A DNA stretch of 64,000 nt from Octopus bimaculoides (Eukaryota): the NCBI RefSeq assembly GCF_001194135.2, contig NC_068993.1, positions 10,425,005 to 10,489,004 on the forward strand. The letters are read 5' to 3'. A program made the translations under genes and the position numbers. Below the pieces are notes generated by a model. It saw only the letters and a list, made by a program, of their open reading frames with translations. It had not been told where the DNA came from and searched no databases. Every line of letters begins with the position of its first letter. The stretch's first letter is position 1. Shown one piece after another: positions 1-64,000 of the stretch.

Positions 1-493
1 TCATACAAAATATCATCTCAAGTTACTGACATAAAAAGCATTTTCAAAGACCATGTCCTTAACTGTAAAAAGTTTTCACATACATTTTCCTCAAGTCTTA
101 AATATATGAAACAAAAAAAAAAAAAGTCATGAGTAAGACATAGATAAATAAATAGAGCCAGACATGTATTTTTTGTCTGTCTGTGGAATTAGGCCAGATA
201 AAGGACTTTTGCAGCAACTTAGGATCTAGAACAAACTGACTGGTTTTTTTGTTGTTATTTAACAACTTGGTAAACCATTAATAACTCTCTAAATTGCTGG
301 AGCAAGTGTGTTCTTTCACTCTTTAGCATTCACATTGTTTTGAATTAATCATGCATTGTCTTGTAGCTTTGAGATTTCAATGATATCATGTTTTTTATTT
401 GTCGAATGAGCTTGTGGGATATAGGTGTGTGAGAGGCTACATCTGGCTGCTTTGAATATAATAGTCAGAATATTATGGTCGGGTATGGGTGGT

Positions 494-720
494 TTAACCC
501 TTTGGCGTTCAGATTATTTTGTCAAATGTAAGGCTTGTTATTTACATTGCTCGGAATTATTCATGCATTAGTTTGTAGCTTCGAGATTTCAATAATATGA
601 CTGTTTATTTTTAAAATGACATTATAGGGTAGGTGTGAGAGGCCAGACCCGGTCAGTTTGAACCTAAAATAGGTAGAATACTTTGGCTGGATATGGCCGT
701 TTTATATACTAAAGGATTAA
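494..720. mobile_element. piggyBac-type MITE (TTAA-CCCTTT...AAAGG-TTAA)
   Basis: TTAA at both ends (494-497, 717-720) with inverted termini CCCTTTGGCG / ACTAAAGGA. The same internal sequence recurs at ~321-460, 7021-7249, 9470-9672, 15727-16314, 54456-54611 and ~63820-63975. Confidence 0.75.
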
Positions 721-883
721 ATGTTAATGAGTTAAGGATGGATGCCTTCCTTTCAGTTAGCAAGCAGCAGACTGAAAAGTGAAGTAGAGTATCATGTCTA
801 AGAGTGCAATACAGACTGAAATGATATTTGTGACTTGTAGGCATGCGGTATTTTGTTATGCAACCGTAATATACTATAAAGTA

Positions 884-1263
884 TTCTTTTACTCTTTTAT
901 TCTTTTACTCGTTTCAGACATTTGACTGCAGCCATGCTGGAGCACCGCCTTTAGTCGAACAAATCGACCCGAGGACTTATTCTTTGTAAGCTTAGTACTT
1001 ATTCTATCAGTCTCTTTTACTGAACTGCTAAGTTACGAGGACGTAAACACACCAGCATTGGTTGTCAAGCAATGGTGGGGGAGAAATATGGACACACACA
1101 CATATATATACGATGGTTTCCATCTACCAAATCCACTCACAAAGCTTTGGTCGGCCCGAGGCTATAGTAGAAGACACTTGCCCAAGGTGCCACGCAGTAG
1201 GACTGAACCTTGAACCATGTGGTTGGTTATCAGGCTACTTACCACACAGCCACTCCTGCGCCT
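884..1263 (-). mobile_element. tRNA-headed SINE, family A (my label), near full length
   Basis: The reverse complement starts AGGCGCAGGAGTGGCTGTGTGG (A-box-like) and GGTTCAAGGTTCAGTCC (B-box-like). It has an internal (CA/TA)n segment and a (GAGTAAAA)-type tail. More than 10 copies occur in the window. Confidence 0.85.
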
Positions 1264-1811
1264 ATAAATGTATATTAAATGTTTTTATAAATCAATATCG
1301 TGTTCTACTGTGTTAGCAGTGCTACTTCATCACTTGTTAAAGCTGCCTCTACAGGTATCCTATAGGAATATTAGCCAGCATTGATATTTGTTATGACATT
1401 TCATATACAAGACGTCAGATGTAAACAAACAATGAGATTAAAGATGAAAAATGGGTAATGAGCTTATATGCCATATTTCGGGGTTTTTTGCCCCCTTCAT
1501 CATTAATCATCCGCAAACTCATAGCTTAAATAGTCACTTAAATATACAGTGGTGTATAGTTATTGGATATACACCGATTACCCATTTTTGATTTCCTTGC
1601 TTGTTTATGTCTCGTATATGAAACATCGTAACAAAAATCAGTGCCAGCTAATAATTTCTATAGAATATCTGTTGAGATGACCTTAAGGAGTAAAGAAACA
1701 ATATTAGTTAGCTATAGCCATAAATTACAGCTTTTCCACTTTCTACAGCAGTTCATTGGAGGTTTGAGTCAGTAGTTCAATACTCCAGACAGCCATCCAG
1801 CCAGCATGTAT

Positions 1812-1945
1812 CATTATCATCATCATCATCATTTAACGTCCGCTTTCCATGCTAGCATGGGTTGGACGATTTGACTGAAGACTGGTGAAACCAGATGGCT
1901 ACACCAGGCTCCAATCTGATTTGGCAGAGTTTCTACAGCTGGATG
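1812..1945 (-). mobile_element. 3' end of RTE-type LINE (family D) with (GAT)n tail, 5'-truncated
   Basis: Nearly identical (1 mismatch over ~115 nt) to 36348-36462 in the opposite orientation. It has the same tail as the ORF-bearing copy at 39390-39777. Confidence 0.75.
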
Positions 1946-2165
1946 TATCATTTGATAATTAGAATGTGTATGAAGGACAGTGAGTGTGTGTGTGTGTGTG
2001 TGCGCGGATGGGAATGTGAAACAGTTAGCAAGCAAGACAGTAACAGGCAAACGAGACAGTATGAATAATAGAGTAAATATGCAAAATAATTGAGACGTAG
2101 AGGAAGGAGGAAACGGTCAATGTGGCAAGAACACAATTTATGTATAATAAAATAGTTCAAAGTGG

Positions 2166-2166
<1 letters not shown>

Positions 2167-2229
<63 letters not shown>

Positions 2230-2522
2230 NNNNNNNNNNNNNNNNNNNNNNNNNNNNNNNNNNNNNNNNNNNNNNNNNNNNNNNNNNNNNNNNNNNNNNN
2301 NNNNNNNNNNNNNNNNNNNNNNNNNNNNNNNNNNNNNNNNNNNNNNNNNNNNNNNNNNNNNNNNNNNNNNNNNNNNNNNNNNNNNNNNNNNNNNNNNNNN
2401 NNNNNNNNNNNNNNNNNNNNNNNNNNNNNNNNNNNNNNNNNNNNNNNNNNNNNNNNNNNNNNNNNNNNNNNNNNNNNNNNNNNNNNNNNNNNNNNNNNNN
2501 NNNNNNNNNNNNNNNNNNNNNN
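2167..2522. repeat. (GA)n microsatellite followed by a 293-N assembly gap (2230-2522)
   Basis: Seen directly. Other gaps: 14938-14960, 19179-19188, and 23862-24790 (929 N, also preceded by (GA)n). Confidence 0.95.
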
Positions 2523-2683
2523 TGTGCATGTAAGAACTTTTATGACAGATAATTAGCTTGGTAATCGTTTGTGAAAGGTTGCTCAGTGTTTTAGGTCATG
2601 CGATACATGAAAATAACCTTACCTCTCATTTAATATGTCAACTCGGATTTGAAGGCACAGCATGTATCTGGAGGGAAAGAAAA

Positions 2684-2684
2684 C

Positions 2685-2736
<52 letters not shown>

Positions 2737-3528
2737 GTAAGAACAAAAATTTCTAACACAGACACAAGGCCACAATTTTTTTTTCAATCCAGTCGATGCT
2801 TGGATCAGGAGGATAAAATTTCACTTGGAATGCAAATTCCCAAGGAACATCTAAAAAAAGAAATAGAATGAGACAAGGGTTAGAAGAAAACTGTAAAACA
2901 ATAGTAACTGCATTTCCCAGTAAAACAGATGAAGCAGTTTGCATCTACATCTAACAAATTTGTAGACTATCTCCTCTCATCAAAGTATCAACAATTTTAG
3001 CTATAACTAATGTATCCAACTGACCGTTACACATAGTGTCCTGAGGACAAAGAACTTGAAAAGTACGCAACTGGTACTTAACCCTGGTAAAATGGGAGGC
3101 AAAACTGACCTGGCAAAATTTGAACTCAGAATGTAAATGGGGCATGACTAAACACAACAAAGTAATTTGTTGTCTGTCATTTTACAGAATCTGTCAATCC
3201 ATAATGAAGACAATGGAAAGTAAAATAATTAAATGATTACCATTTAATTCAGCTCTCTAGCACTACAAAAATAATAACAATAATAATGATAATAATCCTT
3301 TCTACTAAAGGCACAAGGCCTGAAATTTTGCGGGAGGGGACTAGTCGATTACATCAACCCCAGTGTTTCACAGGTACTTAATTTATCGACCCCGAAAGGA
3401 TGAAAGGCAAAGTTGACCTCAGTGGGATTTGAACTCAGAACATAAAGACAGGTGAAATACCACTAAGCATTTCATCCAACGTGCTAATAATTCTGCCAGC
3501 TCACCATCTTAATATCATCACCATCATC

Positions 3529-3585
<57 letters not shown>

Positions 3586-3795
3586 CCTTTCTACTATAGG
3601 CACAAGGTCTGAAATTTGGGGAGAGGGGGCCAGTTGATTAGATTGATTCCAGTATGCAACTGGTACTTAATTTATTGACTCTGAAAGGATGAAAGATAAA
3701 ATCAACCTTCTTGGAATTTGAACTCAGAATGTAAAGATGGATAGAATGCCACTAAAGCATTTTGCCCAGCGTTTTAACTGTTCTGCCAGCTCGCC

Positions 3796-3848
<53 letters not shown>

Positions 3849-4050
3849 CCTTTCTACTATTGGCACAAGGCCTGAAATGTTGGGGGTGGCGGGCTACTTC
3901 ATTATAGTGACCCTAATGCTTGGCTTGACAGGCACTTACTTTATCAGCCCTGAAAGGATGAAAGGCAAAGTCTACTGTGGGAGAAATTGAACACAGAACA
4001 TAGAAATGAACAAAATGCCATACAGCATTTTGTCCAGCTTGCTGCCTTTG
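2684..4050 (-). mobile_element. Cluster of four head-to-tail family B SINEs (~2748-3140 interrupted, 3295-3510, 3586-3796, 3849-4043) separated by (AAT)n arrays
   Basis: Each unit contains ccttt(c)tacta..ggcacaagg..., gaaaggatgaaaggcaaagt, tttgaactcagaa and ttctgccagctc. (AAT)n arrays lie at 2684-2735, 3531-3585 and 3797-3848. Confidence 0.85.
2801..3062 (-). pseudogene. Partial duplicate of the 76-nt exon: acceptor, first 50 exonic nt and ~210 nt of upstream intron, with no donor
   Basis: 2801-3062 aligns to 4287-4548 with 4 differences by eye (one extra A in an A-run, G/A, T/C, one missing G). It translates as [16 protein letters not shown], then runs into SINE sequence and a stop at 2753-2755. 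Confidence 0.85.
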
Positions 4051-4260
4051 GTTTCAAATTTTGACATTAGGCCAGCTAAGTTCAGCCAAAAATTCAACTC
4101 TGAGTTCTATACTGTGGCATATGTTGGGGCAGGTGACAAACAGTTGGATGAGTTCATTGCTTATCACATTATTTCTACAAATATTGAGTTGATGAAGGCA
4201 AAATACAATTTATTTATTGTTACAGTGGCAAAAATGAGCATTGCTTGAAAAATTACATAC

Positions 4261-4336
4261 CTTGTAAGATCTTCTCGAAGTAAGGATGGATCAGGAGGAT
4301 AAAATTTCACTTGGAATGCAAATTCCCAAGGAACAT
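4261..4336 (-). CDS. EPB41: Protein 4.1-family coding exon, 76 nt, phase 1 to 2: (N)[24 protein letters not shown](R)
   Basis: tatttcttttttag|AT GTT CCT TGG ... CTT ACA AG|gtatgt. It matches the protein 4.1 motif [25 protein letters not shown] and lies inside track ORF 4164..4361. Confidence 0.95.
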
Positions 4337-4612
4337 CTAAAAAAGAAATAGAATGAGACAAGGGTTAAAAGAAAACTGTAAAACAATAGTAACTGCATTC
4401 CCCAGTAAAACAGATGAAGCAGTTTGCATCTACATCTAACAAATTTGTAGACTATCTCCTCTCATCAAAGTATCAACAATTTTAGCTATAACTAATGTAT
4501 CCAACTGACCGTTACACATAGGTGTCCTGAGGACAAAGAACTTGAAAAATTGTTGCTGCTTCATTTACCAAATAACCAATCCATGGTGAGAAAAAAAAAA
4601 AGTGACTTGATT

Positions 4613-4987
4613 CTCTTTTGCTTGTTTCAGCCCTTGGATTGCAACCATGCTGGGGTACCACCTTTTAAGGGTTTGGTCAAAGAAACAGACCCCAGTTCTT
4701 ATTTTTTAAGCCTAGTACTTATCCTCATGGTCACTTTTGCTGAACCACAAGTTACAAGGAGGTAAACAAACCAACACTGGTCATCAAGGGATGGTGGACA
4801 CACACACATATATACATACATATATACATACAAGATGGGCATCTACATAGATTTTGCCAAATTCACTCACAAGGAATTAGCTAACCTGGAGCCATGGTAG
4901 AAGACACTTGCCTAAGGTGCCATGCAGTGGGACTGAACCTGAAACAATGTGGTTACCAAGAAAACTTCTTAACTACATAGCTATGCC
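4613..4987 (-). mobile_element. Diverged family A SINE
   Basis: Collinear with 884-1263 (gtagaagacacttgcc.aaggtgccatgcagtgggactgaacc). Confidence 0.7.
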
Positions 4988-5122
4988 CTGTGTCCATGGA
5001 GGAACACAGAACTAACTAGAACAAAAAGGGACAGTTTTGTCACTGTGATAGAAAGTGAGTTGTTGTTTTTCCCAATGTAACCCTGGGTCAAGCAGACCGA
5101 TGGTCAAAAGCATTTCAGTTCT

Positions 5123-5339
5123 TTTCTACTCTAGGCACAAGACTCTAAATTTGGGGGGAGGAGGCCAGTTGGTTAGATCGACCTCAGTACGCAACTGGTA
5201 CTTAATTTATCGAGTACCTGAAAGGATGAAAGGCAAAGTCGACCTCGGCGAAATTTGAACTCAAAACGTAAAGACAGACAAAATACTGCTGAGCATTTTG
5301 CCCGTTGTGCTAACGTTCCTGCCAGCTCACCACTTTAAG
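5123..5339 (-). mobile_element. Family B SINE with a 13-bp target-site duplication, nested in an older repeat
   Basis: GCATTTCAGTTCT at 5110-5122 and 5340-5352. The flanks join into the older repeat also seen at ~41100-41290. Confidence 0.85.
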
Positions 5340-6013
5340 GCATTTCAGTTCTGACCAGCATGTCTGGTATATTAGCCAATGATATTTTCTAAGACAGTAA
5401 GGTGTAATTTAAGAGAACTTGCTTGTTATTTCTAGCAGGATGAGTAACTATACATAGGCTTCCTTCTAAGTTTTAAACTGAAGTAGGCAACAGTAATTAG
5501 AAAATGGCAAATTTGTTCTGAGGACTAAAATTTAGAAACTAGTATCCTGATAAGCAGGTGAAGAAACTTGTTTGAAATTAAATATTTGATTAACCAATTT
5601 ATCTGATATCTCTTAAATATCTCCTTCTCATCTTTAAAACTGAGACAAAAGCTATGTGCCAAAATTCTTAGGACATGCTAATATAAAGACACAATATTCA
5701 CAGCTGAATATAGTTTTCTGTATACTATTGACTTAGTTCATCCAACATTTTGCCTGCTCTGATACAGGGAGATAATACTGGTCCCTGACAACACATTTGT
5801 GACAGTATGTGCACTACACTTGTGTGCAAGAGACTGACAAACAAGCATCTCTGTTGAGAGAGAGAAAAAGAGAGAGCAATATCTTTGTGCCCTTCCAGGG
5901 TCTCAGAAGTAGTTAAGTATTTATTTGAATTCAGTAACATTTTAACATAACATTTTTCAGTCACATTTAGCTTAAATGACATCAGACCACCCACTCACAC
6001 ACAGGAAGGGTAC

Positions 6014-6045
<32 letters not shown>

Positions 6046-7020
6046 TTATTTATTGCAGATCACATTCCATATAAGATGAAGCTATTCCCAGCAAAACAGC
6101 CTAATTGAGGCACGTAGAATTTTAATTAAATAATTATGCTTCAGAGACACAAAGACATCTCATGCAGTAAGCACAGAACACACGAATCATGAACTCAGAA
6201 ACTAAATATGTTAAGAGCTGTCTCCCCACACAAAATAGACAGGCAAACAGATACACACATACATACATACATACATACATACATACATACAGACACACAC
6301 ACACGTTACCGTTTTTCTTTTGTTTTGTTTTTTCCCAATGGCAAGTGATCTAAAAACACAATGTTCAACAGACTTAATGGGGTTGTTTTAAGATATTTTT
6401 TCTGCCGAGATATTATTAACCTTTGCAACGCAAAAGTGTTTTTATTTATTGAATCAAAGAAAATTGGAAAATTGCATTTCCCACAGAACATTTCTGAAGA
6501 AATCAAAGTTGAAGTAGCAGTGACTTTAGAGTTAGTAAAACACTTTTATGAAAAAAATATTTGAAACAAAATACTTCAGAAATGTATTGATTTTTAAACA
6601 TAGATTTTAACCTCAACAAGTGAATGCAAAATCTCAAGTGCACACGTCTCTCTCTCATATATATATATACTTTCAATAATAATAAAGGGTAAAATTAATT
6701 AATTAATAATTTTACCAAGTAGTTTGGTAAAATTGTTAATCATTAATTCATTTTATCCTTTATTATTATTATTGAAAATATAATTCACTCCCTGATAGTA
6801 AACTGCAATTTCTGCGGGATTACTCGTAACACACGTGGGTGATTGGGGAAGAATGCGAGTTCTAACTCGTCTGTGTAAATTCGGAAGTGCTGGTTGTTGG
6901 ATATTAGTCATTCAATGTCACTTGGTCGAATACGTACTTAATTATTAGTACTCTTAAATTTACAATTGAAATTTACTACACAGAAGGAATATGCAGAGTG
7001 TGTGGAGCATGAAAGGCAGT

Positions 7021-7249
7021 TTAGCCCTTTAGCATTTAAAACTGGCCATATTTGGCCCAAATATGCTACTTGTATTTATGTCCTAACCAGCCAGATCCAG
7101 CCTATCACACCTACCATGCAATGCCATTCTAAAAATATACTGTCACATTGTCCAAATTTCAAAGCTATGAGATAATACATGATTAATCAAAAGCAATGTG
7201 AATGAAAAAGCATTATATTTGACAAAATAATCTGAATGCTAAATGGTCA
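7021..7249. mobile_element. piggyBac-type MITE, opposite orientation to 494-720
   Basis: ttagccctttagcatttaaa ... tctgaatgctaaatggtcaa, with degenerate TTAA termini. Confidence 0.65.
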
Positions 7250-7370
7250 AGCAATGGAGAACAATGTTTATGAATGAGTGATGAAATCCTACAATTAATT
7301 TGTATTACATATACCACACATAGATGTCTGAATGTACAAATGGAAGTAGGGGTACTCAAATCCTGCATTA

Positions 7371-7707
7371 AAGACCCCCTTCAGTCATGAATGAAAATGG
7401 CATTGCACCTAGAAAGTTCTCCTTCAAGGCACAAGCCGAGGCAAGGTTGTTTGTGGAAGACCAACAGTCAGCCATGCATACCAGCCTCCTCTCTCCTCAC
7501 CACGGATGTTATCCAAGGGAAAGGCAAAAGCCGATACAGCTCAGCACCAGTGATATCGCAACTCATTTCTATATAAGCTGAGCGAACAGGAGCAACATGA
7601 AATAAAGTGTCTTGCTCAAGAACACAACATACAGCCTGGTCCAGGAATTGAACTCACTACCTCATGATTGTGAGCCCAACACTAAACACTGAGCCATGTG
7701 TCTTCAC
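7371..7707 (-). mobile_element. tRNA-headed SINE, family E
   Basis: The reverse complement begins GTGAAGACACATGGCTCAGTG...GAGTTCAATTCC (A/B boxes). Homologous full copies lie at 16444-16781 (+) and 53621-53945 (-). Confidence 0.85.
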
Positions 7708-7877
7708 TTAGTACTCAAATCATGTAGTAGAGTATATTTATTCACTCTGCTGAAGTTGATAATTCATTTCTTTGTTACTCCAAGTTTTCTTGCTCTTGGG
7801 CAGCTTAATGGATGCTTGAAAGTGAGAAAATCAGAGCAATAAAAGAATGAATTATCAGCTTTAATATATTATCATCG

Positions 7878-8220
7878 TTTAATGCCCACTTTTCCATGCT
7901 TGCATGGGTCAGCTGGGAAAAGCTGAGGAAGATTTTCTATGGTTGGATGCCTTTCCTGTTGCCAACCCTCATCTGTTTCCAAACAAGGTAATATTTCCTT
8001 CCCATGACCAGACACAGTTTTCATGGAAGACTAGAAATGAACAACCTTGCTTGTATGACAGTGATGTACGAAGGGTCCTTTCCATCTACCAAGTCCATTC
8101 AAAAGGTTTTGGCATGGGGGCTATAATAGAAGATACTTGCCCAAGGAGCCATACAGTATGACTAAACCTGAGATTACATGGTTGGGAAGTAAGTTTCTTA
8201 ACCACAAAGCCATGCCTGTG
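7878..8220 (-). mobile_element. Family F SINE (family A head + distinct body + LINE-like (GAT)n tail)
   Basis: Shares its body with ~9860-10235, 31395-31745, 33937-34210, 34820-35243, 37350-37715 and 48700-48900. Confidence 0.7.
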
Positions 8221-8980
8221 TTTTAACACTAGTTGTTTTAAATCTGTCTTTCCATGCTGCCAGACAAGTAAAAGCACTGTTCAATTTAATCCTATATACA
8301 TCATTTCCTGAGAATGGGGAAATGGAAGTAACAAACCTACTCTGTAACTCCCATTGGAAACACTAATAGCTAAATGAAATTGTAAAATATATTTTTAAAC
8401 AAATCATCTATTTGTTTTTACAATTTTGTTTTTCAGAGCAATGGCAATTTCTCAGCATTGCTGACTTACAAAAAAAAGTAGAAAAATTCCAGTTTTAATT
8501 GTCAGATCATAAACTCTGTTTTATAGAGAGGTAAGCATTTAACTCTTTTGTTAACATATTTTTATTGAAATATATTGCCTTTGCTTCAATTAATTTTGAA
8601 AATAAGGAATTTAGTAAACTAATTAGTTTTATTAAGCCAGTGTTTGGAATTTAAATTTACATAAAATTCTGATGGGGTGTTTTAATTTAGTACATTCTGA
8701 AAAACAAGAAACTAAGAAACTGCCTGTAAACTGAAGGTTCAAATACCCAGTTGAACCACTTCGTTTCTTGTAGCTTTAGCCATTGGTGACCCATTGACAA
8801 TTTATGGGTTGTGGGATACTTGGATTTTTTCATACACACACATGCTAAAGACTTGTGAATAATTTGAGACCAAGTACCACTTTGCAACAAATCTACTAAC
8901 TGGACTTCAACTACACACCTTTCAGTGCTGGGATAATAATGTGCTACTATTTACTTTTTGATATGAAACATAGTTCAAAG

Positions 8981-9175
8981 CTGGCAGAATGATTAGCAGA
9001 CTGGGCAAAATGCTTAGTAGAATTTTGCCTGGCTTTACACTGAGTTCAAATTCCACTGAGGTCAACTTTGCTGTAATCCTTTTGAGGGTCGATAAAATAA
9101 GTACCAGTTGATTACTGGGATCAATGAAATTGATTTACCTCTGAAACTGCCGGCCTTGTGCCAAAATGTAAAACT
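8981..9175 (+). mobile_element. Family B SINE
   Basis: agctggcagaatgattagc...gagttcaaattcc...gtcgataaaataagtaccag...ggccttgtgcc. Confidence 0.75.
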
Positions 9176-11232
9176 AATATGAAACACAATACCATTTTAT
9201 GTTATTCAAATTTAATATTGATTATATTAAAATATTAGTGGTTAATACATCATTTATTTACTCACAAAATATGTTAAGTAAATAAGAAAGCAATACTTAT
9301 TTAGTTTGTAAATAAATATTTGGGATACAGCCTATATATGTAAACTTTATTTCCACCAGTCATAGTTGAACTACCAGGTATTAAAAATAATTAAAATAAT
9401 TTTTCAAGATCTAAAATACTAAACTATGCCTATGTAAGTTATACTGGCTCTCAATTATGTACATTGCTAAACCCCTTAGCATTTAAACCAGTCACATCCG
9501 GCCGAAATATTCTGCCTGTTGTATGTTCGAAGCAGCCAGATCCAGCTGCTCACACTGACCCTACAATGCCATTGTAAAACTAAATAATTACACCATCGAA
9601 ATCTCAAAGCTACAAGATAATGCATAGTGAATACATAAACATTACATTTGACAGTAATTTGAATGCTAACCCCAAAACCCTGCAAGCTATATAGAGATAT
9701 CCACTTAAATCAAATCCGTTCTGTGTTTATCTAGGGATTGGTGAACAGGAAAACAATTACTGAAAACAAAGTAGAGAACTTACTTTTAAATAAAATATAA
9801 TAGATTTTTTTTTGTTTTTGATTTTCCAATATCCTATGTGATTATTGTTATTTTGCATGGGCTGGATGGAATTTGTTGAGGCAGGTTTTTTACAGCTGGG
9901 TGACCTTCCTGTTGCCAACACTCACCTCCAAGCAAGGTAACTATTTCCCATGGCCAGACATGCTTTTCACAGATGACTAGAAATGAACAACATCTCCTGT
10001 ATGATGGTGAAGTACATTTACAACCCTCATGTGATGTCAAGACAGGCTACATGCAAGCACACACACACATATATATACACTGACACAAACACACACACAC
10101 ATATATATATATACACTGACACACACACCCACCCACACCAGGCTTCTTTCAGTTCCAAAGTGCCACACTGGGATTGAACCTGAGGCCACACAGTTGGAAA
10201 GCAAACTTATCAACCCCAGAGCCATGCCTGCACCTATGTACATATATGATAAACAAGATTACAAATATAGAATTAAATATGAAAATGACTCAGAAATACA
10301 TCTGCATATAATTAAACGATATGTCACTATTTCTAATGAAGCCTCAAGTGACTTCTTGCACAACTTTGGCTGGGAACTAGTAAACACTGCACTAAACCTA
10401 ACACAACGAAGAGAGAAGATAAATTGTGCTGCAGTAGGTAACAGGGATATAGAATAAATTACAAAACTGGGAATTAAACAGTGGTAGATAAATCTCACTT
10501 TTAATTGTGCTGAGGATACTATTAACTACTATAATTAAAACAACACCAATGTCTAATGCTACTATTAACTATTTGTGTGTGTGCGTGTTTTTTTAAATTT
10601 TTTTACCTTTACCCATATCTGGTTTTTTAGTAAAAAACCCAAAATCCAGAAAATCCAGCCCTAAACTATTTTCTGAAAAATAAAAATTTCAAGTTAAAAA
10701 AAAAAAATAAAAACAAAAATGTAAGAAAGAAAAAAAATCTATTGAAAAATAGCTTTACATTATTAAAACAAAAAGGGAAAGAAAGAAACATAAAAAAAAA
10801 ATGGGAGAAAGAAGATAGAGCAAATTCAAATCTTAAAAGCAATCAAACACACACACACACACACACACACACAGAATCAAACCCATTCAATTAATCTGAG
10901 TCATGATGGGCCTCTTAACATACCAACCTATTAATCACATCTCCTTCACATTCAGATACTACATATTACTGCTACTGTTCTTATCAATCCCACTTAAAAA
11001 CGATCCGAATAACTCATTCCTCGCCCACTGCCCTCCGTCAATATTCGCCCACTCCAAGTCTTCACGATCCTTTAGAAGTAACAAATAAGAGAAAAGAAAA
11101 AAAGAAAAAGAAAAAGTAAAAAGCAATAAAGCTTTCAGCTATCTCGGGTCAGGTAACCAAGCAAGTTTATCGAAAAAAACCTTTTGTGTCTATACCTGAC
11201 ATGGAGAATGTGCAGAATGTAAACCAGGCACT

Positions 11233-11626
11233 GTGGAGCTGCAATAGCCCAGTGGTTAGGGCAGCGGACTCGCGGTCATAGGATTGCGGTTTCGATTCCC
11301 AGACCGGGCGTTGTGAATGTTTATTGAGCGAAAACACCTAAAGCTCCATGAGGCTCCGGCAGGGGATAGTGGCGAACACTGCTGTACTCTTTCACCACAA
11401 CTTTCTCTCTCTCTCACTCTTTCTTCCTGTTTCTGTTGTGCCTGTAATTCAAAGGGTCAGCCATGTCACACTGTGCCACGCTGAATATCCCCGAGAACTA
11501 CGTTAAGGGTACACGTGTCTGTGGAGTGCTCAGCCACTTGCACGTTAATTTCACGAGCAGGCTGTTCCGTTGATCGGATCAACTGGAACCCCTCGTCGTC
11601 GTAAGCGACGGAGTGCCAACAACAAC
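11233..11626 (+). mobile_element. tRNA-headed SINE family C, (CAA)n-tailed variant, with a 12-bp TSD (1 mismatch)
   Basis: A box TAGCCCAGTGG and B box GGTTTCGATTCC. TSD is AAACCAGGCACT (11221-11232) / AAACCAGACACT (11627-11638). Confidence 0.85.
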
Positions 11627-13794
11627 AAACCAGACACTGACAATAATTCGCATTTCTAGGCTGGATTTATTCTTCTATATTTCTCCACTTTTACAGGTGT
11701 CAGTCACTGGACTTTGGCCATGCTGGGACACTGCTTTCAAAGGATCTAAGTCAAACCATATGAAAGCCAGTACTTATTTAATAGTTAAACCTCTAAGTTA
11801 CATGATGAGAAAGACAACAAAATCCACAACACTGGTTTTTAGACCTGTGTAAACAAACACAGACAAGGATGTGTTTGTATCCTTTTCTTAATGGCATGTC
11901 AACTTTGGAGGATTCTTGATTCTTTAGATTATCTCCCCTCCTCAAATGGAGCAGGTTTTAATAACCATTTGGTAATAATGACATCCTCCAGAGGTGGAGA
12001 TAATTTTAATAAATCAAGAATTCATGTTGTATAGTTGCTTGAGAAGACTCGTCATACTTGAGAAGGCCTGTCAAGCCAAGTGTAATTGCAGTCATGGCCA
12101 ATACCAGTGTCATGTAACTGGCACCCATGCTGGTGGCATGTAAAAAGCACGTGCTGGGCCTCGTGGACGCAATGTGGCCGATGCTGGGATTGTGTGACTA
12201 GCATGTAAAAGCACCTTCATGTGCTGGGCCACTCTGTGGGTGAGTAAGTGAGAGTAGAAATAGTAAATGATGGAGAGGTTAAAAAAGAAAATTTTTCCTA
12301 AAATCAAAATAAGTTTAAATTGAAACAAGTTATACCTCTCACCGGCATAAATAGAAATAAAAGTAGTTATTCAAACACACCATCCCCAAGTGGACAGTTA
12401 TTACAAAAGAGATATTTTTTCATAATATATGACAGAATTAGAAATTTGAATATGAAATTAAAGAATTTTAAAGACAAAAATGCATAGAATACATTATATT
12501 TAAATTTTTTCTTTGTTTACTTATTATGAAGTTTATAAAATAGTTATAACAACAGCTAAGTGTAACCACAGAGGGAATTGATAGATGGGAAGTAGGTGAC
12601 AATGAAGAATGATATAATAGTTTTGCTTTTCATAAATGAAAGAAAAAAAAAAATCTGATCCTGGAAGGATTTGAACACACAAGGGTAGACACCCAAAGTC
12701 TCTAACCATGCAATAAAGCTTTCCAACTTTGGCAGAGTAGAGGAATCAATGAATTAACCCTGTAAAAAACTAGACACAAAGCAAAGTAGAAGATTTCAAT
12801 GTGATTTGAAACCCAAATGCAGAGGGATGTAAGTAAATGGTGCAAAGCTTTTAGTCTAACACTACTGTACCAGCCATTTCACTGCCCTAAATATACAAAT
12901 ACCCTAAATTATGTCTATGGTATGTTTCTTACAAATAAGAAATAAAATAACTCTCACTGTACTATCCGTCGCCCACTCTGTCTTTGTGTAATATATATTT
13001 TCAGTTATGGTAGAATTAAAAACGAAACATACAGTGGGTGTAAAATTTGAAACCTATTCTCATTGTCCGATGAACTAGAAATAAAGTGATAAAAACCACA
13101 GTTGACAAAGATATAGCATTTAAATACAGATAGCTTTATTTTTCTTTTGATAATGTTTCTAGCCTGAGCAAAATTTCTCAAACCGTCCTGCATGCATGCA
13201 CACACAAACACAAATATAGGGCTAAGTCACCAAACAACAAGAGCAATATATTATAATCTTTCTTGTCAACTACTATTCTCATGTCAAAAGCAATACATGG
13301 CACAATGAGTGTAACATATCTGGTATGCTGGTCAGGTGGGTTTACTGAGGTATTTGATCAGCAACCTCACAGCCCATTTACAACTGATTTGAAGAGGACA
13401 GGCTGAAGCTACTCAACGTCATAACAGCAGCAAAAAAAAAAAAAAAGTTACTTTGCGAACCTGCAGTTGCATTTGATGGAACAGTTTATTGTTGTGATAT
13501 TTAGCAATCAATCAAGTGGTTGATATGTGAAACAAACAAACACAGAAGTAATCTTAAGGGTGAATGTCTAAGTGTCTATCCATACTGCTGAGGTCAAGAA
13601 TAGACTTAATAAAAGACCAAATATTTGTTAGGGATTGAAGCTCCAAAGTTAATGTACAACTGATTTACATTTACAGCTAATTCTATGCTGTCCCATTGTT
13701 GAGGGATTAACTGTAGGAAATAAGATAGAAGTCCAGAAAACCAATTTCTCTCACAAATATCATACCACCCATGCCTGTGATGGAAAACTAAATT

Positions 13795-14130
13795 TTTTAG
13801 CTTTTGTTGCTTTCAGTCATTGGATTGTGACCAAACTGGGGGCACTGTCTTGAAGGGTGTAGTCAAACAAACCAATCTCAGTACTTATTACAAGTCTGGT
13901 ATTCATTCTATCAGTCTCTTCTGTCAGACTGCTGAGTTACGAGAATGGAAACAAACCAACACTTGTCAAGTAGTGGTGGGAGGACAAACAAACAAACACA
14001 CGCACACAGAAGCTTCCACACAGTTTCCATTTACCATGTTCACTGGGGTTATAGAAGACACTTGCCCAAGGTACTGTGCAGTGGGACTGAACCCAAAACC
14101 ATGTGGTTGAAAAGCTAGCTTCTTAACCAC
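13795..14130 (-). mobile_element. Diverged family A SINE
   Basis: Collinear with 44251-44655, with internal deletions. Confidence 0.65.
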
Positions 14131-14819
14131 AAGCAAGGATGATATCCAAATTTTGCATAGGTGGAATAGACTTCATGTCTTTCCCCAAAATATCATCATC
14201 ATCATCAGCAGCACTACCATTAGCACTAAAGCATAACATACTATATATATATCATATATATATTATATATATTACAGTAAATAGTTCTTATCTGTCTGTG
14301 TTTCCAGTTCAAATCTCACTGGAGTTAACTGGCTTTCATCCTTCCAGTCAATAAAATAAATACTATTCATATACTGAACTGATTTAATCAACTATAATCC
14401 TCCTTCCTCCCATACATATTTGTGGCCTTGTGCCAATATGAGAAATTATTATAAAAGCTGTCACAACATTAAAAACCGAGTCTCAGTAATTGCTTATCCG
14501 ATATTCCCAAATTGCTTCCACCCTGAAATTTTCTCTAAGTTTTGTTAAGCTTCATGAGGTACAACACTTTGCTGGAATATGAATGACATTGCAAGTGAGA
14601 GATTTCAACAGTCTTCAGAACTTTAGATAAAAACACAGATAGTGTGGAGGCACATGGCTTAGTGGTTTAGGGTGTTGGACTCGTGAGTGTAAGATTGTGG
14701 TTTCAATTCCTGGACGAAGGAAAACAATTTTTTTTTTTTTTGTTAATCCACAGCCCACTCAGCTGATAAATATGAGTAATCCTGCGACAGACTGGAGGAA
14801 GGAACACACACACACACAC

Positions 14820-14852
<33 letters not shown>

Positions 14853-14960
14853 TGGACTCCTCATTCGCATAATCACAGAACCCTGGAGCTATCCATAGCA
14901 TTTACTCAGCATTACCTGACACCTTTGGGTCTTATTGNNNNNNNNNNNNNNNNNNNNNNN

Positions 14961-15054
<94 letters not shown>

Positions 15055-15726
15055 AGAGGAATCGGCAAATTGGCTCTGAGTAATGTGGACTAGTCTAGAA
15101 ATATTCCAATTTCCAAATTATTTGCAAAGAATATACTACCACATTATAATGGCTTGCTTCTCATGATACAAAACCACCACTACAACAACTACTACTACTA
15201 CTACTACTACTACTACTGTCTACTCTCACTTAACTCCCAGGGCACACATATCAGGTCAGATCAGTTGAATACACAACATATGTCAGTTTGTAAACTACTA
15301 CAACACCTAACTTCTCATGAAACACAACATGTTAACCTTTACTTCTTTACCCCACCCCCGCTGCCCCCACCACCACATCCATCTGTAACATTGATTACTT
15401 TCAAAATTTTATTGTTGATCAGATCAATCTTTCCATTCAACAACACTGCACAGACTTTATAGCTGCTCAGTCCCCAGTCAGCTCAGCTCAGCTCTCACTG
15501 AGCAAACTTATGATCAAAATACGTACCAGCCTCGACTATCACATCTTATTTTCAGTGTAGCTAAAGTTTGTTACTGCTGTGTATGTTTTTTGTTTAAAAA
15601 AAAAACAAAAACAAAACATGGTGTGGTTTGAGAGAAATTCAGCTTTTATATCTAACAGGTTGAGCAATAAACTTGGTAGGAGTTTTCTTTGTTACTACCA
15701 TTTTGAAGGAAATCAAGACCATTGTC

Positions 15727-16314
15727 TTAACGTTTTAGCATTTCATCTGGCCATATCTGGCCCAAATATCCTAGCGGTTTTATGTTAAAACTGACCAGAT
15801 CCAACATCTTGCACCTACCCTACAATGTCACTCTAAAAATATACAAACATGACATTGAAATTTTGAAGCTACCAGCCAATGTGTAATTAATTCAAAACAA
15901 TGTGAACGAGTGGTAAGAAGTTTGCTTCCCAACGTTATGGTTCTGGTTTCAGTCCTATTGCATGGCACCTTGGGCAAGTGTCTTCTACTATAGCCTTGAG
16001 CCGACCAAAATCTTGTGAGTTGATTTGGAAGACAGAAACTGAAAGAAGCCCATCATATATATGTGTGTGTGTGTGTATGTGTGTGTGTGTGTATGTTTAT
16101 CCCTCCACCATCACTTGACAACTGATGTTGGTGTATTTACGTGCCCGTAACTTAGCAGTTTGGTAAAAGAGACTGATAGAATAAGTCCTGGGGTCAATTT
16201 CTTCGACTAAAAAACCCTTTAAAACTGTGCTCCAGCATGGCTGCAGTCAAATGACTGAAACAAGAGTAAAAAAACAATACATTTGACAAAGAAATCTGAA
16301 TGCTAAAGTTTTAA
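15727..16314. mobile_element. piggyBac-type MITE split by a family A SINE (~15908-16272, +)
   Basis: MITE left part 15727-15907 and right part 16279-16314 (acatttgac...tgctaaagttTTAA) flank a SINE A copy. Confidence 0.75.
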
Positions 16315-16443
16315 AGCACATCAGGTTGAGTTGATTGGTTTTTAGACTGCTGCCATCATTCTCTATTACCAAACACTGCATTATGATAATAGTGAAAAAA
16401 ATTTAAGTCTCAAGAAACCCACACAGTTCACGTCATTTTATCT

Positions 16444-16781
16444 GTGAAGGTGCATGGTTTAATGGTTAGAGTGTTGGACTCACAACCATGAGGTAGTGAG
16501 TTCGATTCCCAGACTGGGCTGTGTGTTGTGTCCTTGACTTAGGCACTATATTTCACGTTGCTCCAGTTCACTCAGTTGTAGAAATGAGTTGTAACGTCAC
16601 TCGTGCCAAGCTGGACTGGCCTTTGCCTTTCCCTTGGATAACATTGGTGGTGTGGAGAGAGGAGGGTGGTATACATGGGCAACTGCTGGTCTTCCATGAA
16701 TAACCTTGCCTGGACTTGTACCTTGGAGAAATTTCTAGGTGCAATCCCATGGTCATTCATGACCGAAGGAGGTCTATTACC
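16444..16781 (+). mobile_element. Family E SINE
   Basis: gtgaaggtgcatggtttaatggttagag...gagttcgattccc; reverse complement of 7371-7707. Confidence 0.85.
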
Positions 16782-18228
16782 CTTTATACGGATATTACAA
16801 AGTAGGAAGAGCTCACAGCTTAAAGCAGCAACACTGCTACAGTGACAAGTGTTTCATTCATAATGCAACTTATGTGAAAATAGCTTGGAGAGGAATGATC
16901 TTAATTACGTTAACTTTTCCTAGGTAGACAATACAAAGACCAAGTCTTCAGTGATGCCTCACAACCCAGTAAATTATAGGACTCACCAACAAACTGTGTT
17001 GGCCAGGTAGATGAGAGGAGCAAAGAAAATGAACTCTGCTTTGTAGAGGTAATTTGGTGATTGTAGTAAAGATTGTAAAACTAGACCAGGTTTAGAGTAA
17101 ACTGGATTTTTGTTTTTGTTTTCTTTTTCGCAGGTGTAAGGCCACAGTTTATGAGAAGAGACGAAATGAATGGCTGTTCATGTAATGTGAACGAGGAAAA
17201 GATTCTCAGTTATAGACTTAGGTTTACCAGAAACTGGGCATAAATGGCCAAGCCTACTTTAGTTAATCGCGAACCTATATAGGAAAACAAAACTAAATTC
17301 AACATAGCAGTATTATATTAGAATCTGGAGAGGAAGGAATTTATGACAGTTTGTTAATTGAGAACTAGGTGTGTTGTTTAATTGTAAGAGCATAGAAGAG
17401 AAAGGAAGACGGGAGGAGTAGAAATAGACAGAGGGGGTAAGATATGAATGATGGACCAGACAGAAATGGGGAGTGGAAATACATTCTTGAATTAGAATAA
17501 AATATAGACAGATATAAAAATGCCATATCTTGATTGACCTCAGATTTAAATAACCCTGATTAAAGAAAATATAAACACATTTTGAGGGTAGATATTACAG
17601 ATTTTACAGAAAAAGTAACAAATAAAAACACTTAACTACTAGTAGAAAAGAAGAGAAAAAAATAATCAATCAGCTTATTACAATAGAATGAACACAACCC
17701 CCAAAATCAGTTGCTGAATTCAGATTTCTTGGTCCAGGAGTTAAAACTACTAAAACTTTATCTGATTCTTTGATCAGTAATGTTCCTTCTAAGCTAAGCA
17801 GATGTATCAGATATACCATCTATCAATGCACATAAATTTAAATAGATTTATTTGTAAAACAGGTTCCATGCATCTTTATAACATGTCATATCACAATCTG
17901 TTATAGTTGCATTTCAATGCAGGTAACATTTAAGAGATACATGTCAAAATTTATCATTATACCACCCAAGTTAACCTGTAGTCACAACTTCATCGTGAAC
18001 ATATTTAATCGTTTGTGCATAGAAACAATTCTAAACATGATCAGTAAATAAGAAAAACAATACAAAGAATATGCAAAGTGTAAAGCTAAAAGATACAGAA
18101 GGAAAAAAAATGTAAAAATGTTAATTCCTTATTCAGTTATGTTTCTTATTCCACATCACTTTTCCGTGTAATTACTGTAGTTACTTAAGCAGAACGTTAA
18201 CTCAATTCGACAAATGAAATTAACTTAC

Positions 18229-18277
18229 TTTTATCTTTAATCTGCTTCGAAATTCTCTTTTCCAATGAAAGCCATTG
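18229..18277 (-). CDS. EPB41: Protein 4.1-family coding exon, 49 nt, phase 0 to 1: QWLSLEKRISKQIKDK
   Basis: ttttctatttcag|CAA TGG CTT ... GAT AAA A|gtaagt. It matches the FERM xWLxxxKxIxKQ motif, and its phases join both neighbouring exons without a frameshift. Confidence 0.93.
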
Positions 18278-18400
18278 CTGAAATAGAAAATAATTATAAA
18301 CATGACTCTTGGTTAAAAAAAAAAAACAAACATCATTACAAATTTCTTTTGACTAGGTATTAAGGCAGAGAAGAACTATAAGCAATTTTACTTTGGTACA

Positions 18401-18600
18401 TTTACTCTTTTACTCGTTTCAATCATTTTGACTGTGGCCATGCTGGAGCAATGCCTTTAGTCGAGCAAATCAACCATCGACCCCAGGACTTATTCTTTGT
18501 AAGCCTAGTACTTATTCTATCGGTCTCTTTTGCCGAACTGCTAAGTTACGGGGACGTAAACACACCAGCATCAGTTGTCAAGCAATGTTGGGGGGGACAA

Positions 18601-18681
<81 letters not shown>

Positions 18682-18835
18682 GGGCTTCTTCCAGTTTCTG
18701 TCAACCAAATCCACTCACAAGGCTTTGGTCAGCCCGGGCCTATAGTAGAAGACACTTGCCCAAGGTGCCACGCAGTGGGACTGAACCTGGAACCATGTGG
18801 TTGGTAAGCAAGCTACTTACCACACAGCCACTCCT
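18401..18835 (-). mobile_element. Family A SINE with an expanded internal (TA)n, 124 bp from the 49-nt exon acceptor
   Basis: Collinear with 44251-44655. Confidence 0.85.
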
Positions 18836-19747
18836 ACTTACTTTGCTGTGAAGGAGATAGACCCAGTGGCAAGTCTGATTCAAGACTAGTACATCCTGCC
18901 AGCTTTAAGAGGCTGCAGAAAATCCAGTCTGTGGAAACCACCTTAGAAATCCCCTTCAAAATAAGACCATTCAATTGACTGTTAATGGCTTGCTAACTGA
19001 CACACTATAACCTCTGTCCTGTAGACGCCCTGTCTCTCTTCTGTCTATTCTACCACTTCTACAATAACCTCTAAGCATCTGAACTAATTGGGTATCACTG
19101 CCACTATTTCTCCTCTTCTCACTTCTATTGTGTATCCCTCATCTCCTCCAGTCCCAGCACTAGCAATCCCCCCCCCCCNNNNNNNNNNTCCCGGCTACTG
19201 AGGTTTTCTTCTTTTTTTTTTACTCCCGCTTTCCTGCAGGCATAAACATATAAACCATCCATCCATCTCACCAATCTAGGGAAATCTGCAAAGTTCATGG
19301 CCACTGTCCCTTTCTCCTGACAAAAGTGCCAATAAATAAATGGAATGAATGAGTAAAAAAAAAAAAAAAAAAGCTTATAATTTAATTAAATCATTCTTTG
19401 ATCTTGGTACACTCAATAACATTACACACTCAAACACACTGTAAAAGTTTAATTATTTCTATTCTAATCAGGGAACATTTATTTTATTTCATTTTATTTG
19501 ATTGAACATTTTTTTTTTTACATTTGTACAAAGCCACAAGAACACAACTAAATCAAATCCAGTACATTTGGCTGGCATTTTACTGTTATTGACCCATGAT
19601 AGAAAAGAGGTTAAGTCTTCAACCCCAACATGATGTGAACTTAAACAAAAGTTGTGGGATTTAACTAAATATGTAAGGCACTTTGTCAATCACTCAAAGA
19701 AATTCTGCCATTCTACCAACCAATAAAAATAATAAAAGTAATAATAA

Positions 19748-19945
19748 TGGTTTCAAATTTTTCCCCAAGGGTAGCAATTTTGAGGGAGGGGATAAGCTGA
19801 TTACCTCAATGTTCATTTTATTGATCCTAAAAGGATGAAAGGCAAACTCAACTTCAGCGGAATTTGAACTCAGAACATGCAGACTGACAGACGAAATGTC
19901 ATTAAGCATTTCGTCCAGCACACTACAGATTCTGCCAGCTCGCCA
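19748..19945 (-). mobile_element. Family B SINE
   Basis: aaaggatgaaaggcaaactcaacttcagcggaatttgaactcagaac...ttctgccagctcgcc. Confidence 0.75.
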
Positions 19946-20018
19946 ATAATAATAATCGGGAACGTAAACAAACAAACATCAATTATCAAGTAGTGGTGGA
20001 GGAGACAAAGACACATAT

Positions 20019-20083
<65 letters not shown>

Positions 20084-20085
20084 AG

Positions 20086-20612
20086 GAGCTTGCTTACCAG
20101 CCACATGGTTTTGGGTTCAGTCCCACTGCGTAGCACCTTGGGCAAGTGTCTTCTACTATAGCCTCGGACCGACCAAAGCCTTGTGAGTGGATTTGGTAGA
20201 CGGAAACTGAAAGAATCCCGTCATATATATATATGTATATATAATGTGTGTGTGTGTGTGTTTGGGTGTCTGTGTTTTTCCCTACAACATTGCTTGACAA
20301 CTGATGCTGGTGTGTTTACATCCCGTAACTTAGCAGCTTGGCAAAAGAGACTGATAGAATAAGTACGAGGCTTACAAAGAATAAGTCCTGGTGCTCCAGC
20401 ATGGCTGCAGTGAAATGATTGAAAAGAGTAAAAGAGTAAGAGTATTGGAAGACAGGCTTCTTACAGTTTCAGTCTACCAGACCCATCTACAAGGCATTCG
20501 TTGGCCTAGGGCTATAGTAGAAGCTTGCCCATGGTGCCATGCAGTGGGACTGAATCCAAGGTCACATGGTTGGGATACAAGCTTCTTAACCAAACCACAT
20601 AGTCACGCCTAC
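20086..20612. mobile_element. Family A SINE (+, ~20086-20440) followed by an inverted family A head fragment (-, ~20449-20612)
   Basis: The second fragment is the reverse complement of the first copy's 5' part (cagtgggactgaa vs ttcagtcccactg). Confidence 0.75.
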
Positions 20613-21253
20613 ACATTTCACTATTTTTCAACTTCTATTCAACAAATAAAGGGGGGAAAAAAACGTGCTGAACTAAGTGGGCCGAGTACTTGCAGGCCAT
20701 GTTTGCATGTAACTGTTGTGCATATTACACACACACACACCTTTCATTCCCATTCCTCACCAGTTCACTGTTTAATAAAGAGGTCACTATCAAGCCAGGC
20801 TTTTATCTGACTAATCCTCCTCAACTGTTAGGCTGGATGGAAATAATAGCTTATTCAGGTCACTCCCCTCCCCCTACGTGAACGGCAACTTGTTTTTCTT
20901 TTGCTTCTTCCCCAATATAACAATCAGCCTAAAAATATTTGAGAAGGTTTGAGAAATACTATAAAACGATAACAAGAGAAAAAGAAGATAAAAATATCTG
21001 CATAAACTAAGACTCTTCAGTTAGAAATTAACGTGAGATTTGAGATGTCTGATATAAAACTTTCTCAGAAGCTCAGGTTTATAAAATGTTTCCTACACAG
21101 CCATAAACCAATTTATAGATGATTTTCATATATTTTCTTTCTTTTACTACAGGAAAAAATAAAGCTGTTACGTTGATTCTTTTCCTAAGGCTATGTGTTA
21201 TTGTGTACACAATTTGGAAACATGGAAACAATACCAAGTCAGATTCTCATAAA

Positions 21254-21255
<2 letters not shown>

Positions 21256-21324
<69 letters not shown>
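21256..21324. repeat. (TG)n microsatellite
   Basis: Seen directly. Many other (TA)n, (CA)n, (GA)n, (GAT)n and (TAC)n tracts occur throughout. Confidence 0.95.
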
Positions 21325-21328
<4 letters not shown>

Positions 21329-23239
21329 GTCAATTCAAATTAATGAAAAAAACCCCAAAAAAACACATGTGAGGATGTGCACAAGAAATGTATTAGCTTG
21401 ACATTCAGTGAAAGAGAGTTTGAGGTTTCGAGCATAGCTCTTCGTCGGAAAGGAGAAAGGGAAAAGTTCAAAGAGGGAGTAGAAATCACCAAGGCACACT
21501 TGTTATATTGCCATATATATAATGTGTATATGTATATAGGTATGTAGTTTTGTGATATGAGGGAGATTTAGCTACAATTTCTTACAGGCCAAGCAATCAC
21601 ACAACCTTTTTCATTTGCTTGTTCACATATAGTTTTTATGCTGGAATGGGTTTGTTGCCTTTGCAATACAACAGACGTCTATCTCTCTCTCTCTTATGAA
21701 TAAATAAGAAATGTTACTCAAAAGAACCTGTGTATCATGTACTAGTTCACGATAAATTGGTGCTGTCCTTGGGTACATGGTTTAGTTTGGCATTTTTAAC
21801 TGTGAACAACCTTCATATTACTAACAAGCACAAGCCATGCGACTTTTTCGACTTTTTCATAATAGAAGCATAAGAGAAATTATTTTAAAAGGTTACACTT
21901 AATGCTTACAGAAATGAATAAAAAGAAACAGGAAAATTTAATGTATATATCCGAAAAATATTCTTTCCTTCAATCTATTATCAATATCTTATGAAAGTCG
22001 AAAATATTAGGAGAGAAATTCAAAAGTGACATCAAACAACTTCAGCTGCAAAGTTAACCAGCAAACAAGCTATTCTTAAAAGGTATTAGTGAAAAAGGTA
22101 TTACGCAAAATGTAATGAGAGAAAGACAGAGGAAGAAAAGCTATATGATACAATGTGTGCAGTACATTCAAATTTCATTATTTGACCACAACAAAGAAAG
22201 ATACAAACAATAGCAAATGAGTAAACATATTTGCATTGAGCTTCTCTGTACAATCCCACCCTTAGACACAATTGAAAGAAGTGTAATGTAATACAGAGAG
22301 AATAAATCTGAACATCTCTTTCTCCCACTGTTACTACAGCATGTTGTGACCCACAACATACACACAACCTGCCAATAAATGCAATAGGAAACTCTGCAGT
22401 AATGAGGAAAAAGAAAAAAACCCTGTTCAAATCTAAAGTAAACTTGATAGATTTATTGGTTTCTTTTTACTTGCTTTACATTAAAAATCCATTGGTAAAC
22501 ACGGAATTGCATATATTAGAAGAGAAAACCAATTCCAGCTGTTACTACTGTTTATAACACTGATGATGGTGAAAGGTTTTAGAGCTGAGATGTGTCTGGT
22601 CTGTCATCCAAACTTAGTGTAATGGCCTTGTAGTTGTGGTTAGCAGCATGTGATTGGTCAAAGCTTATTGATGGGTCAGCAGAATAAAAACAGAATCAGT
22701 AACACAAACCATGACTATTAATGAGCTTTTACTTAGATACACATGCATGCACAGGATCTATGCCCTAAGATATATAGAAACAATGTCCTGAGAACATACT
22801 GGTTAAAGTATGAATTTAAACATTGATGCTTATGTCCTCATAATATAACTGTTAGTCTTATCAAGATAATTGCTTCTAACTGTTTTCAACAAGTTTTTAG
22901 CAATAAGGACTATTTTAAAAGCTACAAATATTATATTCAACCATTTTGAGATCATCATCAAACATCCATTTACTGACATTGCTAATTATTACTGGAAAAT
23001 CAATTTTGAAAGCAAACTTTGATATAGAAGTCTTTTTCCTACCTTCTCTTTATAAAAGGACTGGTTATGTTCCAACAAGTATGTTTGTGCCCACTTTAGT
23101 TTAAGTTTCCATGCAGCAGGGGTCTCAAAGTATCTCCAACCCTCAAGATTTTACTATCATATAGACCAGTGGTTCTTAACCAGTGGCCACATGGCCCTTG
23201 GTTGGGAAGCAAGCTTCTTACCACTCAGCCAGGCCTGCA

Positions 23240-23299
<60 letters not shown>

Positions 23300-23303
<4 letters not shown>

Positions 23304-23544
23304 GGGTGTTCAAAAAGTCTCTCTCCAGTAAGTATTTAATGGTTTTTGGGCAATTCTTGTACACTGATCCTTTACTTGCTGCCCAGCCAAAAAAAGTCTG
23401 GCAGTGTTAAACCAGGTGATCTCGGTGGCCAAAGTCCCTTTGAAATAATCTGTTTACCAAAAAACTCTTGAAGTAGTGTCATGGTGATGCACAGGATGAA
23501 AAAAAAAAATTCACTGCAGAAAAACTTTTCGAATACCCTGTATA
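23300..23544 (-). mobile_element. Tc1/mariner-superfamily deletion derivative (~245 bp) with a transposase remnant
   Basis: TA-flanked inverted ends TATAGGGTGTTCAAAAAGT / ACTTTTCGAATACCCTGTATA. The minus-strand peptide LQEFFGKQIISKGLWPPRSPGLTLPDFFWLG matches the mariner/maT WPPRSPDLxPxDFFLWG motif. Confidence 0.85.
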
Positions 23545-23765
23545 CACACACACACACACATACATGTGTGTTCTACTTGGCATGTAAACTCTGTAAAGTA
23601 GTTGGCATTAGGAAGGGCTTCCAGCTGTAGAAATCATGCCAAAACTGTCACTGGAGTTCAATGTAGCCCTGTGGCTTGCTGGAATCTGTCAAACCATCCA
23701 ATCCATGCCAGTATTGAAAATGGACATTAAATGATGATGATGATGATGCTACATCTATGTGTGTA

Positions 23766-23861
<96 letters not shown>

Positions 23862-24961
23862 NNNNNNNNNNNNNNNNNNNNNNNNNNNNNNNNNNNNNNN
23901 NNNNNNNNNNNNNNNNNNNNNNNNNNNNNNNNNNNNNNNNNNNNNNNNNNNNNNNNNNNNNNNNNNNNNNNNNNNNNNNNNNNNNNNNNNNNNNNNNNNN
24001 NNNNNNNNNNNNNNNNNNNNNNNNNNNNNNNNNNNNNNNNNNNNNNNNNNNNNNNNNNNNNNNNNNNNNNNNNNNNNNNNNNNNNNNNNNNNNNNNNNNN
24101 NNNNNNNNNNNNNNNNNNNNNNNNNNNNNNNNNNNNNNNNNNNNNNNNNNNNNNNNNNNNNNNNNNNNNNNNNNNNNNNNNNNNNNNNNNNNNNNNNNNN
24201 NNNNNNNNNNNNNNNNNNNNNNNNNNNNNNNNNNNNNNNNNNNNNNNNNNNNNNNNNNNNNNNNNNNNNNNNNNNNNNNNNNNNNNNNNNNNNNNNNNNN
24301 NNNNNNNNNNNNNNNNNNNNNNNNNNNNNNNNNNNNNNNNNNNNNNNNNNNNNNNNNNNNNNNNNNNNNNNNNNNNNNNNNNNNNNNNNNNNNNNNNNNN
24401 NNNNNNNNNNNNNNNNNNNNNNNNNNNNNNNNNNNNNNNNNNNNNNNNNNNNNNNNNNNNNNNNNNNNNNNNNNNNNNNNNNNNNNNNNNNNNNNNNNNN
24501 NNNNNNNNNNNNNNNNNNNNNNNNNNNNNNNNNNNNNNNNNNNNNNNNNNNNNNNNNNNNNNNNNNNNNNNNNNNNNNNNNNNNNNNNNNNNNNNNNNNN
24601 NNNNNNNNNNNNNNNNNNNNNNNNNNNNNNNNNNNNNNNNNNNNNNNNNNNNNNNNNNNNNNNNNNNNNNNNNNNNNNNNNNNNNNNNNNNNNNNNNNNN
24701 NNNNNNNNNNNNNNNNNNNNNNNNNNNNNNNNNNNNNNNNNNNNNNNNNNNNNNNNNNNNNNNNNNNNNNNNNNNNNNNNNNNNNNNNNNNAAGTCTGTG
24801 TCAACAACCTGGTAAATGGGTGTCGGTTGTAGTTAAGTGGACGAGCAGAAGGTAATAAAAAAAAAAAGGGGCAATGTCATTCACCCTGTCCAGATTCTGC
24901 ATAACCTTACTATTGCATTTCTCACAAAGTACTACAATAAACTACTACTACTACTACTACT

Positions 24962-25290
24962 TTTACACCATCATCATCATCATTTAACGTCCGTTGTTGA
25001 TGCTAGTATGGGTTGGACAGTTTGACTGGGCTGGCATGCTGAAAGGCTGCACCAGACTCCAGTCTGATTTGGCATGGTTTGCTTCGGCTGGATGCCCTTC
25101 CTAATGCCAACCACTCCGAGAGTGTAATGGGTACTTTCATGTACCACTGGCATGAGTACCATTTGCGTGACACCGGCATGGGTACCATTTGCGTGACACC
25201 TGGGTGCGTTTACATGCCACCACCACAGGTGCCATTTGCATGACACCAAGACGCATTTACATGCCACCGGCATGGGTGCCAACTTGCGTC
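24962..25290 (-). mobile_element. Family D LINE 3' end with an internal tandem minisatellite
   Basis: (CAT)n tail at 24968-24982 and ggatgcccttcctaatgccaacc core. The unit ggcatg(g/a)gtaccatttgcgtgacacc is repeated at ~25149-25200. Confidence 0.7.
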
Positions 25291-28200
25291 CCCACCCCAC
25301 TCCGACAAAACTCTGACCATGACATATTGCTAGTACTTATTTTAAATTTATTTTATCAGCTACACATCATCATGAGGGAGAGGGGGAAAAAGTTAACTTC
25401 AATAGACTTAGAAATCTCTTATCTTTTACTTGTTTGTCATTAGAATATGGCCATACTGAGGTACCACCTTAAAGGGTTTAAGTCTTGTAATTTATTCTGT
25501 CTCTTTTGTTGAACTAATAAGTTACTGTTTGTCAAGTGGTGGTGGGGGAAAACAAAACACAGACACACACAAGGGGGGTGGGGGTGGAGAGCAAGGATTA
25601 TAATAGATTTAACTGATCCCAGTACTTCATTAGTACTTTATTTTACCCACCCTTGTGAGATGAAAATCAAAGTTGAACTTAGAACCTAACTCTCAGATGT
25701 TAACAAATACTATAAGGTAATTTTGCCAGTGATTCTACCATTTCTGCTACTTAAAATGCAACAACAATAATTACTATAACCACCAGCCATACTACCACCA
25801 CTGCCACCACTACAACCATCACCACCACCACACTAAACATATAACAATAATAATAATAACTTAGTATTGTGTGGTCTGAGGCCACATATTTCAAGGGAAG
25901 ATTGTAGTAATTTTAAAAGGCCCTGGTATCTCAGTGTTGCTTATTTTTATCAACCTCAGAAGGATAACAACAACAGTCATAACAGGATTAGAAAAAAAAA
26001 GAAAGTAAGGAAAAACAGAAACGGAATGTTAACTAAATAGGGCCAGGCATTTTGTCCTCTACCCTATTTATTTTGTCACACTACTGTACTACTACTACTA
26101 CTACTACTAAAAATATACTACTGCAATAGTTTCTTGCATTAGTAAACAGTTTTTGTACAACAGGGGTACAATCAATTAACTCTTAATACCCACCTACCCG
26201 AAACCATCAAAATCCTTAAACTCTTCTTATTTATATTAAAATCTTAATCACAACCCAAACTAGATAACAAAATGGTAACAGGTTTTGATTAGTCAATATT
26301 AATAATACATAATATTACAGATATTTTAGTAAACCACTCCGAAATCTTGATTATATTAAAAATTAATTAAACACATATTTCAGTCTATTCATTAGAGAAA
26401 TACCATCACGAAAGGGTTCAAGTGGTTAAATTGATCTCAGTACTAGATTGTATTTATTTTGTATTGACTCTGGGCAGAGATGAAAGACAAAAGCCAATAC
26501 CAGAGGGATGATAAGAAAATTAATTTCATGAATAGCCACTCAGCTTTAGATTTATAAGGACAAAGCCCCCATCCACTTCTTGGAATGTTTAATCAGTCAA
26601 CCAAAAAACAAGAACATGAAAGTTGAAATTCATGACAATAACACTACATATAAGATTACAATTTCAAACAACAAGAAAACATTTAATCACACACACAACA
26701 CAAAAATGACTGACGTAGGGGTGGTATGGTGATGGTAGTGGTTACTGTGGACTAAATACATTTACTATATTCTTATTGAAATTCCTTCTGCTGTTAATAA
26801 AATACTCTCTGGTATTTCTGGCAGCACAAAGACATTTTTTTGTGGTTATTATGATGATAATAAACGAGGTATTTCATTGGTAAATATATCTAGTAAGCAG
26901 TTTGAATGAGACAAGAAGTTTAAAGAGAAAAGAGAGAACTTCTGAAGCATTTGAAAAATTCTGAATAGCTTGGAGAGAAATGGAGGGAGGAGAGCTCCAA
27001 CAAAACCCAACAGGAAGCTCCATTTGATGGTCCTGCATTCTCTAAGTAGATTGCTGGGGAATTGGGGGAGAAGATTCTGTAAATCCTCAAATCTGGAAGT
27101 GGTATTTGTTGGAAGGAAGAAAACAATGAAATTTTTAAATAGAAAGAGAGAAATTAGAAAATATAAGAGAAAAAGCAATAAGGTGCACAAATGACGAAAA
27201 CAGACAGAAACCAATTCAAGAAGGAAAGTTTGAAATATTTCATATAAAATGCCAGCATGGAAAATGGACATTAAATGATGATGAATATAAAACCCAGATA
27301 TTTAGTGACACGTTCAGCCTGTCTATATTATACAAGCTGAGAGAAAACTGGGTACAAGAGGATCTAGTGTAAGAGAGGACAGCTAGATGAAAGACTTAAG
27401 TGATCCAAATGGAAGAAAACTATGTGTAAGGAAGCCCGAGGAAGACAATTAGAAACAAGGCTGAAAAGTGATTTGAGGAGTCTGAATTTTGTTATAGGGA
27501 TAATAATAATAATGGAACACCCACCCACATGATGAGTGGTATGTGCGAGTCATTACAAATACTGTGACATAGGGTCGAGAGGGGAGTAGTTGGTCAGATA
27601 GTTGTCTTACTTGTCTAACTAACTATACTGCTATATGGGAGTGGACATTATAACAGTCCAACATTGGATGGCAACAGATTACAACAAATTTCTTGAAATA
27701 AAAGACAAGGGACTGCTGTGCTAGAGAAGACCTGTTCAACCCATGCAATTTATTGAAAAACAAAATGGAAAATAATTAGGGTCTGGGGGATTTATCATAA
27801 TTATTTTTGTCTTGATGCACAAAACACGACACTCTATTAACAATCTACAACAAAATTCTTGTATAGATCCATTCAACTTGCTCTAAGCAAATATGTGTAG
27901 TAGGTACAATTCTCCATTGCATGAAACTTCACACAAAGCGGAACTTGTTTGTCTAAACTGATTTGCCTTGAGATAAATTACATGAAGTTGAAAACTGCTT
28001 CAAATCAAGCTCTTGTCACTCAATAATTTATAGATTCGGCATAAATAACATTACATGATTAAAAGAAAAAAAAAGATTGACAGATAGCACAGCACCTCTC
28101 TTGACCACATATCTAATCAAATACACTGCCTATGTGTTTATTAATCTCGAAACTAATCAAATGGTTTGCACATAAATAGAAGGCATACTTAATACATTTC

Positions 28201-28519
28201 AATGTTTACATCTGCACTATGTTTGGATTGGTCCGAACTCTGATCATTGTTAGGTGCCTTACTCCTGAAGAAGGTACCAGGGGGCTGGCAAGGGGAAGTC
28301 TAAAGAACTTTACTGTTGCTATTTTCATAGAATAGTTTTTGTCATAATCACAAAATCTCTGACTGATGGTGAAGTGGAAGTTGTGACGTTAATGAGATAG
28401 CAAACTACTGTAACCAAAACCTAATGCCAGAGGCAGCAACTAAATTCATTGACATCATGATACACATGACCCACTTTTTATCAGAAAGTGGGGCAACCAC
28501 ACGATTCAACACTTATGTG

Positions 28520-28734
28520 GTAACCTGTTCGTTGCCATACTTCTGTTGAGATGCTCTGGGGTTCATTCAATTAATTTTAAATATAACAAAGAATTTAATA
28601 AAATAACTTAGTGTTAGGAACATAAATTGTGACTAAGGTTTGGTGGAAGATTTTAATTCAGAACTTTTGAAAGCAAGACATTTGTACTACAGAGCCAGAG
28701 GCGGTTTCAGTCGGGTTGGTATCGAAAGGGCTAA
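28520..28734. mobile_element. Second piggyBac-like MITE family (degenerate TTAA-CCCTTT termini)
   Basis: taacctgttcgttgcc ... ggtatcgaaagggctaa. A related fragment lies at ~8539-8695. Confidence 0.5.
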
Positions 28735-28866
28735 TTGTATTTAGTTTATTGACTGACAGAGAATGAATTAAAAATAAAATCAAACTTATCAGATCATTAA
28801 GGTCATTAAGTAACACAAGACACTATCTATCTTTCCACTTCATGCCTTAGGCAACACATTAAGCTT

Positions 28867-28902
<36 letters not shown>

Positions 28903-28924
28903 CATGCTGCCTAGTCAATGGCGG

Positions 28925-29222
28925 ATTCACACTTAGTTCCATGTTCCCCATCCACTTCATCTCGTTTTCAACAATCCTTCTCCAGCTGTTCTTGGGTCTT
29001 CTGCATTTTCTTCTTCCATTGGAGGCCCATGTCATGGATGTCATACAGTTGTCATCGAGATCCTTCCTCAGAATCTAGCCAATGTAATTCCACCTCCTTC
29101 TCTGTACTTCACTGCTCATGTTCCCCATCTCACATCTCTTGAGCACAGCCTTGCTCTTTGTGTGATCTTGCCACTATATCTTAATCACCAACCTCAGACA
29201 TCTGGCCCGGAAGACACCTAGC
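28925..29222 (-). mobile_element. RTE-clade LINE ORF2 C-terminal remnant
   Basis: One frame of ~100 codons with two in-frame stops: FRARCLRLVIKI*WQDH...VQRRRWNYIG*ILRK...MTWASNGRRKCRRPKNSWRRIVENEMK. It matches the RTE pattern CLRxIxxIxW...RRRWxWIGHxLR...WxPxGxRxRGRPKxxWRR. Confidence 0.8.
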
Positions 29223-31394
29223 TTTTTATTGTCTCCTTTTTATTGAAAATGATAGTAATACAAATAGCCCCTCTTTTTACAAGATGGAGCAACAAGATAA
29301 TTCAAAGTGTGTGTTAATTGTATTTTATTGACAGAGAATGGATTAAAAGCAAAATCAGACTTAAAATTGGAACTTGGGTCCTTAAGTAACATTACGAGAA
29401 ACTACGCATCATTTAAAGTAAATCTATTCCTAAGCTTTCTTCTATACTCTACCAGCTTCACAACTTTTAATATTTCTTTCTTTTTCTAGAACAAAGTCTT
29501 AACTTTAAAGAAGAGAATTATAGTCACTTGCAGTGATTCCTGCCATATTTGAAGCAGTTCTTCAAAATTTGGAAGACTTGAAGGTAGAGTGAATTTCCAG
29601 TTGATTTATATACAGAGAACAGTGAAAGTAGCACTGAAGATGTCAAATAGTACAAAACAACCTGTCCAATCCCCTACTGCACTTAGTAACAGAAATCAAT
29701 CAGTGAATACTTAGTTGCAATACCACATAAATAAATAATCACAGAAAATAGTAATAAAAGGAAACAAAAAAAAAAGCCACTCAAGGAGTTACATGCAGGA
29801 CTCTATGCTTGGTGGAAGTACTTTTAATTTCAAGTAGGTTTTGATGAAGTGAACTAATTCACACTCCCACCATCTTTTAGTAGGATGCAACAAGTGACAA
29901 AAAAGGTCTGAATAACAACATGACCATCCCATTAAGATCAATTGTCCAACATTTTATACCTTTATTTTAAGGTCAACAGCTGACACAATATTTGGTAAAA
30001 ATTCCAACAGTGGATCACAGAAGGAAATGATACGAGTAACAATAACAAAAACAACTATTTTCAAGTATTTTCTAAAGCCAGTAACTAACCAGAACCATAT
30101 AGCTACTTTTTGAAGGATGCTGAGAGCTATTGTCTAGTTGGTACTTTAGTGATTAGTATTATATTGGCACTGTAGCAAAAGTGGAGACTTGAGGAGCTAC
30201 AGGGAAATTAAATATAAAGCTGAGAGGTAAGTTGGTTTTAATCCCATCAGACTGTGTCAGCGGTCAATATATTCAGTCCAGAGTTCTAATTCCTCTGTTG
30301 AGTGTCTCCTGGAGATGAAACCTGCTCTGCCAAGCTGAATTATCTTATATACACAAAATGAAAGACAATGTCTTTTTCCATACTTATTCGATGATGAGAT
30401 TCACAAGCACCAAATCCCCATAACTCATTGGATAGTTGGGTTAATATTGAAGACTTCATGTTTATGTTATAACTTAATCATCAATAGTCTACAGTGGTTT
30501 CCTCATTGCTGTTTTAAGCATACACATATTTTTCATGGTAAGTGGTTGATAATTAAATCTCTGCCTTGTCAGTCTAAAACAACTAACATCACTGCAGTCG
30601 ATTTAGTACCTATTACCAGCAGCTGGGGTAAACTGAGGTGAATAGACTGTTCTTTTTAGAAACAGAGTGAAATAGCAGCAGCAGGCAGTAGCAGACATGA
30701 ATATGTGGTTCTCTCTATCCTGAGATCTAACAGAACCTAAAATGGCTATGAGAGCTATTATATCACAGACTGGCAAATCATAAGTAGAAATTACCCTTGT
30801 TCAAAACAATGAAGTCAATTGTCCAAGATTTTATATTTCTAAGGTCAACAACTGAAAAGGCTTTTTAAAATTCTCAAGTGATGAAATAATGTAAATTTGT
30901 GTCAATCCCAACAAAGAGGACTAACTTAAAATCTGTATCTCAATTTCTTATTCAAAAGCAAATTTGATAATAAAATATTTGAAGGTTTATGTATTTAAAA
31001 TACACCAACACACATAAAGTCAATGCTTGTAGAATTTAATAAGGTCCCATTATCAATTTATTAAAACAATCATTGAAGTTTTAGATCTAATAAAACAAAT
31101 TGTTTTTTCTTTTTTTTCTTTTCTTTCTAGCTTATTGAGAAGTGAAAAGGCAGCACTACAACTTTTGCAGCACTTTGAAGGCAAGGGGAACCCCCCCCCC
31201 CCATTTTATGGCCTTAGAGACATTGCACTAACGGTTCCAACAGAATGGAATCTGTTAAAGATACTCATGGGTCTGGGATGCGGTAGTGTTTGAAAGTTGT
31301 AAATTTCATATATGCATCTTTAATATAATTACAAATGTATTTTTGAAAACAAGCACAACATTCAATTGAGGCCAGTACTACCATTTCTTTTTTT

Positions 31395-31745
31395 ACAAAA
31401 TGTGGTCTTGGATTCAGTCCCAACCATGTGGCACCTTGGGCAAGTGTCACCCAAAACCTTGTTAGTGAATCTGGAAGATGAAAACTGAAAGAAGCCCATC
31501 ATGTGTGCACGCCCTTGTCAAGACATCATGTAATGGTTGTAAATGAGTCTCACCATAGGACAAGAGAAGTTGTTCATCTCCAGTCTTCCATGTAAAATAT
31601 GTAGATACGGGGAAAATATTACGTTGCTTAGAAACTGTTGGGGTTGGCAGCAAGAACAGCATCAAGCTATAGAAAATCTGCCTCAACAAATTCTGTCTGA
31701 CCCATGCAAGCATGGAAAAGTAGATGCTGAATGATGATGATGATG
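31395..31745 (+). mobile_element. Family F SINE, showing family A head, F body and (GAT)n LINE-type tail in one copy
   Basis: ggattcagtccc..ggcaccttgggcaagtgtc head; acccatgcaagcatggaaaag...gatgatgatg tail. Confidence 0.7.
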
Positions 31746-33689
31746 TAAAATGATTGGGTGAATAAAGAATGAAACAAGCAAGATATGGATATAAATTGGT
31801 TCACTTTTGCAGAAGGCGTTTCATTAACCTCTCTAGACTGAATGCTTCAATCACTTCACCAAAGAGAGGCAGCACAGGTACAAAACTATTCTCAAAGTTG
31901 CCTCTGATGATATATCAACAATCTATTTATAAAACATGTCTCATCTAGTTCATGGTAGATAGTTGGGAGATATATAACAAACTTATGGCACTCCAGGGAA
32001 TTGTGCAATATTTTATTTTAAAATATGGAATAAATGGTTTTGCACTTTTAAATGCTTTACGGAATACTATTCCCATATCAAGACAACGAAAGGACTTCTA
32101 CAGGCTTGTTTAAACTGCTAGAAATGGTAATCAAAATTCACTCAATAATTCTCACCCTTCTGCTTCAAAAGTGAAAGAAATAATGAGTAATGTAGTCCAA
32201 ATTGTACAAGATGGGATAGTCACACAGCCCGAACACCCTTGATCTGAGTTTAGACTTGGGACACTCCTGTAGCTGAAAGGTAAACAATTTTCCTGGTCAT
32301 GAGTTGAACTGAATTAAAACTTTCAAGCTTTAAGCTACTATTCTGTGATCACACAAAGCCTCTGCTTGCTACAGTAATATACTCTATTTTAGAAGTTACT
32401 AGCTACACCACAACTTTATTATTTTTATTTTGCCCCATCCCTGTGACTCCCTAAAAACATTGCACAAAAATTCTGTATACAATTGTGAGGACCATCACAC
32501 AACAAAGCACCTATACTTTTGTGGGTTGTAACCAATAACAGAAACTTTTCAATGAAGAAAAGCAAGTCCTAAGTCCTTTTACTCAAATAGCTTCTTTTCT
32601 CAAACTGTTGCTCTCTGGAACTCACTACCAATGCCTCATTTTCCTTGGGGCCTTTCTCTCAATTGCCAGCTTTTGAATTTGTAGCCCCCCACCACTTTTA
32701 TTCTTCCTTTGTAGTCATGTATGCTACAGTAGCCTCAAGCTTTGTTTTGGGATGAAACCATATATTAAAAAAAAAAATAAACAAAACATATTAAATGACA
32801 TTTATCTTACTCATGTCACCAGAGAGAGAGCGCAACTATGTACTATACAGAATAGGGAACGCTATCCAGCAACAGAGAAGCAAACACTCTTCAGGTGACA
32901 GGTATCGGAAGCTACATACAAAGGTAGAGAAACTGCTATACATGGGCTCTATGGAATGTTCTTTTTATTGAAATAAAATGCATGTTACAAACAGAAATAT
33001 TAGGAAGTGATCTCTTTTTTTTTTCTACAGTTCTATTTTCAATTCTATCAATCTAAAGTGGACAGAATCAACAGAATTTAAGACGTTGTCACAGGAACTA
33101 GAAAATGCTGTAGCATCGGTGATAAACTGTGAACAAACCAAGCTTGTAAATTGGTTTTGATTCCTGGCTTCAGATTCTTTGCTTAATCTGTTAATATCAT
33201 AGAGAAAGGCATGAGCATCATATTTCTGTTTTTTTATTTACTCCCATCATGTCATGTCAAATCAACCAAAATTTTAGGAAATTGATTATTTATTGCACAT
33301 GAACTGCAGAGACTGCTGTTTACTGCACATAAATGGCCAAGACTGCTATGTACAGGCTGGATACCACTTTACAGCACTGAACTATGATGCATATAGGATG
33401 TGGATGGCAAGAAATAATAGTATCAGTGCTTTTCTGTGGTTACATAATGCAGAGTTTGAACTCGTGTTCTTGGTTATAGTGAGAATAACCCCAGTAAGTA
33501 GACCTCTCTCATCAACACAACCACCACACTCCAGTTGTTTATAATTAGAATTATTATTAATTTCTTATAAATGCATTAATTCTTTATTCACACTGAACAA
33601 TCATTCAGTTAATATTGATCTAAATCAATATTAACAGATTGTTGAATGGAAGTATAACAGTTAATATTGACACACACACGCACACACGG

Positions 33690-33913
33690 GGTTGGGGGGG
33701 TGCTGAAAAGCTGCTGGCTTTGGGTAAAAGAAAATACAGGAAGATCAGTTAATTGTGGTTTTATCCAATATAATCCCCCTCTCAGATTTGCACACTTATT
33801 GTGGCAGTTCTTCAGCTTTTCTAAGCCCTGTAAAAGAACTCGGAAGGTTGGGCCTCCAGCCTTGCCTTTCACAATATCCTTAAAGCCAGGAACATTTCCG
33901 TACCCCTTTGAAT
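33690..33913 (-). mobile_element. Mariner-derived MITE retaining the transposase C-terminus
   Basis: Inverted ends GGGGTGCTGAAAAGCTGCTGGCTTT / AAAGCCAGGAACATTTCCGTACCCC. The minus-strand LQGLEKLKNCHNKCANLRGGLY resembles the mariner C-terminal GIxKLxxRWxKCIxxxGxY motif. Confidence 0.7.
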
Positions 33914-36312
33914 ATATACCCACATACACACAATCACTTTAACATCCACTTTTCCATGCTTGTATGAGATTTCATTGATGCAAACTTTCTACAGCCAGAT
34001 ACCCTTCCTGTTGCCAACCCTGATCAGTTTCAAAGCCAGGTAATATTTCCCCATGGGTAGACATGTTTTCCCAGAAGATTGGAAATGAAGTACACCACTT
34101 ATATGACAGAGACACTCATTTACAGCGATCATATGCTGTCAAGACAAGGAGACATCAACTTACAAACAACTACATGGTCAGGAAGCAACAAGCCTCTCAA
34201 CCACACAGCTACACGACAGTGGCAGGAGTCCTAGATGAACAAGTGTGTGCGTGTGTCTGTTTACACAAGCCCTCCCTCAGATCCATGAGGGAGATAAAAA
34301 TGGGATGGTACTACACTCATGTCCATGCCAATGTGAGTATCGTGAATTAGAGAAAGAAGCCACAGTCGAGAATTAAAATGGATCAACTGACTTCATCAGG
34401 AATTTTCCTTTACAACTTATTTTAAGAGACAAAACCAAATGCACAAGTCAACTTTTGAGACTATATATGGTTGCCTGACCTACTAGAAATAGCTAACTCT
34501 CCCCTAAATCACACTACCATATTAAACAAAATGACATCAGTTGATGTAGTCACAAATACACTCAAAATAAAGTATGAGATGATCACATCTGGAAAAATCT
34601 TTATAGATAAAATTGCTCGATCAGAGTTGCTATAAGAACAAACAAAAAAGTGACAAAAACAACATTATTATTATTATTATTATTATTATGAACTCAAATC
34701 ACATAGGGAATATGAAGTTGTTAATATCTGTTACCTTGATTAGAAGTTTAAATCAAGATGGAAGCACCGAAATATTGTACCACTTATTCCCCACATGAGA
34801 TCATCCCAAGCAGTTCTTTCATCATCATCATGGTATTAACATCTACTTTTTCATGCCTGCATGGGTCAGAAGGGATTTGCTGGGGCAGATTTTCTATGGG
34901 TGGATGCCCTTCCTGTCACCAACTCTCACCTGTTTCCAAGTAAGGTAATATTTCCCTATGGCTGGGCATGTTTTCACAGAAGATTGGAAATGAAGGATAC
35001 CAACTGTATGACAATGGTACTCGTTTACAACAATCATACGATGCCAAGACAAGGAGCCCAATAACTCGCGCACGCACACACACACACGACAAGCTTCTTT
35101 AAGTTTCCATCTAATAAATCCAGGCTTTGCTTAGCGCAGGGCTATAGTAGAAGACACCTGTCCAAGGAGTCACTCTGTGAGACTGGATCCAGAACGAAGT
35201 GGTAGGGAAGCAAGCTTCTTACCATACAGCCATGGCTGCACCTACAGTTTTGATTAAAAAGTTTATTTTAAGAAAAAAAAAAAAAAAAAAAAAATTGTAT
35301 AACTATCAATTCTAATCATTAGAAACTAATTGAAAGATCACAAACATAAGCAACCTGTAGTGACGGTGGTGGTAGAAGTAGTAGGAACAACAGTAACAAG
35401 TGGAATAGTAATTTTATTTTTATAAAAAAAACTGTATGTACAGGTAGATAAAGGTAAACTCACAACAACTACTTACTTAAATAGTGTTAAATTTCATTTT
35501 TAACCTTTCACGGGAAAAATAAGGATTGTCAGCTTGTAGCAGAATAAATCAGTGAGTCATCATGACCTTTGAACATTGACCAAGTTTATATAACTTCAGT
35601 CAACAAGTAAACATCTAACTTGGCCACTTCTTCTGCTAGAAACAGCAGTCATGTCTCTCTCTCAAATTACACCCTATGGTCTTAATTAAAAATACAAACA
35701 CACATGTGGTCCAAGGTATTTAAAGAACGAATGTCTGTAATGTCTAACCTGGTGTTAAACAGCATGAAACAAAACTGGACAGTAAAATGGCTCAATTGTG
35801 TCATAATGTATATAAACCATTGACAAGAAAGATACAATGGTTTTCACCTGAGAATATATATAGAAAGGAGACAAGAATAATTCTGGCAACAGCTAGCCGG
35901 AACACCAGGTGCATTTTGGCCTTCTTGGGCCTTGTCTATCATGTGTATTCAGTCACATGCCTAGTTGGGATTTATTAGCTTTGACATACTGGAAATAGTA
36001 GTTCATTTATTGATATTTATTGATGGTAAGCTGAATGAAACATCTGGGGTGCACAACTGAAACAGCATTAATTTAAAGTTGCCGTCTCTGTATCGCAACA
36101 CTCTGCACTCCAGTGCATCATCAACCAGTGTGAACGAGTTTAAGAGTGTACAGTGTGGTACCAAACCAAAGTAAAATATACTATGGTTTATATCCGATGG
36201 TAGTACTGATATTAGATCTGATGTAAGCTAACTGCCGTAGCTATCACAACATCAAAAGGACTGCTTAAGGAAAAAAAAAATATTGCAAAACAATTGCCAA
36301 TTATATAGCACC

Positions 36313-36474
36313 TACTACACTCTCGGAGTGGTTGGCATTAGGAAGGGCATCCAGCTGTAGAAACTCTGCCAAATCAGATTGGAGCCTGGTGTAGCCATCT
36401 GGTTTCACCAGTCCTCAGTCAAATCGTCCAACCCATGCTAGCATGGAAAGCGGACGTTAAATGACGACGACGAC
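36313..36474 (+). mobile_element. Family D LINE 3' end, young copy
   Basis: ctacactctcggagtggttggcattaggaagggcatccagctgtag...ggacgttaaatgacgacgacgac. Confidence 0.8.
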
Positions 36475-38381
36475 CTGTAACAATGTTTCCTTCACAACAG
36501 TCCATACATAACATAATAGAAAACAGTACAGCACTGATACTTCTTCATAGAAATTATGCTTTGCATAAATTCTCTTCATATGCTTTGATGTAAGCTAATC
36601 TTTAGCATTTTGACCAATACTGAATTATTCCAGCTGTTTTTTTTTTATCCATCCTGTATTATGCTTTTTCTTCCCTTTAATCTGATACAATACATCATAT
36701 ACAGCAACAACTAGATATCATCTTTGATTACTGCTTGACTTTCAAAGCCATTATGTTCAAGAGTCACTGTTCCCAGACCAGCTCCTCTGAATGAACAAGC
36801 TATGAATAAATTACTACTACTACTACTAATGAATATAACAAAAACACACACATCTGCTAAAAGAGACAGAAATACTGGACAATAGCAGTTTTTATACTAT
36901 TTCACTTGTTACAACCAGTGGACTGTAAAGAAATGAAAATTTATCTCTATAATATTATCAAAGATTCAATGATACAAACTGCTTCTCAAGCTCACTTCAT
37001 AAAAGGCATTTGGCGAGGTATAGTAAATCCTGATAGTGGTTTGTCTTAGTGGTAATTAACATTGATATGTGAATGAATAACAAATAGTTTTCAGAATACT
37101 ACAGTGGTGTGTCAGGAAAAGATAGGCAACTATAGCTCAAGGTATCGTGTCGGTCATCTAACGAAGCAAGATTTTGGGGTCAGAATTATTTAGGTGAGGA
37201 GGGAGACTATACTTCAGGATAATAAGCATCCATTACTCAGTATTTGATATTATAAATTGCAACTGATTCTTGCAATGAAGGAATGGCTAATACAGCATTA
37301 TAGAGTTTGATGTATTTGGATATTTCTATCAAGCTACAAAGGTGAAGAAATCATCATCATCATCGTTTTAACATTCACTTTTCCATGCTTGCCTGGGTCA
37401 GGTTAAATTCACTGAGGCATATTTTCTATAGCCAGATGCCCTTCGTGTCACTACCCCTCACATGTTCCCAAGTAAAGTGATATTTTCCCCTTGGCAGGAC
37501 ATGTTTCCACAGAAAACTGGAAATGAATGATACCACTTGTACAATGGCGATACTCGTTTACATACCATCACATTATATGAAGACTAAGTGACATACACAC
37601 ACACAATGCTTCTGTCCATTTCCATTTACCAAATCCACTAACAAGGCTTTCGTTGACATGGGTCTAAAGACACTTGCCCAAGGTTCCACACAGTTGAACT
37701 ACTTTGTCACACAGCCATGTCTGTGTTTAAGAATAGTTTTATATTTTGCTAGGGAGTGTAATAAGCTAGATCAAGGTAAATCTGTCATCCAATACTTCAA
37801 ATTTCACAGCCTCTGGTACTTCCAAAGTATTGCACTTACAGACTGCAATGTTTGTAAAGAAAGCAAGTTCTGTCTGTTTTGTAAATAGAATATTTGTTGG
37901 TACAATTACTTTTAAAATACTATAACAAGTTCCTGTGCTACTGGCAAAGTCTGCAATAAAAAACTCTTCAAGGTCGAAACAATTTATTATCACATTTATA
38001 AACTGCCCAATTTCTATAAAGTTACTATGGTTATATAACTAAAAATGTTGCTAGGCATATACATCTGTATTCCACAAGACTAACTTGGGGAAATATACTT
38101 TTTTAAAATCTGAAATTGTGATGATTTTACTCTGACAACTTTGACATATCAACAAGACAATTTTGTTCGTATTGCAAATACACAAATATGCACACAAAAT
38201 TATATAAATGAACAAATAAGTAATAAAAAAAACAAAGATAAGCAAACTAGTTATACAAAAGACCAGTGAGTGCTATAATTACAGTATTTGACATTCCAAA
38301 TTAGAATTCATTAACTAATAACTGGTATGAACATTCATAAGTTTAATCAACAACTTTGTTGTCTCATCATATAGAATAATC

Positions 38382-38588
38382 ATTCCTTTATTCTTTTACT
38401 TGTTTCAGTCATTTGACTGTGGCCATGCTGGAGCACTGCCTTTAGTCGAGCAAATCAACCCCAGGACTTATTCTTTGTAAGCCTAGTATTTATTCCATCG
38501 GTCTCTTTTGCTGAGTCACTAAGTTACGGGGATGTGGTTGTCAAGCGATGGGGGGAGTGACAAACACACACAAATGTGTGTGTGTGTG

Positions 38589-38628
<40 letters not shown>

Positions 38629-38790
38629 ATGGGCTTCTTTCAGTTTCTGTCTACCAAATCCACTCAGAAGGCTTTGATCAGTCCAAAGCTATAGTAGAAG
38701 ACACTTGCCCAAAGTGCAATGCAGTGGGACTGAATTCGGAATCATGTGGTTGGGAAGCAAGCTTTTTACCACACAGCCATTCCTGCACCT
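38382..38790 (-). mobile_element. Family A SINE
   Basis: Collinear with 44251-44655. Confidence 0.85.
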
Positions 38791-39389
38791 ATTCATAATT
38801 CTACAATTCTGCTTCATGTATAGCATATAATTCAAGCTTCCTACGTACATCGTAATGGTAGCACAAACAGAAATGACTAATAGCAGATGAAACCTAGTTT
38901 CAATATTATGCTAGTTGCAGTTTGATAAAGTGCTAATTACATAACTAACGACAAACACTTGTATTTAATAAGGAAACACAAAAACTGATTGAATAAAGAA
39001 CTAATGTGAATGTATATCCAGAGACTTAATGTTGTAAATTGGGATTAAAATGGTGATAGTGTTCTATTGGCAACATGTATGTAAACAAATAAGGAATCGA
39101 ACCAAAGAAGGAGCTACTATGTAGTCACTCAACTACAAATCACATAGGATATAAGCTTTAAAAAAGAGAAGATATTGAATAATGTTGTAGATACATTATA
39201 ATTACAGACAGAACATCTTTTTGCTTCACCAAAGTACAATAATGTGAGAGAAACTTAGATGATAACTGTGCAGAAGCTCACCATAGGAGAGCAAAAATTT
39301 AGTCAGTTGATGGAAATTGGTGAAACGAGTACCAGGCTGAACCAAGAACACCTGCAAATGGTGCTCCAATATGACCACAATTCAATGAC

Positions 39390-39735
39390 TATAATGTTGG
39401 GCCTCATGGAGGCAATGACTAACGACAGAGACCTTTGGCAATATGCTGTGCTTGAGAAGACTCATCAAGCCAAGTGAAACCATCGTTATGGCTGTTGCTA
39501 GTGTCATGTAAATGACACCTGTGAAATGGAAGTCATGGCTACTACTAGTGTAATGTAAATGGCACCCGTGCTGGTGGAATGTAAAAAGCACCCATTACAC
39601 TCTCAGGGTGGTTGGCGTTAGGAAGAGCATCCAGCCACAGAAACCATGACAAATCAGACTAGAACCTGGTCTGACTCTCCAGCTTACCATTTCCAGCCAA
39701 ACCGCCTAACCCACACCAGCATGGAAAGCGAATGT

Positions 39736-39777
<42 letters not shown>
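39390..39777 (+). mobile_element. 5'-truncated LINE: end of ORF (MLGLMEAMTNDRDLWQYAVLEKTHQAK*), 3'UTR and (GAT)n tail
   Basis: The DRxxWRxxV-like terminus is typical of RTE ORF2. It runs directly into the family D 3'UTR and the (GAT)n at ~39737-39777. Confidence 0.7.
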
Positions 39778-40069
39778 TGTGTATGTATTTATATGTGCTG
39801 CTTTGTTTACATACCAGTAACTTAGCAGTCCGGTGCAAAAGATCAATAGAATAAGAACCAGACATGAAAAAAAACAACAAAAAAGCAAAAACAAAACTGA
39901 AGGTCAATTTGTTAATTTGTTTGACTAAACTTTCAATACAGTGCACTAACAGGTCATAGTCCAATGACAGATACAAGTAAAAGATAAAAGCTATGGGACA
40001 TATTTGTTAAAATGTATTTTGTTCAACTATTATAGATATCAATATCTGAAAGAAACTTAACTTACTTAC

Positions 40070-40450
40070 AGGCACAGGAGTGGCTGTGTCATAAATAGCT
40101 TGCTTACCAACCACATGGATCTGAGTTCAGTCCCACTGTGTGGCACCTTGAGTAAGTGTCTTCTACTATAGCCTTGGACTGACCAAAGCCTTGTGAGTGG
40201 ATTTGGTAGACGGAAACTGAAAGAAGCCCATCGTATATGTATGTGTGTGTGTGTGTGTAAGTTTGTCCCCGAACATCACTTAACAACTGATGTTGGTGTG
40301 TTTATGTCCCTGCAACTTAGCAGCTCGACAAAAGAGACTGATAAAATAAATATTAGGCTTGCAAAGAATAAGTCCTGGGGCTGATTTTGCTCAACTAAAG
40401 GCGGTGCTCCAGCATGGCTGCAGTCAATTGACTGAAACAAGTACAAGAAT
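40070..40450 (+). mobile_element. Family A SINE, full length
   Basis: AGGCACAGGAGTGGCTGTG head through the gactgaaacaagtacaagaata tail. Confidence 0.85.
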
Positions 40451-42496
40451 AAACGAATAGCTGTGTATGTGTGTGTGTGTGTGTATTGTGTATGAATTTG
40501 ATTTTTGTTTCTATTGCATCTATTTTTTGCTTCATGTTTATGATTTTATTTCTGTTTTATGTATCAGTTACCATTTTGAGTTGTTATTTTTTAGCCCCAA
40601 GTCAAGCTAAAGACAGCAGACAAATGAAATAACGAAGAGAAAAAAAAAAAAAAAAACTAAAATAATAAAGATCCCTGCAGAAAATTCAAATAAGGAAGTG
40701 GAACCAAATGCTTATTAATATATTTTCTGAAAAATGGCACATGATGCCAGTCAGTGCTTTAGGATTTAGTTTAGAAGTGGATGAGTGCGGGAAGATATGC
40801 AACAAATTTTACTTTATAAGGATATAAAGCCTTCACCTTAAGTGTCTCTCGGAAACAAATATTCACTTTCTACTGATAAGAAAAGAAATATGTCACAACA
40901 ATGTTACAAAGGATCTTTTATGTTGCAGTCACCGAGTTTTACTTCACCATGTACCTACAATTCTGTTCTTCCTCCTCAATAGGTCAAAATGATAAGTTAA
41001 TTATAGAATGATATTGAGTTTCTGGTGTGGGGTATGATAACGGCTACGTGGATAAGAAGAAACTGGTTTGACCAGCTCATGGGGTTTCAGTTCATGCTGT
41101 TTAGCCCTGATCAAGCAGGACTATGATCAAAGTATTTTGAGCTGTTGACAAACCTGTTGTTATCCCACCCCACTTTTTATCCAGAAGTACGAAGACTTAC
41201 ATCTTGCCTAAGATGGTAGAGTGTGATTTGAGGGAGTTACAACTGCTATTTCTAGCAGGCTCAGTAACCACATGGTTTCCTTTGTTAGCTCATTTGAGTA
41301 TATATTTGCTACAAGTTATCTCCATTTGTCTCAGAACTGGACATATTATTCTAGTAGTATTAGTTCCATTGTGTTTGTTGTAAAGGCACTTTATTCCATA
41401 TTGCCAATGATTAGACAAGGGGTTGAATTACAGACTCATTTCCCATACAAAACATTTTCTTCTACATTGTCTTAGTTCTTCTTAGTGGCGAAGAATAGGT
41501 CTAAGATCCATTGAAAATGTTATCCAAGAAAGACACACATTCTTCTCAAAACTTCTCAAACTGAATATAAACTAAGGACCTCGATTGGCACAGGAGGCTT
41601 GCTTTGTTCCAGTTTTACTAGCTACTGAGAAACATATAAACCTACATTAGAAAGCAGTATGTGAAAGATTAGCATCTTATTCAAAAGGAAATATGTATTT
41701 TATTTGCTTAACACCAAGCTATACAATAGGTAAGCACTGGCTGTATTTATCAGGTATTGATTATCCATTGTCATTTATGGAATCTGCTAAAACTTTAAGC
41801 TATCATGGAGAAACTGGATGCTAAATAAGCGGACAAGTAAGACTCTGCATGGGTGCCAGACCTCTATTTTCTGGCAACTGTGCAGAGTCTTAACAGACAA
41901 ACCTCCCTAAGACTTCCTTGTCTTAAGACAAAAAAAGAATAAAAAAAAAAAAGATACACTGGCTAATGTAGTTAAGTATGCATTATGATGAATTAGGGGC
42001 TGATCTGGAAGGAGGGAGTAAAAAAAAAAATGGATGCTAAAAAACAACAATGATGCTATTTGATACAAAAGCTGATTTACAAGTCGAGCTAATGTTACTC
42101 TTGGTATATAGTTTAGATAGCAGGCCACAGAACTACACTTTTAGTAATATTTTCTGCTTAAATACCATATTAAATTATTGTCATTTAAGTACTTTTATTA
42201 ACACTGTAAGGTTTCACCTTATAATCATAAACAGTTATATATTATTCCTTTATTTTTCTTTCTTTTTATGGTATTTAGTGTGGTATCAAGTAGCACTGTT
42301 TTGCATTTTTTTTTTGTGTTATAGCCCTATCTATCATAAATGTCATGGCCCATTTATTATTTAGTGTGTAGTCTACCTGGCCGTTTACCCTTTAGTATGC
42401 AGTCAAACCCTAATCCTAAACACAAACCCTATTGCTAACCCAGATCAGGTCATTTCACAATATAGACCATGGATACTGTGGTAAACCACATCCTAA

Positions 42497-42933
42497 TACA
42501 GGCCTTACAACCTATTCAACTTATGACAAATCGACTTGAGGACGATTGTTGCTCCAGCTCCTGGCAGCAATAATATATAGTCCAGTTGAAATCTTATGGG
42601 TTTAATTTCTTAGAAATTAACCTATCTACAAATGACGCCAGCTAACAAATGCTTACCCCAGGTTTGGTTTTGATCGCCACTAGTTATCCCAAGTGCTGGA
42701 TGAATATCCTGTCACAGAGACATCAAGGCAAACTTGTTTTGTTTATTCGATGACTGCTTGAAGTCCGAACAAATAACACTGTTGTAGTATAATACAGAAT
42801 GCTGTGTGTGACTTTTACCTGAGAATGTACCTTAATAACGTAAAAATATAAAACAAAGCTATGTAGGCCTATAGGTCGACTTATGACCAGTCAGTTGGAA
42901 CCAATTGTGGTCGTAAGTCGACAACGACCTGTT
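42497..42933. mobile_element. Putative pogo/Tigger-like non-autonomous DNA transposon
   Basis: The right-end reverse complement ACAGGTCGTTGTCGACTTACGACCACAATTGG resembles Tigger-type termini (CAGGTAGTCCTCGACTTACGAC). The left end TACAGG...caacttatgac..tcgactt is a degenerate match. Confidence 0.45.
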
Positions 42934-43345
42934 TAGCACTGGTAATATCTGTAATAACTATGTTATGAACGTCTCTAGGTATTTATACTTGGAAAATTTC
43001 TGAGGTATGCAGTGAATTAGTGTGTAAATAGTTGAGTATTCCACATGCAAGCATACCAGCAACATAATCTGCAACCACACTCGGTGTGACCCATTGTGCG
43101 ACACAGCTTAACCTTTGGATTATAAGGTAAAACCCACCTACTGGGCGGCTGTACAGTTTTGTCTACCCAATTTCAATCACAAGGATGAAGTTGAATGAAG
43201 GCTACGGTAAAAGACTCTTATCTAAAATACCACACAGTGAGATTGAACCTGGAACCTCAAAACTTAAGTGAACTTCTTAAATATTACACTATACTGTGGT
43301 ACATGTGTGTAGCAGTATATTTATGCTTCATTATTTTACATTGTT

Positions 43346-43545
43346 TAAGGCAGTGAGTGGGCAGAATTGTTAACATGTCAGATAAAATGCTTGGCACCAT
43401 TTTGCCTGTCTTAATGTTCTGAGTTCAAATTCCACCAAAGTCGACTTTGCCTTTCATTCTTTCAGGGTCAATGAAATAAGTACCAGTTGCGCACTGGGGT
43501 CGATGTAATTGACTTGCCCCTCACTCAAAAATTTCAGGCCTTGTG
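43346..43545 (+). mobile_element. Family B SINE
   Basis: ggcagtgagtgggcagaattgttaac...gagttcaaattcc...gtcgactttgcctttcattctttcagggtcaatgaaataagtaccag...ggccttgtgcctataatagaaagg. Confidence 0.8.
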
Positions 43546-44250
43546 CCTATAATAGAAAGGATTATTTTACATTGAACATTGCTTGCCATGCTTACACATG
43601 ACTCTTCAACGATACATCATGTCATCACTTGTGGTCCTTTGTCATCTACTTAGTGAAATCTCATGAGAAAAGCCTTCACCACTTTTTCCCATATTTTCCG
43701 TTGTTGCAGTTTTTATCTCCCACCTAGACTATGTGGCACTTCTTTCTACTCAATAGTCCTCCTCCATACATATAACATATCTATCTCAACCACGCCACCC
43801 TGCAAGCGTTTATACATCCTCTGTAGTTAACATGCATGTTTTACAACTATGCAACATTACACTTTATACTCAAGCATCATACAATCTGCTCTTCAGAGAA
43901 AGAATCCCTTTGTTGCCAATGGAGATAATAGCTGCTGGAACTTTTCCCACCCTGTTCTTTTTTTGGCTACAATGTTTTTGGAATACCCACCTCCACCAAT
44001 AATTAGGTCTCTTAGATAATAACAAAAGCTATCGACTACTTTTACGTAGCCTCCCAAGCATTTGAAAGAATTAAATTCTCGAGTGAACTTACTACTAACT
44101 ACTTCTGTGCATCACTACATACAAAGTTTTTTTCTTCTGTTAGCCTGCTTGGGATTACACTGCAACTCTCATGCACTAATCGTTAACACTGGATACACTG
44201 CACGAAATTCCAGCATATTCCTTTCCTATATATATATATATATATATATA

Positions 44251-44654
44251 TATTCTTTTACTCTTTTACTTGTTTCAGTCATTTGACTGCGGCCATGCTG
44301 CAGCACCGCCTTTAGTCGAGCAAATCGACCCCAGGACTTATTCTTTGGAAGCCTAGTACTTATTCTATCGGTCTCTTTTGCCGAACCGCTAAGTTACGGG
44401 GACGTAAACACACCACCATCAGTTGTCAAGCGATGTTGGGGGACAAACACAGACACAAACATACACACACACACACGCATATATATATATATGACGGGCT
44501 TCTTTCAGTTTCCGTCTACCAAATCCACTCACAAGGCTTTGGTTGATCCGAGGCTATAGTAGAAGACACATGCCCAAGGTGCCACGCAGTGGGACTGAAC
44601 CTGGAACCATGTGGTTGGTAAACAAGCTACTTACCACACAGCCACTCCTGCGCC

Positions 44655-44655
<1 letters not shown>
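44251..44655 (-). mobile_element. Family A SINE, most intact copy, inserted in a (TA)n tract
   Basis: CpGs are largely retained and both flanks are (TA)n. Confidence 0.9.
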
Positions 44656-44688
<33 letters not shown>

Positions 44689-47186
44689 TGAACAGCATGG
44701 CCACTCTTAAGATAACAACATAGTCCAGTCTTAATCTTCTTACTTGCTAAATAAATCTTTTAGCTTTGCTAGGGTTACTCTGAAGCCTTTCAATTCTAGG
44801 TTTTCCTTCAACAATTCAGAATTTCTTCTCAAATCTTCAACGGATTCAGCTTCAGTAACTAGGCCATTGTCTTACAGTAGTTCCCAAGACAACCAGTCTT
44901 AAAACTCATCTGCTAGGACACCTACCTACACATGAAATTCCTCACTGAACTCATAGCTTACCGTTCACAGCTTGCACATATTTCGTAAGTAATTTATCTT
45001 ACACAGTTAGCTGAGCAACTACCAGACTACAGAGAGTGGTGCTATCAAACTAATCTATGTAGTTAGTTATATATATTCATATATATATTTATGTTTTCAT
45101 ATATCTGCCTGTAATTTTTATATTACACTTTCATATTTATATCTGTATGCTTGTCTATTTGTACAATACTATACTGTAATATTTATGTCAGTGTTGTCCT
45201 TGAGGCAGATAAGTGACCCATTATTGTAGTTGCTATTGCAAAACACATCTAATGGTTTACATAATTTCTATAAAAACCTGAAATACCACCATTTACACGG
45301 CCTAAGAGATCTCATGACTAAATATGATAACTGCCAAATGAATTCTTCACAGGATGGCAGTGAATGGTGAAGGTCTGAGTAAAAAGACTAAATGATAAAG
45401 GGAAATCCAAGTGTGCACACCATGTGCATGCGTGCGCGCGTGTGTGTGTGTATGTATGGTGTAGAATATAAGTTAATTGGAATCACCATATTGGCATTTT
45501 GAACAAACATTTACCACAAAATGCTGCCTTACAACAAACACTATGACAGACAGAATTATAAAACTAACAGCCATGGGTGAATGTTCTCTAAGATGACTAG
45601 AATGGTTATTTATCACTGATTAAAAAAACTATATTTGGTCGGACAGAATAGAAGGGTGGGGTAGTAGTGGTGGTGTGTTGGAGGGAGATAAAAAAACACA
45701 ACAATCCAAAATATATATATATAATAGGTTAAAAGCAAAAAAAAAAAAATTTTGTTCAGATTTACTCACCTAATCTAAAGAATAAATAAATAAATAATTT
45801 CCTTCATTCATTAATCAGTCATCACACACATCATGAAAACTAAAACTATAGAGCCAGCTCGCTTTCAGGGAGAGAGAGAGGGAGAGAGAGAGAGAGAGAG
45901 ACAAGAGCAAAACCAGACAAAAGCGCCTTTTGTGATTATATAAACATAAATGCACACAATCACATGGCCGCATATAGTTAGAGTGTTTGCTATGTTCAAT
46001 ATTAACTTGAGAGCAGGGAGGGGCTCTCCTTCACCTAGCACAGCAGGAGTTTATTTTTTATTTGCTTGTTTCTCTCCCTTTGTTTGCTCTTTTACTGTTT
46101 TCCTTCACAGGCGTTGAATTGGCAGCAATGTAGTGAGCTGACCAAAGTAACATGATACTTTTTTCCAGCCCCTTTCTTTCTGAGTTCAGATCTTACCAAG
46201 CTCAACTTTGCTTTTTATCCTTCTAGGATCAATAAAGTATCAGTCTCGGGCAGTGAACTATAGTAGGACTGCAAGGATCAGACAGAACGCCTTGCAGAAT
46301 TTACCATCATGGTCTACTTGAGTCATAGATCTAATCCTTCGTCTGGTTTAACAGACCCACCTATACCTTACGTGCCTTTATTGAAGTCCCCTCTATTTCA
46401 AGCATTTGGACCAGGTTTCTCGTTTGGGTATACCTTAACCCCTTCTTCTCATCAGTTTTGGGGACCAAGAAGATTCACAGGTACTGCCTTCCTTCTAAAT
46501 AAGCATATGAATCTACAACCATAATGGGGTATTACCAACGAAGGCTTTTAGTCCAGCATATCAACCCCAGTACTTATTTTATTACACTCTAATGAAAAGC
46601 AAAATTACCTTTCAACATAATCTGTAACTTGATGCAGGCTCCTCTAAAGTTTCCGCCTATCAAATTCCATTCAAAAAGCAATTAATCCTTTCTCTTTCCC
46701 TTATAATTATCTAAGTGTAGTGAATTTAAGTAGTCATTGCACGTCTATCTGACTGAGCCAACTGTTATCCATCGGGCAGACTTTATGACCAAGGTAGTCT
46801 CTGGCACACGAATAGTGCAAAACAGTTGTCATAGATCTGAACACTTGTCAATATTAGTTCTTTGCCACTGTTTTTGTAAGTATTGACTTCACAAATGACA
46901 AAATGAATTTTGAAATCTTGTAACTAGCGAAACACAAAAGTATAGATTTAATGAATTCAGCTGACTGTAGAAGGAAGGAATGGTGGGAGGTGTTAGGAAA
47001 ACTTTCAAGTTCTTCATTTCCACACACACACACTCTCTCCCCTCTCACATATTTTCTCTTCCTTTCATTCACATGCTCATTCTCTCATACATGCTATTGC
47101 TCTCACTCTCTCTCTTTCAAGCATATGTTTTCTGTCATGCATATTCTCTTTCTTTCAAACATACATATTCTCTCTCTCTTGTACAT

Positions 47187-47219
<33 letters not shown>

Positions 47220-50200
47220 TACACACACACTAGTGTATATCTGTATTTTGGAGGGTTCATTGCTTTCAGCACCAATCAACGTAAATAACCAGTCAAGTGC
47301 AGTAGAAACTAACTGTTCACTCTTGATATAAATGCTTAGTGGCAAGAAGAAATGATAAAAAGCAATCTATATGAGCTTATGACAGGCTTAAATGAGCTGG
47401 AGTTTAGTGCACTAAATATGACAAGTATTTTACAGACCTTCATCAAGGTTGGTGGTACACACACACACACACAAACACATAGTTTACAGAGAAAGTAAAA
47501 AGTCTGCAAAATGGAATAAATTATTTTGTTGAGAGGAAGAGGATGAGCATAGTGTTTTGAGCAAGGTGCTGCAATACAGAAAAAGAGCACTTGTATTTTG
47601 ATAGAATATATGGGACAAGTAAAGCCTCATGCATGCCGCACACTTGTGAATTCCTTTGCAACCAACTGAATATTAAATTGGACACAGTGACATGTGTAAC
47701 CACCAATACTCAGCTTAAGTATTTATTTAGAGGTGAGAGAGAGAGAAAGAGGCATATTCTACTTCAAAAAATTCTATCATATATTTTGAGGTGGTTGTGT
47801 GATGTATCTGGGCATGATGTGTGTGTGTGTGTGTGTGCGAGAGAGAAAATTCATTATAATTAAGGATGTATAATAAATATTTGAGACACAGACACCCATA
47901 TGGTTATTTTTAGTAATTTGTGTCATGAAATTTAACTTGCCAAACAGTTAAGTCACATAGAAACGTGTGCCTTATCCTTCACAGGAAGCAAGAATTAAAT
48001 AAGTGACTAACTGAAGTCTGTAAACTCCAATTACTGACTAAAACACAGTATAAAAACATCCGTTTATTTTTTGGCTGAAAAATCCTGTGAGAAACTTAAC
48101 TAGACTGATAAACAAAAACAATAAATGGAGCCAATGAAAGTTTTTATTTTTTGTGTCACCTCTCCCTTGGCTATATTTATATAACCATACATATCGGAAA
48201 AGAGGTCTATAACCACTCCAGCTGTCAGTTTTAACTTGCTCATTTTATTGGCCTTAATTTTCTATTTCCATGGCTACAACAGGCATGAATCAAGCATATC
48301 AAACGAGCATGCACATACATGCACTGTTATTACTCTTCACGGACAGAAATATACACGTCAATTATTGATTAGTTTTATCAAATTGACAACAATAAAGGAA
48401 GATAAGAGACTAAAGACAGAAAAAAAAAAATCTATTTTTCAAGCTGAGTCTTAAGCTGTTCTTTATTTTCTTCTTCAGAAAGTTACTTTTTCAGTCTATC
48501 AGGAAATAAGAATGGACTGTGGATTAAATAAACCAGTCTAATTGTATATTTCCATTTTTATAGCGCTTTCATAATTTCTTTCAATAATTAGCCAATATTT
48601 TATTTCAGGTTTCTTTAACTTCTGCGTTCACCACCATTAACAATTACACTTGTCTTGACCGAGTTATGCAACAAAGAATCACAATCCTTTGATGTTCAGT
48701 TTTCCTATGCTTGCAATGGGTGTCAGATGGAAATTTGAGACAGATTTTCTATGGAAAGGGAGTGGGGGGAAGATGCCTTTCCTGTCACCGAACATCTGTT
48801 TCCAAAAGCAAGGTAGTATTTTCACAGAAGACTGGAATCGAACAACACCACTTGTATGACGATGCTCATTTACACCTTCACCATTATGTCTAGGTGAGAG
48901 TACATACAAACATCATCATCCTTTATGGTCAGGTTTTCATGCTGGCATGTGTTGGACCACACAACAGGCTTCTTTCATTTTCTGTTAACTAAATCCACTC
49001 ACAATGCTTTGGCCAGCTTGGAGTTATAGTAAAGAAAATACCTGCGAAAGGTACCATGCAGTGGGACTGAACCCAAGACCATGTGATTAAGATGTTTCTT
49101 AATAGAGAAAAGAATGATGTAATAATTTTAGATGAATACAAGCTTTAATAAACAGACACAAATATTGCATCTTATTTCACTTCAAATAAAGAGCAGAATT
49201 CATATTGTTTCTTTATTGATCTAGTACTGAAATATAATAGGGACCAGCAGAGACAATGGAGGTTGAGAAACTGGTTTGTTGACCATCTAGTCACAAGTTC
49301 AAACTTTAATAAAACTACCTTACGTGAGGAAAAGCATTTCATTTTGTCCAACTTAAAACGGGTAAGTGGCAAGTGATTTGAAATATTAGTCAACAGTACA
49401 AGCAACACATTCCAATATCGCACAATATTATATAATTAATAACCAGAGGAAATGGATGCAGTTACATTGACTAAATATGATTGTAAGAGAGCTATTTGTT
49501 ATTCTGGGAAAGAGATGAAGTAAAGCTAATTTTGTTGCTAGCAAGCTAATGTAACTGCTAATCTGAATACATAGCAACAACTTAGTTCATAGATCAAGAG
49601 AAATTATCAACACCATATATAATTGCCTATTCATTAAAATATCTATTATTGATAAGAAGAAAGAAAGAAATGTAGAACAACCTGAACTAGTTCTTTTTCT
49701 TTTATCCTAAAACCTTCCTCCATTCAAAACAAATTCAAAAGATGACCAATTTGTTGATCATGTTTGGCACTAAGTAAACTCTGATCACACAGGCTTATGA
49801 TGAAAGGTATTCCAACCATGACCATCATCCAAATTCTTTTAGTTGTTTCAGTCATCTGATTGCGGCCATGCTAGAGCACTGCCTTAAAGAGGTTTTTTAG
49901 TCAAAGAAATTGTCCCTGAAGCGAATGGCTTTGTCTGTGATAGAGGCCTTCTGGGATTAGAGGCTGTTTGATGGCAACCCAATCACAGGTTCTTAGATAT
50001 TCTGAGAAAGTTACTAGAAAACAGAAGAGACAAACATTTCGACCAGCAGAAATCTATTTTATCTGCTTATTGCTACAGAAACTGAAGTTAAAAAACCAAT
50101 ACTATGAACTTACATGAATACGTCAAACAGTTTTCCTAAAACATACTATGGCTATGTCTTCAAGAAGATTGTAATAAATGTCCTATGAATTTATAGTAAA

Positions 50201-50252
50201 ATATTTTAACTAACAGATATTAATGAGTTTTGGAAAAGTACAGTAAATAAAT

Positions 50253-50568
50253 GTGGAGGTGCAATGACCCAGTGGTTAGGGCAGTGGACTCGCGGTCGGA
50301 GGATCGCGGTTTCGATTCCCAGATCAGGCGTTGTGTGTGTTTATTGAGCAAAAACACCTAAAGCTCCACGAGGCTCCGGCAGGGTGGTGGTGGCGACCCC
50401 TGTTGTACTCTTTCGCCCCAACTTTCTCTCACTCTTTCTTCCTGTTTCTTGAGTAACACTGCGATGGACTGGCGTCCTGTCCAGCTGGGGGGAACACATA
50501 CGCTATAGAAACCGGGAAACCGGGACCATGAGCCTGACTAGGCTTGAAAAGGGTGCATAAATAAAAAA
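50253..50568 (+). mobile_element. Family C SINE, alternative-tail variant, with a 13-bp TSD
   Basis: ACAGTAAATAAAT at 50240-50252 and 50569-50581. The 5' ~200 bp are homologous to 11233-11434. Confidence 0.85.
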
Positions 50569-51366
50569 ACAGTAAATAAATCACACAACTGAATACATTT
50601 TACCAAAATATATCTTTAAAAAAATTATCAAAGCGTTAACACAAGAAAATATACCAAGTCAAACAGCAACCAACACAAGAACTTATAGGTGAACGTCATG
50701 TCTGCTGTACTGGCCATATTGTCTTAGTTAACTGTAGCTTATCAGAATAAGTACTAAAATGATTTAGATAAAATCCCAAAAGACATGGCCTGTCTTGTCA
50801 CTTTTCAAAAGAGGATCTACAAAACTGAAATGCCATCTGGAAAAAAAAAACCAAAAAAAAAAAACAAACAAACTATTGCTTCAGAGCAAAGAATATGAAT
50901 TGGAGACACCCATTTGCCTAAACAGAATCCCCAAAGACGAACCAAGTCTTTTGGGAGTTTACCTAAAATACTTTTGTTAGGTGGTATTTAATCTAAGCTT
51001 ATACTTGGATAAGCTACATTTAACTAAAAGAATGTGACCAGTAAATCAGAGAGTACATTCATTCAGTTGGAATTGTGAAAACGAACTGATGGCAGAAATC
51101 TCAGGAAGCCCCAGGAGAGAGAGTAGGAATTGCCATTAGAAGAAGATTCTCCAGAAGATAATACTGATTACATAGACCTACTTCATGCTAACATGAAAAA
51201 GTGGATGTTAAAATTAAAAATGACATTGCTGTCAATGATGATGTTGCTAAAGTTTATTAGTTCAAAAATTTTTGCAATTAACTTTCTTTTTATTCAAGAT
51301 TTCCTTGAAGATGTTTGATTTGGGGACATACAACAATAGAAAGTTAATTTAAAAAAAAATACTTAC

Positions 51367-51477
51367 TTTAATATCATTATTTTCCTTATCAATGTAGGTA
51401 AGGCCAAAGTAATCCTTTTCAAGAAGATTCAAATGATCACATACTTTACTAAACAATTCCTGGCCTGAAGCGTTTTT
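51367..51477 (-). CDS. EPB41: Protein 4.1/coracle-family FERM gene, coding exon (F1 lobe), 111 nt, phase 0 to 0: [37 protein letters not shown]
   Basis: Minus strand reads ttttcttcttcag|AAA AAC GCT ... ATT AAA|gtaagt. It is open for 37 codons and contains the band-4.1 signature [22 protein letters not shown]. The ORF track misses it because it is under 60 aa. The symbol is family-level; paralog identity is not resolved. Confidence 0.95.
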
Positions 51478-52769
51478 CTGAAGAAGAAAAAAAAAAACAA
51501 AAAAAAAACAAATAAATTAATAAATTCAAAGCAAAAATATTATTAAAAAGATCTAAACAATATACACAAAAGATTATATTTATAAAAGAATAAGATTTAT
51601 ATTTATAAAGAACTGGTGATGTTGCTATGTAAAACGCATCCAGTACACTCTATAAAGTGGTTGGCATTGGGAAGGGCATCCAGCTGTAGAAATCATACTA
51701 CCTAATGCAGCTCCTGTCAAACTGTCCAACCCATGCCAGCATGGAAAACGGATGTTATACGGTGATGATGAAAGATACCCCAATTGGTGTTAGATGTTCA
51801 CATCAGTCATCACACACAATATCATACTTGCAAAACCAAAGCTGTGGATCCAATGGTAATTTTTAGTAAAAAGATCAAAGACTAGTTTGTTGTCAAAGTC
51901 TCCAAGATCACAGGTAAAATAAAACTGAGCACTGTAAGCAAACATGGCATTTGTGGTGTTCTTGCTTTTCATGCCTCATATATATATCCACTCATTGTAT
52001 CCTATTTACAATGTGTTGGACTGTAACAGTGAGAGTTAAGTGACTTGATTAAGGACGTAGAGCTGTGACAGTGACAAGAAAAGAACCAGTTGCACTTAAG
52101 TTGGCATTCTTGTCACTATTCACTTGCCAGCTGTGTCACTAGAATTCATTGACCTTTTTTTTATTTATATGTATGAGGGGTGGAAAAAAATAAATAAAAG
52201 AAAAAAAAGCCCCAATATGCATAGTCAACTGGACTTAATTGGTGTTTCTCTGTTACTAAAACAGTAGGGGACTGCATTTATGACTAATGTTGAAAACAAT
52301 GTAAGATAGACAAAATAGCATTGAGATTAAGAAAACTATTAGCAGAAACTAGAATAATAGTTATTAAGTCATTAAATTGTTTTGCTGATCTGATTGCACA
52401 GACAAATAATACTTAAGACAGATGAATAACCAGACAGACAGATAACCAGTTCTACTGTACAGAAAGTGGTACCCGAGAAAATTAGAAGTTACAATAAGAG
52501 CGATAAATGAATTTCTCAACATCCAACTCACCAGTGAAAATTTCACTAAACTACAGACATGTAAGTAAAGCATGCAAAGCATGCTACTTTGCATGTCTGA
52601 CTGAATATAAATACTATTTCAATTTTATAGTTGAACAGTTAATAGAAAGCACAATGAATTAGCAAAACTTAAATGGCACCAACAGTTTATGTGGAAATAG
52701 TTAAAATATATGAAAAAGATGCCACTGGGCACCCAGAGAAAGGATTAGAAAAATAAAGTAATTAAATCC

Positions 52770-53100
52770 AAAAGAGACCGATAGAATAAATACTAGGCTT
52801 ACAAAGAATAAGACCTGGGGTCGATTTGCTTGACTAAAAGGTGGTGCTCCAGTGTGGCCGCAGTCAAATGACTAAAAAGGGAAAGAATAGAAAGAATAAG
52901 TCTTTTACTCTTTTACCCGTTTCAGTCGTTTGACTGTGGCTATGCTGGAGCACCACCTTAAGTGGTTTTTTACTCAAGGAAATTGACTTCAGGACTTATT
53001 CTATTGGTCTCTTTTGCTGAACTGCTAAATTACAGGGATGTAAACACACCAACATCAGTTGTCAAGCAACGGTGGGTGGACAAACATAGACACAAAGACA
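52770..53100. mobile_element. Two family A 3' halves, tail to tail in inverted orientation
   Basis: 52770-52873 (+) is complementary to 52924-53015 (-). Confidence 0.8.
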
Positions 53101-53620
53101 CTCACACAACCATGCCTGTGCCTATATAGGGAACAAGATATTAAATTAGGTCTTTTTTTTTATTATTTATATAATTAGATTTACAATAAGAAATTGTTCT
53201 ACTTGCAAGTATGTAATGAAGATTACAGACTCACAACAAAAAGTTTTTAACAGCCAGCTCTCTGTTGGAAACTATACAAAAATCTTTAAGCCTAGGTTAG
53301 TAATCTTGGGTAGTATACACATACATTTATTGTGCCTACATGTTTCTGGTATAAGCACACAGAGAACATCCATTTATACACATGTGCAAAATTGTGTACC
53401 TTAGGGAGGCAAATAGTAACTAAGGAATTGAAATTATAATTAATGTTTTTCTTAATGAACTCATTAATGATTCATTAGTTTTCAATCTGTTTCAGGTGCT
53501 TTGTTGTGTCCCCTAATTAAAAAAAATTCTACACTGCTTCAGTTTATTCAGCTGGAAAATAACATTTTCATAGAAAGAACTACCTATAATAAATTAGGGT
53601 AATTGGTAAATACCCAGTTT

Positions 53621-53945
53621 GGTCATGAATGACCATGGGATTGCAACTAGAAAGTTACTCTACTGAGGCACAAGTCTGGGCAAGGTTGTTCATGGAAGAC
53701 CAGCAGTTGCCCATACATACCAGCCTCCCCTCTTCATGCCACTGATGTTATCCAAAGGAAAGGCAAAAACCTAAACAACTTGGCGTCGGTGATTTTGCAA
53801 CTCATTTCTACAGCTGAGTGAACTGAAGCAATGTGAAATAAAGTGTCTTATTGAAGAACCCAACACGCAGCCCAGTCAAGGAATCGAACTCACTACCTTA
53901 TGAATGTGAGTATGACACTCTAACCATTGAGCCATGCGTCTTCAC
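53621..53945 (-). mobile_element. Family E SINE
   Basis: Collinear with 7371-7707. Confidence 0.85.
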
Positions 53946-53964
53946 ATAATAAATTATTGCTCTA

Positions 53965-54332
53965 TTAGGCACATAAGATGCACCATTTTGAGCGTGGCTG
54001 TTGCCAGTACCACCTGACTGGCCTCCGTAGGATTTTCGAGCGAGATTGTTGCCAGTGCCCCTAGACTGGCTTGTGCGGGTGGCACATAAAAGACACCATT
54101 TCGAGCGTGGCCGTTGCCAGTATCGCCTGACTGGCCTTCGTGCAGGTGACACGTAAAAGCACCTACTACACTCTCTGAGTGGTTGGCGTTAGGAAGGGCA
54201 TCCAGCTGTAGAAACTCTGCCAAATTTAGATTGGAGCCTGGTGTTGCCATCCGGTTTCACCAGTCCTCAGTCAAGTCGTCCAACCCATGCTAGCATGAAA
54301 AGCGGACGTTAAACGATGATGATGATGATGAT
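53965..54332 (+). mobile_element. Family D LINE 3'UTR with three hairpin-bearing repeat units and a (GAT)n tail
   Basis: Repeat units at 53985-54140. The young tail at 54164-54332 is near-identical to 36313-36474. Confidence 0.75.
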
Positions 54333-54455
54333 TGCTTCCTCATCTACTTAACATTATTGAAACTAGAGTTAAACATTTGTGTTGTGGCTGTGACAACAAC
54401 ATTATTCTATGTACCATACACTTCATCTCAAGTACCTATACTTCAAGAAGAAACT

Positions 54456-54611
54456 TTAACCCTTTAGTGTTCAGATTACTCTGTCAAATGTAATACTTAT
54501 TTTTAGAATGATATTGCAGGGTAGGAGTGGGAGGCTGGATCTGACCAGTTTTAATATAAATCAAGTTAAATATTTCAGCTGGATAGGTCGGTTTAAATGC
54601 TAAAGGGTTAA
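54456..54611. mobile_element. Internally deleted piggyBac-type MITE with near-perfect termini
   Basis: TTAA-CCCTTTAGTG ... TGCTAAAGGG-TTAA. About 70 bp of the middle is missing relative to 494-720. Confidence 0.8.
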
Positions 54612-55482
54612 TAATTACATACCCCTCCATTTTCACAAGAAAACAAAAATGGGGATCAATTTTTTTTATAAACACAGGTTGTTATTTAGCCCCGAGACAT
54701 CCCTGACCAAGATCTTTAATCAAAGGTATTTTAGACACGATCATCCAGTCTTTTTTTTTTTAATGTTTTTCTTCCTCCCAGACACAGTGTCACTAATACA
54801 ATATAAAAAATTTATTGTATTTTTGAATGAACAGGGTGTGACTAAGATTTAACTGGTATTTCAGGTACATTGATGGACCATCCAAAGGCTTTTCACATAA
54901 GCAACTTGAATACAACTGCATTTTAAAAAAAAAACTTTTAAAAGAATTTTTACAAATATATTTGATTGTTATAGAAATAAACGACATGCCGACAAATTAT
55001 CAGAGAAGGCATTTGACAACTTTCTTGTGTTCTGAATATAAAAATTGACATGGCATTTATATTCTGGCATTTAAAACAACAATCATTGAAACTTAATAAT
55101 AAAAACTGCCCAAAAACCTGACATCAAATCATATGTTAATTGTAAAGTTTGAGGCAGGGAGATACTCTACACTGTCATAAACTGGGAATTCTGAGATTGT
55201 TTCACTTGCCCAATGTAGCAGCCAAATTTCCTTCAATAAACTTCCTACTCGAAGCTACTTAAATAATTCTACAACATCAGATCAAAAAGTTTTATAAGAC
55301 ATTCTTATAAGTTACACCCTGTGATTTGTGTATTTATTTTCATATCCCATTCAGTCATGTGTAACCTCATGTATTCTCATCCAAAATGGAGACAAGCACC
55401 AACACTTCCATGAGGCACGCTTGAACAGTTGTGAAGATCACTTCACATAAAATCATCAGTTGCCTTATTAACCCACAAATAA

Positions 55483-55525
<43 letters not shown>

Positions 55526-56038
55526 GAAAAACAAATCACATTGCTCAAAATACTATTAAAAAGTTACAAAGATTCTTTCTTCTCCCATTAATCAAATCAG
55601 TAAACATACTGCTGCTCCTAACGGTGGGATATTCCACACTGATGATACACATGGGATACACCACACTCTATAAACAGCTGGGTGAACTGGTCGATACTGC
55701 AGCACCAGTGATAAAAAATAAGAGTTTAACAGGTAGATATTGTATTGATTTGGTCAGCTGTGACTCCTACTAATCCACGTACAATTCCAACACTACTCCT
55801 CATACTATGACTGTATATGGAGAAAGGAGAGACCAGCTAGCTATACCTGACTGTTGCAGCTGCCTTTACAACAGGCAACCAAATTAAACAGAGCTAACTA
55901 GATTCTTTAATTAACACAACATGCTGCTTAACAAGTCCGAATGTTTAAATATATCATATCAAAATCAACATGATATTTAGTTTCAGTTTCTTAGTTCAGT
56001 GTATTTGTGAAGTTGCTTAGCTGAAGTCCTGATTGACA

Positions 56039-56430
56039 TTAGGTATGGCTGTGTGGTTGAGAAGCTTGTTTCGCAACCATGTAGTATGGGGTTCAGTCCC
56101 ACCGGGCATCATCTTGAGCATGAGTCTTCTACTGAAGCCCCAGGTCAACCAATGTCATATGAGTGAATTTTGTAGAGGGGAAACTGCATGGAAGATCCAT
56201 CATATATATATGCATATATATAATTTAAGAATGTATGTGCCTTTGTGTCTGTCCCCTCAATTTGATAACCAGTGTTGGTTTGTTTACAACCCTAATAATT
56301 TAGTGGCTCAACAAAAAGAGACCAAAAGAATAAGTATCAGACTTTAAAAAAACCCCGGAGTATCAGGGTCAAAAGATTCATCGAAATCCTTTAAAGTAGT
56401 GCCCCAGCATGGTCGTAGCCCAATTGACAA
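56039..56430 (+). mobile_element. Diverged family A SINE
   Basis: ggtatggctgtgtggttgagaagcttg...gggttcagtccc head; gtgccccagcatggtcgtag tail. Confidence 0.65.
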
Positions 56431-56689
56431 ACAAAAGATAAGACTTAAACATAAGGACATACTGACAGTTCAATACATAGCCCCCTTCTACTTTCTAGTG
56501 CACATAACAAGTACTTATTTTATCAACCAAAAAGGAAGGATTTGAAAGCCCCTTCTTTTTGATCATTGTCCTCTAGGCCATAACAGAAGAATTCAAAACT
56601 GGCAGCCCCTGGGGACTACTATAATGCTGATGATCTTGCTCTCATAGCAGTTTCTATATCGGAGCTGTACTCAAGAAGAACTGTCCTTC

Positions 56690-56952
56690 ACGAGCCCTGT
56701 GCCGGTGCCAAGTAAAAAGCTATGCGCCAGTGCCGCATAAAAACACCCGTGCTGGCACCACATAGAAAGCACTCAGCACACTCTGTAGAGTGGCTGGTAT
56801 TAGGAACGGCATCCAGCCATGGAAACCAAGCCAAACCAAACCAGACTGGAATCTGGTGCAGCTCTCCCACTTGTCAGCTCTGCTTAAACTGTCCAACCCA
56901 TGCCAGCAAGGAAAACAGATGTTAAAGGATAATGATGATGATGATGATGATG
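56690..56952 (+). mobile_element. Family D LINE 3' end
   Basis: Repeated aaaa(g/c)cac units, gagtggctggtattaggaacggcatccagc core and a (GAT)n tail. Confidence 0.7.
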
Positions 56953-59149
56953 AATTTGGTGACAAGAAAGGAAATATAGTAGGATATAAAAGTTCTGTAC
57001 TGTACTATTCATACCACCTGACTGTCACCTTATTAGTAATATGTATTGAAAAAAGCCAAGTTGTAGAAATATCATTGAAAAATGGTTTTATGTAGGCATA
57101 TAAAGAGACAAACTGTCTGTAAGAACCTGTTCTTTTCAAAGCTATTCATTGAATTCATAGCCAAAAATACTACTATATATGAGATTTGAAACCTAAACTT
57201 GTCAGAGAGCTTTTAGTTGCTTGAATCTACTAAATACATGGCTCAAGGAACCTATTGTTAGACACAGCTGAGTTGAAAGATGAGTCAATTGAATACAGGT
57301 AAAAGAACAGTCCTTGTTAAGTACACAATGACCTTTAGATTGTATGTAATAGTAGTTTACTCTGATGGTCAAAAGTGGGTGCAGTCAGCCAACAGTCAGA
57401 AGTAGAGATATGCTGAGATTAAATAGATAGGCAGACAGATAAAGAAGAGAGAGGAAAACAGGAAAAGTATGAGATAGAAACTGAAAATGTAAATATAGAA
57501 CCAGTACATATACAGGTGGCTTAATGAACATAAAGCATACTGGTGATATAAGTTAATAGATTTGAAGAAGAGAAGAGGAATTTATCTGCCGGTGTCCCTC
57601 CCTCAGATAATCATTAAACTAAAAGAACACGTCTAGCAAACACCTAATGCAATCTCTTAAGTGTAACTTAATAACAGACAACATGCTGAATTATTAAATG
57701 CAAGAGAAGAGATACTACTTGCTGTGTAACTGCACAGTACCTGACTTCCTAGCAGCTAGAGAGAGAGAAACTCAATATTGAGTTTAGTACCAGCAAAACA
57801 ACAGCACAACACTCTGCAAAACCCAAATTTTGACATAGTTCTCTCTGAGGATGTATTAACGATATGTATGCGTGAACACCAACGCTTCTTTGACTCATGC
57901 TATTAATTGTTATTTCTTGCAAAGTTACCCCAAAAATTAAAAAAAAACAAAAACACAAGATTATACACATATATCTTAGAGTTTACAGACGTAACTCCAC
58001 TCCCCAGAGAAAACTAAGAGCTACACAAATTATTGCTTGTCTTGGTATTTTTTTATCATTCTAGATTAGTAATTAGAAAATGGTGTGCTACTGTTAACGA
58101 AAGTGCAACAACATGTCAGTGTAGGTGCTTACATTTCGTGAATATGTGCAGTGGATAGCAGAACTGCTTGTGTTAAGACAAAATAACTTGTGGCATTTGG
58201 TTACAAACCTTTTTACACCGAGTTAGATACCCATTTATGTTGACTTTGCTTTTAATTCTTCTGAGGTCAATAAATACTAATTATAGAGTTAATATAGTCA
58301 ACTAAATCCTTAAACCCTGGTATGGCTACAATCAAACAACCAAAACTGATAAAATTATAGAATTTAACAGCAAATTTATTAAAATTATAATTGGTCATAT
58401 ATATGTATCAAATTGCACCATATTGTGCTCATAATTCAAACACGTTCTATTATGTAATATATCAATAAGCATATAAATAGCTATTCTTGAGGAAACATGT
58501 TACATAACTGAAAAGTCGACTCCATTCTTATTTGCTTAATTTTATGTGTGTATGAGAATTAGCAGAAATTACAGTATCTTGAAGTGCATGGTGAGGAAAT
58601 GGTCTGTGACTCTAAAACATTTTTGAATGCTTACTTATTCTATAGAATAGGAATGCGAGATACAGTGCTCGTATTTTTCCTGTTTTCTAAACTGAGAAGG
58701 ATTATGATAGCAGATTTAGAAAATTAGTGTAGTTAATATTAAACTTACAAGTTGCTGCTGCAACTTATAAACATAGGAAACCATAGATGGTAAGATATAT
58801 TTTCTAGAGAAATAGATTCCTATATATTTGGAAACTATATAAAGCTTATATATGCATGTATATATGTGTGTATATTCTTCACTGTGTATATATGCATGTA
58901 GATGTGTATATTCTTCACTGTGTATATTCTTCACTGATGCAGCTTATAAACAACGATGAAAAAAACCAAGGGACAAAATCCTTGTAACAAATAACACTAA
59001 GAGACAGAATGTGAGAAAAAATAAATATTTTGGTATAACAAAGGCAGACACCCTATTTGGATCTTGAAAAATGAAGTCACCCTGCATTAAAGGACCAATT
59101 AACACGAAAGAAACGGAGACACTTGATAGCAATTTAGATAAGTGTGCCC

Positions 59150-62100
59150 AGAGAACTAGCTAGAAACTGTACTGACGTCCGAGTATTTTTAAGCATGTTG
59201 GTCTTCTGGTTTTAATATTTAACTTGAAAGACTCGCACTGGAACACCGAATCAACTGGCAGACGAAACAGTGTCAAGTGGAGGAAATACTGACATTGAAT
59301 CGTCAGTCAGTCTAGCTTTGGAAATATCCGTCCAGCTTGCAACAACAGTTCACTGTTACAGTGTGCTGCACAATAGGAGAAAAATCTGAATTTTGAAATG
59401 TGAAGGTAGTTTTGTACCATCCTGCACTCTGAAATTTCTTTAACACGTTTGTAAAATATTCACTTCCTTCCCTTCAAGAATAACATACTTTCTAAGTATG
59501 ATGTGTATGTGCGTGCATTGCACACCCTAATACTTATCAGTGTTACTACACTCTCTCAATTTTTAAATATTTCTATATATACCTGCAAAAATATGTTCGG
59601 TAGTGTCACATACTTTTACAGATAAATTCCTCTATTTACACAATATCGAGGTCTCTTTCTTTCTTTTGTTGTCATTTCTTTCAATATATATATATATATA
59701 TATAGCTTAATCGCCCTTAGTCTTGTCCTCTAGGAAAAATATGCTTTGCTGAAGATCCTGCTTACACAAGTTGGCTTTAAAAAACAGAACTGCTCCAATA
59801 AACATCAAATCCAAATTTTGAACAGAATTTATTGGAGTTATCTCCCTTGGTTTTAAAGGAAAATTTTGTTTACATATTTTTTATTTTGATAATGTTTGTT
59901 TTTTTTTTCCACCTGCCGGTATGTTAGTATGTTAAATAGGATGAATAGACAGGTAGATAACACAGGTAGGTCGGGATCGTCCATAGAAGGCGTACACACA
60001 TGTCAAAAGTTCAGGCTTTTGTTTTGTGTCATTGAGCTACTAATTGATGGGCATGTTATGTATGAAGCGACGAGAAACTTATTAAGAATTGAGGGTTTGC
60101 TGAGAGCTATTCGCTGCCACATTGACGAGGTCAGGTAGCTACACCGTCAGGAAAGAAGCTTGCTTGTAAGCATGGCAAAGCTGCACAGTGGGGCCCCAGA
60201 CCTGACTGGATCACGGCGTTATTTTAAACTCAAAACACTTTATTTATTTCAAAGCATTTGATCAATTCAAGAGTTTTCCTAAGATGAATAGAAAGTCAAT
60301 CAAAACTATCACCAAACCCACGAAAATGGGGTGGGGTGGGGTGGAGAGAAAATAAAAAGAAAAGGTGTAACAAAAAGGAAAAGAAATCCAGATATTTATT
60401 TTAAATCTGGTACGTAATTAAGTGAAGTTCATACGACGGACTTTCGAAAAGGATGTTACTACATCAGAGGGAAGAAAAAAAAGAAAGAACGGGAAAAGGG
60501 GGGCGAAATATAAAATATAAGCAATTAAGATTTGGGGAATAAATTTCTTTCAGAACCATAATTCCAGTTCTATGAAACAGAAGAATAGTTATAAGTGGAA
60601 GAAAACGGATTCTCAATTCCTTACCCCTTTTTCTTCCACATGAAATAAGCTACCTACTCCGAAACTCCACCGTCTTAAGGATAAGGAACACGGAGATCTA
60701 TTTTCATGCCTTAACCATGAACATTAACGATGTAAGTTGTTTGAAACGGAAATCGAAATTGGAAATAAACAAATTTGTTACCGAAATTTCAACATTGAAT
60801 CATTCAGCACCCAGCTGTTTAAATCATGTGCTAAGTTTGTATAACAACCACAAACACCACCAACATTACTAACACTCGGTTGAAAGCCGTTCCACATTTT
60901 ACAACATTTATCAAATGAAAACAGCATGCATGTCACAACATCCCGTTCCGGTTTCCTGGTCACCTTAAAATTAAACGAACAAATCTATGAACTAAAAATG
61001 ATTTGTAAAAACGAAAAATAATGAGTGATCAAACATGGCGTCGAGCCACACCTCTTGTCAACAGACCGAAACTACCCACGATAAATACATCATCGTTATT
61101 ATCATCATCACCACCTCAAATGGAACCAGCAGTAGGAAATAGTTTCATTGACAGCTACACAAGAGAAATGGAGAGAAGCGGGAAGGAACAACAGCGGGAG
61201 AGCTTAAAGAAAGGAGGGGGGTACATCCCGTATGTCAAGATATGTTAAACTGATTAATTTTGAAATTTAGATAAAATAATAATAATAATTAAAAATACGA
61301 TAGATAAGATACTCTTTCGAAGTAACCGGATATTTATATCTTTCATATTTCGTTACTGTCCTACTCATTCAATTACTAAAATAGACGTAGTGTGTGTGTA
61401 TGTGTAAATATACATGTGTATAATGCGGTGTGTGAATAACAATCCTTTCTATAATATACACCAAGACTAAAATTTCGGGTAGCGAATAGTTGATTACATC
61501 AACACCGAAAGAATGAAAGGCGAAGTCGACCTGGGCAGAATTTGAACTTAGGACGTTAAGAGTAAAATGGAATACTGCTAAGCATTTTCTCTGGTGTGTC
61601 AACGACCCTGTCAGCTTGATAATAATAATTGTTTCCAATTTAGAAGAGAGAGGTTAGTTGATAGTATCGACTCCAGTACATGACTGGTATTTTATTTTAT
61701 CAACCCGGAATGGAATTGGAAAAAAAAAAAAACCCCACGGAAATAGTTTCTAACACAAGTCGAACAGACTCAAATTTTCGGCGAAGGTAAAGAATACGCA
61801 CACCCAGGGTTTAGGGTTAGGGATTTTGTTAGGCTGAAAACGGGTGATGTTTGTATTCTTTACCTCCTTCAAATTTTGTAGGGTTTCCATTCAAACAGAT
61901 CAAATTTTTTACCCTTTTTTTTTTTCCTGCGGTTTCTGAATCAGATCCAAAGCTAACCATTTGTAAAGGAAAGATAAATAGACACTGAGTCTAAGTTGAC
62001 TCCAGTATACGTCTGGTATTTATTTTTAGTACAGGGATTTTAGTATATTCACCGAAATTTAATCTCGAAACGTGAAACGCTTCATGGTCTGTAACTTAGC

Positions 62101-62600
62101 GGTTTGGCAAATAAGATAGATTTAAGTGCCAGGCTTTAAAAAAAATATATATAAGTACTGGGATAGATTTGTTTGAATAAAATTCAAGGCGAGCCCCAGC
62201 ATGGCTACAGTCTAATGATTGAAAAAAGTAAAAGATAAAACACACACACAGAGCGAGAGAGATTTATAGGACATGGGTGCATACTTAATTTAATCAGTAT
62301 CCGAAATGGGCAAAGTACTTATTTTGTCGGCCACAGTGCTTCCATTGAAAACAAATCGTCAGAACGAGGAGTTGACTGAACAAAATGTTTTTATCAACCA
62401 GGCTCTTCTACATGCTTTGAAACTAGTCAAAATACTACGTAATGGTAGATTAAAAATTGTAGCGCTCATTCTATTTAAGTGTTGTCTACAACATCAATGC
62501 CATCAAGCCGACGAGGCGCCTTTATACAACCGTTCATTATGCTAAAAATAGTAGCTGAATACCCTTAAAAATCATTCTGCCGTCTTGTAGTAGATAAATA
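59150..62600. promoter_or_regulatory. CpG-retaining region; possible unmethylated alternative promoter or regulatory region
   Basis: By-eye count of ~35-40 CG in 60060-61320 versus ~15-20 in 29500-33000. The function is inferred. Confidence 0.4.
61441..61620 (-). mobile_element. Family B SINE
   Basis: gaaagaatgaaaggcgaagtcgacctgggcagaatttgaactta. Confidence 0.7.
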
Positions 62601-64000
62601 AATAAATAAATAAAATGGAATAAAAAGAAGTTTATCAATGGTAGCGTAAAAGAATGGCAAACCATACGCTTTAAATATAAGTATTTTGTATATCTATAAA
62701 TAGAATCTCTAGAATTATCATTCTTTCCATTGGGGGATTTCTCAGCACTACTTGAGCAAGCTTATAATCAGACATTCCAGTCGAGACTGTCCAGCTCCCA
62801 CCACCACCACCACCTTGAAATACACTGTACTTTAGACTACATTTTCCAATATCTTTTTTTTTTTTTGAGACAGCAGGGAATGATTTTGAAGGATATTTGG
62901 CTGCTATTTCTAGCATAGAGTCTCTTTTGTTGGTTTAGTAACGGTACAATTGATTTTAGATTAAATCATGGACAAACTTCGGCCTTGTGGGACTTCTTGA
63001 ATGGCACACACCTCACGAAAAACTGCCTTCAATTTTTTTTTTTTTTTTTTGTAGTAGTAGTAGTACAGCCTGTCTAATTATGAACCATGTCTCATGTAGC
63101 CCGCTTCTCGAAAAAGGATGCCCATATCTGCCTCAGAACAAGGTATGAAGTATGAGAAATCTTTTTTCCTAAACAGCAAGCCCCATAGAGATATTTATTG
63201 CCCATCATAAACCAGACCACTTCACTAACATGATGTACGTCATATATTACACTAATTAAATCATAAAATAATTTGAGAGAGAGAGAGAGAGGTGGGGTGG
63301 ATAGCCTGAGTGAATGAGAAACAAAGAAGCAATATTGTTCAAAAGCGTTGGACACTAAGAGAAAGTTATGCTTATGAGAACGATATTCCGTGTACTATAC
63401 ACACAGTCATGAAGACACCGACCTGTAGGCTTGTTCCTGCTTGTCTGGAGTTTCACTACACAGCCATTTTCTCCTGCACCGACAATAAATATGTTAAAGT
63501 GGCTAAAAGTCACTAAAAATATATATGATGAATTAACCACAGTATACTGGGGTCGATGTAATCGACTTAATCCCTTTGTTTATCCCCTCTATGTTTAGCC
63601 CCTTATGGGCAATAAAGAAATAAGAAGTACAAATTTTATACGGAATTTCTATAACAACTTTAGCAAGTAAACCAACTATATCCAGCTCCCCACCACTACC
63701 ACCACCACCATGAATTATGCTGCATATTAGACTACTTTCTCCAATATCTTCTTCCTTCTTTTGAGGCAGCAGAGAATGATTTTGAGGGATACTTGGCTGC
63801 TATGTTGTATATTAAAACTAGTCAAAGTCAACCTCTTACCCTACAATGTAATTCTAAAACTGTACAAACTACAACACCATTGATATGTCAAAGCTGAGAA
63901 AATGCACAATTAATTCAAAGCAATATGAGTAAATAAGCATTACATTTGACAAAGTACTATGAATGTTAAAGGATCAAGTTACTGATTATCAAGAAAATCC

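What the first reader, a model, noticed from the sequence alone, without database searches (positions are those of the whole stretch)
2748..4548. Half of a FERM exon with its splice acceptor was copied into the middle of a SINE 1.5 kb downstream
Seen: 2801-3062 is a ~98% copy (4 differences in 262 bp) of 4287-4548. It carries ~210 nt of intron, the intact acceptor (AG at 2852-2851) and 50 of the 76 exonic nt, but not the donor. It is embedded in a family B SINE: the left flank ends ...ccagtcgatgct and the right flank resumes gtacgcaactggtactt, whereas the intact copy at 5123-5339 reads ccagttggttagatcgacctcagtacgcaactgg, so ~12 SINE nt were replaced. Inference: this looks like a recent templated insertion at a double-strand break, copied from a nearby locus. 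It creates a competing acceptor. Splicing the 49-nt exon to it would give ...[32 protein letters not shown] (stop 2753-2755), a truncated or NMD isoform. It is a snapshot of exon duplication in progress. Caveat: it lies ~280 bp from an N-gap.
Basis: partly seen in the sequence, partly recalled or inferred. Interest (0 to 1): 0.7.

Follow-up and report, generated by a model that had tools for sequence, protein, structure and literature searches.

The report
Copied splice acceptor patch inside SINE
A 262-base piece of a band-4.1 (FERM) gene, made of an intron end, its splice acceptor and two thirds of an exon, was copied about 1.5 kb downstream into an old SINE in the next intron, which looks like an ordinary break-repair scar that happens to leave an untested decoy splice site.

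Summary
Window 2801-3062 and 4287-4548 are the same 262 nt apart from 2 transitions and 2 one-base indels (BLAST E about 1e-133), and the window holds only these two copies. The gene is on the minus strand and is band-4.1/EPB41-like (Pfam FERM_N 3.5e-17; PDB EPB41L3 1.6e-31). The copy carries 212 intronic nt including the acceptor AG, plus the first 50 of 76 exonic nt.

It lies inside a very degenerate SINE whose two flanks stay in register. Thirteen SINE bases are missing. There is no target-site duplication and no poly(A). One junction has 1 nt of microhomology and the other has 3 unexplained bases (GCT). These are the marks of a templated patch at a repaired double-strand break, and the insert is far younger than the SINE.

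That exon's donor would close a 228-nt pseudo-exon. The likelier aberrant junction is therefore 4261>2850, which shifts the frame to a stop at 2807-2805.

"Exon duplication in progress" is not supported. Use of the decoy acceptor is untested. No cephalopod reads or assemblies were reachable, so an assembly artefact is unlikely but not excluded.

The parts
2801..3062 (-). Inserted copy. In the gene's sense it holds 212 nt of intron 3' end (3062-2851, AG at 2852-2851) followed by the first 50 nt of the 76-nt FERM exon (2850-2801).
   Evidence: 98.5% identical to 4287-4548; two copies only in the window
2798..2800 (.). GCT, three bases at the left junction explained by neither the SINE consensus nor the source. 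They may be non-templated filler, or part of a short second templated stretch (ATGCTTGG).
4287..4548 (-). Source segment, continuous on both sides with the native intron and the rest of the exon.
4261..4336 (-). Native 76-nt exon (e4) of a band-4.1-like gene, encoding (N)[24 protein letters not shown](R). Acceptor AG is at 4338-4337 and donor GT at 4260-4259.
2623..2667 (-). Next coding exon (e5, 45 nt), encoding YMLCLQIRVDILNE. Acceptor AG is at 2669-2668 and donor GT at 2622-2621.
18229..18277 (-). Upstream 49-nt exon (e3), encoding QWLSLEKRISKQIKDK.
51367..51477 (-). 111-nt FERM_N exon (e2), encoding [37 protein letters not shown].
2750..2797 (-). 3' part (gene sense) of the host SINE-like element, ending at ...CCAGTCGAT on the + strand.
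3063..3215 (-). 5' part (gene sense) of the host SINE-like element, resuming at GTACGCAACTGGTACTT on the + strand, in register with the family.
2683..2735 (-). (ATT)n tail of the host SINE. It ends 13 nt upstream of the AG of exon e5's acceptor.
3916..3923 (+). ATGCTTGG in the neighbouring SINE, identical to the 8 bases spanning the left junction (2796-2803). It is a possible short second template, but the support is weak.
   Evidence: 5 matches in the window against 2.6 expected

Best explanation
This is a real germline insertion that arose long after the host SINE. A double-strand break or collapsed fork occurred inside an old SINE in the intron between exons e4 and e5 of a band-4.1-like gene. 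It was repaired by copying 262 nt from a template 1.2-1.5 kb away on the same strand of the same chromosome. About 13 SINE bases were lost and the ends were sealed by end joining, with 1 nt of microhomology at one junction and 3 extra bases at the other. The template was most likely DNA, copied by a local template switch or an aborted synthesis-dependent repair of the MMBIR/FoSTeS/SDSA type. A nascent pre-mRNA template is the lesser alternative. The patch carries a complete copy of a constitutive 3' splice site (branch region, polypyrimidine tract, AG) and 50 exonic nt. It now sits 183 nt upstream of the true acceptor of e5. If used, it would give a 228-nt pseudo-exon (2850-2623) with a premature stop, so the product would be an NMD-prone, non-functional isoform. 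Shown: the duplication, the junction anatomy, the gene and exon structure, and the relative ages. Inferred: the repair pathway, DNA versus RNA template, and any splicing effect.
For: The duplication is far beyond chance and has only two copies. The direction is fixed because the source is continuous with the remaining 26 nt of an exon whose translation matches EPB41L3/4.1R across the exon (E 1.6e-31; Pfam FERM_N), while the copy interrupts a SINE whose flanks align in register to nine other copies with 13 bases missing. There is no target-site duplication, no poly(A) and no terminal inverted repeats. Homology ends abruptly, with 1 nt (A) shared at the right junction and GCT unexplained at the left. 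Those are the features listed for class 2 templated sequence insertions, namely microdeletion, microhomology and non-templated nucleotides without TSD or poly(A) (PMC5110952). The host SINE is 65% identical to the family consensus in the window, against 73-89% for the other copies. The insert differs from its source by 0.8% substitutions, so the insert is much younger than the SINE. Two independent breakpoints fall within 13 nt of one another in the same SINE copy, and the copy has 4 private differences. Both facts are hard to obtain from a chimeric or collapsed assembly. The acceptor context of the copy is identical to the native one except T7 instead of T6 in the pyrimidine tract, and the only good donor downstream is that of e5.
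Against: No read-level or cross-assembly evidence was obtainable. The protein and contig collections returned nothing from this organism. The copy is 279 nt from an N-gap in what looks like a short-read scaffold assembly. Microhomology at the junctions is minimal, so no particular repair pathway is demonstrated. A perfect decoy acceptor so close upstream of a 45-nt constitutive exon of an essential cytoskeletal gene should be deleterious if used. That raises the prior for either a rare polymorphism or an artefact.
Confidence: 0.7

Rival explanations
1. Assembly artefact: reads from 4287-4548 were wrongly placed a second time during contig extension or gap closing next to the N-gap, and the real sequence is an uninterrupted SINE.
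For: The copy is 279 nt from the gap 2230-2522. The gaps in this window abut microsatellites, as is typical of short-read scaffolds. No independent data could be reached.
Against: The copy does not reach the contig end; unique sequence, including exon e5, lies between it and the gap. Both junctions fall in one SINE copy, in register and 13 nt apart, with at most 1-4 nt of shared sequence, far too little for a k-mer or overlap mis-join. The copy has 4 private differences from the source, so distinct reads must exist. False duplications normally sit on either side of a gap, and nothing left of the gap matches.
Confidence: 0.1
2. RNA-templated patch: a fragment of the gene's own unspliced pre-mRNA was reverse-transcribed, or used directly, to bridge the break. 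This is the class 2 TSIP route proposed for human cells.
For: The insert is in the sense orientation of a transcribed gene and spans an intron-exon boundary, as nascent RNA would. The junction features equal those of class 2 TSIPs, for which an RNA origin is proposed.
Against: The donor lies only 1.2-1.5 kb away in cis, whereas RNA-derived patches are described as coming from distant regions of the genome. Nothing in the insert (no splicing, no poly(A), no editing-type changes) marks an RNA stage. Local DNA template switching explains the proximity more simply.
Confidence: 0.15
3. Reverse-transcriptase template switch at the birth of the SINE copy: during target-primed reverse transcription the enzyme jumped from SINE RNA to host pre-mRNA and back, giving a chimeric SINE.
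For: The SINE, the insert and the gene all have the same (minus) orientation.
Against: The host SINE is the most degenerate copy in the window, 65% identical to the consensus with 22 gap columns. The insert is 99.2% identical to its source at aligned bases. The two parts cannot be the same age.
Confidence: 0.02
4. Tandem duplication of a 1486-nt unit (3063-4548) followed by exact deletion of the first 1224 nt, or an equivalent two-step rearrangement.
For: The two copies are direct repeats 1486 nt apart.
Against: It needs two events with coincident boundaries, and it does not explain the 13-nt SINE loss plus GCT. There is no trace of a second copy of 3063-4286.
Confidence: 0.03

Closest known systems
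Class 2 templated sequence insertion polymorphisms (TSIPs; Onozawa et al., reviewed in PMC5110952)
   Same: A stretch copied from elsewhere in the genome patches a break. There is no target-site duplication and no poly(A). The junctions show microdeletion of the target, microhomology and a few non-templated bases. The event is heritable.
   Different: The donor here is 1.2-1.5 kb away in cis rather than at a distant locus. An RNA intermediate is not indicated. Polymorphism status is unknown.
Replication-based template switching (FoSTeS/MMBIR templated insertions; e.g. PMC8421209)
   Same: A nearby template on the same chromosome in direct orientation, an insertion combined with a small deletion, and a possible chain of short microhomologies (AT, TGG, A) if the ATGCTTGG stretch at 3916-3923 served as an intermediate template.
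   Different: Microhomology is minimal (0-3 nt) and only one template is certain. The MMBIR insertions described in that paper are mostly short and often complex.
Polymerase theta-mediated end joining with templated inserts (PMC7165422; Drosophila SD-MMEJ, PMC2943611)
   Same: Error-prone end joining that leaves a deletion plus copied sequence.
   Different: From general knowledge, TMEJ inserts are usually a few to a few tens of nt, copied from within tens of nt of the break. This one is 262 nt from more than 1 kb away.
Tandem exon duplication giving mutually exclusive or repeated exons
   Same: Exonic sequence with its acceptor reappears in the neighbouring intron in the same orientation.
   Different: Only 50 of 76 exonic nt were copied, the donor is missing, and every frame through the copy hits a stop. 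It is a decoy 3' splice site or pseudo-exon, not a duplicated exon.

Membership tests
Class 2 templated sequence insertion (break-repair patch) | No target-site duplication flanking the insert | tested here: met
   The flanks CCAGTCGATGCT / GTACGCAACTGG share nothing; 13 SINE bases are lost instead.
Class 2 templated sequence insertion (break-repair patch) | No poly(A) tract or polyadenylation signal at the insert's end | tested here: met
   The insert ends are TGGATC... and ...GAACTTGAAAA, and the four A are templated by the source.
Class 2 templated sequence insertion (break-repair patch) | End-joining marks: microdeletion, microhomology, non-templated bases | tested here: met
   13-nt deletion, 1-nt (A) overlap at 3062/3063, and GCT at 2798-2800.
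Class 2 templated sequence insertion (break-repair patch) | Template from a distant region, derived from RNA | tested here: not met
   The template is 1.2-1.5 kb away in cis. An RNA origin is not testable from the sequence.
Class 2 templated sequence insertion (break-repair patch) | Presence/absence polymorphism among individuals | not testable with these tools
   No reads or other assemblies of this organism are in the collections.
MMBIR/FoSTeS templated insertion | Microhomology at every template switch | tested here: inconclusive
   1 nt at the right junction. At the left junction there is 0 nt, or 2+3 nt if ATGCTTGG (3916-3923) was an intermediate template, but that 8-mer is not rarer than chance.
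MMBIR/FoSTeS templated insertion | Template close by on the same chromosome | tested here: met
   The copies are 1486 nt apart, start to start, in direct orientation.
LINE-mediated retro-insertion (class 1 TSIP / retro-copy) | Target-site duplication, poly(A) tail, insertion at a T-rich nick site | tested here: not met
   None of the three is present.
Tandem exon duplication | Whole exon with both splice sites duplicated and reading frame kept | tested here: not met
   The donor and 26 exonic nt are absent. Stops occur at 2807-2805 (after e4) or 2755-2753 (after e3).
Band 4.1 / FERM-domain gene | Significant match to the FERM N-terminal lobe and to solved 4.1-family FERM domains across the spliced exons | tested here: met
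   Pfam PF09379 3.5e-17, 62.5 bits against a cut-off of 22.7. PDB 2he7 EPB41L3 1.6e-31 and 1gg3 4.1R 1.3e-29, collinear over residues 2-93.
tRNA-derived SINE (host element) | Many dispersed copies of about 215 nt with a simple-repeat tail | tested here: met
   At least 10 copies in the 64-kb window, several followed by (ATT)n in element sense.
tRNA-derived SINE (host element) | tRNA-like head with polymerase III A and B boxes | tested here: inconclusive
   Read by eye, the minus-strand consensus has GCTTAGTGG and GAGTTCAAATTCC about 30 nt apart. ARAGORN and Rfam find no tRNA.

The most novel reading that the evidence does not exclude
The patch was copied from the gene's own nascent pre-mRNA, that is, transcript-templated break repair in cis in an animal germline. 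The resulting decoy acceptor is actually used as a poison pseudo-exon that tunes down band-4.1 expression in this lineage.
Probability: 0.05. Interest if true: 0.55.

Novelty: new member of a known kind. Interest (0 to 1): 0.25.

Why it matters
The locus is a clean, datable example of a templated break-repair insertion in an invertebrate germline, and both junctions can be read because the target is a repeat with a known consensus. By accident it set up a natural splicing experiment. An exact copy of a constitutive 3' splice site lies 183 nt upstream of the acceptor of a 45-nt exon in an essential cytoskeletal gene. RNA-seq across it would show how strongly exon context, rather than the acceptor itself, decides splice-site choice. 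It does not reveal a new mechanism and is not a step towards a new exon.

Tried and rejected
1. I looked for independent copies of the locus in public data. A protein search with the 42-aa spliced peptide found no candidate. An exact look-up of ten window ORFs, including the two that span the junctions (2753-2944 minus, 2951-3160 minus), found none in the collection. A 50-nt exact scan of the metagenome contigs found nothing. A search with the 94-aa spliced peptide found only distant FERM proteins of 59% identity or less over most of the query (up to 72% in short partial matches) and no cephalopod protein. Cross-assembly and read-level checks were therefore not possible. I ran no further search on junction ORFs because the prior of success was very low.

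2. I asked whether the 262 nt is itself a repeat. It has only two copies in the window and one end is conserved coding sequence, so this was rejected.

3. Homologous recombination between SINEs as the cause was rejected. The source segment is not flanked by SINE sequence at either boundary.

4. A transposon-type capture was rejected. There are no terminal inverted repeats and no target-site duplication.

5. I looked for a donor inside or just after the copy. Only weak GT sites exist, the best being CAA|GTGAAA, which also occurs unused in the native exon. The pseudo-exon would have to use the e5 donor.

6. ARAGORN and Rfam runs on the SINEs and on the whole window gave no tRNA and no family at gathering score. 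The sub-threshold CrcZ and mir-4012 matches fall in microsatellites and are chance.

7. A literature search for rules on which of two duplicated acceptors is chosen returned nothing usable.

Full report
**The observation**

The sequence at 2200-5500 was read directly. A local alignment and BLAST show that 2801-3062 and 4287-4548 are 262 nt each. They differ by two transitions (2883 G / 4368 A; 2915 T / 4400 C), one extra A in a homopolymer of the copy (A7 against A6) and one G present only in the source (4521). Identity is 98.5% and E is about 1e-133. No third copy exists in the 64-kb window, and the pair is the strongest hit in a self-BLAST of the window. Homology ends abruptly on both sides.

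**The gene**

The gene lies on the minus strand.

| Exon | Coordinates (minus strand) | Length |
|---|---|---|
| e2 | 51477-51367 | 111 nt |
| e3 | 18277-18229 | 49 nt |
| e4 | 4336-4261 | 76 nt |
| e5 | 2667-2623 | 45 nt |

All four have AG acceptors and GTAAG/GTATG donors. Spliced together they read [93 protein letters not shown].

This peptide matches Pfam FERM_N (3.5e-17). It also aligns collinearly over residues 2-93 to solved FERM domains of band 4.1-like protein 3 (2he7, 1.6e-31) and 4.1R (1gg3, 1.3e-29). The gene is therefore a band-4.1/EPB41-like gene, and the 76-nt exon is a genuine conserved coding exon.

**What was copied, and where it went**

In gene sense the copy holds the last 212 nt of the intron upstream of e4, including the polypyrimidine tract and AG (2852-2851). 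It then holds the first 50 of the 76 nt of e4 (2850-2801). The last 26 exonic nt and the donor were not copied.

The source is continuous with the rest of the exon and intron. The copy interrupts a SINE-like repeat. An alignment of the joined flanks with nine other copies of that repeat from the window shows both flanks in register...CCAGTCGAT, then GCT, then the 262 nt, then GTACGCAACTGGTACTT.... The 13 bases that the family has between these points are missing (TAGATCGACCTCA in the copy at 5120-5340). The direction of copying is thus settled as 4287-4548 to 2801-3062.

**Junction anatomy and mechanism**

- There is no target-site duplication, no poly(A) and no inverted termini.
- At the right junction one base (A) could come from either partner.
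- At the left junction three bases (GCT) come from neither partner.
- The net change is 265 nt gained and 13 nt lost.

This is the signature listed for class 2 templated sequence insertions: microdeletion, microhomology and non-templated bases, without TSD or poly(A). Those insertions are interpreted as patches at repaired double-strand breaks (PMC5110952).

The case differs from those insertions in that the template is only 1.2-1.5 kb away, on the same strand and in direct orientation. That fits local DNA copying better than capture of a random RNA, for example template switching or aborted synthesis-dependent repair of the MMBIR/FoSTeS kind (PMC8421209).

The 8 bases across the left junction (ATGCTTGG, 2796-2803) recur at 3916-3923 in the neighbouring SINE, between target and source. 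That would allow a chain of switches using AT, TGG and A microhomologies with no untemplated base. However, the 8-mer occurs 5 times in the window against 2.6 expected, so this stays a weak suggestion.

I put the sub-mechanisms at roughly 0.55 for DNA-templated local copying and 0.15 for an RNA patch from the gene's own pre-mRNA. The sequence alone cannot separate them.

**Relative ages**

The host SINE is the most decayed copy in the window. It is 65% identical to the window consensus with 22 gap columns, against 73-89% for the other copies. The insert differs from its source by 2 substitutions in about 260 nt. The insertion is therefore much younger than the SINE. This excludes a chimera formed by reverse-transcriptase template switching when the SINE inserted. 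With an assumed, unmeasured neutral rate of a few 1e-9 per site per year, the event would be of the order of a million years old.

**Artefact or real?**

No reads or other assemblies of this organism could be reached, so this rests on internal evidence.

Against an artefact:
- The copy does not touch the contig end. Unique sequence, including exon e5, lies between it and the gap.
- The two breakpoints fall 13 nt apart in one SINE copy and keep its register.
- The junctions share at most 1-4 nt, too little for a false overlap.
- The copy has four private differences.
- Nothing left of the gap duplicates anything right of it.

For an artefact: the copy is close to a gap in what looks like a short-read scaffold, and a perfect decoy acceptor in an essential gene should be selected against. 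I estimate about 0.1 for an artefact.

**Consequences for splicing (inferred, untested)**

The intron between e4 and e5 is 1593 nt, of which 265 nt are the insert. The copied acceptor is identical to the native one except for T7 instead of T6 in the pyrimidine tract. It sits 183 nt upstream of the true acceptor of e5.

No credible donor lies within or just after the copy, so the first good donor downstream is that of e5. Use of the decoy would create a 228-nt pseudo-exon (2850-2623).

- After e4 (junction 4261>2850) the frame shifts to ...[19 protein letters not shown], with TGA at 2807-2805.

The first outcome is the more natural one, because e4 itself is untouched. Either product has a premature stop well upstream of the last junction and would be expected to be degraded.

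The copy is thus a potential decoy 3' splice site. It is not a duplicated exon in the making, because it lacks the donor and a third of the exon and has no open frame.

**Comparison with what is known, and novelty**

Templated patches at breaks, replication-based template switches and polymerase-theta scars are all well described. This locus is a new example, not a new kind. Its appeal is that the SINE consensus gives the empty site, so both junctions can be read exactly, and that the patch happens to carry a full splice acceptor.

The organism was not verified.

**Verdict**

Interest is low to moderate (0.25).

Noticed in passing
window 2623-2667 (minus): A 45-nt coding exon of the band-4.1-like gene (YMLCLQIRVDILNE) lies only 100 nt from the N-gap 2230-2522. 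Further FERM exons were not found in 1-2229, so they lie in the gap or outside the window.
   Followed up: partly
window 2683-4043: The e4-e5 intron is built almost wholly from four same-orientation copies of one SINE-like repeat (2750-3215, 3296-3512, 3585-3797, 3848-4043). Each has an (ATT)n run after it in element sense, as if successive copies had landed in or next to earlier tails.
   Followed up: partly
window 2668-2735: The (ATT)n tail of the host SINE ends 13 nt upstream of the AG of exon e5's acceptor. The branch point and part of the pyrimidine tract of a constitutive exon must therefore lie in SINE-derived sequence.
   Followed up: no
window 2796-2803 and 3916-3923: ATGCTTGG spans the left insertion junction and recurs in the neighbouring SINE between target and source. 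It could be a short second template, but the 8-mer is not rarer than chance (5 matches against 2.6 expected).
   Followed up: yes
window 2200-2229, 14938-14960, 23862-24791: The N-gaps abut (GA)n/(CT)n microsatellites and have varied sizes (293, 23, 10 and 930 nt). That is typical of a short-read scaffold assembly breaking at dinucleotide repeats.
   Followed up: no
window 1127-1224, 4857-4954, 1816-1945, 36307-36461, 54158-54329, 18665-18835, 44479-44649: A second interspersed repeat family (core ...GAAGACACTTGCCCAAGGTGCCACGCAGTGGGACTGAACC...) has several copies at 80-99% identity. One pair (1829-1945 against 36464-36348) is 99% identical.
   Followed up: no
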